A stretch of DNA of 64,000 bases from Elusimicrobiota bacterium (GTDB lineage: Bacteria; Elusimicrobiota; Elusimicrobia; UBA1565): the NCBI GenBank assembly GCA_043827405.1, contig JBDRPD010000050.1, positions 1-64,000 on the forward strand, read 5' to 3'. The translations under genes and the position numbers were made by a program. Of this stretch, positions 1-64,000 are shown piece after piece. How positions within the stretch are numbered: the stretch's first letter is position 1; every line of letters starts with the position of its first letter. The notes beneath the pieces are model-generated. The model was given only the letters and a program-made list of their open reading frames with translations. It did no database searches and was not told the origin of the DNA.

Positions 1-1
1 C

Positions 2-265
2 AAGCAGCGCTTCTTCTTCCCGCTGCGGCTCATCCCCGTCTCGCCGGGCTGGTCCGGGCTCTTCAGCTGGGGCTTCCCGTCCGTCATGTGGGAAGCCGGG
101 CTCCTTCTGCCGCCGGCGCTCGCCGGCTTTGTGCTGGGGACTCGCTGGCCCGGCAAGATCAGCTGGCCGGTCATCGGCGCGCTCCTCGTCTTGACGGTCG
201 TCGTCTGGCTGATGCGCGTGCGGTTCCTCTTGGGCAACGACATGGGCTTCCTCCTCGGCCGCTAG
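2..265 (+). CDS. 3' end of a membrane protein, possibly a DUF457/YdjM-type metal-dependent hydrolase (partial)
   Basis: Open frame from position 2, KQRFFFPLRLIPVSPGW...LLGR, stop TAG 263-265. Hydrophobic; RFFFPxRxIPVSP resembles this family's C-terminus. Not in the ORF track. Confidence 0.55.
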   Translation, partial: KQRFFFPLRLIPVSPGWSGLFSWGFPSVMWEAGLLLPPALAGFVLGTRWPGKISWPVIGALLVLTVVVWLMRVRFLLGNDMGFLLGR

Positions 266-351
266 GCCGTGGGCGCCGCGCTCCGCGTCATGCCTAGATG
301 CCCCCCTAGAACTCTTCCAGGATTCTCACTACACTTAGACTAGAATGCCCA

Positions 352-427
352 GTCTAACAAGCGCTTAAGCCGACCGTTTGTTAGGCCGCGCCGCCGGGTA
401 GCGACGGCTGAGCGTACCCCGTTAGCC
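352..427 (+). mobile_element. attC: integron attC site 1
   Basis: R'' GTCTAAC 352-358, L'' CTTAAGCC, L' GGCTGAG, R' GTTAGCC 421-427. Confidence 0.85.
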
Positions 428-443
428 GGAGGATGTAACAGAT

Positions 444-1004
444 TTGAGCATTAGGCAATTTGCATCAGAATTGACTCAGGCGTTGGCCCGAGAGAAGCTC
501 CCAGCAGGGATTGCGCGAGAGGATGACTTCGAGAAGCGGGTTGTTATCCCATTGGCTGTCCGTATTGCTTCACGACATTCGGACGTATTGCTCTATACGC
601 ATCCCTTTGGAAATAAGGCATATTGCAAGCCAGCGTGCTCAAAGAAACCGCCGGGGAATTCAGGCAGAGTCGTAGGTTGTCCAAAATGTTGGGCTGCCAG
701 TAAGGAGTGGGCATCCGTTGCGGCATTTGGCACGCACCATAGTTTCGACCTAGCGGCGAAAGACAACAAGGAATCTCTTGCGGTTGAACTCAAGATGGTT
801 AAGGCAACGAATGGACGGATGCCAAACGGAGAAATTCAACGGTTCCTAGGACAGTGCTCATTAGCCGCCAGCAAGCATGACATCACAATTGGAGTATTCG
901 GACACCGGGGCAAACTCAACGATAAATGGCGCCGTGACACCGAATCAGTTAGAAAGGCATTTGGGAATAGGAATATACGGCTTGTTTTCAGAGAGGTCGT
1001 TTGA
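444..1004 (+). CDS. cassette 1: PD-(D/E)XK nuclease-like protein with a Cys-rich insert
   Basis: SFDLAAK...LAVELK motif; CxxxC and CxxC pairs; GGAGG upstream of TTG; bounded by GTTAGCC...GGCTAAC. Confidence 0.6.
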   Translation: MSIRQFASELTQALAREKLPAGIAREDDFEKRVVIPLAVRIASRHSDVLLYTHPFGNKAYCKPACSKKPPGNSGRVVGCPKCWAASKEWASVAAFGTHHSFDLAAKDNKESLAVELKMVKATNGRMPNGEIQRFLGQCSLAASKHDITIGVFGHRGKLNDKWRRDTESVRKAFGNRNIRLVFREVV

Positions 1005-1013
1005 AGGTGCCCC

Positions 1014-1088
1014 GGCTAACAATGGCTTCAGCTGACCGCCGCTCGGGTTATACTTCCAGGTGGCGCCAGCTGAGCGTAAGCGTTAGAC
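1014..1088 (+). mobile_element. attC: integron attC site 2
   Basis: GGCTAAC 1014-1020, CTTCAGCT...AGCTGAG, GTTAGAC 1082-1088. Confidence 0.9.
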
Positions 1089-1121
1089 TGAGAGGCGTAC
1101 GCTTTTACGAGGGGACGTCAT

Positions 1122-2438
1122 ATGGCGAATTTTAGGCGCCTCGTCTTCCTGGGATACTCCGCAGTTTCCCTTTTGGGCTGCGGGCAAGACCCCTCCTCCA
1201 CAGAACTTGAGTCGATAAAAAATAGTGTGGGCGCTGATTCCTCGGGGGTCTATGATCTGCGTGGAAGCTCGGATTCCGCCTCTTACGAGGATCTGAAACC
1301 ATTTAAACGCATGGTCGGGGATGCGGGAATTGTCGCTCTTGGCGAGAGCATGCATGCTTCGGGGGGCTACTACAGGACGAAGGCTCGGATGATCCGATTT
1401 CTGGTGGAAGAGGAGGGGTTTCGCGGAGTGATGTTCGAGTCACCCTGGGGCGACGCGGAAAGGACCGCTCAATATGTTCTCACATGCCGAGATTCCCCCG
1501 AAGCGGCCATGGAAGGCCTCTTTGAGGTGTGGCATTCGGAAAGCGTGCGAGACCTACTTCGGTGGCTCTGCGAGTTTAACCAGAAGCACCCCAAGGATCC
1601 GGTGCGTTTCGCGGGATTCGATGTCCAGCAACCCTGGCACGACTGGCAGGTATTGAGAGACTTTCTCGAGTCCATCAAAGACAGCTCAAAGGAAAAATTG
1701 ATGGGTGGGATTTCCGCCTGCCCCGGTGTCGGAATGATGTCGTATGAAGAAGCGATGGCATCAGGCTTGCGCGACAAGCCATATCCAAGGGATCAGCGTC
1801 GACGATGTCGAAATGGTTTGCGCGCTATTCACCGCCGGCTTCAAGATATTAGGGGCGACCCCGCTCAGGCGAAGGCGGATGCTCTTCTTGAAACCGCCGA
1901 ATTGTCACTGGAAGGTCTTGGGGTGTGGCAGGATGTGCTTCACTACGGCCGCAGCCTATTGGGTTTTCATAAGGCTTTCGATTTGCGGGATCGGGCGATG
2001 GCGAACACGCTCGTGAAGTTGCGGAAATCAAAGCTGAAGGAAGCGAGGACGGTTGTTTGGGCTGCAAACGGCCACATAGGGAGAGGCAGAAAGAAGTTCT
2101 TTGGAGGGCTTATTAGGGTTAAGCCGATGGGCGCACATCTTGCGGACAAACTAGGCAAGAAATATGTCCCAGTAGGATTGATTTCATATGAGACCGAAAT
2201 CAACTGGGGCGGAAAGTCTAACCCGCCTGTTCACGCGGAACCTGATTCGATTGAGTTCATACTGCACGGCGTAGGCAGACCGTTTCTTCTGGTGGATTTA
2301 CCGCTAGCTGAGGGGAAGCGGGGGTTTCTTAAGCCTGGACGAAAATATGCTGTGGATTACGTTCGAATTGTCCCAATCCGCCATTTTCAAGGACTTGTTT
2401 TTTTAGATCACTCAGCACCCCGGAGGCTCATCGAATAG
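1122..2438 (+). CDS. cassette 2: erythromycin esterase (Ere) family protein, lipoprotein-like N-terminus
   Basis: IVALGESMH, FLVEEEGF, FAGFDVQ, RDRAMA and VVWAANGHI match Ere-family motifs; SLLGC lipobox-like. Confidence 0.85.
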   Translation: MANFRRLVFLGYSAVSLLGCGQDPSSTELESIKNSVGADSSGVYDLRGSSDSASYEDLKPFKRMVGDAGIVALGESMHASGGYYRTKARMIRFLVEEEGFRGVMFESPWGDAERTAQYVLTCRDSPEAAMEGLFEVWHSESVRDLLRWLCEFNQKHPKDPVRFAGFDVQQPWHDWQVLRDFLESIKDSSKEKLMGGISACPGVGMMSYEEAMASGLRDKPYPRDQRRRCRNGLRAIHRRLQDIRGDPAQAKADALLETAELSLEGLGVWQDVLHYGRSLLGFHKAFDLRDRAMANTLVKLRKSKLKEARTVVWAANGHIGRGRKKFFGGLIRVKPMGAHLADKLGKKYVPVGLISYETEINWGGKSNPPVHAEPDSIEFILHGVGRPFLLVDLPLAEGKRGFLKPGRKYAVDYVRIVPIRHFQGLVFLDHSAPRRLIE

Positions 2439-2505
2439 AATATGGCGCGAAGCGATCCCTAGCAGTCTTTCCTGATTCGCGCTAAACTTAAACAAGAAGC
2501 TGCCC

Positions 2506-2582
2506 GTCTAACATTCGCTTCTGCCGACACGGCACCCGCGAGGAAGACCAATTGTGCCGGCAGCTGAGCCTCAGCGTTAGAC
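2506..2582 (+). mobile_element. attC: integron attC site 3
   Basis: GTCTAAC 2506-2512 ... AGCTGAG ... GTTAGAC 2576-2582. Confidence 0.9.
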
Positions 2583-2598
2583 CGAAGCAGGGCATCCC

Positions 2599-2633
2599 TT
2601 GACAGATACGTATATTGTACATATAATATACAT
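2599..2633 (+). promoter_or_regulatory. consensus sigma70 promoter and imperfect palindromic operator of the TA cassette
   Basis: TTGACA 2599-2604, 17 nt, TATAAT 2622-2627, ATG 6 nt later; GTATATT-N8-AATATAC palindrome overlaps the -10. Confidence 0.85.
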
Positions 2634-2918
2634 ATGAAAGGAATCACCTTCGAGTGGGACATGAAAAAGAATGCTTCGAACAAGCGCAAGCATGGCGTTT
2701 CATTCGAAGAGGCGCAGACAGCGTTTTATGATGAAAACGCTATGCGGTTTTATGATCCAGACCACTCCAAGGACGAGGACAGGTTTATCCTGCTGGGCAT
2801 GAGCCTGAAATTGCGAGTTCTCATTGTCTGTCACTGCTATCGAGAAGGTGATGACGTTATTCGGATCTTCTCGGCAAGGAAAGCCGACAAACGTGAAGAG
2901 AAGAGTTACTGGAGGTGA
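2634..2918 (+). CDS. brnT: cassette 3: BrnT family toxin
   Basis: FEWDMKKNASNKRKHGVSFEEA...EDRFILLG...IRIFSARKA. Confidence 0.92.
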   Translation: MKGITFEWDMKKNASNKRKHGVSFEEAQTAFYDENAMRFYDPDHSKDEDRFILLGMSLKLRVLIVCHCYREGDDVIRIFSARKADKREEKSYWR

Positions 2919-2924
2919 TGAAAA

Positions 2925-3140
2925 ATGAGAGAACACTACGACTTTTCAAAAATGAAGGGAGAGAGAAATCCCTATGTTTCGAAACTGAAGCAACCAATCA
3001 CCATCCGCCTAGACAAAGACACCGTCTCTTACTTCAAGGCGATGGCGAACGAAGTTGGCATGCCATATCAAAACCTCATTAATCTCTACTTGAGAGACTG
3101 CGCACTGCATCAGAAAAAATTGAATTGTGTTTGGAAGTAG
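2925..3140 (+). CDS. brnA: cassette 3: BrnA/CopG-like antitoxin
   Basis: MREHYDFS...KQPITIRLD...YFK...PYQNLINLYL; directly downstream of brnT. Confidence 0.88.
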   Translation: MREHYDFSKMKGERNPYVSKLKQPITIRLDKDTVSYFKAMANEVGMPYQNLINLYLRDCALHQKKLNCVWK

Positions 3141-3144
3141 CTCG

Positions 3145-3219
3145 GTCTAGCGATAGCTTCAGCTGGCCGCATCTTCAGGAGGGCTGCTTAGCGGCGCCAG
3201 CTGAGCGTAAGCGTTAGGC
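3145..3219 (+). mobile_element. attC: integron attC site 4 (variant R'' box)
   Basis: GTCTAGC 3145-3151, CTTCAGCT...AGCTGAG, GTTAGGC 3213-3219; shares GGCGCCAGCTGAGCGTAAGCGTTAG with attC2. Confidence 0.85.
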
Positions 3220-3236
3220 AAAAACCAGGAGGGAAG

Positions 3237-4481
3237 ATGAAGGAGATTATCTGCTTGGGCTTATTGCTTTCGGCGCCCGCGGCTGGCAACGCGGCGAGAC
3301 CCGTTCCCCAGTTCGAACTCCAGATTAAGCCGATAAATCTAGAGGAACCCCGTTTTGTAGTCAGCGGCTCCATCCAGTATTGCGCCGATACCGGGGAAAA
3401 AGTCTTCTTCTATGTTCCCAAGGGGTCAGCCTTCAACTTCACGCGAAATGGCGCGGCGATCGACGTTGCCTCTAAAAAGGGGGTTGATTGGCCGTGTGAT
3501 AGAAGTGATCCCGAAAGCGCTCCCATTACTTTCGAGGGGACTTCCCCCACGATTACTGGAAAATGCGGCGCGTCCCACCAAGAGATTTATTGCCGCAATA
3601 ACAGTATCCCCAATCCGGAAGTCTTAGCCCCCTGGAGTCGGTACCGAATCCAGTTTGACTTGCCCGAGGGCTATGATGCTCTCTCCCCCGATCCTTCGAT
3701 TCAACTAAACAACGGCATCGAATTTCAGATCGCCGAATTTAGCCCTCCTCAATTTCGTGAGACAGAGCGGATGATGTTCGAATATAGGTTTCCAAAGGGT
3801 TTTTCCCCCGAAAAAAAATACCTGGACTTCATTGAAGCAACGCTGGAACGCTACCTCGACAGGTTCGGCGCTTTGCCTTTCCAAAAGCTAAAGGTGGGAG
3901 CTATCCGGCGCGGTGAGGACACTGGGGAGATCAGCGGTAGTCCTGCGGGAAACTTGATCCTTTTTTCGAGGTCGACTTTTGCGGGCAATACTAGCGGGGC
4001 TAATCTTGGGAGTATCGGGATCCATCGTGATGCTTCCGACGCCTTGAGAAAACTGGTGATCGCCCATGAGCTTTCGCACTTTTGGTTTGGAACCAACTTC
4101 ACAGGCAAGGACGGGTGGATGGTTGAAGGCATCCCTAACTACCTCGGATTGGTCGCCGTTGGGAAAGACTCGGCGGAAGACTACGCCGACATACGCAAGT
4201 ATTTCAAATACATGGCCGCCCAGGGACCGAAGGACGCCATCGCCGACCAACCCTTCGGAGGCGGACCCCTTTACTTTAAGGCCTATTTTCAAGGACCCCT
4301 GGCTCTGGCTGAACTCGGCGAAGTGGTCGGGCACGACGAGATCGTCGAGCTGATCACCGGGGTTTATCAAAAAAATAACAATCCGTCGTTTGTTGATTTC
4401 GATCGCGCCTTTAAGCAAGTGTTCCCCTCACAATCGGCTCTTTGGGATCGCTCTTGGAGAATTACGGCTTCGCCCCAGTAG
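3237..4481 (+). CDS. cassette 4: secreted M1/gluzincin-like metallopeptidase
   Basis: Signal peptide; IAHELSHFWFG...WMVEGIPNY and a downstream Y..G motif. Confidence 0.75.
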   Translation: MKEIICLGLLLSAPAAGNAARPVPQFELQIKPINLEEPRFVVSGSIQYCADTGEKVFFYVPKGSAFNFTRNGAAIDVASKKGVDWPCDRSDPESAPITFEGTSPTITGKCGASHQEIYCRNNSIPNPEVLAPWSRYRIQFDLPEGYDALSPDPSIQLNNGIEFQIAEFSPPQFRETERMMFEYRFPKGFSPEKKYLDFIEATLERYLDRFGALPFQKLKVGAIRRGEDTGEISGSPAGNLILFSRSTFAGNTSGANLGSIGIHRDASDALRKLVIAHELSHFWFGTNFTGKDGWMVEGIPNYLGLVAVGKDSAEDYADIRKYFKYMAAQGPKDAIADQPFGGGPLYFKAYFQGPLALAELGEVVGHDEIVELITGVYQKNNNPSFVDFDRAFKQVFPSQSALWDRSWRITASPQ

Positions 4482-4506
4482 GACGAGTCTTGGGATTTGG
4501 TGTTTT

Positions 4507-4596
4507 GCCTAACACACGCTTGATCCGACGAGCGCGGAAAAGAAGAGCATGGAGGACGACTAATAGCGCTCGCGGCTCAGCGCTGAGGCGTTGAGA
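4507..4596 (+). mobile_element. attC: integron attC site 5 (last in array)
   Basis: GCCTAAC 4507-4513, CGAGCGC/GCGCTCG stem, GTT at 4590-4592. Confidence 0.8.
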
Positions 4597-4688
4597 CTGT
4601 AGAAAAACTCCTCGCCGTCGGCGAAATCCCCCTTCCTCGTCGAAAAATTATCCGCCAGAATGAAGCCAAGCCCGCCCCGGAGAGCCAT

Positions 4689-5027
4689 ATGGAACACATT
4701 AAAGAATCCGACTGGAAACTGCTCCGCCGCCTCCAGCCTAAAGCACTGGACCGCCTCTGCAAGTGCGCACTCGACGACATCGCTAAAATCTCCACCAAGC
4801 GTTCTTTCTCCCATTATGAGCGCTTCCAAAAAGCGTTCGCCCTGCTCCAAGACCGCAACGCCGACATGGCACGGGCGTTCGACAACCTGCGCCGATCCTC
4901 GGCGCTCCCGCAGTTGTCATATATGGTTCATCTCGACCTGCTCGCCAAAGATGAACTCGCGGAATTCAGCGCCGAGACCCGCGATTTTCTCTCCGCCGCT
5001 CGCCGAGCCGCCCGGTATCACAAATGA
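4689..5027 (+). CDS. hypothetical protein
   Basis: 112 aa ORF with GGAG SD; ATGA-coupled to the next gene. Confidence 0.7.
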   Translation: MEHIKESDWKLLRRLQPKALDRLCKCALDDIAKISTKRSFSHYERFQKAFALLQDRNADMARAFDNLRRSSALPQLSYMVHLDLLAKDELAEFSAETRDFLSAARRAARYHK

Positions 5028-5701
5028 CCCGAGCCAAGACAAACGCACTCGACCGCAGCAAGGTCGCTAAGGAAGTGCGCGCTTTCCTCGACAAGCGCCG
5101 CCCACCCGAGCGCCTACGCGACAAGCTCGACTACGGATTCCACTTCCACAACCGCAGCGTGGAGCTCTACGAGATCCGCCCACGATACAACGATCACAGT
5201 AAAAAGACGGAGCTCGCGTTCGCGAAAGCCACCTACGTCAAATCGCGCGGGATAGTGCAGGAGTTCGAGATATCCCAAACAGAGATCAGCTTCGCGCTGG
5301 AGCGCTGCCTAAACTCCAGCCTAATGGACTACTCAAAAAAGCGTGTCCTGCGACAGCCGCTCCTGGAATTCATCACGCACGGATTAAAATACGTTTTCCC
5401 CGCCCAGCCTGGTCCTATTTGCCGCGGCATACCAACCTCTCACTCGACGACGCCGCTATCCAAATGCATCGTATCCAGCGAAAACAACCAATATGTCTGG
5501 CCGCACGGCGACGGCAAAGTGCGCGGACAGGCCATCATGCCAATATATCCCACAGCTCCGGATGCGGCGCTAAAAGATCCCCAACTCCATGAAATGCTGG
5601 CTCTTGTCGACGCCCTGCGCGTAGGTCGCGCCCGAGAACGGAAAATCGGCCGCGAGGAGTTGGAGCTAAGAATCATGGGGCCGCCACAAGCCGGCGAATA
5701 A
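5024..5701 (+). pseudogene. chimeric ORF: DUF3024-like N-terminus fused to the C-terminal part of an HTH-family hypothetical protein
   Basis: SVELYEIRP...AKATYVK resembles DUF3024 but lacks the following WKIYW segment; switches near 5254 to ISQTEIS...EFITHGLKYVFP...LALVDALRVGRARE. Confidence 0.55.
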
Positions 5702-5714
5702 AACCTCCCGGCCC

Positions 5715-5762
5715 TTGAAATCGTTGTATTCTCATACTACAATTGTTGTATAACATGACAAC
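5715..5762 (+). promoter_or_regulatory. promoter and inverted-repeat operators of the MNT-HEPN operon
   Basis: TTGAAA 5715-5720, 17 nt, TACAAT 5738-5743; inverted repeats TTGTA-N9-TACAA and TGTTGT-N8-ACAACA. Confidence 0.65.
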
Positions 5763-6339
5763 AAGCCCCATCTTCTCAATTGCGTCCTCTTCTCTGCGCC
5801 GTCGACTCCTCGCCTACTACTTCTCAAACCCCGAGCAGCGCCTCTACCTGCGCGAGCTCGCCCGCCTGATTAATGCCGATCCCGGCAACCTATCCAAAGA
5901 ACTAAAGCGCCTCGAAAAAGAAGGCGTCTTCCTCTCCGAGAAGCGCGGCAATCAGCGGCACTACTCCCTCAACCAGGACTACAACCTCTACCACGAATTA
6001 AAATCCATCGTCGGCAAGACGATCGGCGTTCAAGGAGCGCTCACCGGCTTCTTCCGCAATATCCCCGGAATCCAAAAAGCCTTCATCTACGGCTCATTCG
6101 CCAAGGGCGAGGAGCGCCCCGGCTCGGATGTGGATATCTGCCTCATTGTGAAAAAACCGCCGTTCACCGAGAAGCCGCTCCTGGAAGGAATCAAGAAACT
6201 CGAGAACGAGCTAGGCCGCGAAGTCTCCTACGTCTACTTCACTGAACAGGAATGGAAAGCCAAGCAGCGCAAAAACGACAGCTTCGTCCGCGGCGTCCAG
6301 CGCGGAAAAAGGATAGAATTGTTCGATGCCGGAAATTGA
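5755..6339 (+). CDS. winged-HTH plus minimal nucleotidyltransferase (MNT) antitoxin
   Basis: YLRELARL...LKRLEKEG HTH; AFIYGSFAKG...SDVDI motif. Confidence 0.88.
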   Translation: MTTSPIFSIASSSLRRRLLAYYFSNPEQRLYLRELARLINADPGNLSKELKRLEKEGVFLSEKRGNQRHYSLNQDYNLYHELKSIVGKTIGVQGALTGFFRNIPGIQKAFIYGSFAKGEERPGSDVDICLIVKKPPFTEKPLLEGIKKLENELGREVSYVYFTEQEWKAKQRKNDSFVRGVQRGKRIELFDAGN

Positions 6340-6775
6340 TTTCGCAGACCTGATCAAATCCCACCAACTGAAGCGGGAGCCCGCGATCGGACAAGACTAA
6401 GTCGACCGCCTGCTCAAGCGCGCACAACAGGACTTGGAGTCGGCGGAAAAAATAAAGCCGACCGATGAAGCGGCCGCCATGGACCTCGCTTATAAGGCGA
6501 TGTTTCACGCCGCTAACGCCCTCTTAGGAAAGCATAAGCTGCGCCCAGGGCCGGTCCGTCAACATCTGGGCGTCATCGAGGCTGCGACCCGAATTCTCCC
6601 ATCAGATGCGGAAACGCACCTCCTCAAGTTCGACCGCCTAAGACGCCGCCGCAACCTGTTCGAGTATCAGGGAGTGTTCGAGATGGGAAGCGTTGAGTTG
6701 AACGAAGCGCTCACCAACGCGCGTGAGCTGGTCAAAATTATCAAACGCGAAGTCTCCAAAAAGTCTCCACTTTAG
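6326..6775 (+). pseudogene. HEPN domain protein interrupted by an in-frame TAA at 6398-6400
   Basis: ATG 6326 overlaps the MNT stop; MPEIDF...GQD*VDRLLKRAQQDLESA...AYKAMFHAANALL...RRRRNLFEY in one frame. Confidence 0.8.
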
Positions 6776-6903
6776 GTCCAAATCAGGCCATTTTCGGCCT
6801 TTTCCAGACCCTTTGCCACAAGGTCATCCCTTGCGGCTTTCTCTTGGATTTTTCAGGCTTATCGACGGGAGGCGAGGGCTCTTTCGGCGCCGGCTGGGAG
6901 CCT

Positions 6904-6940
6904 TTACAAGGCGGTTGCTCTACCCCTGAGCTACGCCGGC
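6904..6940 (-). pseudogene. 5' half of tRNA-Thr(UGU)
   Basis: Minus strand GCCGGCG TA GCTC AGGGGTA GAGC A ACCGC CT TGT AA; no 3' anticodon stem or T-arm follows. Confidence 0.8.
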
Positions 6941-7073
6941 AATGGGTATATTTTACTTGATAATTCCCTGAGCGCGAAGAACCGCTGATGAAACGCCGCT
7001 TTCGCCAGACAGCGGCCGCTCGACGCAGGCCCTCGCCTCTTTAAGACCCAAACCACGCAACTGGACTGCGCGC

Positions 7074-8603
7074 TTAAGGAGCCAGGCGCTTGCGGGCCTT
7101 CGCGGCGAGCTTGCTCGATGCGTACTCATCGACGACCCTCTTGTAGAGCTCCTCGGCCTTGGCCGCGTCCGCGAGCCGCTTCTCGCAGATCTGCGCCGCT
7201 TCATAGAGCGCCTCCGGAGCTTCCTTGGACTTGGGGTTGTCGGCGGCCAGCTTCGAGAGCAGCCGCACCTGCTCGGCGTAGTCCTTGCCGGAGTCGGCGA
7301 GGTCCGCCGCCTTCTTGAGCGCGCCGACCGCCTTCTCCCCGGGAAACATCGCGGCGAGCGCCTCCAGCGCGGCGACGGCTTTGGCGAGGCTCTTCTGGTC
7401 GGCGTGAATCTCGGCCTGGAGCAGGAGGGCGGCATACGCCGCATCCGCGGCCGGATAGCGCGTTACGGCTTTCTGCAAAATCTCGATCGCGAGCGCCGGC
7501 TGCTTAAGCCTCCGATACAGGAGCTCGCCCAGTTTCACATGCGCCTCGCGGGCGAGCTCATCGGCGGGGTAGGCGGCGATGACTTTCTGATAGGCTTCGG
7601 CCGCCTTGTCGTAGCGCTTCAGCGCGCCGACCAGGTGCTCGGCCAGAGCGAACTGCGTCTTGGCGAGCAGGACCGGATCCTTAAAAAGCGCCAGCGTCTC
7701 CTCGAATATCAGCAGGGCGATCTCGTTCTCTCCCTTGCGGGCGTGCAGCTGGGCGAGGAGGTGCGTCATCTCGCCGGAGAGCCGATGGGCGGGGTAGCGT
7801 CCCAGAAACTCCCGGAATTCCCCCGTCAGCGGCGCATAGAGATCCTTCTCCTCCACGAGCGCCAGTTCGCGCAGCAGGGCGGCGAATCGCGCCGGCCGGT
7901 CCAGCCCCGGCTCCGGGCCGCGGGCGAGCTCGGAAAGGCGGGCCCGGTGCGTCTTCATCCTCTTGCCGACCATCTCCAGCAGCCTGCGCTTGGTGTTGAA
8001 GGCCAGCTTGCTGTCCGGATACTCATAGATGAGCTTGAGCATGCCGACGATAGAACTCGCGTACTCCTTGCGCTTCTCGTGGATGAGAGCTTTGAGGTCG
8101 TGAGCTCCGTCCGCGACCTCGGACTCCCGGTCGCCGCGAATCATCTCCTCTACCTGCTCCAGCAGGGAGCCCAGAACATCCTTGGACGCGGACGCGAAGG
8201 ACCGCTCCAGGAAGGCCAGCTTCTCGCGCGCGTGGGCTTTAGGGTCCGATGATTCCGCCGCAGGCGGCGGGGCGACCTCCTCCGCGGGAGCCTCCTGCTC
8301 CGACGGCTCTTCGGCAGGGGCTTCGGCCTCCGCGACCTCCTGCGGCTCCTCCTCCGCCGGTTCCTCATCCTCCGCCGCCGCGTCCGCCGGCTCCTCCGCA
8401 AGCAAATCCTCGGCCGCCGGCTCGGGCAGCTCGTCGGCGAACGCCGCCGTCTCGGCCGCCTCCAGAACGGGCTCCGCGATGGGATCCAAGGCGAGCTCGG
8501 CCGCGGGAGACAATGACGGCATCTCGATCTGCGCCCAAGCGGGCGAACACAGGATCGCGCAAAGTACGGCGGCCGGCACTACGAGAAAAAATCTATCAGC
8601 CAC
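7074..8603 (-). CDS. exported TPR-repeat protein (BamD/YbgF-like) with an acidic N-terminal linker
   Basis: GTG after GGAGG; signal peptide; repeated YPxS..A..A TPR motifs. Confidence 0.75.
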   Translation of the reverse strand: MADRFFLVVPAAVLCAILCSPAWAQIEMPSLSPAAELALDPIAEPVLEAAETAAFADELPEPAAEDLLAEEPADAAAEDEEPAEEEPQEVAEAEAPAEEPSEQEAPAEEVAPPPAAESSDPKAHAREKLAFLERSFASASKDVLGSLLEQVEEMIRGDRESEVADGAHDLKALIHEKRKEYASSIVGMLKLIYEYPDSKLAFNTKRRLLEMVGKRMKTHRARLSELARGPEPGLDRPARFAALLRELALVEEKDLYAPLTGEFREFLGRYPAHRLSGEMTHLLAQLHARKGENEIALLIFEETLALFKDPVLLAKTQFALAEHLVGALKRYDKAAEAYQKVIAAYPADELAREAHVKLGELLYRRLKQPALAIEILQKAVTRYPAADAAYAALLLQAEIHADQKSLAKAVAALEALAAMFPGEKAVGALKKAADLADSGKDYAEQVRLLSKLAADNPKSKEAPEALYEAAQICEKRLADAAKAEELYKRVVDEYASSKLAAKARKRLAP

Positions 8604-8661
8604 GGGAAGACCTCCTGAATACAACTCGCCTGCGGGATTTGAGAAACAGCACGGCAGGCTG

Positions 8662-9030
8662 CTACTTGTCCAGCCAGTCCAGCAGCCGGCGGATGTCCCG
8701 ATCATCGCAGGGCTTGACGATCAGGCGGTCGGCGCCGCATTCGCCGACCTGGGCGATCAGCTCATTGGAGAGTACGGCGGTCATGATGATGACCGGGATA
8801 TGCTTGGTCTCGTCGGCGGTCTTGATGCGCCGCGTCGCCTCCCAGCCGTCGATCTTCGGCATGTAGATATCCATGAGCACCGCGTCGGGCTGCCAGCTCT
8901 TGGCCTTCTCCACGCCGGTTTCCGGATTCAGGGCCGAGGCGACCTGGACATCCCCCGTATGCTCGATAAGCGCGGTGAGCGCCATAACGATGTTCTGCTC
9001 GTCGTCAATGATCAAAATCTTTTTCGCCAT
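8662..9030 (-). CDS. single-domain response regulator
   Basis: KILIIDDE, PDAVLMDIYMPKIDG, IIMTA, KP. Confidence 0.92.
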   Translation of the reverse strand: MAKKILIIDDEQNIVMALTALIEHTGDVQVASALNPETGVEKAKSWQPDAVLMDIYMPKIDGWEATRRIKTADETKHIPVIIMTAVLSNELIAQVGECGADRLIVKPCDDRDIRRLLDWLDK

Positions 9031-9140
9031 GCTGTCTCCTGTCCATAGCGTAGCAATCCGGAAAGAAATAAACCAAACACTTCTTGACCTTTCCTTTTAT
9101 TTGTCATACGGTACGGAACCCTTTGCGAGGTAATACCCCC

Positions 9141-10904
9141 ATGAGCGCGACCGCCGCGGACGACCGCAAGTACTTTCCTCCCGCCGATGAGGCCCAGCTC
9201 ACCCCGCGCGCCGTGATCGCCGGCTGCCTGGTAGGCAGCGTCGTCGCCTGCACCAATATTTATATCGGCCTGAAGATCGGCTGGACCTTCGGGGCCTCCA
9301 TCGTCTCGGCGGTGCTGGGCTTCGCTTTATTCTCGGCGCTGGGCAAGAACCTCACCGTCCTGGAGACCAATATCACCCAGACCACCGGCTCCGCCGCCGG
9401 CGCCATGGCGTCCGCCGCCGGGCTGGTCGCCGCCATCCCGGCGATGGAGATGCTCGGCTACCACATCCGCTGGCCCCAGCTGATGCTGTGGGCGCTGTCG
9501 GTGGCTTTCCTCGGCGTGTTCTTCGCCGTGCCCCTGCGCCGCCAGTTCGTTGAGATCGACCGCCTGCGCTTCCCGACCGGGACCGCGACCGCCGAGACCA
9601 TCCTGGCCATGTACAGCCAGTCCGGCGAGGCGATCAAGAAGGCGCGGGTCCTGATCTGGGCCGGCGCGCTGGCGGGGCTCTACACTTTGGCCGCGCACTT
9701 CGTCCCCCAGCTTGAATCGCCGCCCATCCATAAGTGGATCCCCATCGGCGCCCTCTCGGTGGCCGCCGCCTGGAGCTTCAAAATCTACCTCGGCCCCTCG
9801 CTCTTCGGCGCCGGGTTTTTGATCGGTCCGCGGGTCTGCATCTCGCTGGTCCTCGGCGCGATCACCGCTTGGGCGGTCCTGGCGCCGATCGCGCAGGCAG
9901 CCGGCTGGGCCTCCGGGCCGGTCATGAGCTATAAGGACGGACCGCGCGGCTGGATCCTGTGGCCCGGTGTGGCGCTGATGGTCAGTGAGGCGCTGACCGC
10001 CCTGGCGCTGTCGTGGCCCACCTTTATGCGCGCGCTTAAGATGCCCGCCAAGCTCGATACCGGCGACTCGCTCAGCGGCCAGCATATCCCCAACTCCTGG
10101 TGGATGGGCGGACTGGCCGGCGGCACCTTGCTCACCGCGACCATCGCCTGGAAGGTCTTCGCCATCCCGCCGTGGATGACGCTGATCGCGGTCGCCATGT
10201 CGTCGGTGCTCGCCGCCGTCGCGGTACGCTCGGTCGGAGAAACCGACATCAACCCCGTCGGCGGCATGGGCAAGGTCACCCAGCTGGTCTACGGCGGCCT
10301 GGCGCCGGGACAGATGGGCACCAACCTGATGGCCGCCGCCATCACCGGCGCCGGGGCCTCGCAGGCCGGCGACATGATGCAGGATCTCAAGACCGGGCAT
10401 CTGCTCGGCGCCTCGCCGCGCCAGCAGTTCATCGCCCAGCTGATCGGCATCTGCGCCGGGGTGATCCTGGTGGTGCCGGTCTACTTCCTGTTCACCAGCG
10501 GCTACGAGATCGGCGGCGAGAAGATCCCGGCTCCGGCGGCTATGGCCTGGAAAGCCATGGCCGAGCTCCTAGCTAAAGGCCTCGACGCCCTGCCCGCCAA
10601 CGCCGGCTACGCGGTCATCTGCGCGACCGCCTGCGGCGTGGCTTTCCCGCTGCTGCGCCGGATCGAGCGCGTTAAGATGTGGGTCCCCAGCGGCCTGGCC
10701 TTCGGCATCGCCTTCATCATCCCGGCCTACTACTCCTTCGTGATGTTCTACGGCCTCGTCGCCTGGTGGATATGGAAGCGGCGCGATCCGGAAGCGGTGG
10801 ACAAATACAACTTCGCGCTGGCCTCGGGGCTGGTCGCGGGCGAGGGCCTAATGGGCATCGTCAACGCGGCGCTCACCATTCTGGGCGTAAAGCCCCTGAC
10901 CTAG
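9141..10904 (+). CDS. OPT/YSL family oligopeptide transporter
   Basis: LTPRAVI, YIGLKIG, LRFPTGTATA, DMMQDLKTG, PAPAA, SGLVAGEGL. Confidence 0.92.
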   Translation: MSATAADDRKYFPPADEAQLTPRAVIAGCLVGSVVACTNIYIGLKIGWTFGASIVSAVLGFALFSALGKNLTVLETNITQTTGSAAGAMASAAGLVAAIPAMEMLGYHIRWPQLMLWALSVAFLGVFFAVPLRRQFVEIDRLRFPTGTATAETILAMYSQSGEAIKKARVLIWAGALAGLYTLAAHFVPQLESPPIHKWIPIGALSVAAAWSFKIYLGPSLFGAGFLIGPRVCISLVLGAITAWAVLAPIAQAAGWASGPVMSYKDGPRGWILWPGVALMVSEALTALALSWPTFMRALKMPAKLDTGDSLSGQHIPNSWWMGGLAGGTLLTATIAWKVFAIPPWMTLIAVAMSSVLAAVAVRSVGETDINPVGGMGKVTQLVYGGLAPGQMGTNLMAAAITGAGASQAGDMMQDLKTGHLLGASPRQQFIAQLIGICAGVILVVPVYFLFTSGYEIGGEKIPAPAAMAWKAMAELLAKGLDALPANAGYAVICATACGVAFPLLRRIERVKMWVPSGLAFGIAFIIPAYYSFVMFYGLVAWWIWKRRDPEAVDKYNFALASGLVAGEGLMGIVNAALTILGVKPLT

Positions 10905-11713
10905 TCGGCGCTTTCCTTATCCGGCGCGGCCGGGACATCCGCCTGGGGGGCAGGAGTCTCGATCTCGACCGCGAGAGTCTCCGTCTTGACCGCGGGAGCC
11001 TCGGTCTTTACCGCGGGAGCCTCGGTCTTGACGGCGGCGGCGGCGGGCTCATCAGTCTCCCCCTCCATCTCCGCCCGCGTCTGCTCCGCCGCCAAGGCGG
11101 CCTCCCCGGACTGCAGCTCCGGGTTCTCCGGCGCCTGCAAAGCCGCCAGCTTCCCGGCGATCTCCACGTAGAGGGTGGATACTTCCTTCAGCCGCGCGTC
11201 GAGGGTCTGGAAGTTTTGCTGCACCGAATCCCACTTCACCTTAAGCTCCGCCCGCTCGCTGTCGCGGATCTTCTTGTAGTCGGTAAACGCCCGGCGCAGA
11301 CTTTTCAGCCGGCCCTGCATCATAACGACTTTGCCCTGGGTGTCGGAGAGCTGCGCCTTGGTGAACTCATGCTGGCCCAGCAGCTCCCGGCCCTTTTCCT
11401 TTTCGCCCGTCAGCTCCGCGCGCAGCTCGCTGAGGCTCTTCTCCGTCTTCTCCAGGCTCTGCTCGGTGTCCGCCAGCTTGGTCGTGGCGTAGTCATGCTT
11501 GCCCTTCAGCTCGGTCTTGGCCTCCTTGAGCGCGCCCAGCTGCTCCTGCAGCCCTTTCACCTCGGCGCGCAGGGCCGCGCCCGTGGATTCGAGTCCGCTC
11601 TTTTCTTCTTCCAGCCGGGCGGAGCGTGCGAGCTCCTCCTTATGCTTGGTCGCGGAAACACAGCCTCCGGCGAAAATCAGCAGGGCGATTGCGGGCAGGG
11701 CGATTCTTCTCAT
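10901..11713 (-). CDS. coiled-coil lipoprotein with C-terminal AVKTEAP repeats
   Basis: FAGGC lipobox; long heptad-rich region; GGAG SD. Confidence 0.75.
   Translation of the reverse strand: MRRIALPAIALLIFAGGCVSATKHKEELARSARLEEEKSGLESTGAALRAEVKGLQEQLGALKEAKTELKGKHDYATTKLADTEQSLEKTEKSLSELRAELTGEKEKGRELLGQHEFTKAQLSDTQGKVVMMQGRLKSLRRAFTDYKKIRDSERAELKVKWDSVQQNFQTLDARLKEVSTLYVEIAGKLAALQAPENPELQSGEAALAAEQTRAEMEGETDEPAAAAVKTEAPAVKTEAPAVKTETLAVEIETPAPQADVPAAPDKESAD
10962..11035 (-). repeat. 21-bp coding tandem repeat (about 3.5 units)
   Basis: ACCGCGGGAGCCTCGGTCTT recurs with period 21, encoding AVKTEAP/AVKTETL/AVEIETP. Confidence 0.8.
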
Positions 11714-11783
11714 GGCGCTCTCCAAACGGAAGGAATTCTCGCGCCAGTATAACAATTACGCCGCCGGGGACGGCCGCGGCGCC

Positions 11784-12707
11784 TCAGTAGTAAGAATCGC
11801 CGCCCGCACCGGGGGCGGGACCGATATCGTCGAGGCTGAGGTCGAAGTAGTAGCGCTTTCCCTCGAGCGTATAGGCGAAGCAGCCGTTCTCGTTGGCGCT
11901 CAGGTTGAAGCCGGCGCCCCACCAAAAGTAGCCGGGGGATTCATGGGCGGTATTGGCGTTGCTCTCGGGGTTCTGCAGCAGCCGGAGGTCGGCGTCGGCG
12001 GTGATGGGGCCGGCGATATTTCTGGTCTTGTAGCGCCACTGGGTCCGCGGATCGGCGACCATGGCACCGTCTTTCTCACGGGTTTTCAGCTGCTCGGCCG
12101 TGTGGTAAAAGATCTCGACACGCGGATCGCTGTACATATCCTCGTAGAGCCGCGAGTACTTATCAACGCCATAGTTATTGTATTTCTCTTCCCACAATGC
12201 CTGCGGGATCAGGATATGTGAATGCCCCATATCCGGAAAAAACACTCCGTCGATATAGTCGAGCTCGTAGGCGCGCTCGATATGGCGAGCGACCGCCCGC
12301 ACGAAGGCATCGGTGATGGCTACCGGGCCGCCGCGCCCCGCATCATGGGGCAGCTCCAGCCGCCCCTTCTCGGCGTTCCAGTACGCCCTTCGGGGCAGTC
12401 TTTTCGCGGAGGCGTACATCTCAGCGAACTTGTCCTTCATCTCGGGAAGGGTGTAGTCCCAGCGGAAATCCGAAGAATAAATCTTTTCGCCCTGCTCCGA
12501 CTCCGGACGGCAGCGGGGGTTCTCGGCATAGACGGAAGAGGCGGGCCGCGCCGCGCTCTCGCCGATGCGGGCGGCCTTGATGCGGCCGCGAATCCCCGTA
12601 GAAGCCTCCTGAATAAGGGCGGTAAAATCCGGGGGAGTCTCCGCGCCCGCGGCGCCGCAGAGGCCGCAGAGCAGGATTCCGACGAGTCCTTGAGTGATCT
12701 TGTTCAT
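11784..12707 (-). CDS. secreted hypothetical protein
   Basis: Signal peptide MNKITQGLVGILLCGLCGAAGA; DMGHSH and FYHTAEQ motifs. Confidence 0.75.
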   Translation of the reverse strand: MNKITQGLVGILLCGLCGAAGAETPPDFTALIQEASTGIRGRIKAARIGESAARPASSVYAENPRCRPESEQGEKIYSSDFRWDYTLPEMKDKFAEMYASAKRLPRRAYWNAEKGRLELPHDAGRGGPVAITDAFVRAVARHIERAYELDYIDGVFFPDMGHSHILIPQALWEEKYNNYGVDKYSRLYEDMYSDPRVEIFYHTAEQLKTREKDGAMVADPRTQWRYKTRNIAGPITADADLRLLQNPESNANTAHESPGYFWWGAGFNLSANENGCFAYTLEGKRYYFDLSLDDIGPAPGAGGDSYY

Positions 12708-12808
12708 GATCATAGGTTAGATGATCCGCCGGGGAAAAACCTCGGTCTTGGGACCCATGCAGACCGGCCCCAAAAGACCTAGGCGGCCCTATAACCAGCA
12801 GCGCCGCT

Positions 12809-13954
12809 TTACGCCGCCGGGGACGGCTGACGCGCGGACAGGCAGAACAGGGCGAGCGAGACGACGAGGCAGGCCGCCGGCAGGTAAAACGCCGCGCCCA
12901 GCGAGAACACGTCGCTCAGCGCCCCGATCGCCAGGTGCCCGAGGATGAGCGCCAGCGTCAGCGTCGAGTAGCACAGCGCCAGCAGGCTGGGAAACATCTC
13001 CCGGTAGTCGCGCATAAACGACGATACCGTCAGCGGGAAGAACGGTCCCAAAGCAAACGCCCCCAGGAGAAAGCCTCCGTGAATCCCGCGCATGCCCGCC
13101 AAAAATCCCGCGGTGCCGACGACCAGGCACAGCGGCGCCAGCCGCTTCTCGAAAGCGGGCGAAATCAGCCAGGCCCCCGCCGCGCGGCCGGCCGAGAGCG
13201 CGATAAAGAAACCGGTCAGATACAAGCTCGCGCGCGGCAAAGAGACGCCTCCTTCGGCGACGAGAAAGGTCGTCAGCCACATCGAGGCCAGCACTTCACC
13301 GAGCACATAGAAAGAGAGTGCGAGATTGCCGGAGACCGCCTTAAGCGACAGCAGCTGCCGCCACGGCAGGCCTCCCGCCGCCTCTTTTTGCTTGGGCGCG
13401 GCCGGCGGGCCGCCCGCGCCGATAAACAGGCAGGCGATCAGCGGCAGGGTCGAAAACAGGATCCGTTCGAGATTCCACCCCGAAGATACCGCATAGGCCG
13501 CGTAGAAGCCGGCCGCCGCGGAGCCCAGCCCGTAGCAGGCATGCGTCATCCCCAAACGGCGGAAGCGCGCGCTCTCGTCCGCCCCCTCGACCGCCAGCAG
13601 GTTCGTCGACATGTTCAGGGCCGCGACGCTGCCGCCCCACAGCAGGCCGCAGATCAGCAGCGCGCCGAAACCGCCGCCGGCGGCCGTGCCGGCGACGGCG
13701 CAGACCAGCAGCGCCATGGCGGTCCGCAGATAGGCCGTCAGCGTCATCCGCCGCAGCAGCCGCATCGAAAGCAGAAACAGAAAGAACGCCGCCAACGACC
13801 CGGCGCTGACAAATAGGGCGGTCCGCGAATGATCGAGCCCGTAGCGCTCGGCCAAGAGCGGCAGCAGCGGCCCCCGGGAATTATCGAAAAAAGACGATAC
13901 CGCCATGCAGGCCATTCCCAGCAGCAAGGCGCGCAGCGAAGCTTTCACCCCCAT
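12809..13954 (-). CDS. MFS transporter (FucP-like)
   Basis: About 12 hydrophobic segments; DNSRGPLLP, HACYGLGS, FYVLGE. Confidence 0.85.
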   Translation of the reverse strand: MGVKASLRALLLGMACMAVSSFFDNSRGPLLPLLAERYGLDHSRTALFVSAGSLAAFFLFLLSMRLLRRMTLTAYLRTAMALLVCAVAGTAAGGGFGALLICGLLWGGSVAALNMSTNLLAVEGADESARFRRLGMTHACYGLGSAAAGFYAAYAVSSGWNLERILFSTLPLIACLFIGAGGPPAAPKQKEAAGGLPWRQLLSLKAVSGNLALSFYVLGEVLASMWLTTFLVAEGGVSLPRASLYLTGFFIALSAGRAAGAWLISPAFEKRLAPLCLVVGTAGFLAGMRGIHGGFLLGAFALGPFFPLTVSSFMRDYREMFPSLLALCYSTLTLALILGHLAIGALSDVFSLGAAFYLPAACLVVSLALFCLSARQPSPAA

Positions 13955-13999
13955 ATCCTACAGGTTTGCCCCGGAGAAATTCCTATAATCAGGGCGCCC

Positions 14000-14143
14000 A
14001 TGATAACAGAAGACCTCCAGGCGGCGCAGAAGCTCGTCAATATCGCGAAGTTCTCGATTTTGGCCTTCGCCGCGGTGCTTGCCCGCGGCAAGTTCGGCAT
14101 TGCCATCGCGGTCCGCGGCGTGCGCATCGTCTCCCGAAGTTAA
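14000..14143 (+). CDS. small hydrophobic/cationic protein (47 aa)
   Basis: TATAAT 13984-13989 then ATG 14000; MITEDLQAAQKLVNIAKFSILAFAAVLARGKFGIAIAVRGVRIVSRS. Confidence 0.4.
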   Translation: MITEDLQAAQKLVNIAKFSILAFAAVLARGKFGIAIAVRGVRIVSRS

Positions 14144-14201
14144 GTCGGATTTAAGACTATTGAGAGATGGCGTTGATTTCCCGGCCCTACGATATAGCGG
14201 C

Positions 14202-14384
14202 ATGGACCGCGATCCTTCTGTTGACCAGAAGCCGGGCGTGAGAAAAATTATCTGCCCCTTCTGCGACTCGCCGAGAATTCGGCGGGCATCGACGCGCTTT
14301 AAGCATCTGCTGCGCACCCTGCTGCGCAGCGAGAAGCGCTACTGCCCGGCCTGCCGCTCCCGCTGGCTGGAAACCTGGGATTAG
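14202..14384 (+). CDS. small zinc-ribbon protein (60 aa)
   Basis: CPFC...RIRR...RYCPAC. Confidence 0.6.
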   Translation: MDRDPSVDQKPGVRKIICPFCDSPRIRRASTRFKHLLRTLLRSEKRYCPACRSRWLETWD

Positions 14385-14399
14385 AAAGAACGCCGCCGG

Positions 14400-15605
14400 C
14401 TAGGACGACAGCTCCATGCTGAGCGCGACCGTGGGGCAGACCGCGGCGCAGGAGCCGCAGCCGTCGCACTTGCTGGTGTCGATCTCGACGGTCTTTTCCT
14501 TGCGCTTCACCGTGACGCCCGAGTACATGCAGACGACCTCGCACAGGCCGCAGCAGGTGCACATGGACTCGACGGTTAGGCTCACCACGCTCATTTTCGT
14601 GTCGAGATCGGTATACGGCACGACGTTCTCGAGCGTCTTGCCGCGGAAGTCCTCCAGCGTCGCGAAGCCCTGGCGGTCCATGTAGGCCAGCAGGTCGTCT
14701 TTGAGCTTCTTGACGATCTCGTAGCCCTTGTCGAGGCCGCGGTTCATCACCGCCGAGCAGACCTGCAGGTTGTTGGCCCCGAGCGCCAGGTACTCGACCG
14801 AGGACTCGAGGTCGGCGATGCCGCCGGTGGCCGAAATCGGGAACTTGCGAAAGTCCACCGCCTTGGCGATCTCCGCCACGGCGTAGCGCGCCAGCGGCCG
14901 CATGCCGCCGGCCGACATCCCGGAGTAGGCGGTCTTGCCGTCGACCGCCAGCTTGGGCTTGAGCGTGTTGATGTCGATCTCGCAGAGGCCCAGAATCGTA
15001 TTAATGGCGACGATGGCGTCGGCGCCGTTGTCGACGCATTGCCTGGCCACATTGCCGATGCGCAGGCCCGCGGCATAGGTCAGCTTGGGCATGATCTTGA
15101 CATCCTTGCCGACTTCGCTGCGCACCCAGCCCACGATCTTGCCGGCGAGCTCCGGGCTCTCGCCCACCACCGCGCCCTCTCCCTTGTGGGTCAGGTGCGG
15201 GCAGGAGAAGTTGAGCTCGAGGCCGTCGATCTGGGTATCGATGAGCTTGGCCGCTAGCCGCCGCCAATCATCCTCCTTGTCGGCGGCTATGATGCTGGCG
15301 TAGACGAGCTTTTCCGGATGCTCGTCCTTGAGCCGGTTGATGATGTCGACCCACTCCTCGATCGTATAGATCGTGCCCATTTCAATATTCTGCGTAGCGA
15401 TGATCCTGCCGCCCTGCTTGATGTGGGCGATGCGCGGCATGACGTCGATGTAGGGCTCGGGGCCGATGCTCTTGGTGATGGCGCCCGCCCAGCCGGCGAC
15501 GAAGGCCTTCTTGATGGCCGCGTAGTCCTTGGTCGGCGGCGCCGACGCCAGGATATAGGGATTTTCCAGCTTGAAGCCGAGGAATTCCGTTTCTAAAGTG
15601 GCCAT
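14400..15605 (-). CDS. preA: dihydropyrimidine dehydrogenase subunit PreA
   Basis: NPYILASAPPT, GWAGAITKS, ELNFSCPH, AINT; two C-terminal 4Fe-4S motifs. Confidence 0.88.
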   Translation of the reverse strand: MATLETEFLGFKLENPYILASAPPTKDYAAIKKAFVAGWAGAITKSIGPEPYIDVMPRIAHIKQGGRIIATQNIEMGTIYTIEEWVDIINRLKDEHPEKLVYASIIAADKEDDWRRLAAKLIDTQIDGLELNFSCPHLTHKGEGAVVGESPELAGKIVGWVRSEVGKDVKIMPKLTYAAGLRIGNVARQCVDNGADAIVAINTILGLCEIDINTLKPKLAVDGKTAYSGMSAGGMRPLARYAVAEIAKAVDFRKFPISATGGIADLESSVEYLALGANNLQVCSAVMNRGLDKGYEIVKKLKDDLLAYMDRQGFATLEDFRGKTLENVVPYTDLDTKMSVVSLTVESMCTCCGLCEVVCMYSGVTVKRKEKTVEIDTSKCDGCGSCAAVCPTVALSMELSS

Positions 15606-15625
15606 GGTGTATTCTCCTTAACCGG

Positions 15626-17956
15626 CTATTTCTTCCCCGCCAACGCCAGGGCGATCTTCTCGGCGGTCAGCGGCATGGTTTTGATGCGCCGGCCCACCGC
15701 GTCGTCGACCGCGTTCGCCACGATCGCCGCCGACGGAATCATGGTATGCTCACCCACGCCGCGCGCGCCGAAAGGTCCGTCGGGCTGCGGCGTCTCGAGG
15801 ATGATGGATTCGATCCGGTTCGGTATATCCAGCGCGGTCGGGATCTTGTAGTCCGTAAAGTTGGGGTTGAGCAGCCGCCCCTTGGCGTCAAAGCGCATGT
15901 CCTCGTAGAGCACGGTGGCCAAACCCTGGACCATGCCGCCCACTATCTGGCCCTCGATCATCGCCGGGTTGATCGCCTTGCCGACATCCGCCGCCAATAC
16001 CGCCTTGAGGATCTCGGTCTTTCCGGTCTCCTTGTCTATCTCGAGCTCAACAGCGGCCGCGCCCACCGTGTAGTGCACATTGGGCTTGCCGCCCTGGCCG
16101 GTTTCGGGATCGCCGAGCGCCGAAGAAAACTCCGGCATAAACATGCCGCTGGCCATGATCGGTCCGCCGCGGAAGGAGCCGTCCTTCATCATAATGCCGT
16201 TGATGACGAAGTCCCGCAGCGGCAGAGCGAATTTGGGATCGGTCGTGCTCTTGACCTTCTCGTCTTCCAGGTACAAGGTGTCGCGCTCCTTGCACAGCGC
16301 CCGCTGCACCAGGTCGAAGATCTTGTCGCGCGCCTCGATCGCGGCTTTCTTCACCGCATTGCCGCAGCCCCAGGTCACGTGCGAGCCGACGGTCTGCCAT
16401 TCGTAGGCGTTGCGGTCGGTATCCGGCGTCTCGACGCGGATTTTCTCCGGCGGCACCGAGAGGATCTCGGCCGCGATCTGGGCCATCGCCGTCAGGTAGC
16501 CCTGGCCGATTTCCATCCCGGAGACCAGCAGGTTGAGGCTGGCGTCCTCGTTGAACTTGAGGAACGCCGCCGACGAAGCGTTGGGCGGCATGGCGGGCGC
16601 CTTCCACAGCAGAGAGAAACCCTTGCCCACCGCCTTATGCGGCGCGCTGGGCTTGGACTTCTTTCCCCAGCCGATTTTGGCGGCCACCATGTCGATCGCC
16701 ATCTGCAGGCTGCCGGAGTTCATCTTCCCGCCGTAAGGCAAAACGTCGCCCTCCTTGATCGCGTTCTTCCTGCGGAAAGCCACCGCGTCCATCCCCAGCT
16801 TCTTGGCCATGCGGTTGATATGGGATTCCAGACCGAAGTGGTATTCGGAGTAGCCGAAGCCGCGGTACGGGCCGCCCGGCGGCAGGTTGGTGTAGACGCA
16901 GATGGAGTCGATCTTGATATTCGGCACCCGGTAGGGACCGGTGGCCGACAGGCCGACCGCATTAACCACATTGGCGCCGTATTCGACGTAGGCGCCCGCA
17001 TCCCAATGCAGCGTATGCTCGAGCGCGGTAATGGTGCCGTCCTTCGTCGCTCCCATTTTAATGCGCGCCGTCAGTCCTTGCCGCTGATAGGTGTTGTAGA
17101 ACTCCTGTTCACGGGTCCAGCGCAGCTTGACGTGCCGGCCCTTGACCGTGGTCGCCAGCGCCGCGCCCAAAATCTCCATCGAGACGCCGGCTTTGCCGCC
17201 GAAGCCACCGCCGACATACGGCGTGACGACCCGGACGTCTTTATGCGTAAGGCCCAAAGGCGCCAGCGCCTCGGCGAAGGCGTTTCTCTGGGTGAACGGC
17301 GACTGCGAGGCGGACCACAGCGTGAGCCGCTTGGCCTCGTCGTAGAGGCCGACGATCACATGCGTCTCGATGGCGCAGTGCGCATAGCGCGGCACGCGGT
17401 AGGTGTCCTCGATCACCACATCCGCCCGGCGGAAGGCCTTGGCGGTGTCGCCCCGGCGGGTCTTGCGCCAGTGCGCGATATTCGTTTTGGCCCGGGGAAA
17501 GAACCACGGCACATGCGGATAGCTTCCCAGGTCCGGATGGACCAGAGTGGAGCCCTTCCTGGTCGCCTTGACGGCGTCTAAAACCAACGGCAGCTCCTTG
17601 TAGGTCACCTTGACCAGCTGGGCCGCGCGCTTGGCGATCTTGGGATTGACCGCGATCACCGCGGCCACCTGCTCGCCGATAAACCGCACCCGGTCCTGGG
17701 CGAAGATATAGCGGTCCTTCATGTAGAGGCCGAACTTGTACGGGAAGTCCTTCCCGGTGACGACCTTGACCACGCCGGGCAGCTTCTCGGCGGCCCGGGT
17801 GTCGATCTTCTTGATGACGCCGTGCGCGACCTTGCTCTCGACGATGGCGGCATGCAGGAGCCCGGGTCCGAAATCCAGGTCATCGACGTACTTGGCCGCG
17901 CCGGACACCTTATCGAGTCCATCGATCCTGCCGACAGATTTGCCGATGAATTTCAT
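15626..17956 (-). CDS. xanthine dehydrogenase family molybdopterin-binding subunit
   Basis: KVSGAAKYVDD, VGGGFGGK, YRGFG, EIGQG, GARGVGE. Confidence 0.93.
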   Translation of the reverse strand: MKFIGKSVGRIDGLDKVSGAAKYVDDLDFGPGLLHAAIVESKVAHGVIKKIDTRAAEKLPGVVKVVTGKDFPYKFGLYMKDRYIFAQDRVRFIGEQVAAVIAVNPKIAKRAAQLVKVTYKELPLVLDAVKATRKGSTLVHPDLGSYPHVPWFFPRAKTNIAHWRKTRRGDTAKAFRRADVVIEDTYRVPRYAHCAIETHVIVGLYDEAKRLTLWSASQSPFTQRNAFAEALAPLGLTHKDVRVVTPYVGGGFGGKAGVSMEILGAALATTVKGRHVKLRWTREQEFYNTYQRQGLTARIKMGATKDGTITALEHTLHWDAGAYVEYGANVVNAVGLSATGPYRVPNIKIDSICVYTNLPPGGPYRGFGYSEYHFGLESHINRMAKKLGMDAVAFRRKNAIKEGDVLPYGGKMNSGSLQMAIDMVAAKIGWGKKSKPSAPHKAVGKGFSLLWKAPAMPPNASSAAFLKFNEDASLNLLVSGMEIGQGYLTAMAQIAAEILSVPPEKIRVETPDTDRNAYEWQTVGSHVTWGCGNAVKKAAIEARDKIFDLVQRALCKERDTLYLEDEKVKSTTDPKFALPLRDFVINGIMMKDGSFRGGPIMASGMFMPEFSSALGDPETGQGGKPNVHYTVGAAAVELEIDKETGKTEILKAVLAADVGKAINPAMIEGQIVGGMVQGLATVLYEDMRFDAKGRLLNPNFTDYKIPTALDIPNRIESIILETPQPDGPFGARGVGEHTMIPSAAIVANAVDDAVGRRIKTMPLTAEKIALALAGKK

Positions 17957-18426
17957 TTCCGCCCCCCGCGCCGGCTCACGTCCATTACGGCCTCGATGAT
18001 CGAAGAGTAGCCCGTGCAGCGGCACAGGTTGCCGGCGATCGCCTCCTGGACCTGCCGCCGCGTCGGGCGGCGGTTTCTTCTGAGCAGCTCGGTGGCGGCC
18101 AGCACCACCCCGGGAGCGCAGTAGCCGCACTGAAATGAATTATGCTTGATGAAGGCCTTCTGCAGCGGAGTCAGGTTCACACGCGAGAGCCCCTCTACCG
18201 TGACGATGGAATGCCCGTCGGCCTCCGCCGCGAGGATCAGGCAGGTGCGCACGGTCTTGCCGTCCATGAGCACGGTGCAGGCGCCGCAGTCGCCGCGCTC
18301 GCAGCCGGCCTTGGGGCTTTTAACGCCCACCTTGTCGCGCAGGACGTCGAGCAGCCCGTCGTTGGGCTCGACGTCGACCGACGTCTTCTCGCCGTTGAGC
18401 TTGAATGTTATGGTCAGCTTTCTCAT
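17953..18426 (-). CDS. xanthine dehydrogenase family 2Fe-2S subunit
   Basis: GCERGDCGACTV, QCGYCAPG, NLCRCTGY. Confidence 0.93.
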   Translation of the reverse strand: MRKLTITFKLNGEKTSVDVEPNDGLLDVLRDKVGVKSPKAGCERGDCGACTVLMDGKTVRTCLILAAEADGHSIVTVEGLSRVNLTPLQKAFIKHNSFQCGYCAPGVVLAATELLRRNRRPTRRQVQEAIAGNLCRCTGYSSIIEAVMDVSRRGGRK

Positions 18427-18434
18427 GGCGCCTC

Positions 18435-19304
18435 CTATACCACGCTCTCGCCGTAAGCGGGACCGCGCCCGGCGAGCCGCTTGACCGCGGCGTCGAACGC
18501 GCGCTCAAGCATCACCTTGGTCATGAGCGTCCGATATTCCTTCGAGGCGCGCAGATCGGTGATCGGCGAGATCTCCTGAACTACCATGCGCTTGGCCTGG
18601 GCGATGCCGGCGGCGAGCGCCTTCTCGACTTTGCGTGAACGGAACGGCCGGCAGTGCAGGGCGCCGAAAGCCACGCGGTACTTCTTGCGCGCAAAGGCCA
18701 GCACCCCGACGCTGGCCTGCGCCAGGTCCTCTCCCTTGTAGCGGCGGAGCTTGGCATAGCAGGCGCCGTGCCGCTCCGGCGCCGGGATCTCGAGACCCAG
18801 CGCGATCTCATCGTCGCGCAGGTCGGGCCGCCGGTTGCCGATGAACCACTCGTGGATCGGAACGCGCCGCTCGCCCTCCCGGCCCCGCACGACGACATCG
18901 GCGAAGTAGAGCAGCAGCGCCGGGCCGCCGTCGCAGCACGGCACCGCGGCGCAGATATTGCCGACCAGAGTCGCGCGGTTGCGCAGGCCGAAAGAGCCGA
19001 CATTGCCGGCGGCCTCCCACAGCAGCGGCAGCCGTTTCTTGATCAGGGGCGAATCGATAATGTCGTTGTAGGTGGCCAAAGCGCCGATATGGATGGTCCC
19101 CCGGCGCAGGCGGATGGTCCCGAGCTCGCGCAGGCCCTTGATGTCCACCACGGCCTTGGGCTTGAGCATATCCTCGCGCATCATCCCCACCAGATCGGTT
19201 CCCCCCGCCAGCACGCGGGCGCCGGCCCCATGCTCATCGAGGATTCTCAACGCGGCCTTAAGCGTCTTCGGTTTGAAGTATTCGAACTCGCAAGCGATCG
19301 CCAT
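18435..19304 (-). CDS. xanthine dehydrogenase family FAD-binding subunit
   Basis: LAGGTDL, RNRATLVGN, PITDLRASKEYR. Confidence 0.93.
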   Translation of the reverse strand: MAIACEFEYFKPKTLKAALRILDEHGAGARVLAGGTDLVGMMREDMLKPKAVVDIKGLRELGTIRLRRGTIHIGALATYNDIIDSPLIKKRLPLLWEAAGNVGSFGLRNRATLVGNICAAVPCCDGGPALLLYFADVVVRGREGERRVPIHEWFIGNRRPDLRDDEIALGLEIPAPERHGACYAKLRRYKGEDLAQASVGVLAFARKKYRVAFGALHCRPFRSRKVEKALAAGIAQAKRMVVQEISPITDLRASKEYRTLMTKVMLERAFDAAVKRLAGRGPAYGESVV

Positions 19305-19325
19305 ATCAGCGCTCCTCAAACGGCG

Positions 19326-20144
19326 TTATTTGGGCGGCAGCAGCGCCACGATCCGGCACATGGAAGACTCGAGCTCGATGCCGCGCAGCGGGAAGCACCC
19401 GATCCAGCAGCGCCGGCTGCCGAGCCGGCCGATTTCCCCGCCGAGGTTCTCGGCATGGACAATCCGTTTCGGAAACAGCTTAAGGTGCATCACCTGATAG
19501 TATTCCTTGTAGGGAAACATCTCCTCCCAGGTCTTTCCGTGCTTCTTGGCGAGCTTCGCCTCCGCTTCCTTGAACGGACCCGGGTGCCAGTCTCTGATGA
19601 TGGTGTTCATCGGATGGTCGGCGCTGCCGCAGTCCACGCCGATCCACTTGATCTTTTTCTCGACGCACCATTTATGGAAGTCCGGCCCCGGCCCCGGATG
19701 CTTGACGAAGTAGCGGAGCTCGTCGGAGCCTTTCTGATCCCAGGCATACTTATGATAACCGGTATTGATCACCAGGATGTCGCCCTTTTTGACCTTGACC
19801 TTGCTCTCGATCATCTCGGGCGTGTACAGGTCATAGTCACCGACGTCCTTGGAGATGTCGACGATCACGCCGGGCCCGATCCACTCCTCGAGCGGCACAT
19901 TGCCGATGGAGCGCCCGGAGGCGTGAAAGTGGATCTCCCCGTCCATATGGGTGCCCACGTGGTTGCTGGTGGTGATAATCTGGCCGTTCGCCCCCTGGCC
20001 CATATGCGCGCCGGCCAGCCGCTTGAAGTACTGAATGCCCAAGGGCATATAGCTCGGCCATGGCGGGGTATGGATGCTCAGCCGCTGCGTCAGGTCGCAT
20101 ACCTTAATCTTCCCCATGAACTGTAAAAAATCGTCGATTTTCAT
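19326..20144 (-). CDS. cyclase family (kynurenine formamidase-like) metallohydrolase
   Basis: HVGTHMD motif; GVDCGSADH; HAENL. Confidence 0.9.
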   Translation of the reverse strand: MKIDDFLQFMGKIKVCDLTQRLSIHTPPWPSYMPLGIQYFKRLAGAHMGQGANGQIITTSNHVGTHMDGEIHFHASGRSIGNVPLEEWIGPGVIVDISKDVGDYDLYTPEMIESKVKVKKGDILVINTGYHKYAWDQKGSDELRYFVKHPGPGPDFHKWCVEKKIKWIGVDCGSADHPMNTIIRDWHPGPFKEAEAKLAKKHGKTWEEMFPYKEYYQVMHLKLFPKRIVHAENLGGEIGRLGSRRCWIGCFPLRGIELESSMCRIVALLPPK

Positions 20145-21577
20145 TTTCCGCCTCTCTTAGTGCTGGATTTCGTCCGCAGCCGCGCCGCCAGACCCGCGAA
20201 CGCCTTCTTGAACGGCTCGACCGGCGCATTGAGCACGCCCGCGCCGACCTGCCCGATACCGGGCTTCTTATGGGCCACGCCGGTATCGATGAAGGGCAGA
20301 ATGCCCTTCTCGATCACCTTGACCACGTCGATGCCGGTCGGCGTGCCCCGAAAATCCAGGTACGGTATCTGGTAGACGTTGTTCTCCGCCGCCGTGATCT
20401 CGTACATCTGCTTGGTGTAGCCGATCGCGTCGCTCGCGCTCCCGCCCACGAACTGCACGATCGCCGGCGAGGCCGCGATGGCGAAACCGCCGAGCCCGCC
20501 GGTCTCGGTAATGGCGCTGTCGCCGATATCGGGATTGGCGTCCTTCTTGGTGAAGCCCGGGAAAAACAGCGCGTCCGGCACCAGCGCCGGTCCGGTGAAC
20601 CACTCATCCCCGGTGCCGGCGAGCTGGATGCCGAAATCGGTGCCGTTGCGCGCCATCACCGTCAGAATGCTGGAGCCCTCCACGCCGCGGGCGGCGTCGA
20701 GCACCGCCTTGCTGGCCGGCATGGAGAGATTCAGGAAAAAATGGTCGTTGCCTTGGATGAACTCCAGGACCTCGGCCGCGGTGTTCGTATCGCCGCAGGT
20801 GCGCACGATCGCGGGCGCCAGCTGCCGGTACAGCAGCGAGGTGCCGGCACGATTGCGGTTATGCGCCTCGTCGCCCATATGCAGGGCCTGGGCGATCATA
20901 TTCTTAAGATCGATCTTTCCCAGCAGCTTTACGGCTCGGCGCAGGGTCGGATAGAGGGCGGTCTCCATCCATTTCAACCGCGCGATCACATCCTCGCCGT
21001 AGGCGCCGTAGCGCAGCACCTTGCCCAGCCCCTCATTGAGGGTGCAGTAAGCGCGATTGCCGTGCTCTTCGTTCTTGACCACGAAAACCGGCATCGATGA
21101 CGACATCACCCCCGCCATCGGCCCCACCGAGCTGTGCTCGTGGCACGGCGCGTACTCGATAGCGCCGGAAGCCGCCAAGCGCTCCGCCTCTTGCGGACTC
21201 TTGGCCGCGCCTTCGTAGAGCAGCGCGCCCATGACCGCGCCGCGCATCGGCCCGCACATCCGCTCCCAGGTCACCGGCGGCCCGGCGTGCAGAATCAGGT
21301 TCTTCTTCATCCCCGGGACGACGTCGATGGCCCGCTCCAGCCCGATCAGATGCGGCTTGCCGCCGAGGATCTTCTTGACGACTTTCTGATTGGCCTTCTC
21401 AATCTCGGGGGCCCTGGACCGTATCAGCGCCAGCGCCGTCTCAGCGACGCCGACCGGCGGGCTCCAGTCCACCTGCACCGCCTCCACGCCCTCGCTTTTC
21501 AGGCTGTCCTTGAAGGAAGACAGCCCGACATTGATCACTTTCAAATCCTGGGAAAAAAGACCGCGCAGCTCTTTCAT
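20141..21577 (-). CDS. DUF1116 (YlbE/AllG-like) protein
   Basis: ILHAGPP, PCHEH, VGPMAG, MGDEAHNRN, MARNG, PDIGDSAITE. Confidence 0.9.
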   Translation of the reverse strand: MKELRGLFSQDLKVINVGLSSFKDSLKSEGVEAVQVDWSPPVGVAETALALIRSRAPEIEKANQKVVKKILGGKPHLIGLERAIDVVPGMKKNLILHAGPPVTWERMCGPMRGAVMGALLYEGAAKSPQEAERLAASGAIEYAPCHEHSSVGPMAGVMSSSMPVFVVKNEEHGNRAYCTLNEGLGKVLRYGAYGEDVIARLKWMETALYPTLRRAVKLLGKIDLKNMIAQALHMGDEAHNRNRAGTSLLYRQLAPAIVRTCGDTNTAAEVLEFIQGNDHFFLNLSMPASKAVLDAARGVEGSSILTVMARNGTDFGIQLAGTGDEWFTGPALVPDALFFPGFTKKDANPDIGDSAITETGGLGGFAIAASPAIVQFVGGSASDAIGYTKQMYEITAAENNVYQIPYLDFRGTPTGIDVVKVIEKGILPFIDTGVAHKKPGIGQVGAGVLNAPVEPFKKAFAGLAARLRTKSSTKRGGK

Positions 21578-23124
21578 GATTTTTTATCCTGCAGCAGAAC
21601 GATCTCCCCGGCCAGCCGGCAAGCCGCGGCATTGGTCGGCATAACGACCGCGCCGGCCTTGCGCAAAGTCTCCTCAAGCGCCTTCTTGTCCTGCGGGTCG
21701 CCGTCGGTGCCCGTCACGGAACAGACAATCGCGGCGCTCTTGGCGGCGCGGCCGACCACGGGACCGAGCTCGGCGGCCGGGTCGGGGTTGGCGCCGTAGC
21801 CCAGCACCACGTCGAGCAGAATGACCGCGGTACGGGGGTCTTCCGCCTCCGCCCGAATCCGGCGGTTTCTAAGGGAGTAGTCTATCATAGGGTGGGGCCG
21901 GCCCACCGTGAACTCGTCGGCTCCCATATCGACCACGGTATGCCCGCGGCTCTTGAGGGCATCGCCGAGTTTTTTCGTTTTTCCCGACGGAGCGTTCGAG
22001 TAAAGCGCGCCGAGCATCGGCTCGAGAATCACCTGCGCCTCGCCGCAGAAAGTACCGCCGCTGAAGAGCCCGCGCACGCATTTGCGGCCCCGCGCAAGCT
22101 TGTCCGCCGTCCGCGCCGCCAGGGAATGCTCGCGCGCACCGCCGGCCGCCGCGGCCGGCCAGACCTTGTCGCGCCCCTGCGCCAGCGCCAGCGCCGCCAC
22201 GGCGGCATCCTCCAAGGTGGCGGCGCCGCGCATGCCGTATTTTTTCAGCCCCTCCGGATTGGCCCCCAGAAACACCGCCACCACCGGCTTCTTGACGCGC
22301 TTAAGCTCCCGGCCGATGCGGGCCAACACGTCTTTATGCGGCGGCTTGGAAACCAGCAGAATGACCGCGGTCTCCTCATCATGCGCGAGCGCGCGCAGCG
22401 CCGCGATAAACATGATGCCGCCCACTTCCTTTTTCACGTCGCGGCCGCCGGTGCCGATCGCCTGCGAGATGCCGCCTCCCGAATTGGAGATGATGCAGGA
22501 AACCTCCTGCAGACCCGTACCCGAAGCCGCGACGACGCCGATATTCCCGCGGCGTACCACGTTGGCAAAGGCGAGCGGCGCCCCGTTGATGATGGCGGTA
22601 CCGCAGTCCGGCCCCATAACGAGCAGCCCTTTCTTCGCCGCATACTTCTTCAGTTCGATCTCGGTCTTAAGCGGAACATTGTCCGAAAAGATCATCACGT
22701 GCAGGCCCCGCTCCAAAGCCCGCATCGCCTCGCTCCCCGCGTAGCGCCCCGCCACGGAAATGAGCGCCAGATTGGCGTCCGGAAGCGCTTTGAGCGCGCC
22801 GCCCATGCTCTGCGGACGGAACTCGCCGCCGCCGGCGCTTTTTCGGTGCTTGAGATCATCGAGAAAACCGTCTATTTTCCCCTGAATCCCGCTGACCGCC
22901 TCCTCCGCGCGCGCCTTAACGGCGATAAGCAAATCCGTATCATCGGCGCCGGCGAACTCCGGAAGCAACAGGCCGGAGGCCTTGAGGATCGCCCGGTTCT
23001 CCTTGGTCCCCATAACCACCGCGGCGTCGATCACGCCTTCCATGGCGGACACCTTCTTGCCGACCACCATGAGGCTGACCGAGTCGAAATATTCACCCTT
23101 CTTTATGCGGCCTTTCACGACCAT
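21574..23124 (-). CDS. fdrA: acyl-CoA synthetase FdrA (AllF-like)
   Basis: YFDSVSLM, FSDNV, MGPDCGT, GTGGRD, GRPHPMID. Confidence 0.92.
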   Translation of the reverse strand: MVVKGRIKKGEYFDSVSLMVVGKKVSAMEGVIDAAVVMGTKENRAILKASGLLLPEFAGADDTDLLIAVKARAEEAVSGIQGKIDGFLDDLKHRKSAGGGEFRPQSMGGALKALPDANLALISVAGRYAGSEAMRALERGLHVMIFSDNVPLKTEIELKKYAAKKGLLVMGPDCGTAIINGAPLAFANVVRRGNIGVVAASGTGLQEVSCIISNSGGGISQAIGTGGRDVKKEVGGIMFIAALRALAHDEETAVILLVSKPPHKDVLARIGRELKRVKKPVVAVFLGANPEGLKKYGMRGAATLEDAAVAALALAQGRDKVWPAAAAGGAREHSLAARTADKLARGRKCVRGLFSGGTFCGEAQVILEPMLGALYSNAPSGKTKKLGDALKSRGHTVVDMGADEFTVGRPHPMIDYSLRNRRIRAEAEDPRTAVILLDVVLGYGANPDPAAELGPVVGRAAKSAAIVCSVTGTDGDPQDKKALEETLRKAGAVVMPTNAAACRLAGEIVLLQDKKS

Positions 23125-23999
23125 AAGGCATCTCCATTCCTGAGCGAAAATATGAAGCCCGCCGCCAGGTCCGCTCCCGAGCAGTGCCCCACCGCCAGCA
23201 GGGCATCAGCCCCTTCCCGCACCTCGCGCGTTCCGCCGCCGAGCAGCGCGGCCGCCGCCGCTTTGAGCCGCCCGAAGAACAGCCCTTCCCCGGCCAAATG
23301 CAGAAAAGTCCGCGAAAACACGCCGCCGCCGCGGGCATGGCGGCGTATGGTCCGAATCGCCGCGCCGAAGTCGCGCCCCGACATATTAGCCAAAAAATGC
23401 AGCCCCAACAGCAGCCCCGCCAGAAAATCATCCCCGCTGGGGGTCAGGCCGAAGCCGCAGGCCCCGAGCATGCGTACGCCGGCGGCGGTTTCCCCGTCCA
23501 GCAGGAGCGCGCAGGCGCGCCGCGTGCGCTGCGCCAGCGCACGCGCGAAGCCCGGCCGCAAGCGCGCGACCCGGCGCTCGTCCAGGAGAAATGCCAAGCT
23601 GTCGTCGGGAGCCGCCGACAATATCCGCTGCGCAAACGCCGTCAAGCGGGCGTCGAATCCGGCGCGGCGCGGCGGCAGGTCCCCGGCGCCGGAATGGTAG
23701 ACCGGAACGCCGGCGAGGTCCCAGCGCTTTGCCCCCAGCACAATTTCGCCGGCACCCACCCGCAGGCTTTGCACGCCCTCGGCGCTTAGGCCGGACATGA
23801 CGATATTTAGCGGTCCTTCCCCGACGGCCTCGCCCACCACCGAAACCAGGAACTCCCCGTCGAGGAAGTTCACGGCGCGCGCGAAGCGGGAATGCAGCGG
23901 GAAGACCCCGGCGCGAACGCGGTCGCCGACGCTCAGGATGCTCTCATGCGCGTTGGCAAGCGGTCGCAGGCTCGTCTTTGCGTGGCTGGTCTGAAGCAT
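23115..23999 (-). CDS. DUF2877 (YlbF/AllH-like) protein; start uncertain
   Basis: HSRF...VN, GFGLTPSGDDFLAG, VGHCSGADLAAG. Confidence 0.85.
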   Translation of the reverse strand: MLQTSHAKTSLRPLANAHESILSVGDRVRAGVFPLHSRFARAVNFLDGEFLVSVVGEAVGEGPLNIVMSGLSAEGVQSLRVGAGEIVLGAKRWDLAGVPVYHSGAGDLPPRRAGFDARLTAFAQRILSAAPDDSLAFLLDERRVARLRPGFARALAQRTRRACALLLDGETAAGVRMLGACGFGLTPSGDDFLAGLLLGLHFLANMSGRDFGAAIRTIRRHARGGGVFSRTFLHLAGEGLFFGRLKAAAAALLGGGTREVREGADALLAVGHCSGADLAAGFIFSLRNGDALWS

Positions 24000-24082
24000 T
24001 GTCGGCCGGACGCTACGGCTCTGATTGTGGCATATCGTTCTTGGCGAGGACAATACGAACAGAGGTGCTATAATCGGGGGCG

Positions 24083-25327
24083 ATGGAGAACTGTCATTTA
24101 GCGCGGCTGGCGGAGCTGTTCGCGGAACTGGAGCCCGCCATCAAGGCCTTCCTGCCGGAACCCAAGCGCTTCGCTCGCCTGCGCCGGGAACTCGCGGCGC
24201 TGGAATCCCGCTATCCCGATCCCGCCGCGCGGCCGCCGCTTTACGGCATCCCCGTCGGGGTCAAGGACATCTTTCATGTGGACGGCTTCACAACCCGGGC
24301 GGGAGCGCGCGTCCCGGCCGACCTGCTGCAGGGCGAGCAGGCCCGCAGCGTAACCCTTCTTAAGGAAGCGGGAGCCCTGGTTCTGGGCAAGACCGTAACC
24401 ACGGAGTTCGCCTACTTCGCCACCGGGCCGACCCGCAACCCGCACAATACCGAGCACACACCCGGCGGATCTTCGAGCGGCTCGGCCGCGGCCGTGGGCG
24501 CCGGGCTCTGCCCGCTGGCTTTGGGCACCCAAACGATCGGCTCCATCATGCGGCCGGCCGCCTACTGCGGGACATTCGGCTTCAAGCCGACCAGCGGACG
24601 CATACCGCTCGACGGCGTTATTCCCCTGTCGCCGTCCGCCGACCATATCGGTTTTTTTGCCGCCGACGCGGCCTGGGCCAAGCTCGCCGCCGCCGCGCTG
24701 TGCCGGGACTGGGAAAACGACGAAAGGATAGCGGAAAGCGCGCCCTTGGTCCTCGGCGTACCGGAAGGCGACTACATGGAGCGGGCGAGCGCGCGGGCGC
24801 TGCGGCATTTTGCGGATGCCTGCTTCCGCCTGAAGGACGCGGGCGCCAAGCTTAAAACCCTGGACCTGCTGCCGGATTTCGCCGCTATCTCCGCGCGCCA
24901 CGATGATTTGGTCGCGGCCGAGGCGGCGAGCGTGCACCGGGAGTGGTTCGCCGGGCACGCGGCGCTCTACCACGACAAGACCGCCGAGCTTATCCGCCGG
25001 GGTCAAACCATCGAAGGGGCGCGGCTCGCCGAATGCCGCGCCGGCCGCGGCGCCCTGCGCGCCCGGCTCGCCGACGCCCTGGAGCGCCACGGGCTATCCG
25101 CCGTCATCGCGCCCGCCGCCACGGGCCCCGCACCGGAAGGGCTGGCCAGCTCAGGCGATCCGATCATGAACCTGCCCTGGACGCATGCCGGACTGCCGGT
25201 AGCCGGCGTCCCGTCCGGAATGCTCGACGGCCTGCCCATGGGCGTGCAGCTGATCGGCGGCTGGATGCGGGACGAAGCCCTGCTCCGCCTCGCCGCGAAA
25301 GTCGAGACCGTCCTCAAAAACGGCTGA
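24083..25327 (+). CDS. amidase signature family enzyme
   Basis: GIPVGVKD, TPGGSSSGSAAAV, GTQTIGSIMRPA. Confidence 0.92.
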   Translation: MENCHLARLAELFAELEPAIKAFLPEPKRFARLRRELAALESRYPDPAARPPLYGIPVGVKDIFHVDGFTTRAGARVPADLLQGEQARSVTLLKEAGALVLGKTVTTEFAYFATGPTRNPHNTEHTPGGSSSGSAAAVGAGLCPLALGTQTIGSIMRPAAYCGTFGFKPTSGRIPLDGVIPLSPSADHIGFFAADAAWAKLAAAALCRDWENDERIAESAPLVLGVPEGDYMERASARALRHFADACFRLKDAGAKLKTLDLLPDFAAISARHDDLVAAEAASVHREWFAGHAALYHDKTAELIRRGQTIEGARLAECRAGRGALRARLADALERHGLSAVIAPAATGPAPEGLASSGDPIMNLPWTHAGLPVAGVPSGMLDGLPMGVQLIGGWMRDEALLRLAAKVETVLKNG

Positions 25328-26828
25328 CCCGTCCCAACAGGTGATATAGGTAGTACGAAACGTAGAGCCGGCCCGCCCGGTCGCCGCCGCGGAATCCCCG
25401 CAGGAAAAGCGCCGCGAAGCTGACGATCTTGGAAAACAGGACCATCCCGGGAATCCGCCCCAGCAGCCCCGGCCGCAGCAGCCCGCGCAGGAAGCGCGGA
25501 AAAACCGGCAGCAGATGGAAGGCGCTCATATACCCGCGCAGCAAGCGCAGCTCCGCGCGCACCTCCCGCGCCGGCGACGCGGCTTCGTGAAACGACAGCA
25601 CCTCGCCGCGATGTATGCGCTCGATATCCGCGTCGCTCAGGACTCCAGCTTCATGCGCGCGGCGCGTAATCTCGACTCCCGGCATATAGCTCAAAAAGAA
25701 GGTGGCGATCCGATCCGGGGTGTGGCGCATATAGAAGCGCCGCGCAAACTCGTGGCTGTCGAGGCCCTCTCCCGGCAGACCAAAAATATGATCAAGGACC
25801 AGCTCAATACCCGCATCATGGAAGGCCGCGATCATGGCGACGATGCTGTCGCGGCTCTCGTTGCGCCGCAATACCCGGCGCTTGTAGTCCGCGTCGCCGA
25901 GAGACTGCACCCCGACCTGAACCTTGAGGCAGCCCGCGTCCTTCATCCGGCGGGCCAGCTCCGGGCTGATGAACTGCGGGTGCGTCTGCGCGATCCACGG
26001 CAGGCCGATCTCCTTCTTATAGCGCGGCAGGAACTCCCGCAGCCACTCGCCATCCATAGTGAAAACGTCGTCCCAGAACCAGATCACCTGCGGCGCGAAG
26101 CGCTCTTTGGCGGCGCGCAGCTCGCGCAGGACATTATCCGGCGAGCGCCGGCGGACATAGTCCCTGGGCCGGCCCGCGGTCGGCAGGTTCGCGAAGCTGT
26201 TGTTGAAGCAGAAGGTGCAGCGGTAAGGGCAGCCGCGTCCGGTGATGATATGATAGACGTCGCCGGTCGGGAAGGTCGCGGCGTAAAGCTCCTTGTCCGG
26301 CAGCGGCAGGGAGTCCAGAGCGGAATTAAATCCGGCGATGCTCGGCGGCGGCTGCGGCCCATCCGCCCCCTTGCTCCACATATTGGGGATGTCCGCCCCC
26401 GTCTCCCCGCGCTGCAGAGCATCCGCCAGCCGCACCAAGGCCTCCTCTCCTTCTCCCACGCAGACGAAGTCCGCGGCCTCCAGGCCCATGACATGCTCCG
26501 GGCAGGCGGAGGCGTGAACGCCGCCGAACACCGTCTTGATTCCCGGACGCTCGCGCTTTACCCGCTGAGCGATCTCCGCCGCCCAGCCGAATGCCGGCGT
26601 CACGGCGCTGCAGGCCAGGAGATCGGGGGAGCAGTCCAGGATCTCCCGCACGATCACATCGTCGCGGCTAAACAGCCGCGCCAGGCGCGGAAAATGCAGC
26701 ACAAAACGGTCGTCGAAGAGCGCCGGATTATGGACCAGAACAGTCGAGTGCCCGGCCTGCTGGAGCGCGGCGGAAAGATACTCGACGCCGAGCAGCGGCT
26801 GGCCCAAAGTGACAAAAACGACGCGCAT
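25314..26828 (-). CDS. B12-binding radical SAM protein
   Basis: LGVEYLSA, GGVHAS, GEGE, RGCPYRCTFC. Confidence 0.9.
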   Translation of the reverse strand: MRVVFVTLGQPLLGVEYLSAALQQAGHSTVLVHNPALFDDRFVLHFPRLARLFSRDDVIVREILDCSPDLLACSAVTPAFGWAAEIAQRVKRERPGIKTVFGGVHASACPEHVMGLEAADFVCVGEGEEALVRLADALQRGETGADIPNMWSKGADGPQPPPSIAGFNSALDSLPLPDKELYAATFPTGDVYHIITGRGCPYRCTFCFNNSFANLPTAGRPRDYVRRRSPDNVLRELRAAKERFAPQVIWFWDDVFTMDGEWLREFLPRYKKEIGLPWIAQTHPQFISPELARRMKDAGCLKVQVGVQSLGDADYKRRVLRRNESRDSIVAMIAAFHDAGIELVLDHIFGLPGEGLDSHEFARRFYMRHTPDRIATFFLSYMPGVEITRRAHEAGVLSDADIERIHRGEVLSFHEAASPAREVRAELRLLRGYMSAFHLLPVFPRFLRGLLRPGLLGRIPGMVLFSKIVSFAALFLRGFRGGDRAGRLYVSYYLYHLLGRVSRF

Positions 26829-26954
26829 CAGGCGGCCAAGCGCCGGGCGGGGAATTCACGGCCGTCCATACGACAAGCATAGTTTCTATTGCCGTCCCGT
26901 GCCAGGGGGGTCTAGTGGGCGGCGCACGCCGCCAGTTGGTAGAATATCCGCGCG

Positions 26955-27749
26955 ATGAGCGCTCTCTCCTCCGTCGTCCGGCTCGGCAGAAGCACCCGCT
27001 CGAGCATAACGCTGCTCGGCAGCTTCACCGTGCTGTCCTGGTGGATCGCCCGCCGGACCTGCGAACTGCCGCGGCACAACCTGCGGCTGATCGGCAAGAT
27101 TTTCCTCAACCAAGTCTGGTTCACCGGTATCGACGCGGCTCCCATCATCGCCGTGCTCGCCTCGCTCATCGGCGGCGTCTCCATCATCCAGTCCTTCAGC
27201 CTGCTGACGGTGCTCGCCGACGACCTGATCGGCAAGTTCCTGGTCGGGCTGATCGTGCGCGAGCTCGGACCGCTGATTACGGCGGTAGTCCTGATCGTGC
27301 GTTCCGGCACGGCCATCGCCACCGAGGTGGGCTCGATGAAGATCAACGGCGAGATCGACGTCCTGCGGGCGCATCGCATCAACCCCTTGATGTTCGTCAT
27401 CCTGCCGCGCGTCTACGGCACCATCGTCGCGCTGTTCGCTCTCACCGCGCTCTTCGATATCATCGGCATCCTGGGCGGCTTCGGCGTAGCCTGCATGGTG
27501 GCCGATCTTTCGTTCGCCCTGCTGCGGGCCAAGGTCCTGGCGGCGCTGACCAACGCCGATCTCGTACTGCACCTCATCAAAGCCCTGCTTTTCGGCACCG
27601 CCGTCGGCGTGCTGCCGTGCTACTTCGGCCTGCGCGTAAGAGAATCCCCGACCGAGCTGCCCATCGCGGTCAGCAAGGCGGCCGTGGCGTCTTTGGTCGC
27701 GGTCTTCTTGATGGACGGCCTGCTCGTCTTCTTCTACTACCTGCAATGA
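26955..27749 (+). CDS. mlaE: MlaE-family ABC permease
   Basis: VRELGPLITA...RSGTAIATEVGSMKINGEID. Confidence 0.9.
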   Translation: MSALSSVVRLGRSTRSSITLLGSFTVLSWWIARRTCELPRHNLRLIGKIFLNQVWFTGIDAAPIIAVLASLIGGVSIIQSFSLLTVLADDLIGKFLVGLIVRELGPLITAVVLIVRSGTAIATEVGSMKINGEIDVLRAHRINPLMFVILPRVYGTIVALFALTALFDIIGILGGFGVACMVADLSFALLRAKVLAALTNADLVLHLIKALLFGTAVGVLPCYFGLRVRESPTELPIAVSKAAVASLVAVFLMDGLLVFFYYLQ

Positions 27750-28441
27750 AGCTGCTGGAAATGAAAAACGTCGCCTATCCCGCCGGCCCGGCGCCGTTGC
27801 TGCGCGACATCAGCCTGACGATCGAGGCCGGCGACTGCGCGGTGCTCTTCGGGCCGTCCGGATCGGGCAAGCATGCGCTGCTCAAGCTCGCGGCCGGCAT
27901 CCTGCTTCCCGGCGCCGGCAGCGTCGCCGTGACCGGCGACGCCGAGGCGGGAGCGCTGCCCAGCGCCTACGTCGCGCAGGACAAGGGGCTCATCAGCAAC
28001 CTGACCTTGCTGCAGAACGCCGTCCTGCCGCTGGTCTACCACGGCCGGCTGGGCTACCGCGAAGCGCTGGCGCAGGGCCGCCGGGTTATGGCGGATTTCG
28101 CGCTCACCGACGCCGCCGACATGCGGCCGGCGGCCGCCGGCGCCGGCCGACGACGCATCGCACAGCTCGTCCGCGCGGTCCTCATCGATCCCAGGCTGTA
28201 TCTGTTCGAGCGGCCTTTTTCCGATATCGACTCGGCCGCCGAGCTCATGATCCGGCGGACGCTGCGGACGATAAAAGATCGCCGGGACGTCGGGGCGCTG
28301 ATCGCGACCGGCGACCCGAAAAAATACCTCACCTGGGGAAGCCGGTTCATTTACCTGGAACAAGGGCGCCCGCGCTTTTTCGCCAACGCCGAGGAGCTCG
28401 CGAACTGCCGGGACCCCCAGGTCCAGGCCTTCTTAACATGA
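27746..28441 (+). CDS. ABC ATPase-like subunit with degenerate motifs
   Basis: GPSGSGKH, NLTLLQN; ATGA-coupled to mlaE. Confidence 0.8.
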   Translation: MKLLEMKNVAYPAGPAPLLRDISLTIEAGDCAVLFGPSGSGKHALLKLAAGILLPGAGSVAVTGDAEAGALPSAYVAQDKGLISNLTLLQNAVLPLVYHGRLGYREALAQGRRVMADFALTDAADMRPAAAGAGRRRIAQLVRAVLIDPRLYLFERPFSDIDSAAELMIRRTLRTIKDRRDVGALIATGDPKKYLTWGSRFIYLEQGRPRFFANAEELANCRDPQVQAFLT

Positions 28442-28461
28442 CGCCGCGCTAGGAGAATCTA

Positions 28462-29322
28462 ATGGATTTTGAAAGAAGAGACTTCGCCGTAGGGGTTTTT
28501 GTCGTCGCCGCGCTGCTCGCATTCCTGGCGGGGCTCGTCTTCGTCAACCGGGGACGCATCACAACAAAGAGCTACGACGTCAGCCTGCGTCTGTCCGACA
28601 TCAACGGAATCGACAAGGGCGTCGAGGTGATGTATCGGGGCTATACGGCCGGCTTCGTCGACAAAATCGCCATCGGCTACGAGCCCGAAGTCCACTTTAT
28701 CGTCCGCCTGGCGGTCAAAGAGGAGATTCGGCTGCGCACCGGCACCCGGGTCGCCGTCCGCAACAAAGGATTCGGCGGCGCCAAGTACCTCGAGTTCGTG
28801 TCGCCCGCCGGCGGCGGAACGGGCACGGTGGAAAAGGGCTCCCAGCTTCCGGTCATAACGGACGACGACATCATGACCAAGGCCAACGAGGTCCTCGGCA
28901 ACGTGCAGCTGTTCGTAAAAAACCTGCAGCAGGCCGGCACCGCCGAACAGCTGCAGACCACCGTCCACCACGCCCATTCGGCGATCATCCACCTCGACCG
29001 TACGCTGACCGCGCTCAACGCGCTCATCGCGGAGAACCGGGCCTCGCTGAGCAAGTCCGTCGCGCATACCGAGCGCGCCACGGCCGGCCTCGACGCCCTG
29101 CTGCGCGACAACAGCGCCGCCATCTCCGCGACGATCAACAACCTCAACGAGACCATGCGCCACGTGCCGGCGATTATGATCCACGTCGAAGAGCTGACCG
29201 CCGATCTCAAGCAGAACCCCTGGCGCCTGCTGCGCAAAGGCAAGCCGAAGGAAACGGCGCCGCCGCTGAACCATGCGCATGAGAACGGCAAGGGGGCCGC
29301 GCCCGCCGCAGCGGACAAATAG
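28462..29322 (+). CDS. mlaD: MlaD/MCE domain protein
   Basis: N-terminal TM, GIDKGVEVMYRG, helical tail, NPWRLL. Confidence 0.85.
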   Translation: MDFERRDFAVGVFVVAALLAFLAGLVFVNRGRITTKSYDVSLRLSDINGIDKGVEVMYRGYTAGFVDKIAIGYEPEVHFIVRLAVKEEIRLRTGTRVAVRNKGFGGAKYLEFVSPAGGGTGTVEKGSQLPVITDDDIMTKANEVLGNVQLFVKNLQQAGTAEQLQTTVHHAHSAIIHLDRTLTALNALIAENRASLSKSVAHTERATAGLDALLRDNSAAISATINNLNETMRHVPAIMIHVEELTADLKQNPWRLLRKGKPKETAPPLNHAHENGKGAAPAAADK

Positions 29323-29388
29323 CCCGGGCAAGGCCGCCCGCGACTTCGCTACAATCTAGCGGACCGCGGCCGTCCGCGAGGAGATACC

Positions 29389-30537
29389 ATGGATTTCGAA
29401 CTGAGCGACGAACAGAAAATGATCCGCGAAACGGTGCGCAACTTCGCGGAGAAGCGGATCAAGCCCGCCGCCCACGAGCTCGACGAAAAAGAGGAGTTCT
29501 CGGTCGAGCTCACCCAGGAGATGGGCGAGCTCGGGATCTTCGGCATCATCGTGCCGGAAGAATACGGCGGCCAAGGCCTCGACTACCTGGCCTACGTTAT
29601 CGCCATCGAGGAGCTGGCGCGGGTCGACGGCTCGCACGCGGCCACGGCCGCCGCCGGGACCAGCCTGGGGATCGCTCCGCTGCTCTACTTCGGCAGCGCG
29701 GAGCAGAAGAAGAAGTACCTGCCGGCGCTGGCCGCGGGCAAAACGCTCTTCGCCTTCGGCTTGACCGAAGCCGAAGCGGGCTCCGATTCGCGCGGCAGCA
29801 AGACCCGCGCCGAAAAGGTCGGCGACGACTGGGTCATCAACGGCTCCAAGATATTCATCACCAACGCCTCCACGCCCATCACCTCCGGCGTCATCGTCCA
29901 GGCGGTCAGCAACCGGGACGACAAGGGCACCCCCGAATTCACCTGCTTCGTCGTCGACAAAGACACCCCGGGCTTCACCGTTAAAACGATGCACAAGAAG
30001 CTCATGTGGCGCGCTTCCAACACCGCCGAGCTCTACTTCACCGACGTAAAAGTGCCGGAATCCGCCATCCTCGGCAAGCGCGGCGCCGGCTCGCGCCAGA
30101 TGCTCAAGACCCTGGACTCCGGCCGGCTGTCGATCGCGGCCATGGGCCTCGGCTGCGCCCAGGGAGCCTTCGAGGCCGCGCTGACCTACGCCAAGCAGCG
30201 CCACCAGTTCGGCAAGCCCCTGTCGCGGTTCCAGGCCATTTCCTTTAAGCTGGCCGACATGGCGACCAAGATCGAGCATGCCCGCAGCTTCCTCTACCGC
30301 GCCTGCTGGCTGCGCGACACCGGCAAGCCCTTCGGCAAGGAGTCGGCGATGGCCAAGCTCTACTGCTCGGAGGTAGCCAAGGAAGTCGCCGACGAGGCCG
30401 TACAGATCCACGGCGGCTACGGGCTGATGAAGGAGTTCGACGTCGAGCGCTTCTACCGCGACCAGCGGCTGCTGCAGATCGGCGAAGGCACCTCGGAGAT
30501 TCAGCGTCTGGTCATCTCCCGCGCTATAGGCTGCTAG
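29389..30537 (+). CDS. acyl-CoA dehydrogenase
   Basis: FGLTEAEAGSD, NGSKIFIT, RHQFG, QIHGGYG, IGEGTSEIQR. Confidence 0.95.
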   Translation: MDFELSDEQKMIRETVRNFAEKRIKPAAHELDEKEEFSVELTQEMGELGIFGIIVPEEYGGQGLDYLAYVIAIEELARVDGSHAATAAAGTSLGIAPLLYFGSAEQKKKYLPALAAGKTLFAFGLTEAEAGSDSRGSKTRAEKVGDDWVINGSKIFITNASTPITSGVIVQAVSNRDDKGTPEFTCFVVDKDTPGFTVKTMHKKLMWRASNTAELYFTDVKVPESAILGKRGAGSRQMLKTLDSGRLSIAAMGLGCAQGAFEAALTYAKQRHQFGKPLSRFQAISFKLADMATKIEHARSFLYRACWLRDTGKPFGKESAMAKLYCSEVAKEVADEAVQIHGGYGLMKEFDVERFYRDQRLLQIGEGTSEIQRLVISRAIGC

Positions 30538-33003
30538 TTGAAGCCGCGCGTCCCGCCGCCCGTTCATCCCTATTTTTGGGCGCTGGCCGCGGCGGTGGTT
30601 GTGCTGACGGGCTGGACCGGCTGGACGGATATCCCGCTCTTCCCCAAAGAGGAACTGCTGCTCAACGGCGGCGCCTGCCTGCTGCACGGCGTTGCGCCCG
30701 CGTCCGGCGAGGCCGGCGTTTCCTGGACCATGCCGCTCTCCGGCCTCTGGCAGGCCCTGCTTTATCACCACGCTTCCGCCGGCCTCCGCCTGCTGCTGCT
30801 GCGCACGGCTATGGCCGCCTCGCTGCTCCTCATCTTCGCCCTGGGCCGCCGCCTGCACTCGGCTCCCTGCGGGCTGCTGGCGATGGCGATCGCCGTCCAG
30901 TTCCAACTCGTCCGCTTCATCTCGCCGGAACAGGTCCTCTACCAGCCCTTGGTGCTGCTGACGGCGTACCTCCTCGTCCGCTGGACGGAAAAGCCCGACC
31001 GCCGCGGCAGCGCGCTGCTGGGCGCCGGTATCGGCCTAAGCCTCCTTGTCCGCTCCCCGCTTTTTCTGCTGCCGTTCGCACTCGCGGCGCTGGACCGGCT
31101 CGGCCTCAAGCAGGGCGGAGTCTACCGGCGGAAATGGCGGTGGCGAACCGCCGTCCTTTGCCTGACGCCGGCGGCGGTGCTGGCGCCCTGGGTGTACATG
31201 AACTGGCGGCTGTTCGGCACGATCTCCTTCTTCGAGCGGGGACGCGCCGACTACAACCTCGTCGCCGGCGCCCTCGGCCTCGTAGACACGCTCAGCGGCG
31301 GGCCGGACGGCGGCTCCTTTTTCACCGCCGCGGGCGTCCCCGCCGGCGGCGATATCGCCGCCTGGGCCGTCCGCGAGGTCCTCGCCCATCCCTTCCGCTT
31401 CGTTGCGGCCGTGGGCCGCCGCCTCGCCTTCGTCTTCTCGCTGCAGCCGCTGCTGATCCTCGCGAGCGCAATCGCGGTCTGGCTGCTGCGGCGCCGCGCG
31501 GCCGTGCGGCGGCTGGGCTTGCTCGCCGCATACTTCGCCGGCATCCACTGCCTGCTGGCCGTCGAGTTCCGCTACTTCGAACCGCTATGGCCGCTCCTCG
31601 CCGTCCTGGCCGCCGCGCTTCCCGCCTTTCTGCTCCAGCCCGCTCCCCCACTCACCCGTGGGCGCGGCGCCGACAGGATCGCCCTCGCCGGCGCCCTGCC
31701 GGCCGCCGCCCTCGGCCTCTTCGCCCTAGTCCTTACGGCGGCCTATCCGTCGCGGCTCGACGCTTCCGGCACGGCGCTGACGGCGGCGCTCAAACGCCAT
31801 CCCGGCGATCCCTGGCTGTGGAGCGCGCACGGCCGCCGCGCCATGCGCCGGGGCGACGCGCCGGGAGCGGCGCGCGATTTCGCCGCCGCCCTCAAACTGG
31901 CGCCGACCGAGGAGCGGCAATTGGATCATGCCTGGGCGCTTATGGCGCGCGGCGGCGGCGCAGCGGGGCTCATCGAGCGGCTGCCCGCGGGTGATCCCGC
32001 CCATGATTGGCGCCGGCAGGTGCTGCGGGTTCTGCACGCGCTGCTCAGAGAGGATCCCGCTATCTTGCCGGCGCGAGGGACCGGCCGCGAACTGCTGGCG
32101 CATGCGCGCGCTTTCCCCGCGCCGCAACGGACGCGCATCCTCGCCGGCCTTATCGAGATGCCAGCCGCCGGTCCCGAGCTCCTGCTCGCCGCCGCGCAGA
32201 GCGCCGCCGAGCTAAAACAGCGGAAGCTTGCGGCGCGGGCGCTCGAACGCGCCGGATCGCGCGCGCTCTCCCGCGATGAGCGCGCCCGCTGGACGCGCCT
32301 CAGCGCCCGGCTCGCGCAGCTCGAACCTCTGCTGCGGCGGACGGACGCCGAACTCGCTCCCGGCGCCTGGCTGGACCTGGCGCGCGCCGCGCTCAAAGAC
32401 GGGAAGCTCGAGCAGGCTCGGCGCGCGGCGGCACGGGCGGAAAAAGCCGGCGCCGACGATGCCTGGATTTGGCTCCAGCTCGGCGCCGCGGCGGCAAAAA
32501 CGGAGAACCGCGCCGCCGCGCGCGAGGACCTCGCGCGAGCGGCGCGGCGGACTCTGAGTTCCGAGCAAAAACATGAGCTGGCCCGCGCCTGGCTGCTGCT
32601 GGATGCGCTGAGCGCGGCGGAGAAGGCCGCCGGCGGCGACGCGCAGCTGCTGCGCCTGATCGCCGTCCGCTACCAAACGCTCGGCGAATATGCGCGCGCC
32701 CTGGAACTTCTGGACCGCCTCGTCCGCGGCGCGCCCGGCGACCCGCGAAACCTGAACGACCGGGGCGTGCTCAAGGCGCTTATGGGCCGCCGCGAAGAAG
32801 CGATCGCCGACCTGCGCGCCGCGCTCGCCCGCGAGCCCTTTCTTCCTGAGGCCTGCCTGACGCTAGGCGGGCTGCTCACCCAGATGGGAAAGCGCGGCGA
32901 AGCCCTGGCGCTCTATGAGCGAGCCCTGCGGGAGCATCCGGCGCTGGCCGGCACGCCGCTGGGACGACGCCTGCGCGAAGACGCGGCGGCCGCGCGGCGA
33001 TAA
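30538..33003 (+). CDS. ArnT/GT-C-like membrane glycosyltransferase with C-terminal TPRs
   Basis: Multi-TM N-terminal half with EFRY motif; TPR-like helices at the C-terminus. Confidence 0.65.
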   Translation: MKPRVPPPVHPYFWALAAAVVVLTGWTGWTDIPLFPKEELLLNGGACLLHGVAPASGEAGVSWTMPLSGLWQALLYHHASAGLRLLLLRTAMAASLLLIFALGRRLHSAPCGLLAMAIAVQFQLVRFISPEQVLYQPLVLLTAYLLVRWTEKPDRRGSALLGAGIGLSLLVRSPLFLLPFALAALDRLGLKQGGVYRRKWRWRTAVLCLTPAAVLAPWVYMNWRLFGTISFFERGRADYNLVAGALGLVDTLSGGPDGGSFFTAAGVPAGGDIAAWAVREVLAHPFRFVAAVGRRLAFVFSLQPLLILASAIAVWLLRRRAAVRRLGLLAAYFAGIHCLLAVEFRYFEPLWPLLAVLAAALPAFLLQPAPPLTRGRGADRIALAGALPAAALGLFALVLTAAYPSRLDASGTALTAALKRHPGDPWLWSAHGRRAMRRGDAPGAARDFAAALKLAPTEERQLDHAWALMARGGGAAGLIERLPAGDPAHDWRRQVLRVLHALLREDPAILPARGTGRELLAHARAFPAPQRTRILAGLIEMPAAGPELLLAAAQSAAELKQRKLAARALERAGSRALSRDERARWTRLSARLAQLEPLLRRTDAELAPGAWLDLARAALKDGKLEQARRAAARAEKAGADDAWIWLQLGAAAAKTENRAAAREDLARAARRTLSSEQKHELARAWLLLDALSAAEKAAGGDAQLLRLIAVRYQTLGEYARALELLDRLVRGAPGDPRNLNDRGVLKALMGRREEAIADLRAALAREPFLPEACLTLGGLLTQMGKRGEALALYERALREHPALAGTPLGRRLREDAAAARR

Positions 33004-33021
33004 GTTTAATACGATCTGACC

Positions 33022-34761
33022 ATGACTCGAACCCGGCGGGAAAGGCTCGGCGTTCTATGGCTGGCGGCCGGCGCGGCGGCGCTGGCCTCGCGCTGCCTGC
33101 GGCCGATCGCCAATCCCGACATCTACTGGCATCTCTCCGCCGGCGCGCAGATGCTGGAGAAGGGGGCTATTCCCCGCCGCGACTTTCTTTCGCACACCCG
33201 CCACGCAGCGCCGTGGATCGACTTTGAATGGCTGGCCCAACTGCTCTACGCCTTGGTTCATCGTACGGCGGGTTTTCCCGGGCTCATCGCACTCAAGACG
33301 CTGGTCCTCGGCGCCACGGCCGCAAGCTTTGTATTGCTGCTCCGGCGCCTGCGGGTTTCGCTCGCCGCGCAGGGGCTGTCGCTGCTGGTCCTGGCCGCGG
33401 GCCTCATCCCCAACAGCTTCGTCAAGCCGAGCAACTTCTCGCTGCTCCTCTTCACCGGGACCCTATGGCTCGCCGAGATGGTCCGCCTGGAAGACCTCAA
33501 GGACCGGCGGCGCGCCGGGCTCGCCGCCTTTATGCTGTTCGCTTTGTGGGCCAACCTGCACGGCGGGTTTATCTTCGGCCTCGCGCTCCTCGGCGCCTAC
33601 AGCGCGGGGCAGTGGCGCGCGCAGCCGGCACAGCGGAGCCTCTACGCCGTCCTCTTCGCCGCCGCCGCCGTCGGCACCCTGTGCAATCCCTTCGGCACCG
33701 GAGTCTATGCGGTGCTGCTGCGGCATGCGGCGGATGCCGCGTTCCTGCAGCAGGCCATCGGGGAATGGGCGCCGGCAAGCCCGCGCAACGTCTACCTCTA
33801 TCCTTTCTGGGCGGTTCTCGCCGCCGCCGCCGCCGCGATCATCTTCCGCCTGCGCCACGGCCGCCCGGTGGTCTGGGCGCAGGTGCTGGCGCTCGCCGGC
33901 CTGGCCGTCGCCGCGCTGCGCCACTGGCGCACCGCGCCGCTGTTCATCCTGGCGGCGCTGCCCGTCATCGCGACCATGGAGAAGGAGTTTCCGGCGCCGC
34001 GCACCAAGATCGAGAAAATTCTCCTGCGGCTATGTCCTTTCATCCTGGCCGGCGCGGTCCTTGCGCACTTCGCGGCCTATGGTCCCTGGCGCCTGCCGCG
34101 GCGCGCGATCGCGCATGCCTCCGTCCCGGAGCAGGCCGCAGATTTCATCGCCGCGATTTCCCGCGATATCGGACCCACCCGGCTCTACAACCCCTGGGGC
34201 TGGGGCGGTTATCTCGGCTATCGCCTGCACCCGACGTCCAAGGTATTCATGGACGGCCGCTACATCTTCCACGACCTGCTCGTAGAGCGCGTGGCTGCGA
34301 CCAAGACGCCGGAGACGTTTAACGCCTTCCTGAAAAAATACGACGCAAATCTTATCGTGCTCAAGCGCGACCGGCCGCCGATCGTCGCGCCTCACCGGAT
34401 GCCCGACGGCACGACCCGGTACGCGCCGCGGCCGTTCTATATGTTCTTTATGCCCCAGGAGCGTTGGTCTTTGATCTACTGGGACGCCTTGGCGCTGATC
34501 TTCGTGCGCAGCGACGCGGGCGACGCGCGCTGGCGCGGCGAACACGTTTACGCCATGTACCACCCGGACGATGAGGCCGCCCTGCGGCGCGCCCTGGACA
34601 GCAAGCTGATCGGCCGGGATCTCTTCCGCCTGGAATTATGCCGGCATCTGCGCGAAGCCGGCGAGGACGCCGAGACCCGCCGCCTGCTGGAATACGCCGG
34701 CGGCTCCGGCTGCCTGGAAGTGCCGAAAAGCCTCTTCCCCTACTCCGGACCGCTACCCTAA
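33022..34761 (+). CDS. polytopic membrane protein, GT-C-like
   Basis: DIYWHLSAG, WIDFEWL, LWANLHGGF, WGGYL, FMDGR. Confidence 0.7.
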   Translation: MTRTRRERLGVLWLAAGAAALASRCLRPIANPDIYWHLSAGAQMLEKGAIPRRDFLSHTRHAAPWIDFEWLAQLLYALVHRTAGFPGLIALKTLVLGATAASFVLLLRRLRVSLAAQGLSLLVLAAGLIPNSFVKPSNFSLLLFTGTLWLAEMVRLEDLKDRRRAGLAAFMLFALWANLHGGFIFGLALLGAYSAGQWRAQPAQRSLYAVLFAAAAVGTLCNPFGTGVYAVLLRHAADAAFLQQAIGEWAPASPRNVYLYPFWAVLAAAAAAIIFRLRHGRPVVWAQVLALAGLAVAALRHWRTAPLFILAALPVIATMEKEFPAPRTKIEKILLRLCPFILAGAVLAHFAAYGPWRLPRRAIAHASVPEQAADFIAAISRDIGPTRLYNPWGWGGYLGYRLHPTSKVFMDGRYIFHDLLVERVAATKTPETFNAFLKKYDANLIVLKRDRPPIVAPHRMPDGTTRYAPRPFYMFFMPQERWSLIYWDALALIFVRSDAGDARWRGEHVYAMYHPDDEAALRRALDSKLIGRDLFRLELCRHLREAGEDAETRRLLEYAGGSGCLEVPKSLFPYSGPLP

Positions 34762-34850
34762 AACCGCCACCCGGCGCTCGACCGTCAAGCCCATATGCTA
34801 CACTTGCTCCGCCCGATGACGCAGCTCCGCAGCGGAACCGCCGACCGTTC

Positions 34851-35997
34851 ATGATATCGCGAGCGCTCCTGGCCCTCGAGGACGGCACGGTTTTACGCGG
34901 CCGCTCCTGCGGCGCCGCCGGCGAGGCCGCCGGCGAAATGGTCTTCAACACCTCGCTGACCGGCTACCAGGAAGTGCTCACCGACCCCTCCTACAAAGGC
35001 CAGCTCGTCGTCATGACCAACCCCATGATCGGCAACTACGGCATCACCGCCGGCGACAACGAAAGCCGGGGGACCTTTCTCGAAGCTTTCATCATGCGCG
35101 AGCTCTGCCGCCGGCCCTCGAACTGGGAGTCGATCGAAAGCGTCGGCGAGCTGCTGCGGCGCCGCGGCGTCATCGCCGTCGACGGCGTAGACACCCGCCT
35201 ATTGACCCGCCGGCTGCGCGAGAAGGGCGCCCTGCGCGCGATCTTATCGACCACGGAAGCCGATCCCGCGCGGCTCCTGCGCCGCGTCCGCAAAGTGCCG
35301 GTAATGACCGGCCGCGACCTCACCTCGCTGGTCACCTGCTCCGCGCCCTATGAGTGGACCGAACCGCAAAGCGGCGGCGGAGCGCCCCCGCCGGACTGGC
35401 CGCGCCCGCCCCGCGTGGTGGTCATGGACTTCGGGGTCAAGTACGGCATCCTGCGCTGCCTGGCCGCGCTCGGCTGCGCAGTGACGGTCGTACCGGCCGG
35501 CGCCTCCGCCGGCGAAATCGAAGCGCTGCTGCCGGACGGCATCCTGCTGTCCAACGGGCCCGGGGACCCCGCTCCCGTCGCCGGAGCGATCGCCGTCATC
35601 CGCCGCCTGCTGCCGACCCGCATCCCCATATTCGGCATCTGCCTGGGCCACCAACTGCTCGCGCTGGCGCTCGGCGGACGCACCTTCAAGCTCAAATTCG
35701 GCCACCACGGGGCCAACCACCCGGTCAAAGACCTCACGACCGGAAAGATCGAGATCACGACGCAGAACCACGGCTTCTGCGTGGATATGGAATCCCTCCC
35801 GCGGACCGTGCAGACGACGCACGTCAACCTCAACGACGGCACGTCGGAAGGGCTGATGCATACGCGGCTGCCCGTATTCTCCGTCCAGCACCATCCGGAA
35901 GCCGCGGCCGGGCCGCACGACGCGCGCCACCTCTTCGACCGCTTCGGCCGGCTGCTGCGCCGGAATATGATTAAGCCCCGGCGGCGGCGGACTCAGC

Positions 35998-36005
<8 letters not shown>
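34851..36005 (+). CDS. carA: carbamoyl-phosphate synthase small subunit
   Basis: [39 protein letters not shown]. Confidence 0.97.
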
Positions 36006-39246
<3,241 letters not shown>

Positions 39247-39354
39247 GCTCGAAAATACCTGCCCTTTCCCCATTGATATAGGCCCTTTGACCCAGCCCCG
39301 GCCGGGACCAACGACGCATACGCTCCGCCGGCTATTGCATTACAATTAAGGTAG

Positions 39355-40383
39355 ATGATACGCAGGTACTGGAGCGCCCTATTGGCGGCCGCAGCTGCGG
39401 CCGTATTATCCGCCCCGCTCGACGCCGCGGCCGGAAGCTACGGCGCCGCCGCGGCCGCCGACGAGCCGGTCGTCGTCCATGCCAAAGTCGACTATCTCGA
39501 TTCGGCGGTCGATGACCTGCGGGATGCGGTGCGCAACGACGGCTACTCGGACAACGACGTTCACGCCAAGGCCTCGGTTCTGTTCGGGAGCATCGTGCGC
39601 AAGGACTCCACCGCCATCGGCACCCTGCACGTCCGCGGCTGGGCCAAGCCCAGCATTCACACCACGGCTTTCCGGACCGGGCAGAGCCGCGAGAACATCA
39701 CGGTCGACGGGATGTCCGCGGCGGTATATAAAACCTTGATGGCTTCGGACGTGCCGCCGCCGACCGAGATCATGGACGCTTACGTCTACGGCGAGGACCT
39801 CGAAAAGGACGGCCTGAAGAATTACGACGACGGAAAGATTCTGGGCCGGGGCCAGCTCGGCGTCTATATGTACCGGGGCAGCGAGAAGGTGGGCGTTTAC
39901 TTCAACAAGTTCATGCGCAGCGTCCAGGCCTGGGTCGGCAATGAGTTCGCCGCCGCCACGGACATGCATGAGAGCGCCCATTCGCGCGACCATACCAAGG
40001 GCGAACTCAACCCGGTCGAAGTGCGCCGCGGCGAAGTCCTGGCCTACAAGACCGAATACCTGTGGCTGAACCTCATGGACCCGACCGGACAAAAGCTGTC
40101 GTGGGCACGCGCCACCTTCGGCAAGTTCGCGCAGGGAGCGGACAAGGCGCCGGAATTTGTTAGTGAGTATCTGGAGCACCTAGCGAAGATTCGCTATTAC
40201 GGAAACAAGGACGACTTTTTAGGGCTCGTAGACGAGCTGGGGTACCGGGATAAGCACAACCATGCCGGAGCCCCCCATGGAAGCGATGCGCCCGGCCGCC
40301 GAGATGACGCAGAGAAAGCGGAGCGCCCGGGTGAAGAGGATGGCCCGCCCGCACTCGTACAGTACGTTAATTTCCCGGGCTGA
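39355..40383 (+). CDS. secreted HExxH zincin-like hypothetical protein
   Basis: Signal peptide; MHESAH followed by GEVLAY. Confidence 0.65.
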   Translation: MIRRYWSALLAAAAAAVLSAPLDAAAGSYGAAAAADEPVVVHAKVDYLDSAVDDLRDAVRNDGYSDNDVHAKASVLFGSIVRKDSTAIGTLHVRGWAKPSIHTTAFRTGQSRENITVDGMSAAVYKTLMASDVPPPTEIMDAYVYGEDLEKDGLKNYDDGKILGRGQLGVYMYRGSEKVGVYFNKFMRSVQAWVGNEFAAATDMHESAHSRDHTKGELNPVEVRRGEVLAYKTEYLWLNLMDPTGQKLSWARATFGKFAQGADKAPEFVSEYLEHLAKIRYYGNKDDFLGLVDELGYRDKHNHAGAPHGSDAPGRRDDAEKAERPGEEDGPPALVQYVNFPG

Positions 40384-40441
40384 CCACCGCCGGCTTCCTC
40401 TCCTAACAACCGTCCCGCAAAATGATATAAGAGGTACTTCT

Positions 40442-41584
40442 ATGGCTATTCTTTCAAGCCGGGACGAGCAGATATCCGTCACCTGCGCGATTCTGAAAGA
40501 CGATGTCCGCAAACGCTTTTTCGCCGCCCTGCGCAAAAAGGGCGGTAATCCGGAGCGTATTGCCCGGGTCTGCGACACCGGCGCCGGGGTCGTCAATAAC
40601 TGGATCACGGGCTCAACCAAGCTCCCCTACAACACGCTGCAAATGCTCGCCGCGGAGTTCAACGTGGCGCTGCCCGAAATCAGCGAGCTGCGCAAGGAGT
40701 ACCAAATAGTCTCCGGCGGCCACAAAAGGAAGCGGGAGCCGAAGCGGCCGGTCATCCCCGGCCCGCTGCCGGCAGAGCCGAGCGCCGGCGGCCCGCCGCA
40801 AAAACCGCCGCAAGAACCGCGGCGCGAACCCGAACGCGAACCGAAACGTGAATCCAAGCGCACCGCCCGGCGCGGCCGCAAAGCGGAGAAGGCGGCCCCG
40901 CGCCAGGATGAGGCCGCCAAATCGCCGGACAAGCTGACCGACGACCGCGCCTACTGGACGGGTGTGCTGCTCGGCCGCGCCGAGCGCGACGAAACCCATA
41001 TCCGCCTGGCCGCCGGCAAGCGCATCAGCCAGAACTTCGCGGCGACCTGGGCCATCCTCACCGTGAAGGCCTTCGACGTCAAGCCCGAGCTTGCGATGTC
41101 GGAAGACCGTTCGGTCCAAACGGCGACTTTGCCCGCGGCCAGCGTCGCGGCCTTTCTCGACCGCATCGAGTTCAAGCCGGGCACCCGGCCGGACAGCGCT
41201 CCCGGGGCTCCCCGCTGGGTTTGGTCCAACCCGGACTGGAAAAAAGAATTCCTCAAGGGGCTGGTGGACTCCTGCGCGCAGTTTCAGCGCACGCCGGCGC
41301 TCACCCTGGAGGGGCTGTCGGAGCAGCTGGCGCAGTCGGCGGTCAAGATGTTCGCGTCTTTGGAGCTGACCGCGAAAATAGGTGACGCGAATAAGGTGAC
41401 GCTCGAAGGCGCCGACGCGGTACGCAAGTACGTCGACGAGGTCGGAACGCGCAACCCCAAACTCAAGGACCAGATCGGCTCCCACTTCGGCACCCGCCCC
41501 CAGGGACAAAACCGCGGCCGCTCCTCCGGGCGGCGGCGCGGCGGACGGCGGCGCTCGCAGCAAAGCCGTAAGACGCAGGGCTAG
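40442..41584 (+). CDS. HTH plus degenerate double-LAGLIDADG domain protein
   Basis: XRE-like IARVC...VNNWITG; RAYWTGVLLG; PRWVW...KEFLKGLVDS; KYVDEVGTRNPK. Confidence 0.6.
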   Translation: MAILSSRDEQISVTCAILKDDVRKRFFAALRKKGGNPERIARVCDTGAGVVNNWITGSTKLPYNTLQMLAAEFNVALPEISELRKEYQIVSGGHKRKREPKRPVIPGPLPAEPSAGGPPQKPPQEPRREPEREPKRESKRTARRGRKAEKAAPRQDEAAKSPDKLTDDRAYWTGVLLGRAERDETHIRLAAGKRISQNFAATWAILTVKAFDVKPELAMSEDRSVQTATLPAASVAAFLDRIEFKPGTRPDSAPGAPRWVWSNPDWKKEFLKGLVDSCAQFQRTPALTLEGLSEQLAQSAVKMFASLELTAKIGDANKVTLEGADAVRKYVDEVGTRNPKLKDQIGSHFGTRPQGQNRGRSSGRRRGGRRRSQQSRKTQG

Positions 41585-41601
41585 GCCCGCCCGCCGCCCA
41601 T

Positions 41602-42567
41602 ATGGCCGCGCGCGCGATGCCGAAAAACGACACCGGGACCGACGTTGTGCTCGCTTTGGGATGCGGCTCGGCGCGCGGCCTCGCGCATATCGGCGCGATC
41701 CGGGAGTTGGAGAGGGCCGGCTACAATATCCGCGGGGTCGCCGGCAGCAGCATCGGGGCGGTGATCGGCGCGCTCTACTGCGCCGGGGCGCTCGGAGAGT
41801 ACGAGAAGTATGTACTCTCCCTCAACTGGAAGAGCGTCCTGCGCATGCTCGACCCCGTCTTCCCGACGGCGGGCCTGCTGGGCGGGGACCATCTCAAAAA
41901 GATGATCGCCCAATTCATCGGCGAGCGCGACATCGAAGACCTCGACATCCCGTTCTGCGCGGTCGCCTCCGATCTGGCCACCGGCGAGGAAGTGCGCCTG
42001 CGCAAAGGGCCGGTGGAGCAGATGGTGCGGGCGAGCTTCGCCGTCCCGGGGATATTCACGCCGGTTGAGTGGCAGGGAGAGTATCTCGTGGACGGCGGCG
42101 TAAGCAGCCCCGTCCCCGTCGGCGCCGCGCGGGAGCTGGCCGACGCCGAGCTGCCGGTGATCGCGATCGACGTAAACGCCGGCCCGCGCCGGACCCGCAC
42201 GCCGGGAAAGGTCATCCCGCCGAGCAAGCCTCCGCCCTCCAGCGGCTACTTCGACGCCTTCCTCAAGCCGTTCGGCGCCAAGCAGGAAAGCGGGCCGGGG
42301 CTCTTCTCTTCGCTGAGCGACTGCGTCGCTCATGTCCAGCACCGCCTCACGGTGCTGCAGCTGGAGCGTGACATTCCGGACTACCTCATCGAAACCGACC
42401 TCGGCAGCGTCGGGATGTTCGACTATCACCGCGCCGAAGGACTTATCCGCGCGGGACGGCGGGCCGCCAAGCGGGCGCTCAGGACCGGACGCCGGCGCCG
42501 CGGACGGCTTAAGCCGATGATCCGGCGCTGGCTCCCGGCCTGGGCGCTCGACGCGATCACCGAATGA
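41602..42567 (+). CDS. patatin-like phospholipase (RssA/NTE family)
   Basis: GCGSARGLAHIG, GSSIG, DGG. Confidence 0.92.
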   Translation: MAARAMPKNDTGTDVVLALGCGSARGLAHIGAIRELERAGYNIRGVAGSSIGAVIGALYCAGALGEYEKYVLSLNWKSVLRMLDPVFPTAGLLGGDHLKKMIAQFIGERDIEDLDIPFCAVASDLATGEEVRLRKGPVEQMVRASFAVPGIFTPVEWQGEYLVDGGVSSPVPVGAARELADAELPVIAIDVNAGPRRTRTPGKVIPPSKPPPSSGYFDAFLKPFGAKQESGPGLFSSLSDCVAHVQHRLTVLQLERDIPDYLIETDLGSVGMFDYHRAEGLIRAGRRAAKRALRTGRRRRGRLKPMIRRWLPAWALDAITE

Positions 42568-42568
42568 G

Positions 42569-43078
42569 ATGAGCCGGGCATTCGTTAAAGAAGACTCCGG
42601 CGAAGAGGACGATCTTCCCGATCGTCCGCAGCCACCGGGCCCCAATTACGTCACTCCCCGGGGAAACAGGCTTCTGCGGGAGCGGCTGGAAGCGCTGGCC
42701 GCCGAGCGCTCCCGGTTCCCGGCCGGAGCGGACGACGGCGAACTGCGCCGTCGGCGGCGCATGGTCGAGCGGGAGATCCGCTACTACCGGGGGCGGGCGG
42801 AAACCGCGGTGGTCGTGGACCATGCGGACAACCCGCCGGAGGATGTCCGCATCGGCGCGGAGATTGAGGCCGCGGATGAGAGCGGACATAAGCGCCGCTT
42901 CTTTATCGTAGGTCACGATGAGGCGGATCCGGAGAACGGCCGGATCAGCTGGGCCTCCCCCTTGGCGGGCTTGCTGCTTGGCCGCAAAGCCGGGGATGAA
43001 GCCGTCTGGAAGAAGCCCGGCGGCGAAACGCGTCTGCGCATCACAGCCGTCCGCTATACCGGGGACGGGGGAGCGTAG
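42569..43078 (+). CDS. GreA/GreB family protein
   Basis: MSRAFVKED, NYVTPRG, IVGHDEADP...ISWASPLA. Confidence 0.88.
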   Translation: MSRAFVKEDSGEEDDLPDRPQPPGPNYVTPRGNRLLRERLEALAAERSRFPAGADDGELRRRRRMVEREIRYYRGRAETAVVVDHADNPPEDVRIGAEIEAADESGHKRRFFIVGHDEADPENGRISWASPLAGLLLGRKAGDEAVWKKPGGETRLRITAVRYTGDGGA

Positions 43079-43143
43079 TGCGAATCGCCCCGCGTTTTTT
43101 GTAGATTCTGCGTAAATTATCCCAAACCGCCTTCGGAGGAAGC

Positions 43144-44043
43144 ATGGATCGATCCCTTATCGCCGCCGCCCTGCTGTTGCTGGCCGGCGGCGTTTATGCC
43201 GGACCTGTAAAGTACAACGCCGGCGAGTTCACAGACACGGCCAAAATGGCCAAAAAGCTCACCGCCGGCAAGCAGCTAAAAAAGCTCAAGAAATGGAACG
43301 TCTCGAATATCATCATCACCGAATGCGTCGGCGAGTTCATGCAGTCCCGCGAGGTCTCCGCGGGCGCCATGGAATCCCGCTGGTCGGACTTTACAATCAA
43401 AACCCAAAGCACGATCGACCTGGGCGGGGACTACTACAACTCCGTAGCCGACCGGGTCTATACCCTGGTCCAGAAAGCCTTCGAGGACAACGGCTTCTCT
43501 TTCGTGTCGAAAGAGAGCCTGATGGAAAACGAGCGTTATCAGAAACTAAACCTCGAGTTTGAGAAGAAGACCCGAGGCTACACCGGCGGAGTGATGAAGC
43601 AGAGCGTCACCACCAAGGGCATGAAGCGCTCCGCCACCGGCCTGGGCATCTATCCCTCGAACCCGCTCACGGCCATCAAGCTGGCCGTCGGCGTCGCGGA
43701 CATGACCGCCGAGATCAAGGCGGACTCGGCCATGCGCATCAAGTTCTACGTCGACAAGGGGAAAAATGGAACGCCGGTCTTAAAGACCTTCGAGGTATTG
43801 ATCAGCGGGGATCTGCGGGGCGAGGAAGTCGGCTTCAAAGGCCACAAGAAGATGTCCTACGGCTTCCGCCGGCAGGACGAGAATATTTTTGCCCTGGAAA
43901 AACCCATCACCAGCACGGTGGATATTCAGGGTGAGGGGAAGGGTTCGGTCGACATGAAGAAATACGACGAGGCCCTCTTTGCAATCGTCGGGTCCGTGGT
44001 CGACATGCTCGGCCACAGCCTTAAGGAGGCGAGCGGCGCGTAG
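43144..44043 (+). CDS. secreted hypothetical protein
   Basis: GGAGG SD; signal peptide; host-like codon usage. Confidence 0.75.
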   Translation: MDRSLIAAALLLLAGGVYAGPVKYNAGEFTDTAKMAKKLTAGKQLKKLKKWNVSNIIITECVGEFMQSREVSAGAMESRWSDFTIKTQSTIDLGGDYYNSVADRVYTLVQKAFEDNGFSFVSKESLMENERYQKLNLEFEKKTRGYTGGVMKQSVTTKGMKRSATGLGIYPSNPLTAIKLAVGVADMTAEIKADSAMRIKFYVDKGKNGTPVLKTFEVLISGDLRGEEVGFKGHKKMSYGFRRQDENIFALEKPITSTVDIQGEGKGSVDMKKYDEALFAIVGSVVDMLGHSLKEASGA

Positions 44044-44094
44044 CCGGCGGACATCGGCGTCGGCTTCGCCGCTTAACCCGGAAGCCCTGCTGCG

Positions 44095-45333
44095 CTATTG
44101 GCGGCAGGGCTTCCGATTGTATGGGCGAATGAACGCCGCGACCACCGCTGCGGCCAGGCACAGTACTCCGCATAGGGTAAAGGCCAGGGGGAAGTTCCCC
44201 TGATCTCCAAGGCGGCCGCCGATGATGGGACCGAGAATGCCGCCGAACCCGTAGGAAAGAAACACCCACCCGTAATTCTGGGCCAGGAACTTGGTCCCGA
44301 AGCAATCGGCCGTAATGGTGGGAAACAGGGAGAAGTTCCCGCCGAAGTTAAAGCCGATAACGGCGGCTCCCAGATAGAGCAGGCCCGGGGTGCAGGCCAT
44401 CCACTGAAACAGAATAACGGCGCAGCCCTGCATGGCCGTCATCAAGACCAGCGCAAGCCTGCGGCCGATATAATCGCTGATCGTCCCCCAGAGAATGCGG
44501 CCCAGCCCGTGGGCGACCGAGAAGAATACCGCCATGGCGGTCCCGGCGATAGCCGAGGCTTCCGCCGGCGCGATCCCGTTGGCGCCCAGCGCCTCCAGCG
44601 GGAAGAGCTTCATGAGCCCGATGCACATCAAGCCCGCGCTTGAACCGCACATGAAGGTCGCGAAGATCAGGTAGAACTGCGGGGTCCGGAGCATCCGGCC
44701 GCTGTCGAGATCGCCGGTCGCTGACGGCTCCTCCGCCCCCTGCGCGGCGGGTCCTGCAGACGGGAAGCGCATCCAGATTCCGCCGATCAAGACGGCGATA
44801 AAGAAGATCAGCCCGTAGAGCATGAAGGTCCTGCCCAGACCGATGCTCGCGAGCAGTCCGCCCCAGGTTCCCGCGAGCTTGACCCAAAGCATGGCTCCAA
44901 AGCCGAAGCCCGCCACCGCGAGGCCGGTAATCATTCCTTTCTGGTCCGGAAACCAGCGTACGCCGACCGCGATCGGCACCACATAGGCCAACCCGATCCC
45001 GCTGCCGCCGACCACGCCGACAAACAGCAGCACCGGCCAAAAAGAGAGCGGCGCGACCGCCCCGCCCAAGAAATAGCCGCCCCCCAGGACCGCTCCGCCC
45101 GCCCAAGTGAGCAGGCGCGGCCCGAACACCGGCATCAGGCGACCCGCGAGGACCATGACGACGGCGAAGGACGCCAGCCCGGCGGCGAAGACCATTTGGG
45201 TCTCGCCCCTGCTCCACCCCGCGGCGGTAAGCGCGGGCGTAAAGACCGACCAGGCATAGATGGCTCCGAGGCAGAGCTGAATAAGCAGCGCGCCCAAAAC
45301 CACTCCCCAGCGGTTATGCTCCGATATCCTCAT
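44095..45333 (-). CDS. OFA (oxalate/formate antiporter) family MFS transporter
   Basis: LGAIYAWSVF, WFPDQKGMITG, GRILWGTISD. Confidence 0.9.
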   Translation of the reverse strand: MRISEHNRWGVVLGALLIQLCLGAIYAWSVFTPALTAAGWSRGETQMVFAAGLASFAVVMVLAGRLMPVFGPRLLTWAGGAVLGGGYFLGGAVAPLSFWPVLLFVGVVGGSGIGLAYVVPIAVGVRWFPDQKGMITGLAVAGFGFGAMLWVKLAGTWGGLLASIGLGRTFMLYGLIFFIAVLIGGIWMRFPSAGPAAQGAEEPSATGDLDSGRMLRTPQFYLIFATFMCGSSAGLMCIGLMKLFPLEALGANGIAPAEASAIAGTAMAVFFSVAHGLGRILWGTISDYIGRRLALVLMTAMQGCAVILFQWMACTPGLLYLGAAVIGFNFGGNFSLFPTITADCFGTKFLAQNYGWVFLSYGFGGILGPIIGGRLGDQGNFPLAFTLCGVLCLAAAVVAAFIRPYNRKPCRQ

Positions 45334-45763
45334 TCCATAATTCCGGCTGGTTTTGGATGAATGTCCGCATCATGGTCCTGCATTCTTCGCTATCGAGGTT
45401 GATCAGGGTTATGCCCCTCTTGCGGGAATACGCCTCCGGCCCGCGAAAGGTCTTGTTCTCGCCCATGACGACCCGGGGGATCTTGTAGAGCAAAATCGCG
45501 CCCGTGCACATGTCGCAGGGAGAGAGCGTGGAGTAGATGACGCACTTTTTGTAATCCTTGGCTTTCAGCCGTCCCGCCCGCTCCAGGCAATCCATCTCGG
45601 CGTGCAGAATCGATGATTTTTTCTGTACCCGGCGGTTATGCCCGCGGCCGATAATCCTGCCTCCCTTTACCAGCACGGATCCGATCGGGATGCCGCCCTC
45701 TTTTTCGCCCTTGCGGGCTTCCTTGATCGCTTCTTTCATGAACCGTATATGGCTGGACTTCAT
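45314..45763 (-). CDS. cytosine/nucleoside deaminase (FCY1-like)
   Basis: EGGIPIGSVL, HAE, PCDMC, WNEDIG. Confidence 0.9.
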   Translation of the reverse strand: MKSSHIRFMKEAIKEARKGEKEGGIPIGSVLVKGGRIIGRGHNRRVQKKSSILHAEMDCLERAGRLKAKDYKKCVIYSTLSPCDMCTGAILLYKIPRVVMGENKTFRGPEAYSRKRGITLINLDSEECRTMMRTFIQNQPELWNEDIGA

Positions 45764-45873
45764 AGGGGAAAATCCTCTATCTGGAGGTGAGGGATATAAG
45801 GCCGGAATGGCTCGGATTATAACAATATCCGCCGCCATGACTCCCATCCTCCGAAATAGCTATGATCCATCGC

Positions 45874-46641
45874 ATGGATGATCTGGCGAAGCTTAAGGCC
45901 GGGATAGACTTCTCTTTGACGGGGCTGAAACTGATCAACGAGGCCGCCCGCAAGGAGGGGCATCTGCTCACCGGCCCCTATGCAAACTGGCTCGACCGGG
46001 CCGCCGGGAACTGCGCCGAAAGCGCGGACGCAAAGGATCCCTTGGCCGCTTTACGCACCGCCTTCCAGCATTGCGACATCCTCCTGCGGGCCATGGATAG
46101 GCTGCCTCCGGACATCCACGAGCTCATCGAGCGCTTCGAGGAGACGGCCCAGGCGCTCAACGGCCTGCGTCCCCGGTTGGGCGACCGCGGCATTGACCGC
46201 GTAGTCGCGGCCGCGATAAAGGCGGACGATGAGACCCAGAGCTGCGGCGGGTGCAAGAGCTGCGGCGGGGACCAAAAGGAAGACGCGGTCCCGCCCGTCG
46301 TATTGTTCGTGGACGAAGTATTCAAGGACGCCCTGCGCAAGAAGGCGGACGAGATCGAGCTCGCCCCCGCCAAGGACGTCGTGCTCCTCCAGTATCGGTT
46401 CCCGGACCGGACGCTCCCGGTCGTTGAGGTCTCCGCCCGGCTCGGCATGCTGGCCGCCGCACGCATTAAGGTAATGGCGCGGCTGGATATCCGCAACCGG
46501 GAACGGCCCCAGCAAGGGGTGATCAGCGGCTACCCGAACGGACCGAAGGACATCCCGGTCGGCATATGGCCCAGGCGGGGCGCGGAGCGGGTTCTCGCGC
46601 GCCTGGTTCCGGGAAAGTTCTCCACTCCCGGCGCGCGCTAG
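45874..46641 (+). CDS. hypothetical protein with a GspE/PilB N-terminal-like domain and no ATPase
   Basis: PVVLFVD...ARIKVMARLDI...RPQQG; CGGCKSC linker. Confidence 0.6.
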   Translation: MDDLAKLKAGIDFSLTGLKLINEAARKEGHLLTGPYANWLDRAAGNCAESADAKDPLAALRTAFQHCDILLRAMDRLPPDIHELIERFEETAQALNGLRPRLGDRGIDRVVAAAIKADDETQSCGGCKSCGGDQKEDAVPPVVLFVDEVFKDALRKKADEIELAPAKDVVLLQYRFPDRTLPVVEVSARLGMLAAARIKVMARLDIRNRERPQQGVISGYPNGPKDIPVGIWPRRGAERVLARLVPGKFSTPGAR

Positions 46642-46680
46642 CTTTCCCGTTCTGACGGATTTCGCGCCGCTCCCTGAAGC

Positions 46681-47244
46681 TCAGTCCGCCAGCTCGATGG
46701 ATATCTCGAGGTACGCCGGAGATTCCACCACGACGGTCTTCTTGCCCCGGACCAGCGAGAAGGAAGACTGCCACTGCCAGGTGGAGATATCCGGCACCTC
46801 GTTATCGGACACCTTGATGCCCGGGGTCGGGCCGGAGAGCTCCACCTGGAGCTGCACCGAAACCCTCTTGTCGTCGTTCGGGTCCAGGATCGGCAGGACG
46901 TTGACGATGAACCCCACCTTCTTGAACTCGACGCCTTCCCCCTGCGAGTTCCTGACGAGATGGGCCTTGTCTCCGCCGGTTATGAAGTTGGCCTGGGTTC
47001 CGTTGCCCATAGTGAACCGGGCGGCCCCGCGGAGATCGAGGTACTTGGCCGCGACGTCCACCTTAAGATTCGTCTCATCCAAGGGAGCGGCGGGCTTTAT
47101 TGCGGCCGCGCGCCGGCTCACGCGCCGGGGGAGTTCCCCCACCATGTTCCGCGAGCGGGTGGTCGGTGCGGCCTCGGCGCCGAGCGCGGCGGCGGGACCC
47201 AGCAGGGACCAGAAAACGGCCAGCGACAGAATGGTCTTGCTCAT
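46681..47244 (-). CDS. exported protein resembling a secretin C-terminal segment
   Basis: Signal peptide; FITGG...VEFKKVGFIVNVLP. Confidence 0.55.
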   Translation of the reverse strand: MSKTILSLAVFWSLLGPAAALGAEAAPTTRSRNMVGELPRRVSRRAAAIKPAAPLDETNLKVDVAAKYLDLRGAARFTMGNGTQANFITGGDKAHLVRNSQGEGVEFKKVGFIVNVLPILDPNDDKRVSVQLQVELSGPTPGIKVSDNEVPDISTWQWQSSFSLVRGKKTVVVESPAYLEISIELAD

Positions 47245-47342
47245 ACGTCCTCCCGGCTCCGGGCAGGCGGCATTATCACGCAACGCCGACAAACACCCCC
47301 CGGAGGTCGGCCTATCATACCATGTGCCGCGGGGCATTGCCC

Positions 47343-47422
47343 GAATTGAACCCCCGGCTCTGGAAAACCATACTGTAACCCGCCGGAAGCGTGAGCGGTT
47401 GAAACGGACGCTCTCGAAAAGT
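47343..47422 (+). pseudogene. degenerate copy of the tRNA-Ser(CGA) promoter and 5' half
   Basis: TTGAAC-N17-CATACT then GGAAG-CGTGAGCGGTTGAAACGGACGCTCTCGAAAAGT; matches 50489-50535 and 50642-50674. Confidence 0.8.
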
Positions 47423-47443
47423 CCCTTTCGGTCCCGAGTCCCC

Positions 47444-47525
47444 GTTCAATTCCGCTCGCCCGCTCCAGATTTTAAGTGACGTGCCGCACGCCGGAGCAAA
47501 GATAGACCAAGGCCTCGGCGTTTTC
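47444..47525 (+). repeat. 82-bp direct repeat, copy 1 (tRNA-Gly 3' end plus flank)
   Basis: Matches 50398-50479 with 2 mismatches. Confidence 0.92.
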
Positions 47526-47545
47526 TTTTGTCCGTCAGAAAATCG

Positions 47546-47641
47546 CTACCATGTCTCGATCAAACTGGTGATGACGAAGGCGAGCAGCACGATGACCGCG
47601 ATGATGATGGTGATCCGTCGTTTCCAGACCGGGCCGATCAC
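47546..47641 (-). CDS. 31-aa single-TM protein coupled to htpX
   Basis: GTGA overlap with the htpX stop; MIGPVWKRRITIIIAVIVLLAFVITSLIETW. Confidence 0.55.
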   Translation of the reverse strand: MIGPVWKRRITIIIAVIVLLAFVITSLIETW

Positions 47642-48537
47642 GCCCGCTCCAGAGCCCGGATTCGCTCCGTCAAAGGAGGATGGCTGGCGTAGAGCTTGGC
47701 GATCCAGCCCCGGGGCTCCCCGTGGATCTTCAACATGGCCAGCGCCGGCTGCTCCCGGTCGACGCGTTTGGAGTTCTCCCTCAGGCTCTCAAGCGCGTGG
47801 ATCATGGCCCGGCGGCTCGTTAATTCAGCTGCGCCGGCATCAGCCCGGTACTCCCGCCACCGTGAGAACGCATAGATGACGGGTGCGGCAAGGAGCATCA
47901 AGACGGTCTCCAGGACCATGACCACCATGATGTAGGCGAAGCCGCCCAGTCCCCGGCTCTCCCGATCGCGGCTCAGGAAGCTGTCGATAGCGAAAGCGAT
48001 GACCCTGGCCAGAAACATGACGAAGGTGTTGACCACGCCCTGGATCAGGGTCATGGTGACCATATCGCCATTCGCGACATGCGCGATCTCATGGCCCAAG
48101 ACGCCCTCGACGGCTGTGTCGTCGAGCCTCTCGAGAAGGCCGGTCGAGACCGCCACCAACGACCGGTCCTTGCTCGGGCCTGTGGCGAACGCGTTAACCT
48201 CCCGGCTAGGATAGACGCCGATCTCGGGGAGCGTCTGCATGCCTGCCCGGGCGCAGAGATGGCGGATCCTCTCGACCAGAAAGGCCTCGATCTCGTTATG
48301 CGGGTTCCCGGGGTCGATCAACTGGACGCCCAGCGCATGCTTGGCGGTCCAACGGGACAGCTGCAGGGAGATGAAGGCGCCGCCAATCCCGAACAGGGCG
48401 CAGAAGACAAGGAGGCTGTCCAGCCGCATCCCCCGCGCGGCGAGATACGAACCAAGCCCGAGCAGGTTCGCGACCACGGAGATCGTCAGTACGACCGCCG
48501 CATTGACGGCCAAGAAGAGGACTACCCGACGGACCAT
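47638..48537 (-). CDS. htpX: protease HtpX
   Basis: NAFATG, HEIAHVANGDMVT, FSRWREYRADAG, SHPPL. Confidence 0.95.
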   Translation of the reverse strand: MVRRVVLFLAVNAAVVLTISVVANLLGLGSYLAARGMRLDSLLVFCALFGIGGAFISLQLSRWTAKHALGVQLIDPGNPHNEIEAFLVERIRHLCARAGMQTLPEIGVYPSREVNAFATGPSKDRSLVAVSTGLLERLDDTAVEGVLGHEIAHVANGDMVTMTLIQGVVNTFVMFLARVIAFAIDSFLSRDRESRGLGGFAYIMVVMVLETVLMLLAAPVIYAFSRWREYRADAGAAELTSRRAMIHALESLRENSKRVDREQPALAMLKIHGEPRGWIAKLYASHPPLTERIRALERA

Positions 48538-48785
48538 CTCTATCACCTCACCGTTGCGTTCCAGGGGCGGCGTGATTCCGCCGCCAGGCGCCGATTGCAG
48601 CTCCTGCCCATGGACCGGCATCTACTTACACTACGCGGAGATGAGTGCAGAGTTCCAACTAAAACGTTACATCCGGGCAGCCCGAGGTCGGTCGACTCAC
48701 CCAACTCAACCCTAGGATTGATGATGAAGAGTCTGTACACTACATTCAGGTTTGGGCACGTGAGCCCGGTGCCGGCAGGAGGCAT

Positions 48786-49373
48786 ATGCTGAATAATTTA
48801 CGGACCTACATCTTGCGCGGGTTTATCCTTCTGATTCCTATTGTCCTATCGGGACTGGCCATCCGGCTTGTGTACGTGGTAATCGATAAGCGGGTCATGG
48901 GCCTAGTGGATGACTTTCTGGGCTTTTCCGTTCCGGGCCTCGGGATCGTGCTGCTCTTGGCGGGTTTGTACCTGGTCGGACTGGCGGGCGGCGGCATGGT
49001 CGCCAAGTACCTGCTGGGAACAATCGAGGGCATCGCCGCCAAGATCCCGTTGGTGAATACGACCTATCAGGTGGGCAAGCAGATCGCCTCGACGCTTACC
49101 TTGCCCGAGCACCAGGTTCTCAAGCGCGCAGTCTTGGTGGGCTACCTACGCCCCGGGATGTGGACCATCGGGTTCGTCACCGGGACGCTTGAAGACGCGC
49201 AGGCCCCCGGGGAGAAGCTTTTAAAGGTCTTCGTGCCGACGCCACCCAATCCCACCACTGGGACCATCATCATCGTCAAAGAGTCCGAGACTCGGGATCC
49301 GGGGTGGACGGTGGAGGAGGCGATGAAGACCGTCATCTCCGCGGGACTGATCGGACCGGAGCGGGTAAATTGA
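48786..49373 (+). CDS. DUF502 membrane protein
   Basis: IPLVNTTY, IGFVT, VFVPTPPNPTTG. Confidence 0.9.
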   Translation: MLNNLRTYILRGFILLIPIVLSGLAIRLVYVVIDKRVMGLVDDFLGFSVPGLGIVLLLAGLYLVGLAGGGMVAKYLLGTIEGIAAKIPLVNTTYQVGKQIASTLTLPEHQVLKRAVLVGYLRPGMWTIGFVTGTLEDAQAPGEKLLKVFVPTPPNPTTGTIIIVKESETRDPGWTVEEAMKTVISAGLIGPERVN

Positions 49374-49414
49374 ATTCTCTGCCCGAACGGCAGTTCTGAA
49401 TCGCTGTCAAACCG

Positions 49415-50344
49415 ATGCTTGGGGATATCTTCTTCCTGTGTGCGGGGCTCGGGGGCCTGATCGTTGGGGCCGAGGTACTGATCAGGGGCGGGAGCCGCCT
49501 CGCCGCCATCTGGGGCCTTCGACCGATCATCATCGGTTTGACCGTGGTGGCCTTTGGGACGTCCGCTCCCGAGGCCGTCGTGAGCGTCTTGGCCGGCCTG
49601 CGGGAGCAGTCCGATGTGGCGATGGGGAACGTGGTCGGCAGCAACATCTTCAACATTGCCGCGATCCTCGGATTGGCGAGTCTGATCCGACCCCTGGCCG
49701 TACAAGCCGACTCGATCCGGCGTGAGGTCCCTTTTGCCGTAGGCTCCGCCGTGCTGCTCTGGGTCTTGTGTATTGACGGCCGGCTCGGAGTTCTCGACGG
49801 CTTGCTGCTGCTGGGCTGCTTTGCATTCTTCAACGCGATGGTATTCCGCTGGGTCCGGTCGGCAGACGAGGCGAATACCCGGGAACGGGGAAGCGGTGGG
49901 GTCAGGTCCTCAGGCGGCCTCTGTTTACTGGGCTTGGCCTTGCTGGTCGCGGGCGCGCACTGGTTCGTGGATGGATCGGTCGCGTTGGCGCGGGCCTGGG
50001 GGGTGAGCGAGCTCTTCATCGGGCTCACCATCGTGGCTGCCGGGACATCCCTGCCGGAGTTGGCGACATCCGTAATGGGGGCGGTGCGCGGGAAGGATGA
50101 TCTGGCCATCGGCAATGTCGTCGGCAGCAACATCTTCAATATCCTCCTCATTCTGGGGCTGGCGGCCATGATCCATCCGCTCACGGTCGCGCCATCGCTT
50201 CTGCGCCGGGACATCCCGGTGATGATCGCCTTGACGCTGGTCCTCGTCCCGGTCATGCGTTCCGGCTTCCGGATTTCCCGCCTCGAAGGGTGCCTTCTTG
50301 TGGCGGCCTATGGGACATACCTATACTACGCCTCGGTTCGTTAG
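49415..50344 (+). CDS. calcium/sodium antiporter (YrbG family)
   Basis: Two alpha repeats GTSAPE/GTSLPE with GNVVGSNIFN. Confidence 0.93.
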   Translation: MLGDIFFLCAGLGGLIVGAEVLIRGGSRLAAIWGLRPIIIGLTVVAFGTSAPEAVVSVLAGLREQSDVAMGNVVGSNIFNIAAILGLASLIRPLAVQADSIRREVPFAVGSAVLLWVLCIDGRLGVLDGLLLLGCFAFFNAMVFRWVRSADEANTRERGSGGVRSSGGLCLLGLALLVAGAHWFVDGSVALARAWGVSELFIGLTIVAAGTSLPELATSVMGAVRGKDDLAIGNVVGSNIFNILLILGLAAMIHPLTVAPSLLRRDIPVMIALTLVLVPVMRSGFRISRLEGCLLVAAYGTYLYYASVR

Positions 50345-50373
50345 CAAGAAATTGATTATTCGACGGGTGGTCG

Positions 50374-50479
50374 AACCTTGCCAAGGTAGAGACGGCGGTT
50401 CGATTCCGCTCGCCCGCTCCAGATTTTAAGTGACGTGCCGCACGCCGGAGCAAAGATAGACCAAGGCTTCGGCGTTTTC
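50374..50479 (+). repeat. tRNA-Gly(GCC) 3' fragment (50374-50421) and direct repeat copy 2
   Basis: AACC TT GCC AA GGT...GGCGGTTCGATTCCGCTCGCCCGCTCCA; no 5' acceptor strand or D-arm. Confidence 0.85.
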
Positions 50480-50491
50480 GCCTCTCCAGAA

Positions 50492-50520
50492 TTGAACCCC
50501 CGGCCCGGGAAAGCTATACT
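50492..50520 (+). promoter_or_regulatory. tRNA-Ser promoter
   Basis: TTGAAC-N17-TATACT. Confidence 0.75.
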
Positions 50521-50530
50521 GTCATCCGCC

Positions 50531-50632
50531 GGAAGGGTGCCATCCGCCGCAGGCGGATAGTGCCGCTCCTTAAGGATTACTGGAAGGGTGCAATCCGCCG
50601 CCGGCGGATAGTGCCGCTCCTCGGAAATTATA
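50531..50632 (+). repeat. two tandem 51-bp hairpin units, each starting with the first 10 nt of tRNA-Ser
   Basis: GGAAGGGTGC at 50531, 50582 and 50633; ATCCGCC-N3-GGCGGAT hairpin in each unit. Confidence 0.9.
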
Positions 50633-50719
50633 GGAAGGGTGCGTGAGCGGTTGAAACGAACACTCTCGAAAAGTGTCAGACAGGAAACTGTCTCGTGGGT
50701 TCGAATCCCACCCCTTCCG
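50633..50719 (+). tRNA. tRNA-Ser(CGA), CCA not encoded
   Basis: Acceptor GGAAGGG/CCCTTCC, anticodon arm ACACT-CTCGAAA-AGTGT, long variable arm, GTGGG-TTCGAAT-CCCAC. Confidence 0.96.
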
Positions 50720-50808
50720 CCCTATTTTCTAATAAGTTTAAGGTATTGGACTGGCGGAGTTTGTTCGTAAGGTGTCCCACTCCGCCCGCCAGATTTGAGG
50801 TTACAACC

Positions 50809-51303
50809 ATGAGCAAAAAAGATATCCACGGCGAGCCCGAACACTACGAGAAGCCGAAGCAAAAGAAGTGGTGGCAGAAGGAATGGGACCCCATCGGCAA
50901 CCTGGTCGCCAAAGTCTCCAAGTCGGGAACGGCTCTCCCCGAAACCGCTCCGGACAAGGCGGGCGAACAAAAGGAACCCCAGGAGTCCGCCCCCGACATG
51001 AAGGAGCTCGAGAAGAAGGGGCTCCTCGGCAAATTCTACCGCCACTGGAAGGACCCGGCCTTCAAGAAGCAGCTGCAGGCCGTAGCCGAGCGCATGAAGG
51101 CCGACGGCGTCGACGTCAAGAACCAAAACGCCGTCAAGGCCTGGGTGCAGGCCCACCAGAAGGAAATCGAGTCCGGAAAGATTCAGTCCCCAACCACGTC
51201 GCAGGTAAAGACCTTCGTCAAGGACAAGCCCTCGGTCGGCCGCAACGAGCCCTGCCCCTGCGGCAGCAAGAAGAAGTACAAGAAATGCTGCGCCCGGAAC
51301 TAG
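50809..51303 (+). CDS. SEC-C motif protein
   Basis: C-terminal VGRNEPCPCGSKKKYKKCC. Confidence 0.85.
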   Translation: MSKKDIHGEPEHYEKPKQKKWWQKEWDPIGNLVAKVSKSGTALPETAPDKAGEQKEPQESAPDMKELEKKGLLGKFYRHWKDPAFKKQLQAVAERMKADGVDVKNQNAVKAWVQAHQKEIESGKIQSPTTSQVKTFVKDKPSVGRNEPCPCGSKKKYKKCCARN

Positions 51304-51310
51304 CCGCGGG

Positions 51311-52681
51311 CTAGCCGAACAGCAGCCAGCTCGCCAGCAGCAGATACGACGCCGTCCCGATAATATCGGTCAAGGTCGTCACCAGCGGACCCGTCGCCGT
51401 CGCCGGGTCGACCCCCACCCGCCGGAACATCAGCGGCACCATGGCGCCCAAAGTCGCCGCCACCACCATAGAGACGAGCGCTCCCAGCCCCGTCACGAAG
51501 GCGAACAGCGCGCCGAAACGGCTGCCGTAAAAAGCATAGGACACGCAGAACATCAGCACGCTGACGCCCAGGCCCAGCAGGAGGCCGACCTGGAAGTCGC
51601 GGAGCACCGCCTCCCGCCCGCCCTCCTGGTCGATCTCGCCGGTCGACAAGCCGCGCACCATGATGATGGCGCTCTGCGAGCCGATATTGCCGCCCAAGGC
51701 CGCGATCAGCGGGATAAAGGTGGCCAGCGCCACAATCCGGGAAAGCTGGACCTCAAAGAACCAGATCACCAAAGCCACCATGATCTGCCCCACGCAGGTC
51801 ACCGTCATCCACGGGGCGCGCAGCCGCGCCGCTTCCCAGGCCGTCTGCGGCTCTTCGAACTCGTCGGCATGGGTACCGAACATCTTGGCGATATCCTCTT
51901 CGGTCTCCTCTTCGACGACCTCGATGATATCGGTATCGAGGACCACGCCGATGAGCTTGCGCGCGCGGTCGACGACCGGCGCGCTGCCGAGCTTGTAATG
52001 GGCGAAGATCTGCGCCGCTTCTTCCTGGTCCATCTCCGGCGACAGGATCTCGGGATCGACGTTCATGAGCTCGCGGATCTGGGTGGCCGACGGCGCGACG
52101 ACGAGCTTCTTGAGAGACACCGTCCCCTTGAGCATCTCCTCCTGATCGACCACGAACAAAGTGTCCAGGAACTTGGTCTCGATCTGCCGCAGCAAAGTGC
52201 TGCCGTGGATGGAGTCGAGAGCCTTGCGGCAGGTCCAGTCGATATTAAGCTGAACGTAGTTCGAGCGCATCAGCGCGCCGACGCTCTCGTCCGGATACTT
52301 CAGGTAGCGCTCCACCTCTTCGTCCTTGTCGTCCTTGCGCAGGATCTCGCGCAAGGCGCGCACGATGGGCGGCGCCAGCTCGCGCATGATGCGCCCGGTC
52401 TCGGTCGGATCGAGATCCTCGACGAGCTCGTGCACCTCCTCGTCCTCCAGGGCGGTCAGCAGCTCCTCCTGGTGCTCAGCCTCCAGCTCCTCGAACAGCT
52501 GCAGGGCGCGCTGCCGGGGCAGCAGCTTGAACAGCACCATGCGCTCGTCGTCGTCGAAGTGCTCCCAGCCCTCCACCAGGTCGAACGGGCTGATCACGCG
52601 CAGCGCCGAGCGTACCGAGGTGAAGTCCCGGGACTCGAGCAGCTCCTTGAGATCGGAGAGAAAAATCTGGATCGTACGCAT
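51311..52681 (-). CDS. mgtE: magnesium transporter MgtE
   Basis: N-domain, CBS pair, GGNIGSQS, DPATATGPLVTT..DIIG. Confidence 0.93.
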   Translation of the reverse strand: MRTIQIFLSDLKELLESRDFTSVRSALRVISPFDLVEGWEHFDDDERMVLFKLLPRQRALQLFEELEAEHQEELLTALEDEEVHELVEDLDPTETGRIMRELAPPIVRALREILRKDDKDEEVERYLKYPDESVGALMRSNYVQLNIDWTCRKALDSIHGSTLLRQIETKFLDTLFVVDQEEMLKGTVSLKKLVVAPSATQIRELMNVDPEILSPEMDQEEAAQIFAHYKLGSAPVVDRARKLIGVVLDTDIIEVVEEETEEDIAKMFGTHADEFEEPQTAWEAARLRAPWMTVTCVGQIMVALVIWFFEVQLSRIVALATFIPLIAALGGNIGSQSAIIMVRGLSTGEIDQEGGREAVLRDFQVGLLLGLGVSVLMFCVSYAFYGSRFGALFAFVTGLGALVSMVVAATLGAMVPLMFRRVGVDPATATGPLVTTLTDIIGTASYLLLASWLLFG

Positions 52682-52714
52682 GGGTGAAGTTTAGCAAACT
52701 GATATAGTACCGCG

Positions 52715-53941
52715 ATGGGACTGCCGCGGCTGCGGGCACTGGACGCCACCCCGATGGAGGAGCAGGGCGAACGGATAATCGTCCTGCGCGACCCCGAAGG
52801 CTACACCGACCTGCTCATGCTGCTCTCGCCCGTCGAAGCGCTGGTCGCCTTCCAGCTCAACGGACGACTCGGCGCCCGCGAGATCGCCGACCAGGTGGTC
52901 GCGCAGACCGGCCTCAAAAGCTTCCCGGTCGAATTTATCGAGCTTCTGGTCGCCAAGCTCGATGAAAACTACATGCTCGACTCCAAGCGCTTCGCCGCGC
53001 GCAAGAAGCAGGTCCTCGACGACTTCCGCCGCGCCAAGGTCCGGCCGTCTTTGCTCGCCGGCCGCGGCTACTCCGCCCAGCCCGCGAAGCTGACCCGCGA
53101 ACTGGACGCCTTTTTCCTGGCGGACGGCGCCCCCGGCCGGCGCCCGGAGCCGGACGGCAGCGCCCCGCCCAGCGGCCTGGTCGCGCCGCATATCGATTTT
53201 CAGCGCGGCAAGGCGGGCTATGCCTGGGCCTACGGCGAAATCCTGCGCTCGGGGCTGGCCGACCTCTACGTGATCCTGGGCGTCGCCCATGCCTCGCCGT
53301 CGACGCCGATCGTGCTGACGGAAAAAGACTACGACACCCCGTTCGGCCCCGCACGCGTCGACGCCGAGCTGGCCCGGGCCTTCGCGGACGGCGTCCCCTT
53401 CGACCTGCGCCTCGACGAGCTGACGCACCGCAGCGAACATTCTATCGAAATGCAGGCGGTCCTCCTCAAGTACGCCCAGAAGAAGCTGGGCGGCGAGTTC
53501 AGGATTCTGCCGCTGCTCTGCTCGTCCGCGGACCTCGAGGGCTGCGACCCGGGAGAGCGGACCACCGCCGTGCTCGACCGGCTGGAACAGCTGCTGCGCG
53601 GCTATCCGGGCAAGGTCTGCCTGCTGGCGAGCGTGGACCTCGCCCATATCGGCCCCTGCTTCGGCGACGAAAAGGAAGTCGACGAGGCGTTTCTCGCCGA
53701 AACGAAAAAGCGGGACCATGAGGGCCTCGAGCGCCTGCTGGCGCAGGACGCCGCGGGCTTTCTCGACTCCGTAATGCGCGACGACAACCGCCGCAAGGTC
53801 TGCGGGGTGAGCGCGCTCCACGCCTTCTCGCGCCTGCACGGAAAGCTGTTTCCGAACGCCGCGGGCGAACTGCTGCACTACGGCCACGCCGCCGATCCGA
53901 CCGGCGGCGAAGTCACCTTCGCCAGCATGTCCTTCCGGTGA
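52715..53941 (+). CDS. Memo-like protein (AmmeMemoRadiSam system protein B)
   Basis: LVAPHID, EHSIEMQ, ASVDLAHIG, VCG. Confidence 0.9.
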   Translation: MGLPRLRALDATPMEEQGERIIVLRDPEGYTDLLMLLSPVEALVAFQLNGRLGAREIADQVVAQTGLKSFPVEFIELLVAKLDENYMLDSKRFAARKKQVLDDFRRAKVRPSLLAGRGYSAQPAKLTRELDAFFLADGAPGRRPEPDGSAPPSGLVAPHIDFQRGKAGYAWAYGEILRSGLADLYVILGVAHASPSTPIVLTEKDYDTPFGPARVDAELARAFADGVPFDLRLDELTHRSEHSIEMQAVLLKYAQKKLGGEFRILPLLCSSADLEGCDPGERTTAVLDRLEQLLRGYPGKVCLLASVDLAHIGPCFGDEKEVDEAFLAETKKRDHEGLERLLAQDAAGFLDSVMRDDNRRKVCGVSALHAFSRLHGKLFPNAAGELLHYGHAADPTGGEVTFASMSFR

Positions 53942-54336
53942 TCAACACCCTCCTGCTGGCCTGTACCGGAATAGCGATGGAAGTATTCTTCACCGCCGCC
54001 GCCGGCCTGCGCCGAACACGCGATCCGAAACTAGCGGGACATACGACGCTGTGGATGTTCCCGATTTACGCCTTGGTCTATCCGGCGCTGAGCGCGCTGT
54101 GGCCGACGATCGGCGGCCGGCCCTGGTACGCGCGCGGAGCCCTCTCCGTGCTTCTTATTTATGCCGTCGAGTACGCGAGCGGCTGGCTGATCCGCCGGAT
54201 CGCCGGCCTCTGCCCCTGGGATTACGGCCGGACGCGCTGGGCGGTGCACGGCCTCATCCGCCTGGACTTCGCGCCCGCCTGGCTGGCCGCCGCCTTCATA
54301 TTCGAGCGGCTGTTTCTCTACCTGTCGGGGATTTAA
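53938..54336 (+). CDS. small membrane protein (CmpB/TMEM229-like)
   Basis: GHTTLWMFPIY, EYASG, CPWDY, LIRLDFAPAW. Confidence 0.8.
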   Translation: MINTLLLACTGIAMEVFFTAAAGLRRTRDPKLAGHTTLWMFPIYALVYPALSALWPTIGGRPWYARGALSVLLIYAVEYASGWLIRRIAGLCPWDYGRTRWAVHGLIRLDFAPAWLAAAFIFERLFLYLSGI

Positions 54337-54351
54337 GATAAGGGCGAGGCG

Positions 54352-54882
54352 TCAGAGCCGCACTTCTTCCAGCAGCGAGGAGATATGCTTCTCCTGTTCG
54401 GCGAGGCCGCGCTCGAGCTTCTTTCCCGGGCGCTGGCGCTCGTCACAGGCGGGCCACAGCTCGATTTCTTCCTGGCGGAAGTGCCGGTGTAGGCGCTCGC
54501 TGAGACTGGCGAGCGTGCCCTTCAGATAAGAGTAATTCCCCTCATCAAGGTTTTCGAGCACAAAGCGCAGGGCGTCCTGCAGGTCTTCGCGATCCTGGCG
54601 TCCGCGCTCGATCGCGCGGCGCGAAGCCCCGTCCCGGCTTCGCCGGGACTGCGCGCCTGGATTCCGCCTGGAGGCGCGGCCGTGCTTTCGCTTGTCGCCC
54701 CGGGGAGCGAACACCAGGCGCTCGACTTCTTCATGGCGGGTCAGCGACTGCTGAAAGGCGCGGAGGATTGTCTCGACGTGGGAGCAGGCCCGCGGGGAAT
54801 CATCGGCGAACTGCTGCTCCAGGAGCTCCAGCATCTCCTGAAAAAGCTCATGCTCTTTCTTGAGATGATCAAGAACCGTCAT
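54352..54882 (-). CDS. hemerythrin/HHE domain protein
   Basis: LKKEH, HEEVE..VF, HFRQEE..LWP. Confidence 0.7.
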   Translation of the reverse strand: MTVLDHLKKEHELFQEMLELLEQQFADDSPRACSHVETILRAFQQSLTRHEEVERLVFAPRGDKRKHGRASRRNPGAQSRRSRDGASRRAIERGRQDREDLQDALRFVLENLDEGNYSYLKGTLASLSERLHRHFRQEEIELWPACDERQRPGKKLERGLAEQEKHISSLLEEVRL

Positions 54883-55030
54883 GAGAATATTATAGGTGAT
54901 ACAACGACCCCTTGAGCAATGACATTGATCATCCTCAACGCGGCAAATCAAACTTTCGGCTTGACTCCGCTCCTCTACAGTTCTCTCGCTGCGGAGTATC
55001 CTGTGGTTAGAAATTTTGGAGGTGAATGAC

Positions 55031-55294
55031 ATGATCGAAATCCTAATGATGCTTACCCTGAGCGCGGCGAACCCGCAGCCCATAATGACCGCCCAGTTTC
55101 AGCCGTGCGTGTGGCCCAACCCCTGCGGTCAGCAGGAAGAGACGGTTGAGCTGGCTTCCGACTACGAAATCTGCGTCTGGCCGAGGAAGTGCGGCGGCAA
55201 GGCAAAGGAGACGGTCGAAGTGGCGCAGTTTCAGCCCTGCGTGATGCCCAACCCGTGCAGCGTGCAGGGGAAAGAGCCGGAGACTTTGGTCTAA
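55031..55294 (+). CDS. secreted multi-core Cys-rich peptide precursor
   Basis: GGAGGTGA SD; three 22-aa units with CV(W/M)PxxC; own terminator. Confidence 0.75.
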   Translation: MIEILMMLTLSAANPQPIMTAQFQPCVWPNPCGQQEETVELASDYEICVWPRKCGGKAKETVEVAQFQPCVMPNPCSVQGKEPETLV

Positions 55295-55314
55295 CAGCCG
55301 CCGGCTCCGCAGCG

Positions 55315-55341
55315 AACCCCCGCATCCGCGGGGGTTTTTTA
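55315..55341 (+). terminator. rho-independent terminator
   Basis: AACCCCCGC-ATCC-GCGGGGG-TTTTTT. Confidence 0.88.
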
Positions 55342-55367
55342 TTGCCTGCGCAGGCGTTAAGGATACC

Positions 55368-56279
55368 TCAATGCGCGCCGGTTTGGGCTCTGCGCAGTCC
55401 GCTCGACACCAGCAGGCAGGAGCCCGCGAGCGCCGCGAAGCCGCCCGCCAGCTTGAGCGCGCCGGGAAGCTCGCTCCCGAGCGCGGCCGCCGCCGCCAGC
55501 ACCAGGACCGGGTGCTGCGCCGTGATCAGCGCGACCTTGCTGACTTCGATCGCCTGGATCGCCTTGAAGCGGACCGTGATGTGGAAAAACGGACCGACGA
55601 TGCCGCCGGCGATGAGGATGCCGAGATGCTCCCACGGCGGCAAAGACGGCCCCCGGCCGCGGGCGAGGAAGATCGCGCACGGGACCAGCAGCAGCGCCCA
55701 GTTGCGCAAGTTCGCCAGAGCCATCGGCTCCTCGCTCTCCAGGAGACGCTTGACCACCACCTGGTTTAAGCCCCAGACCCCGTTGGAAATAAGCAGCAGC
55801 GTGAGGCCGGCGATCCCCGCTCCCTCGGAGGTATAGGCGATCATGCCCAGGCCCAGGACGATGAGCGCCGCTCCGGCCGCTTCGCCGACGGCGAAGCGCT
55901 CGCGCAGGATCAGGATCCCGAACAGCAGGACATAGAAGACGTGCGACTGGGAGATAAAGGAAGCCATGGAGGACGATACGTGCCGCAGGCCGAAGAAGAA
56001 CAGCACCGCCGCCGTCACCTCGAAGAGCACGAAGACCGCGACCCAGCCGGCCTTGCGGCGTGAGAAGCTCCAAGGAGCGGCCCGCGGCCGCAGTATGCTT
56101 AGAGGGATAAAGCCTATCTGCGCGGCCAGATACCAGTAGAAGAAGAACTCGGGCAGGGCCACGCGCGCGACTCCCTCTTTGCCAAGGATGAAGATTCCGG
56201 CGCCGCAAACCAGAACAATCAGCGAATAACCGATCCCGCGCAGACTCCGCGTCCAAGCATTATCCGCTGCCGGCTCCAT
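55368..56279 (-). CDS. EamA/DMT family transporter
   Basis: About 10 TM in two repeats; LILRERF, GSELPG. Confidence 0.82.
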   Translation of the reverse strand: MEPAADNAWTRSLRGIGYSLIVLVCGAGIFILGKEGVARVALPEFFFYWYLAAQIGFIPLSILRPRAAPWSFSRRKAGWVAVFVLFEVTAAVLFFFGLRHVSSSMASFISQSHVFYVLLFGILILRERFAVGEAAGAALIVLGLGMIAYTSEGAGIAGLTLLLISNGVWGLNQVVVKRLLESEEPMALANLRNWALLLVPCAIFLARGRGPSLPPWEHLGILIAGGIVGPFFHITVRFKAIQAIEVSKVALITAQHPVLVLAAAAALGSELPGALKLAGGFAALAGSCLLVSSGLRRAQTGAH

Positions 56280-56407
56280 GGCGACAGCATAGCTAATAGA
56301 AGGCCATTTATCCTTAATTTTTATACGAATACTTCTAGGCCTCAAGTCCCTTATACGACCTCCCCTTCGGCCCAGGCGCAAACCCGCGAACCGCCCATAC
56401 TATGAAT

Positions 56408-57013
56408 ATGAAGCTGTCGCATGCCCTGATTCCGTTCGTTGCCGCCCTGCTGCTCTCGGCAGGCTTCGCCGCGGCGGAAGCGCCGCCCGTCCGGGGAGGA
56501 GCGGTGCCGCGGCACCTGAAGCTTCCGCTTCTTAAGGTCGTTCCCGCACCCACTTTTTACGCCGACTTCTGCGACCGGTACCCCGGCGACTGCGACTTAT
56601 CGGGCCCGGGGACGATCACGCTCACGCCCGAAATTTGGCGCCAGCTCGATTCCGTGAACCGGGAGGTCAACGGCGCATTCAAGCTTATACCGGACGCCGA
56701 GCATACCGGCGGCCAGTTCGAGGAGTTCTGGGACTACCTCGACCCGGGCTACGGCGACTGCGAGGATTTCGCTCTTGAGAAGCGCCGCCGCCTGGTCAAG
56801 CTCGGCCTGCCGCGCGGAGCGCTGCGCATGACCACGGCCTTCCATAAGGAATTGCTTTATCCTCACGCCATACTCCTCGTAGAAACCAGCCAAGGGACGC
56901 TGGTGCTCGACCAGGAATCGCAATCCATCGACTACTGGGACGAGAAGCCGCTGATGTACGAGAAGCGCGAGCGCCAAGACGGCCGCTGGGAAGTGTTCGA
57001 GGTGGATTGGTAA
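56408..57013 (+). CDS. transglutaminase-like cysteine peptidase (BTLCP/C93)
   Basis: Signal peptide; GDCEDFALEKR, HAILLV, LVLD. Confidence 0.9.
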   Translation: MKLSHALIPFVAALLLSAGFAAAEAPPVRGGAVPRHLKLPLLKVVPAPTFYADFCDRYPGDCDLSGPGTITLTPEIWRQLDSVNREVNGAFKLIPDAEHTGGQFEEFWDYLDPGYGDCEDFALEKRRRLVKLGLPRGALRMTTAFHKELLYPHAILLVETSQGTLVLDQESQSIDYWDEKPLMYEKRERQDGRWEVFEVDW

Positions 57014-57045
57014 GATAGACCCGCTGCGGCCTGTCAACACCGATC

Positions 57046-57072
57046 CAGTAAAGGTGCCAGGCACCTTTACTG
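57046..57072. repeat. perfect 27-bp palindrome (REP-like)
   Basis: CAGTAAAGGTGCC-A-GGCACCTTTACTG. Confidence 0.7.
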
Positions 57073-57084
57073 AGCACCATATCC

Positions 57085-59166
57085 ATGCGCGAGAAAACCC
57101 TCCATCTATTCGTCCTATCCGCTCTGGCCTGCGCCCAGCCGCTTTATGACCTGCTGGCGCGTCACGCCGACTTCTTCGTGGCGCGGCGGGCGGGCACGAC
57201 GGACATCCTGATCCTGATTTTCCTGTTGAGCTGCATGCTGCCGGCGGTGTTGGCGCTGATCGCGCTCCTCGCTTCCCGGCTCGACCGCCGCCTGGGAGAG
57301 TGGACGCATAGCGCCGCCGTCGCGGCGCTGGCCGGGCTGCTGGCGCTGCAGATCGGCAAACATCTGGGCGCTTCTTCCTCGCTGCTGCTGTTTCCCGCGG
57401 CGGCGTTGGCCGGCGCCGGCGCCGCCCGGCTCCTGCACAATAACGGAAGAGCCCGCACCTATTTAAGTTTTCTGTCGCCCGCCGTCCTGATTATTCCCGC
57501 GGCGTTCCTGCTCGCTTCCCAGATACGCCCCCTGGTCTTTGGCGGCGGCGGTGCAGCGGCGCCGCTCTCCTCCGGCGGAAAAAAATACCCGAATATTGTC
57601 TTCGTCATCTACGACGCCCTGCCGACGATCACCCTCATGAACGAGCAGCGCCTGATCGACGCCGAGCGCTTCCCCAATTTCGCGCGGCTCGCGAATGATT
57701 CGGTGTGGTTTCGCAACGCCACCACCATCGCGCCCGTAACCTTCCTCTCCGTCCCGGTGGCCGTCTCCGGCATCGTCCACCCGTTCGGCGAGAAGGTCCC
57801 GATCGCCACGCACCATGCGTACCCAAGAAACCTGTTCACCTTCCTCGCCGATTCACACGCCATGAATGCTTGGGAGACCTACAGCATCCTGTGCCCGGAG
57901 AAGCTGTGCGGCGACCCCAGGAACCGGCCGCCGTTCGTCCGCCGCCTGCGCGCCATGCTGACCGATCTATCGATCGTCTACTTACACCTCGTCCTGCCCG
58001 GCGACCTAACGGCCCGCCTGCCGGCCGTCACGCGTACCTGGAAAAACTTCAGCCGCCCGGACGACGACGCACCGGCACAGCGCCCGTCGGACGAGGAACA
58101 GCTGAAGATGGTGCAGGAAAATGAGGCCGGCTGGAAGTACGAAGACCGGCCCCGGGACTTTCTTGCCTTCGTCGACTCCATCCGGCCCGGCCCGCGCCCG
58201 ACGCTGAACTTCCTGCACCACATGCTGCCGCATCCGCCGTGGAACTACCTCGCCTCGGGGAAGTACTACACGGTCCCCGGCGAACAGGTGGTCGAAGGCG
58301 TCCCGACCGACACCGACCGCTGGCCGCAAGACGAGTTTATTGTCCGCCGGGGGTTTCAGCGCCACCTCATGCAGACGATTTATACCGACAAACTGCTGGG
58401 CCGGCTCCTGGACCGCCTGGAGAAAACCGGACTCTATGACGACACCCTGATAGTGGTAACCGCGGACCATGGCGTCAGCTTCCGCGCCGGCGACCTGCGC
58501 CGCGAATGGACGTCCTCCAATGTCGGCGATATCATGGCGGTACCGCTGTTTTTCAAGCTGCCCGGACGGCGCGCCGGCCGCATCAGCGACCGCAACGTGG
58601 AGAATATCGACATCATCGCCACCATCGCCGACGCCATCGGCAAGCCGCTGCCGTGGCCGCGAGGACCGTCAGCGCTTGATGAGAAGAAGCCGGCGCGGCC
58701 GGAGAAGCTTATTCTGATCAAGGGTGCGGCCGTCCGCCGCTACCCGCCGCATTTTCCCGAGATGAACCAGGCGCTCGATCAGCAGGTCCGGCGGTTCGGC
58801 ACCAGCGCGAACCCGGAAGCGCTTTTCCGGGTTGGCCCGCACGGCGGCCTGGTGGGGCGGGCAGTAAGCAAACAGCTGCTCGCGGAGCCCGCACGCGTCG
58901 GCCTCGAGATCGATCAGCGCGACCGGGCCTTTCTGACCGGCCGCATTGTCTTCGGCTCGGAGCGCCCCCGGCTTGTGCACCTCGCTTTCGCTCTCAACGG
59001 CGTAATCCGCGCCGTCACGCGTACCCGGCAGCCCGCAAACGGTGCGGCCGCGCTTTCCGTCCTGCTGCCGGAAGAGCGCTTCCTCCCGGACGGCAATGAG
59101 CTGCAAGTATTCGTTATTTCAGGCGACGCCGGCCGGGAGAAGCTGCGGCCGCTGCGACAGCGCTAG
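57085..59166 (+). CDS. membrane-anchored sulfatase/LTA-synthase-like protein
   Basis: N-terminal TMs; NIVFVIYDAL, LPHPPW, VTADHG. Confidence 0.85.
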   Translation: MREKTLHLFVLSALACAQPLYDLLARHADFFVARRAGTTDILILIFLLSCMLPAVLALIALLASRLDRRLGEWTHSAAVAALAGLLALQIGKHLGASSSLLLFPAAALAGAGAARLLHNNGRARTYLSFLSPAVLIIPAAFLLASQIRPLVFGGGGAAAPLSSGGKKYPNIVFVIYDALPTITLMNEQRLIDAERFPNFARLANDSVWFRNATTIAPVTFLSVPVAVSGIVHPFGEKVPIATHHAYPRNLFTFLADSHAMNAWETYSILCPEKLCGDPRNRPPFVRRLRAMLTDLSIVYLHLVLPGDLTARLPAVTRTWKNFSRPDDDAPAQRPSDEEQLKMVQENEAGWKYEDRPRDFLAFVDSIRPGPRPTLNFLHHMLPHPPWNYLASGKYYTVPGEQVVEGVPTDTDRWPQDEFIVRRGFQRHLMQTIYTDKLLGRLLDRLEKTGLYDDTLIVVTADHGVSFRAGDLRREWTSSNVGDIMAVPLFFKLPGRRAGRISDRNVENIDIIATIADAIGKPLPWPRGPSALDEKKPARPEKLILIKGAAVRRYPPHFPEMNQALDQQVRRFGTSANPEALFRVGPHGGLVGRAVSKQLLAEPARVGLEIDQRDRAFLTGRIVFGSERPRLVHLAFALNGVIRAVTRTRQPANGAAALSVLLPEERFLPDGNELQVFVISGDAGREKLRPLRQR

Positions 59167-61076
59167 ACTTCTTTATCGGGGAAGAAGGCCCTGAAGGGCC
59201 GCAGGAAGTTGATCTTGCCGCGCAGGCGATGCCAGGAAAGCAGGAAGAACAGCGCCGCCACGCTCAGCAGTCCCGCCAGGACGGTGAAGCCGGTCATGGC
59301 GCCCAGCGCGTCGAAGGCCCAGCCCATGCCCAGCAGGCCCAGCATGGAGACCGCCGTCGCCAGGGAGTAAATGAATCCCGTCACCGAACCCGCCTCGTCT
59401 TTTTTCGCCACCGCCTGGAAGTAGGCGGTCAGCCCCAGCTCGCTGCTCATATTGCCGGTCGAGAGCAGAAAAGCTACCGGCGCCGCCACGTAGATCGTCG
59501 GGAAGGCTATCAGCGCCCACGCCGTCAGGCTCATAATCGCGGCGTACTTCAGCCAGCCGAAGGAGGCGCCGGATTTTTTCGCATTCTTCCTAAGATAGAG
59601 CGCGGCCGCCAATTCGCCGGCGTTCCAGGCCATCAGCATCACGGCGGCCAATGCCGGGTTGCCCAGGATCTGGGTGGCGTAGACCACGGCCAAAAGCGCA
59701 TGAAACAGCTTATGCAGCATGATGATGGGGATATTGACCATGGTCCCCAAACGCAGAGTCGGGTTGTTCCAGACAATGCGCGCGCCGCGGAATATATCCC
59801 CGATGGCGGGCTTCTCTTCTTTCTTCTCCGGCGCGGCCCGCACGGACCCCCCGGCCGACCGCCGGATATTCAGGGCGAGCCGGATGAGAAAGTAAACAAC
59901 CAGGGCGTAGGAAGCGGGGTGCAGAACCAGCGTCCCGAGAGCTCCCAGCTTATTGAGCAGCAGCCCGGCCGCGCCCACGGCGGCGACGGATAGTATCTCG
60001 CGGAAGATATAGAGCTGGCCGTTATGCTCGCGCAAAACCCCCTCATGGCGGCCGAGGATCAGCGGCATGGCGGCCCGGCGCGCGGTGTCAAAGACGCCGC
60101 CGAATATGCCGTTGATGGTAAAGAGGGCGAACAGCACCGGCACGCCGACGGGGACGCCCAGCGCCAGGGCCAGCGGAATCACCCCGATCGCCATCATCTG
60201 CATGACCGCGGAGCTCGCCAGCACGCGCGACGGGCCGTAGCGGTCGATCGAGGGACCCGCGATCCAGCCGGCAACCATGCCCCCGATCTCCGCCGAGATA
60301 AACAGGGCGCCGACCAAAGTCGCCGCGCCGAACTGGGTCAGCAGCAGCACCGGCACCACCAGGTTCATCGTCTCCACGCCGACCTTGGTTATCGATACCG
60401 CCGCCGCGTAGTAGCGGAAATTCTTCTTCTGTACCGGGGTAAGCTCCGGCGCCGGGACGTCGGCGGCGATTTCGCTCAGCTCGAAACTCTGCGCTGCGCC
60501 GTGATCACAGCAGGAGCTGAAATGCTTAAGGCCGAATACGGAACGCAGGCTTCGTCCCAGCCCCGCCAGCCGCTGCCGGCCGACCGGTACGGGCGCGGCG
60601 ACGGACAGGCCGCGCGCGCTCCGGCCGGTAAGGATATGCTCCAGGCTCCGTCCGGCCGCATAGACGCCGCCGGCCGAGGTCTCCTGCGCCCGGACCTCGG
60701 CGAGGAGCGGCGCCGCTTCCTTGGAAAGCTTCTGCGCCCGCGCCTGAACGGTCTTGGCGGCCGCCGGCTGATTAGGGCGGACCTCCTCCGCCGGGGCGAC
60801 CTGAGGGGAAATCTTGACCGAAGCGCCGGCGACGGCATTCGCAGCGGAAAGGGAATTTACGGTCGGCAGCGCGGAGCCCAGGGAAAGCGTCGCTCCGGTC
60901 TTGAACAGACCGTTGTTAAGCGCCAACGGGGCCGACGGGACCGCAACGCCGGGGACGCCCGCGGCGGTGCCCGCGATCTTGACCTTGACCGCGACAGCGG
61001 CGGCGGCATCGCGCACCGGCATTCCCGCAAGCAGGAGCGCCAAGCACGCGGCCAGCAAACGCCTAGCCGTTCTCAT
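59163..61076 (-). CDS. MFS transporter with signal peptide and long N-terminal extension
   Basis: Signal peptide, ~200 aa low-complexity region, then MFS core (GPSIDRYG). Confidence 0.75.
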   Translation of the reverse strand: MRTARRLLAACLALLLAGMPVRDAAAAVAVKVKIAGTAAGVPGVAVPSAPLALNNGLFKTGATLSLGSALPTVNSLSAANAVAGASVKISPQVAPAEEVRPNQPAAAKTVQARAQKLSKEAAPLLAEVRAQETSAGGVYAAGRSLEHILTGRSARGLSVAAPVPVGRQRLAGLGRSLRSVFGLKHFSSCCDHGAAQSFELSEIAADVPAPELTPVQKKNFRYYAAAVSITKVGVETMNLVVPVLLLTQFGAATLVGALFISAEIGGMVAGWIAGPSIDRYGPSRVLASSAVMQMMAIGVIPLALALGVPVGVPVLFALFTINGIFGGVFDTARRAAMPLILGRHEGVLREHNGQLYIFREILSVAAVGAAGLLLNKLGALGTLVLHPASYALVVYFLIRLALNIRRSAGGSVRAAPEKKEEKPAIGDIFRGARIVWNNPTLRLGTMVNIPIIMLHKLFHALLAVVYATQILGNPALAAVMLMAWNAGELAAALYLRKNAKKSGASFGWLKYAAIMSLTAWALIAFPTIYVAAPVAFLLSTGNMSSELGLTAYFQAVAKKDEAGSVTGFIYSLATAVSMLGLLGMGWAFDALGAMTGFTVLAGLLSVAALFFLLSWHRLRGKINFLRPFRAFFPDKEV

Positions 61077-61259
61077 ATTTTTAGTATAGGCGTGAAGCTC
61101 CGGGAGGTAATGATGCGTAAGGCCCAAACAGGCCTCATCTTTCGACCCAGAAGGTTTTACCCAATGGGCATATAACGCGAAACCAAGCGAAACCAAGCCT
61201 TGACACGGCTTTCCGACGGGATTATTCTAACTATGAAGCCTAATCCGGGAGGCCGTACC

Positions 61260-62447
61260 ATGCGATTTTCCTTTAAAGCTCTGGCCGCATTCGCCTGTCT
61301 CGCCGTCCTAACCTTCCCCGCCGCCGCCAAGGAGGCGAAGGAGACGGACGTGGACGAGGTCCCCAAGTTCGACGCCGCCCCCCGGCCGGACGACGTCGCG
61401 GTGATCATCGGGATCGAGAAATACCGCGATCTGCAGTCCTCCGAGTATTCCGCCCGCGACGCCGAACTGTTCAGGGACTACCTGCTGGCGCTCGGCTATG
61501 CGCCGCGCAATATCTCCCTGCACCTGAACGAGCGGGCCACCCGCGCCGATCTGCGCAAGGCCTTCCTGCGCTGGCTGCCCAATCAGGTCAAGCCGCACAG
61601 CAAGGTGGTCGTCTATTATTCGGGCCACGGCGCCCCGGACCCTATTTCGGGCGAGGCCTACCTGGTCCCCCACGACGGTGATCCCAACTACCTTGAAGAT
61701 ACCGCCTATCCCATGAAGCAGCTTTTCGAGAACCTCAGCACCATGAAATCCGGCGAGGTGATGGTGCTTATGGACTCCTGCTTCTCGGGCGCCGGCGGAC
61801 GCTCGGTCCTGGCCAAAGGAGCGCGCCCCCTGGTCTTGAACGTTTCGCCCCTGGAGCAGCTGAGCTCCAAGATCGCGGTCATGACCGCGTCGCAGGCCAA
61901 GCAGATATCCAGCTCGTCCAAGGACCTGCGCCACGGCATCTTCACCTATCACCTGCTCAAGGCCCTGCGCTTGGGCAAGAAGTCTTTCGCCGCGATCTAC
62001 GAGCATGTCAAGCCGCTGGTGGAAAACGACGCCAAGTCGATCAATATCGAGCAGAGCCCGAACCTCACCCCAGCCATGGAGAGCGGCGAGACGCGCTTCC
62101 TGCTCGCCGACTTCACCCGGATCATCATCCCGGAAAAGCCCAAGCCCGAAATGTCGGTCAAGGATCAGAAGACCTTGGAGGCCGAGCGCGAAAAAATGCG
62201 CAAAGAGATGGAGCAGCTGAGAAAAAAGCAGCAGCTTCTGCAGGAAGAGGCCGAGCGCAAGGAGAAGGAGCGGCAGGAGGCGGCCGACCGGCGCGAAAGA
62301 GAGCGGCAGAAAGAGCTCAAGCGGCAGCGGGAAGAGATGGATCGGGAGAACCAGGAGCGGGAAAGGAAGCTTAAAGCCGAGGAGAAGCGGCTCGAGAAGC
62401 TGCGGCGGAAAAAGCAGAATATCAGGAACCTGCCGCCGCCTCCGTAA
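61260..62447 (+). CDS. secreted caspase-family (C14) protein with coiled-coil tail
   Basis: AVIIGIEKY, YYSGHG, MDSCFSG, HGIFTYHLLKAL; promoter TTGACA-N17-TATTCT at 61200-61228. Confidence 0.9.
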   Translation: MRFSFKALAAFACLAVLTFPAAAKEAKETDVDEVPKFDAAPRPDDVAVIIGIEKYRDLQSSEYSARDAELFRDYLLALGYAPRNISLHLNERATRADLRKAFLRWLPNQVKPHSKVVVYYSGHGAPDPISGEAYLVPHDGDPNYLEDTAYPMKQLFENLSTMKSGEVMVLMDSCFSGAGGRSVLAKGARPLVLNVSPLEQLSSKIAVMTASQAKQISSSSKDLRHGIFTYHLLKALRLGKKSFAAIYEHVKPLVENDAKSINIEQSPNLTPAMESGETRFLLADFTRIIIPEKPKPEMSVKDQKTLEAEREKMRKEMEQLRKKQQLLQEEAERKEKERQEAADRRERERQKELKRQREEMDRENQERERKLKAEEKRLEKLRRKKQNIRNLPPPP

Positions 62448-62467
62448 GCGCGAAAACCACTTAAACA

Positions 62468-62497
62468 AAGAAGCGCCCCCGCTTGGGGGCGCTTCTT
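62468..62497. terminator. bidirectional terminator between convergent genes
   Basis: AAGAAGCGCCCCC-GCTT-GGGGGCGCTTCTT. Confidence 0.85.
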
Positions 62498-62517
62498 ATT
62501 GAGTCGTCTGACGCCGC

Positions 62518-63378
62518 TTAGTAGCGCAGGGTGATGCCGAAGTCCGGGCCGTGAACGACGGTCAAGTTATAGCCGTCCTTCAACGGGCCGGCCGGCTTCA
62601 CGTAAGCGCGATAGCGCATATTGAACGCGAAGTGCTGGCCATAGGCGAACTCATAGCCCGAATTGATGTCCCAGGCCACCGCGCCGCCTTTGATCAGATA
62701 CGCCGTTTGGTCGGTGGCGTTGGTGATGTTGGAGCGGTAACTGCCCATGCCGAAGGTCGTATTGCCGAAGAAGCGATGCATGCCGCTGTCGGTGATGGGC
62801 GCGAAGAACCCGGCGCCGACTTCCCATAACACAATGGTAGTCTTCTTGCGCCGCGACGTACTCCTGGTCGCCGTCCAGGTATAGCCGGCGGTCTCAAGCT
62901 TAAGATCGTCGATAAAGCTGTTGACGCGCAAGCCGGTGAAAAAGTTCACCGTCTTGCCTTCCGGGCGATAGCGGATCAAAGTCTCCACGTCGGTCCGTTT
63001 CGCTTCGTAGTTCCCCAGCACCGTTGTACCGGCGCCGGCGCCCTCTTTTACGTTGTTGCTGTTGCTGACGAAACGCCCTTTCCCGTTGCCGCCGTAAAAA
63101 TTAAAGAGGAAGTCGAGCGGCACCGTCCCCGGCGTCATAACGATCGCGACACCGACGAGAGGGATATTGATCTGCTGCCGTGCCTGCACGTAGCTGGTGA
63201 CTACGCCGGTATTCCGGTTCAGCGTCGTAAAGTAGGAGGTATTGTAGTCGTTGAAGTTTTCCACCGACGCCCATAGCTTGGGGGTCACGGAAATACTGAA
63301 CTGGTCGCCCGCCTGAGCGCGCGGAGCGAACACGGAACCCACGAACAGCACCATCATAATCAGTACTAGTTTACGCAT
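62518..63378 (-). CDS. putative outer-membrane beta-barrel protein
   Basis: Signal peptide, alternating beta strands, C-terminal FGITLRY. Confidence 0.7.
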   Translation of the reverse strand: MRKLVLIMMVLFVGSVFAPRAQAGDQFSISVTPKLWASVENFNDYNTSYFTTLNRNTGVVTSYVQARQQINIPLVGVAIVMTPGTVPLDFLFNFYGGNGKGRFVSNSNNVKEGAGAGTTVLGNYEAKRTDVETLIRYRPEGKTVNFFTGLRVNSFIDDLKLETAGYTWTATRSTSRRKKTTIVLWEVGAGFFAPITDSGMHRFFGNTTFGMGSYRSNITNATDQTAYLIKGGAVAWDINSGYEFAYGQHFAFNMRYRAYVKPAGPLKDGYNLTVVHGPDFGITLRY

Positions 63379-63427
63379 TGTTTCACCTCTAATAAGAACC
63401 TTCGAATTAGCCGGATATAACTATAAC

Positions 63428-64000
63428 TTATAACAGCCCGCATACAACCAAAATCGCCGCCAGCACCCCGACCAAGCCCTCGCCCGCGATGCCCCCGGCG
63501 CCGATCGACGCCGCGTACTTCTCGTTCCAGGCCGGGTTCTTCTTTTCGATGATCACGTAGACGACCGCCCCGGCGAGGATCGCCACCGAATAGATGGCCG
63601 GAACCACCATGGCCACCCCGAGCCCGACGGCAGAGGGCATATAGCGGCGCCACTCGGGCTTCAGCTCCTCGAGCACGGCGAGCACCAGGCCGATCACCAC
63701 GCCGACGATCAGGGCCTCAACGGCGTAGGACGGCAAAGTCTTCACCCCGCCCGAGACCATCTGCGCCAGGCCCGCCCAGGTGATGGCGGCCGGCGCCGGA
63801 AGCTTTTCCGAGCCGATGCCGTAGGCCTTGATCAGGACCAAAAATATCGGAACCGCGAAGACGGCGCCGACGAGCACCCCGAGCAGCTGCATATAGGTCT
63901 GCTTCTTGGGCGTGGCGCCCAGGATATAGCCGGTCTTCAGGTCCTGCATCATATCCGCCGATTCGCTGGCGCCCGCCGCGGTCACGCCGCCGGTCAGCAA
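63428..64000 (-). CDS. OPT/YSL family transporter, 3' part
   Basis: DMMQDLKTG, PAPAA, GGIAGEGL. Confidence 0.88.
   Translation of the reverse strand: MLTGGVTAAGASESADMMQDLKTGYILGATPKKQTYMQLLGVLVGAVFAVPIFLVLIKAYGIGSEKLPAPAAITWAGLAQMVSGGVKTLPSYAVEALIVGVVIGLVLAVLEELKPEWRRYMPSAVGLGVAMVVPAIYSVAILAGAVVYVIIEKKNPAWNEKYAASIGAGGIAGEGLVGVLAAILVVCGLL

Follow-up and report, generated by a model that had tools for sequence, protein, structure and literature searches.

The stretch of DNA analysed here (the window, 64,000 nucleotides of an Elusimicrobiota contig) carries P0001, a gene for a precursor with three cysteine-pair cores that belongs to a family of repeat peptides, likely exported and, as judged from their promoters, likely switched on at low oxygen by an FNR-like regulator. 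The family comprises at least 240 sequences, each with one to five copies of the core A|QFQPCVWPNxC, and is undescribed in the literature searched, in which subscription journals were sparsely covered. The gene and its promoter comprise the following features.

54912 to 54925, plus strand: FNR-type box 1, degenerate, TTGAGCAATGACAT, at offset -49 from the proximal box, an offset that recurs in 20-22 of 75 family promoters
54925 to 54938, plus strand: FNR-type box 2, TTGATCATCCTCAA, a perfect TTGA-N6-TCAA in the sequence, with a one-base overlap with box 1
54938 to 54951, plus strand: FNR-type box 3, 3' half only, ACGCGGCAAATCAA, at offset -23, where TCAA occurs in 69 of 75 family promoters
54961 to 54974, plus strand: FNR-type box nearest the gene (proximal box), TTGACTCCGCTCCT, in class II position and 36 bases 5' of the -10 element
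54997 to 55002, plus strand: -10 element TATCCT, with the transcription start placed near 55009 by inference from the 24 of 75 family genes that have an ATG 6 bases past the -10
55018 to 55024, plus strand: Shine-Dalgarno sequence GGAGGTG, read in the sequence
55031 to 55294, plus strand: three-core precursor gene P0001 (87 aa), supported by the open reading frame, codon use and relatives
55031 to 55093, plus strand: predicted Sec signal peptide, residues 1-21, short and with no basic n-region, predicted cut A21|Q22, based on the canonical signal peptides of relatives and on a helix at 3-13 in the model
55094 to 55126, plus strand: core 1, QFQPCVWPNPC, from the sequence
55157 to 55192, plus strand: core 2, SDYEICVWPRKC, from the sequence, a second core type present in 19 of 242 proteins
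55226 to 55258, plus strand: core 3, QFQPCVMPNPC, from the sequence, in which Met replaces Trp
55314 to 55342, plus strand: intrinsic terminator, a 10-pair hairpin at 55314-55337 followed by a T tail

The codons of P0001 have a GC content of 0.82 at the third position against 0.42 at the second, and the cysteines fall at residues 26, 32, 48, 54, 70 and 76, in three units with a period of 22 residues. Three silent differences and one W-to-M replacement separate core 3 from core 1, the spacers read GQQEETVELA and GGKAKETVEVA, and the C-terminus is ETLV. The 87-residue frame, the periodicity, the strong Shine-Dalgarno sequence, the dedicated terminator, the ETVE(L/V)A spacers and the ETLV end had all been given in a preliminary description of the locus and were confirmed in the sequence. 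Terminators like that of P0001 lie behind 57 of 78 family genes, compared with 0.17 in shuffles, and P0001 itself forms a one-gene unit of four FNR-type boxes, -10 element, Shine-Dalgarno sequence, open reading frame and terminator. The flanking genes are those named earlier, encoding a hemerythrin HHE protein (PF01814), an EamA transporter (PF00892) and a C93 peptidase (PF06035), but none of them recurs beside relatives of P0001 in 50 loci, so that the conserved neighbourhood anticipated for homologues does not extend to these genes. The divergent hemerythrin-domain gene (54352-54882, minus strand) is probably leaderless, because a perfect TATAAT (54894-54889) lies just 5' of its likely ATG at 54882, and a weak overlapping box at 54919-54932 could tie it to the regulator of P0001. 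Elsewhere in the window, a 51-base unit is repeated 2.2 times in the intergenic sequence at 50531-50642.

P0001 had no match in Pfam, NCBIfam or PHROGs, in keeping with the earlier statement that it belongs to no named family. The ESM Atlas gave no usable feature match for P0001 or P0032, and its structure matches rest on a model with a pLDDT of 0.23. AlphaFold2, applied to P0001 with 47 sequences, returned a pTM of 0.14 and helix 3-13 as the only structural element; a folded cysteine-rich repeat domain, such as a disulfide-directed hairpin, is thus not predicted, nor is the known folded repeat domain that the preliminary description had weighed against its own proposal. The existence of one-core as well as three-core members would argue for pairing of the cysteines inside one core and not in an interleaved manner. 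Two scorpion peptides retrieved by a PDB sequence search (E 0.012-0.017) were considered chance matches arising from the cysteine spacing, and a Type IV pilin-like reading of the MIEL N-terminus was rejected on account of the many members without the Glu and of the shortness of the hydrophobic stretch.

A search with P0001 recovered 130 relatives among 134 candidates, and a profile built from 47 chosen three-core sequences retrieved 244 representatives at E <=0.001, 150 of them among the matches listed. Removal of P0190 (an unrelated repeat) and P0121 (an apparent run-on gene call) from the 244 pooled identifiers left a set of 242 proteins, of which 76 have two cores, 135 have three, 30 have four and one has five; genes with one core are the host C81 paralog, L101, L103 and the phage-borne L104. 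The stand-alone multi-core precursor that had been proposed, with homologues differing in core number, is thereby borne out. P0121, which ends in a normal precursor, was also the one match in a search for longer fused forms; as 7993 candidates were scored in it, the rejection of fused forms is a weak one. Taken together, 657 cores give the consensus A|Q-F-Q-P-C-V-W-P-N-x-C (V 81%, W 87%, N 75%), in which the Cys and Pro positions were imposed by the pattern used for the search. Conservation sets in abruptly at the Ala (1.7 bits of entropy, compared with 2.8-3.4 at the positions immediately before it) and extends as far as the second Cys, and the non-Cys core positions (Q, F, P, V, W, N) have entropies of 0.8-1.8 bits against more than 3 in the spacers. 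In 647 of 657 cores the Pro between the two cysteines is preceded by W, Y, F, M or L, and in 625 by an aromatic residue (W, Y or F), while Met, Leu or Ala takes the aromatic position in 26; Met does so in core 3 of P0001. The distance from core to core is variable, mostly 16 to 23 residues, and 233 of the 242 members have an even number of cysteines. The sequence ETVE(L/V)A, previously read as a recognition sequence, occurs in 3 of the 242 proteins and is therefore not one, the conserved element being the Ala before each core. The cores are near-identical across genera, distinct core types recur across genera, and the family as a whole combines strong conservation at the protein level with free third codon positions.

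The family was detected in 41 of the 61 genomes of the host's order and in none of 144 other Elusimicrobiota genomes. This order is probably UBA1565, an assignment based on one of the carriers, NORP122, which is named in PMC7449369. The 47 loci taken from species-level genomes bear the label Elusimicrobia in 44 cases, 'bacterium' in two and Ca. Endomicrobium in one, the last label being probably wrong because the gene order is the same. Genomes contain one to four family genes in the loci read. The host has three copies, and the window copy groups with the C33 paralog (97/93 support), which makes it a likely recent duplicate that moved with its promoter. The host also encodes an orphan secreted protein of 176 residues (L003:6936-7466, G000:C62), with a canonical signal peptide and a mature N-terminus that opens with one family-like motif; no homologue of similar length was found for it. 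In L010 and L023-L026, arrays of three paralogous peptide genes lie behind fnr, each gene with boxes and a terminator and two of them leaderless. Two phage contigs carry a family gene: that of L104 (3262-3375) has one core, boxes and a canonical signal peptide and lies beside transposase and terminase genes, and that of L105 (7881-8171) has three cores and lies among DNA replication genes. A metagenome scan with P0001 gave three short loci, in none of which the arrangement of the window was established.

The four boxes at 54912-54974 and the -10 element at 54997-55002, which point to control by an FNR-type regulator and are the most telling feature of the locus, had been missed by the preliminary description. 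A perfect TTGA-N6-TCAA was found within 200 bases upstream of 70 of 79 distinct family genes, and a version with at most one mismatch upstream of all 79, compared with 0.26 and 4.7, respectively, in dinucleotide shuffles, the 79 genes being related and hence not independent in these counts. In 74 of 75 promoters, 36 or 37 bases separate the start of the last box from the -10 element, and the other boxes are placed at offsets of -23, -36/-37 and -49 from the last box; the window promoter has all four. As 24 of 75 genes have their ATG 6 bases after the -10 element, the box centre lies at -41.5 or -42.5 from the leaderless start, and -41.5 is given as the class II position of FNR in PMC3688515. 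The bare palindrome is not over-represented in the host genome, where it occurs 41 times compared with 78 and 75 at spacings of 5 and 8 bases. Two groups of family genes carry further motifs in their 3' untranslated regions, both absent behind P0001: CACCACC, found behind 11 of 79 family genes and 5 of 3380 host genes (for example in L002, L012, L014, L018, L020, L031, L101 and L103), and GCCGACCTCGAACCGG in the second group.

The candidate for the regulator is a single-copy CRP/FNR protein present in 54 of the 61 genomes of the order and in 40 of the 41 carriers. A peptide gene follows it within 3 kb in 34 of 41 carriers, and within 250 bases in 30; the window's own copy is not directly behind the regulator gene. 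Four cysteines of this protein (C11, C14, C20 and C63) show no variation in any of the 35 carrier and 14 non-carrier sequences, and FNR structures align with it from profile position 9-10, over the cysteine cluster, whereas most CRP structures do so from about position 41. Because it scores 71.8 bits, below the 228-bit NCBIfam Fnr cut-off, and because the host has six CRP/FNR-type proteins, we infer both its oxygen sensing and its pairing with the boxes; the host protein G000:C81 would be the one that binds them, the choice among the six following from linkage. No box was found in the first 1.6 kb behind the regulator gene in 14 regulator-positive, peptide-negative genomes (778 bases only at one locus). 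In G008 (L100, G008:C31) the full three-box promoter, -10 element, Shine-Dalgarno-like sequence and terminator are kept directly behind fnr with no open reading frame between them; the peptide gene would have been deleted there, or the locus would encode a short non-coding RNA.

Among the 479 open reading frames of 50 family loci, the neighbours that recur are the regulator (21 loci), a TPR protein (20 loci) and, as recognised by N-terminal sequence, nucleoside-salvage and transketolase genes. The TPR protein begins with a sequence resembling a signal peptide and gave no HTH match; its gene is present in 36 of 41 carriers and 8 of 20 non-carriers and is syntenic with fnr. An OPT transporter gene adjoins the peptide gene in 5 genomes of family f1 and is found in 54 of the 61 genomes overall. 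OPT, TPR, COX1 and PFOR (pyruvate:ferredoxin oxidoreductase) were all rejected as partners, since none tracks the peptide cleanly.

A promoter matrix trained on 73 promoters, with the host's copies left out, gave 11 matches above 17 bits in the host genome, in which P0001 ranked 3rd, its paralogs 5th and 7th, sulP (divergent from aprB) 4th and dsrA 6th. Ranks 1 and 2 belong to genes for secreted proteins without a Pfam family (L082:3004-3837 in G000:C91 and L083:2657-3217 in G000:C23), which have the same multi-box promoter. Single perfect boxes were located upstream of hcp and PFOR in the host, so that boxes of this type are common to the family genes, dsrAB, hcp and PFOR. A second genome has 11 perfect boxes, two of them at the peptide gene and others at genes for a succinate dehydrogenase/fumarate reductase cytochrome, a 2-oxoacid oxidoreductase and PEP carboxykinase. 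Members of the heme-copper oxidase family occur in 37 of 41 carriers and PFOR in 30 of 41, and the carriers are likely facultative organisms that switch between oxygen respiration and oxygen-sensitive metabolism, judging from these gene contents. The host itself encodes DsrA, DsrB and AprB above the NCBIfam cut-offs, together with qmo- and dsrMKJOP-like genes (G000:C105:36135-52762 and 82708-85069; L122, L123), and a heme-copper oxidase family subunit (C25:42223); it is likely a facultative Elusimicrobiota bacterium with dissimilatory sulfur metabolism. Two other host loci with perfect boxes were observed. In one, a perfect box and class II promoter head a run of cupin, hemerythrin, CsoR-like repressor and CopA genes (L127:540-4243, G000:C83), an FNR-type box ahead of copA being present in 1 of 14 CopA loci examined; in the other, a radical-SAM gene run (L081:1030-8239, G000:C101), a perfect TTGA-N6-TCAA at 3573 lies between two genes, and no link of this run to the peptide family was found.

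The product is likely exported and cut at A21|Q22, a prediction for which the textbook signal peptides of relatives provide the support. The hydrophobic run in the N-terminus of P0001 is short, and Lys and Arg are missing there, as in 202 of 210 members; taken alone, this N-terminus is therefore a weak signal peptide. A crude rule picked out 259 signal-like N-termini in the host, 46 of which likewise contain no basic residue. In contrast, P0173, P0189, P0202 and the phage-borne L104 have textbook signal peptides that end exactly at A|Q. The secreted nature of the precursor, as first described, is thus supported by its relatives, although the signal peptide of P0001 itself is atypical in its n-region. 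The mature product of L104 would be a free 13-mer, which points to one core as the working unit. The Ala is kept at 70% of internal sites (n=439) and at 76% of first sites (n=242), and this retention suggests a putative second cut at the internal Ala; the residue before it changes from Thr at the first site to Val at internal sites. No conserved C-terminal site was found in the family, and spacer trimming by a dipeptidyl-peptidase was rejected, there being no clear alternating Ala/Pro pattern.

Proteins expected to take part in maturation do not accompany the family. The earlier observation that no modifying enzyme is adjacent to P0001 can be extended to the 479 open reading frames of the 50 loci, among which none recurs, and the cyanobactin-like or other RiPP pathway suggested at first is not upheld; MNIO enzymes were detected in 12 of the 41 carriers, in 8 of the 20 non-carriers and not in the host. 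A pyroglutamate cap had also been suggested, and no bacterial-type glutaminyl cyclase (PF05096) was found in the 98%-complete host genome. As for enzymatic disulfide loops, DsbB occurs in 6 and VKOR in 7 of the 61 genomes, and neither was found in 29 of 41 carriers, including the host. These four proteins were rejected as obligatory partners by co-occurrence or because they were not found in the host, and with none of them found there, RiPP chemistry, pyroglutamate formation and enzymatic disulfides are unsupported. The even-cysteine test for exported proteins, described in PMC2823432, was applied with a crude signal-peptide rule and no positive control: the even fraction was 0.45 for exported-like host proteins (183 Cys-containing of 307), 0.40 after exclusion of lipoproteins (143 Cys-containing of 237) and 0.47 for cytoplasmic-like proteins. 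Since neither DsbB nor VKOR was found in the host and its exported-like proteins show no even-cysteine bias, the cysteine pairs would arrive in the envelope as thiols, and disulfide loops formed by air oxidation are possible but not assured.

These observations lead to a tentative proposal, preferred over the alternatives below though less likely than not, that the peptide is induced at low oxygen, exported by Sec without enzymatic modification, and serves in the cell envelope as a bulk dithiol buffer, binding Cu(I) or taking up oxidants. Under anoxia, the single-copy four-cysteine FNR-like protein G000:C81 would bind the boxes and activate transcription from -41.5, and the same regulator would activate dsrAB, aprB/sulP, hcp and PFOR alongside the peptide gene. 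Signal peptidase would cut the precursor at A21|Q22, and a general envelope protease may, with less assurance, cut after the Ala of the further cores to yield units of 21-23 residues with one cysteine pair each. Once the pairs have reached the envelope as thiols, the C-V-W-P-N-x-C turn could hold one soft metal ion between two thiolates, or form a disulfide when oxygen returns, and the dose would be raised by repeat expansion, gene duplication and multiple operator sites. The proposal draws on the universal cores, on dose amplification at every level, on cysteine pairs in an envelope that otherwise avoids Cys, on hosts that alternate between respiring oxygen and oxygen-sensitive metabolism, and on the higher toxicity of Cu(I) without oxygen. 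Both faster formation of Cu(I) in the periplasm and its greater toxicity under anoxia are described in PMC10304878, and bufferins, Sec-exported Cys peptides that buffer copper, offer a precedent (PMC11626156). Against the buffer, the non-Cys core residues are more conserved than a plain chelator needs, and the mature peptides, 10.7% Cys, contain 0.5% His and 0.3% Met. By analogy with CusF, Trp and Met could act as copper ligands. No copper gene recurs beside the family in the 50 loci, and the presence of an FNR-type promoter ahead of csoR-copA in only one of the 14 CopA loci also speaks against a copper buffer. The thiol state is made less certain by the three DsbA-like proteins of the host and by the distribution of DsbB and VKOR, one or other of which occurs in 13 genomes, 12 of them carriers.

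A secreted peptide signal, in which the exported precursor is cut after Ala and free Cys-loop cores are sensed as a report of local anoxia or cell density, is somewhat unlikely but has several features in its favour. The close succession of regulator and peptide genes resembles a pheromone layout, intragenic and whole-gene duplications recall those described for Phr and NprX in PMC5199041, the N-terminal boundary at Ala is sharp and kept internally, and the one-core phage copy would release a free 13-mer. Candidate receptors would be the exported TPR protein upstream of fnr, favoured by its excess in carriers, a sensor kinase, or uptake through the OPT transporter that adjoins the gene in family f1. 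Nevertheless, most genomes of the order contain OPT, the TPR gene keeps its synteny with fnr, both counts are confounded by kinship and genome size, and no cytoplasmic HTH-TPR receptor recurs in the 50 loci. The four cysteines of the regulator are unchanged in 14 genomes without the peptide and the protein heads an anaerobic-metabolism regulon, so that it needs no peptide. Moreover, the cores are largely common to genera instead of being kin-specific, and a peptide of 1.3-2.5 kDa would have no obvious route through the outer membrane. A variant that we regard as speculative and improbable would be a redox pheromone of a diderm lineage, in which reduced dithiol peptides are exported under the control of the oxygen-sensing FNR-like regulator, the thiol-disulfide state is the message, an envelope receptor reads it and phages copy it to steer their hosts at oxic-anoxic boundaries.

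In a further reading, which we consider unlikely, the peptide would bind or inhibit a conserved protein of the envelope, such as an exported serine protease, or would block a phage receptor or an envelope machine under anoxia. To a protease it would present a non-cleavable, substrate-like loop with an aromatic residue or Met/Leu followed by Pro. Chymotrypsin-type S1 pockets favour W, Y, F, M and L, the residues found before Pro in nearly all cores, but aromatic-Pro pairs are also accounted for by a cis-Pro turn. The recurrence of distinct core types across genera, the several S8-like and one HtrA-like protease identified by motif in the host, and the carriage of the gene by two phages are consistent with an inhibitor. 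On the other hand, no target gene is linked in the 50 loci, and a constrained loop needs a disulfide, for which most carriers have no known enzyme.

Modification in trans before Sec export, through a radical-SAM cyclophane on W-P-x or MNIO heterocycles at Cys, would make the product a true RiPP, which is distinctly improbable. The W-P-R/N/K repeats resemble the three WPR repeats of WprA (PMC12957482), bufferins are modified before Sec export according to PMC11626156, and anoxic expression would suit a radical-SAM enzyme; yet no enzyme recurs in the loci, MNIO is distributed among carriers and non-carriers alike, the aromatic residue is replaced by Met, Leu or Ala in some cores, the phage copies have no enzyme in the loci read and there is no leader besides the signal peptide. 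That the transcript acts also or mainly as an FNR-controlled small RNA is very improbable, for although G008 keeps the whole promoter and terminator without an open reading frame and CACCACC is enriched behind family genes, that genome may have undergone a recent deletion, the motif is missing from P0001 and most members, and the protein sequence is strongly conserved while third codon positions vary freely.

Respiratory and fermentative enzymes are the familiar targets of FNR, and here a tiny exported Cys-pair peptide ranks among the most strongly marked targets across an order. It does so without maturation enzymes, multiplied by repeats and gene copies and acquired by phages. The analysis also provides a usable FNR-type motif and a first regulon for uncultured Elusimicrobiota, coupled in one of them to dissimilatory sulfur genes. 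As a core of 11-13 residues can be synthesized chemically, copper binding, redox potential, protease inhibition and signalling can be tested without culture of the host.

Compared with known systems, the family fails membership in cyanobactins, RRNPP systems, triceptides and bufferins. Cyanobactins have multi-core precursors in which conserved recognition sequences flank hypervariable cores, clustered with PatA/PatG proteases and a heterocyclase. The family shares with them several cores per precursor, but it has a constant core with variable spacers and no conserved recognition sequences, the reverse arrangement, and PatA, PatG and PatD are found neither among the recurring neighbours of the 50 loci nor in the window. 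Like Rap-Phr, NprR-NprX and AimR-AimP, it comprises a small precursor behind a regulator, likely exported and cut after a small residue, with duplicated cores and genes and phage-borne copies; the adjacent regulator is of the CRP/FNR type, in contrast to a cytoplasmic TPR receptor, and persists without the peptide, in a phylum that we take to be diderm and with cores shared across genera in place of kin-specific ones. WprAB triceptides (PMC12957482) also have three repeats with W-P-x and an aromatic residue at triad position 1, and differ from the present family in that its loci contain no radical-SAM cyclophane synthase, chaperone or S9 protease, and its precursors have invariant flanking cysteines and a signal peptide. 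The control elements resemble those of class II promoters of Escherichia coli FNR, with TTGA(T/C)-N4-(A/G)TCAA boxes and the proximal one at -41.5 (PMC3688515). The regulator shares with FNR an N-terminal CxxCx5C cluster, a CRP-type HTH and co-regulated anaerobic enzymes, whereas the promoters here have three or four boxes, of which the upper ones overlap with a period of 13-14 bases, and the top-scoring targets are exported peptides and proteins. The fourth cysteine of the host regulator is at position 63, unlike Cys122 of E. coli FNR. Bufferins (PMC11626156) are small Cys-containing precursors with a Sec signal peptide, thiooxazole-dependent copper binding and a proposed role as bulk copper buffer in the envelope, and are distinguished by an MNIO/DUF2063 pair, a folded 4-Cys peptide and SigF control. 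The present family has no MNIO among its recurring neighbours, repeated 11-residue cores, an FNR-type promoter and no sequence match to them, and if it acts as a dithiol buffer, it would work most like an unmodified bufferin under FNR control.
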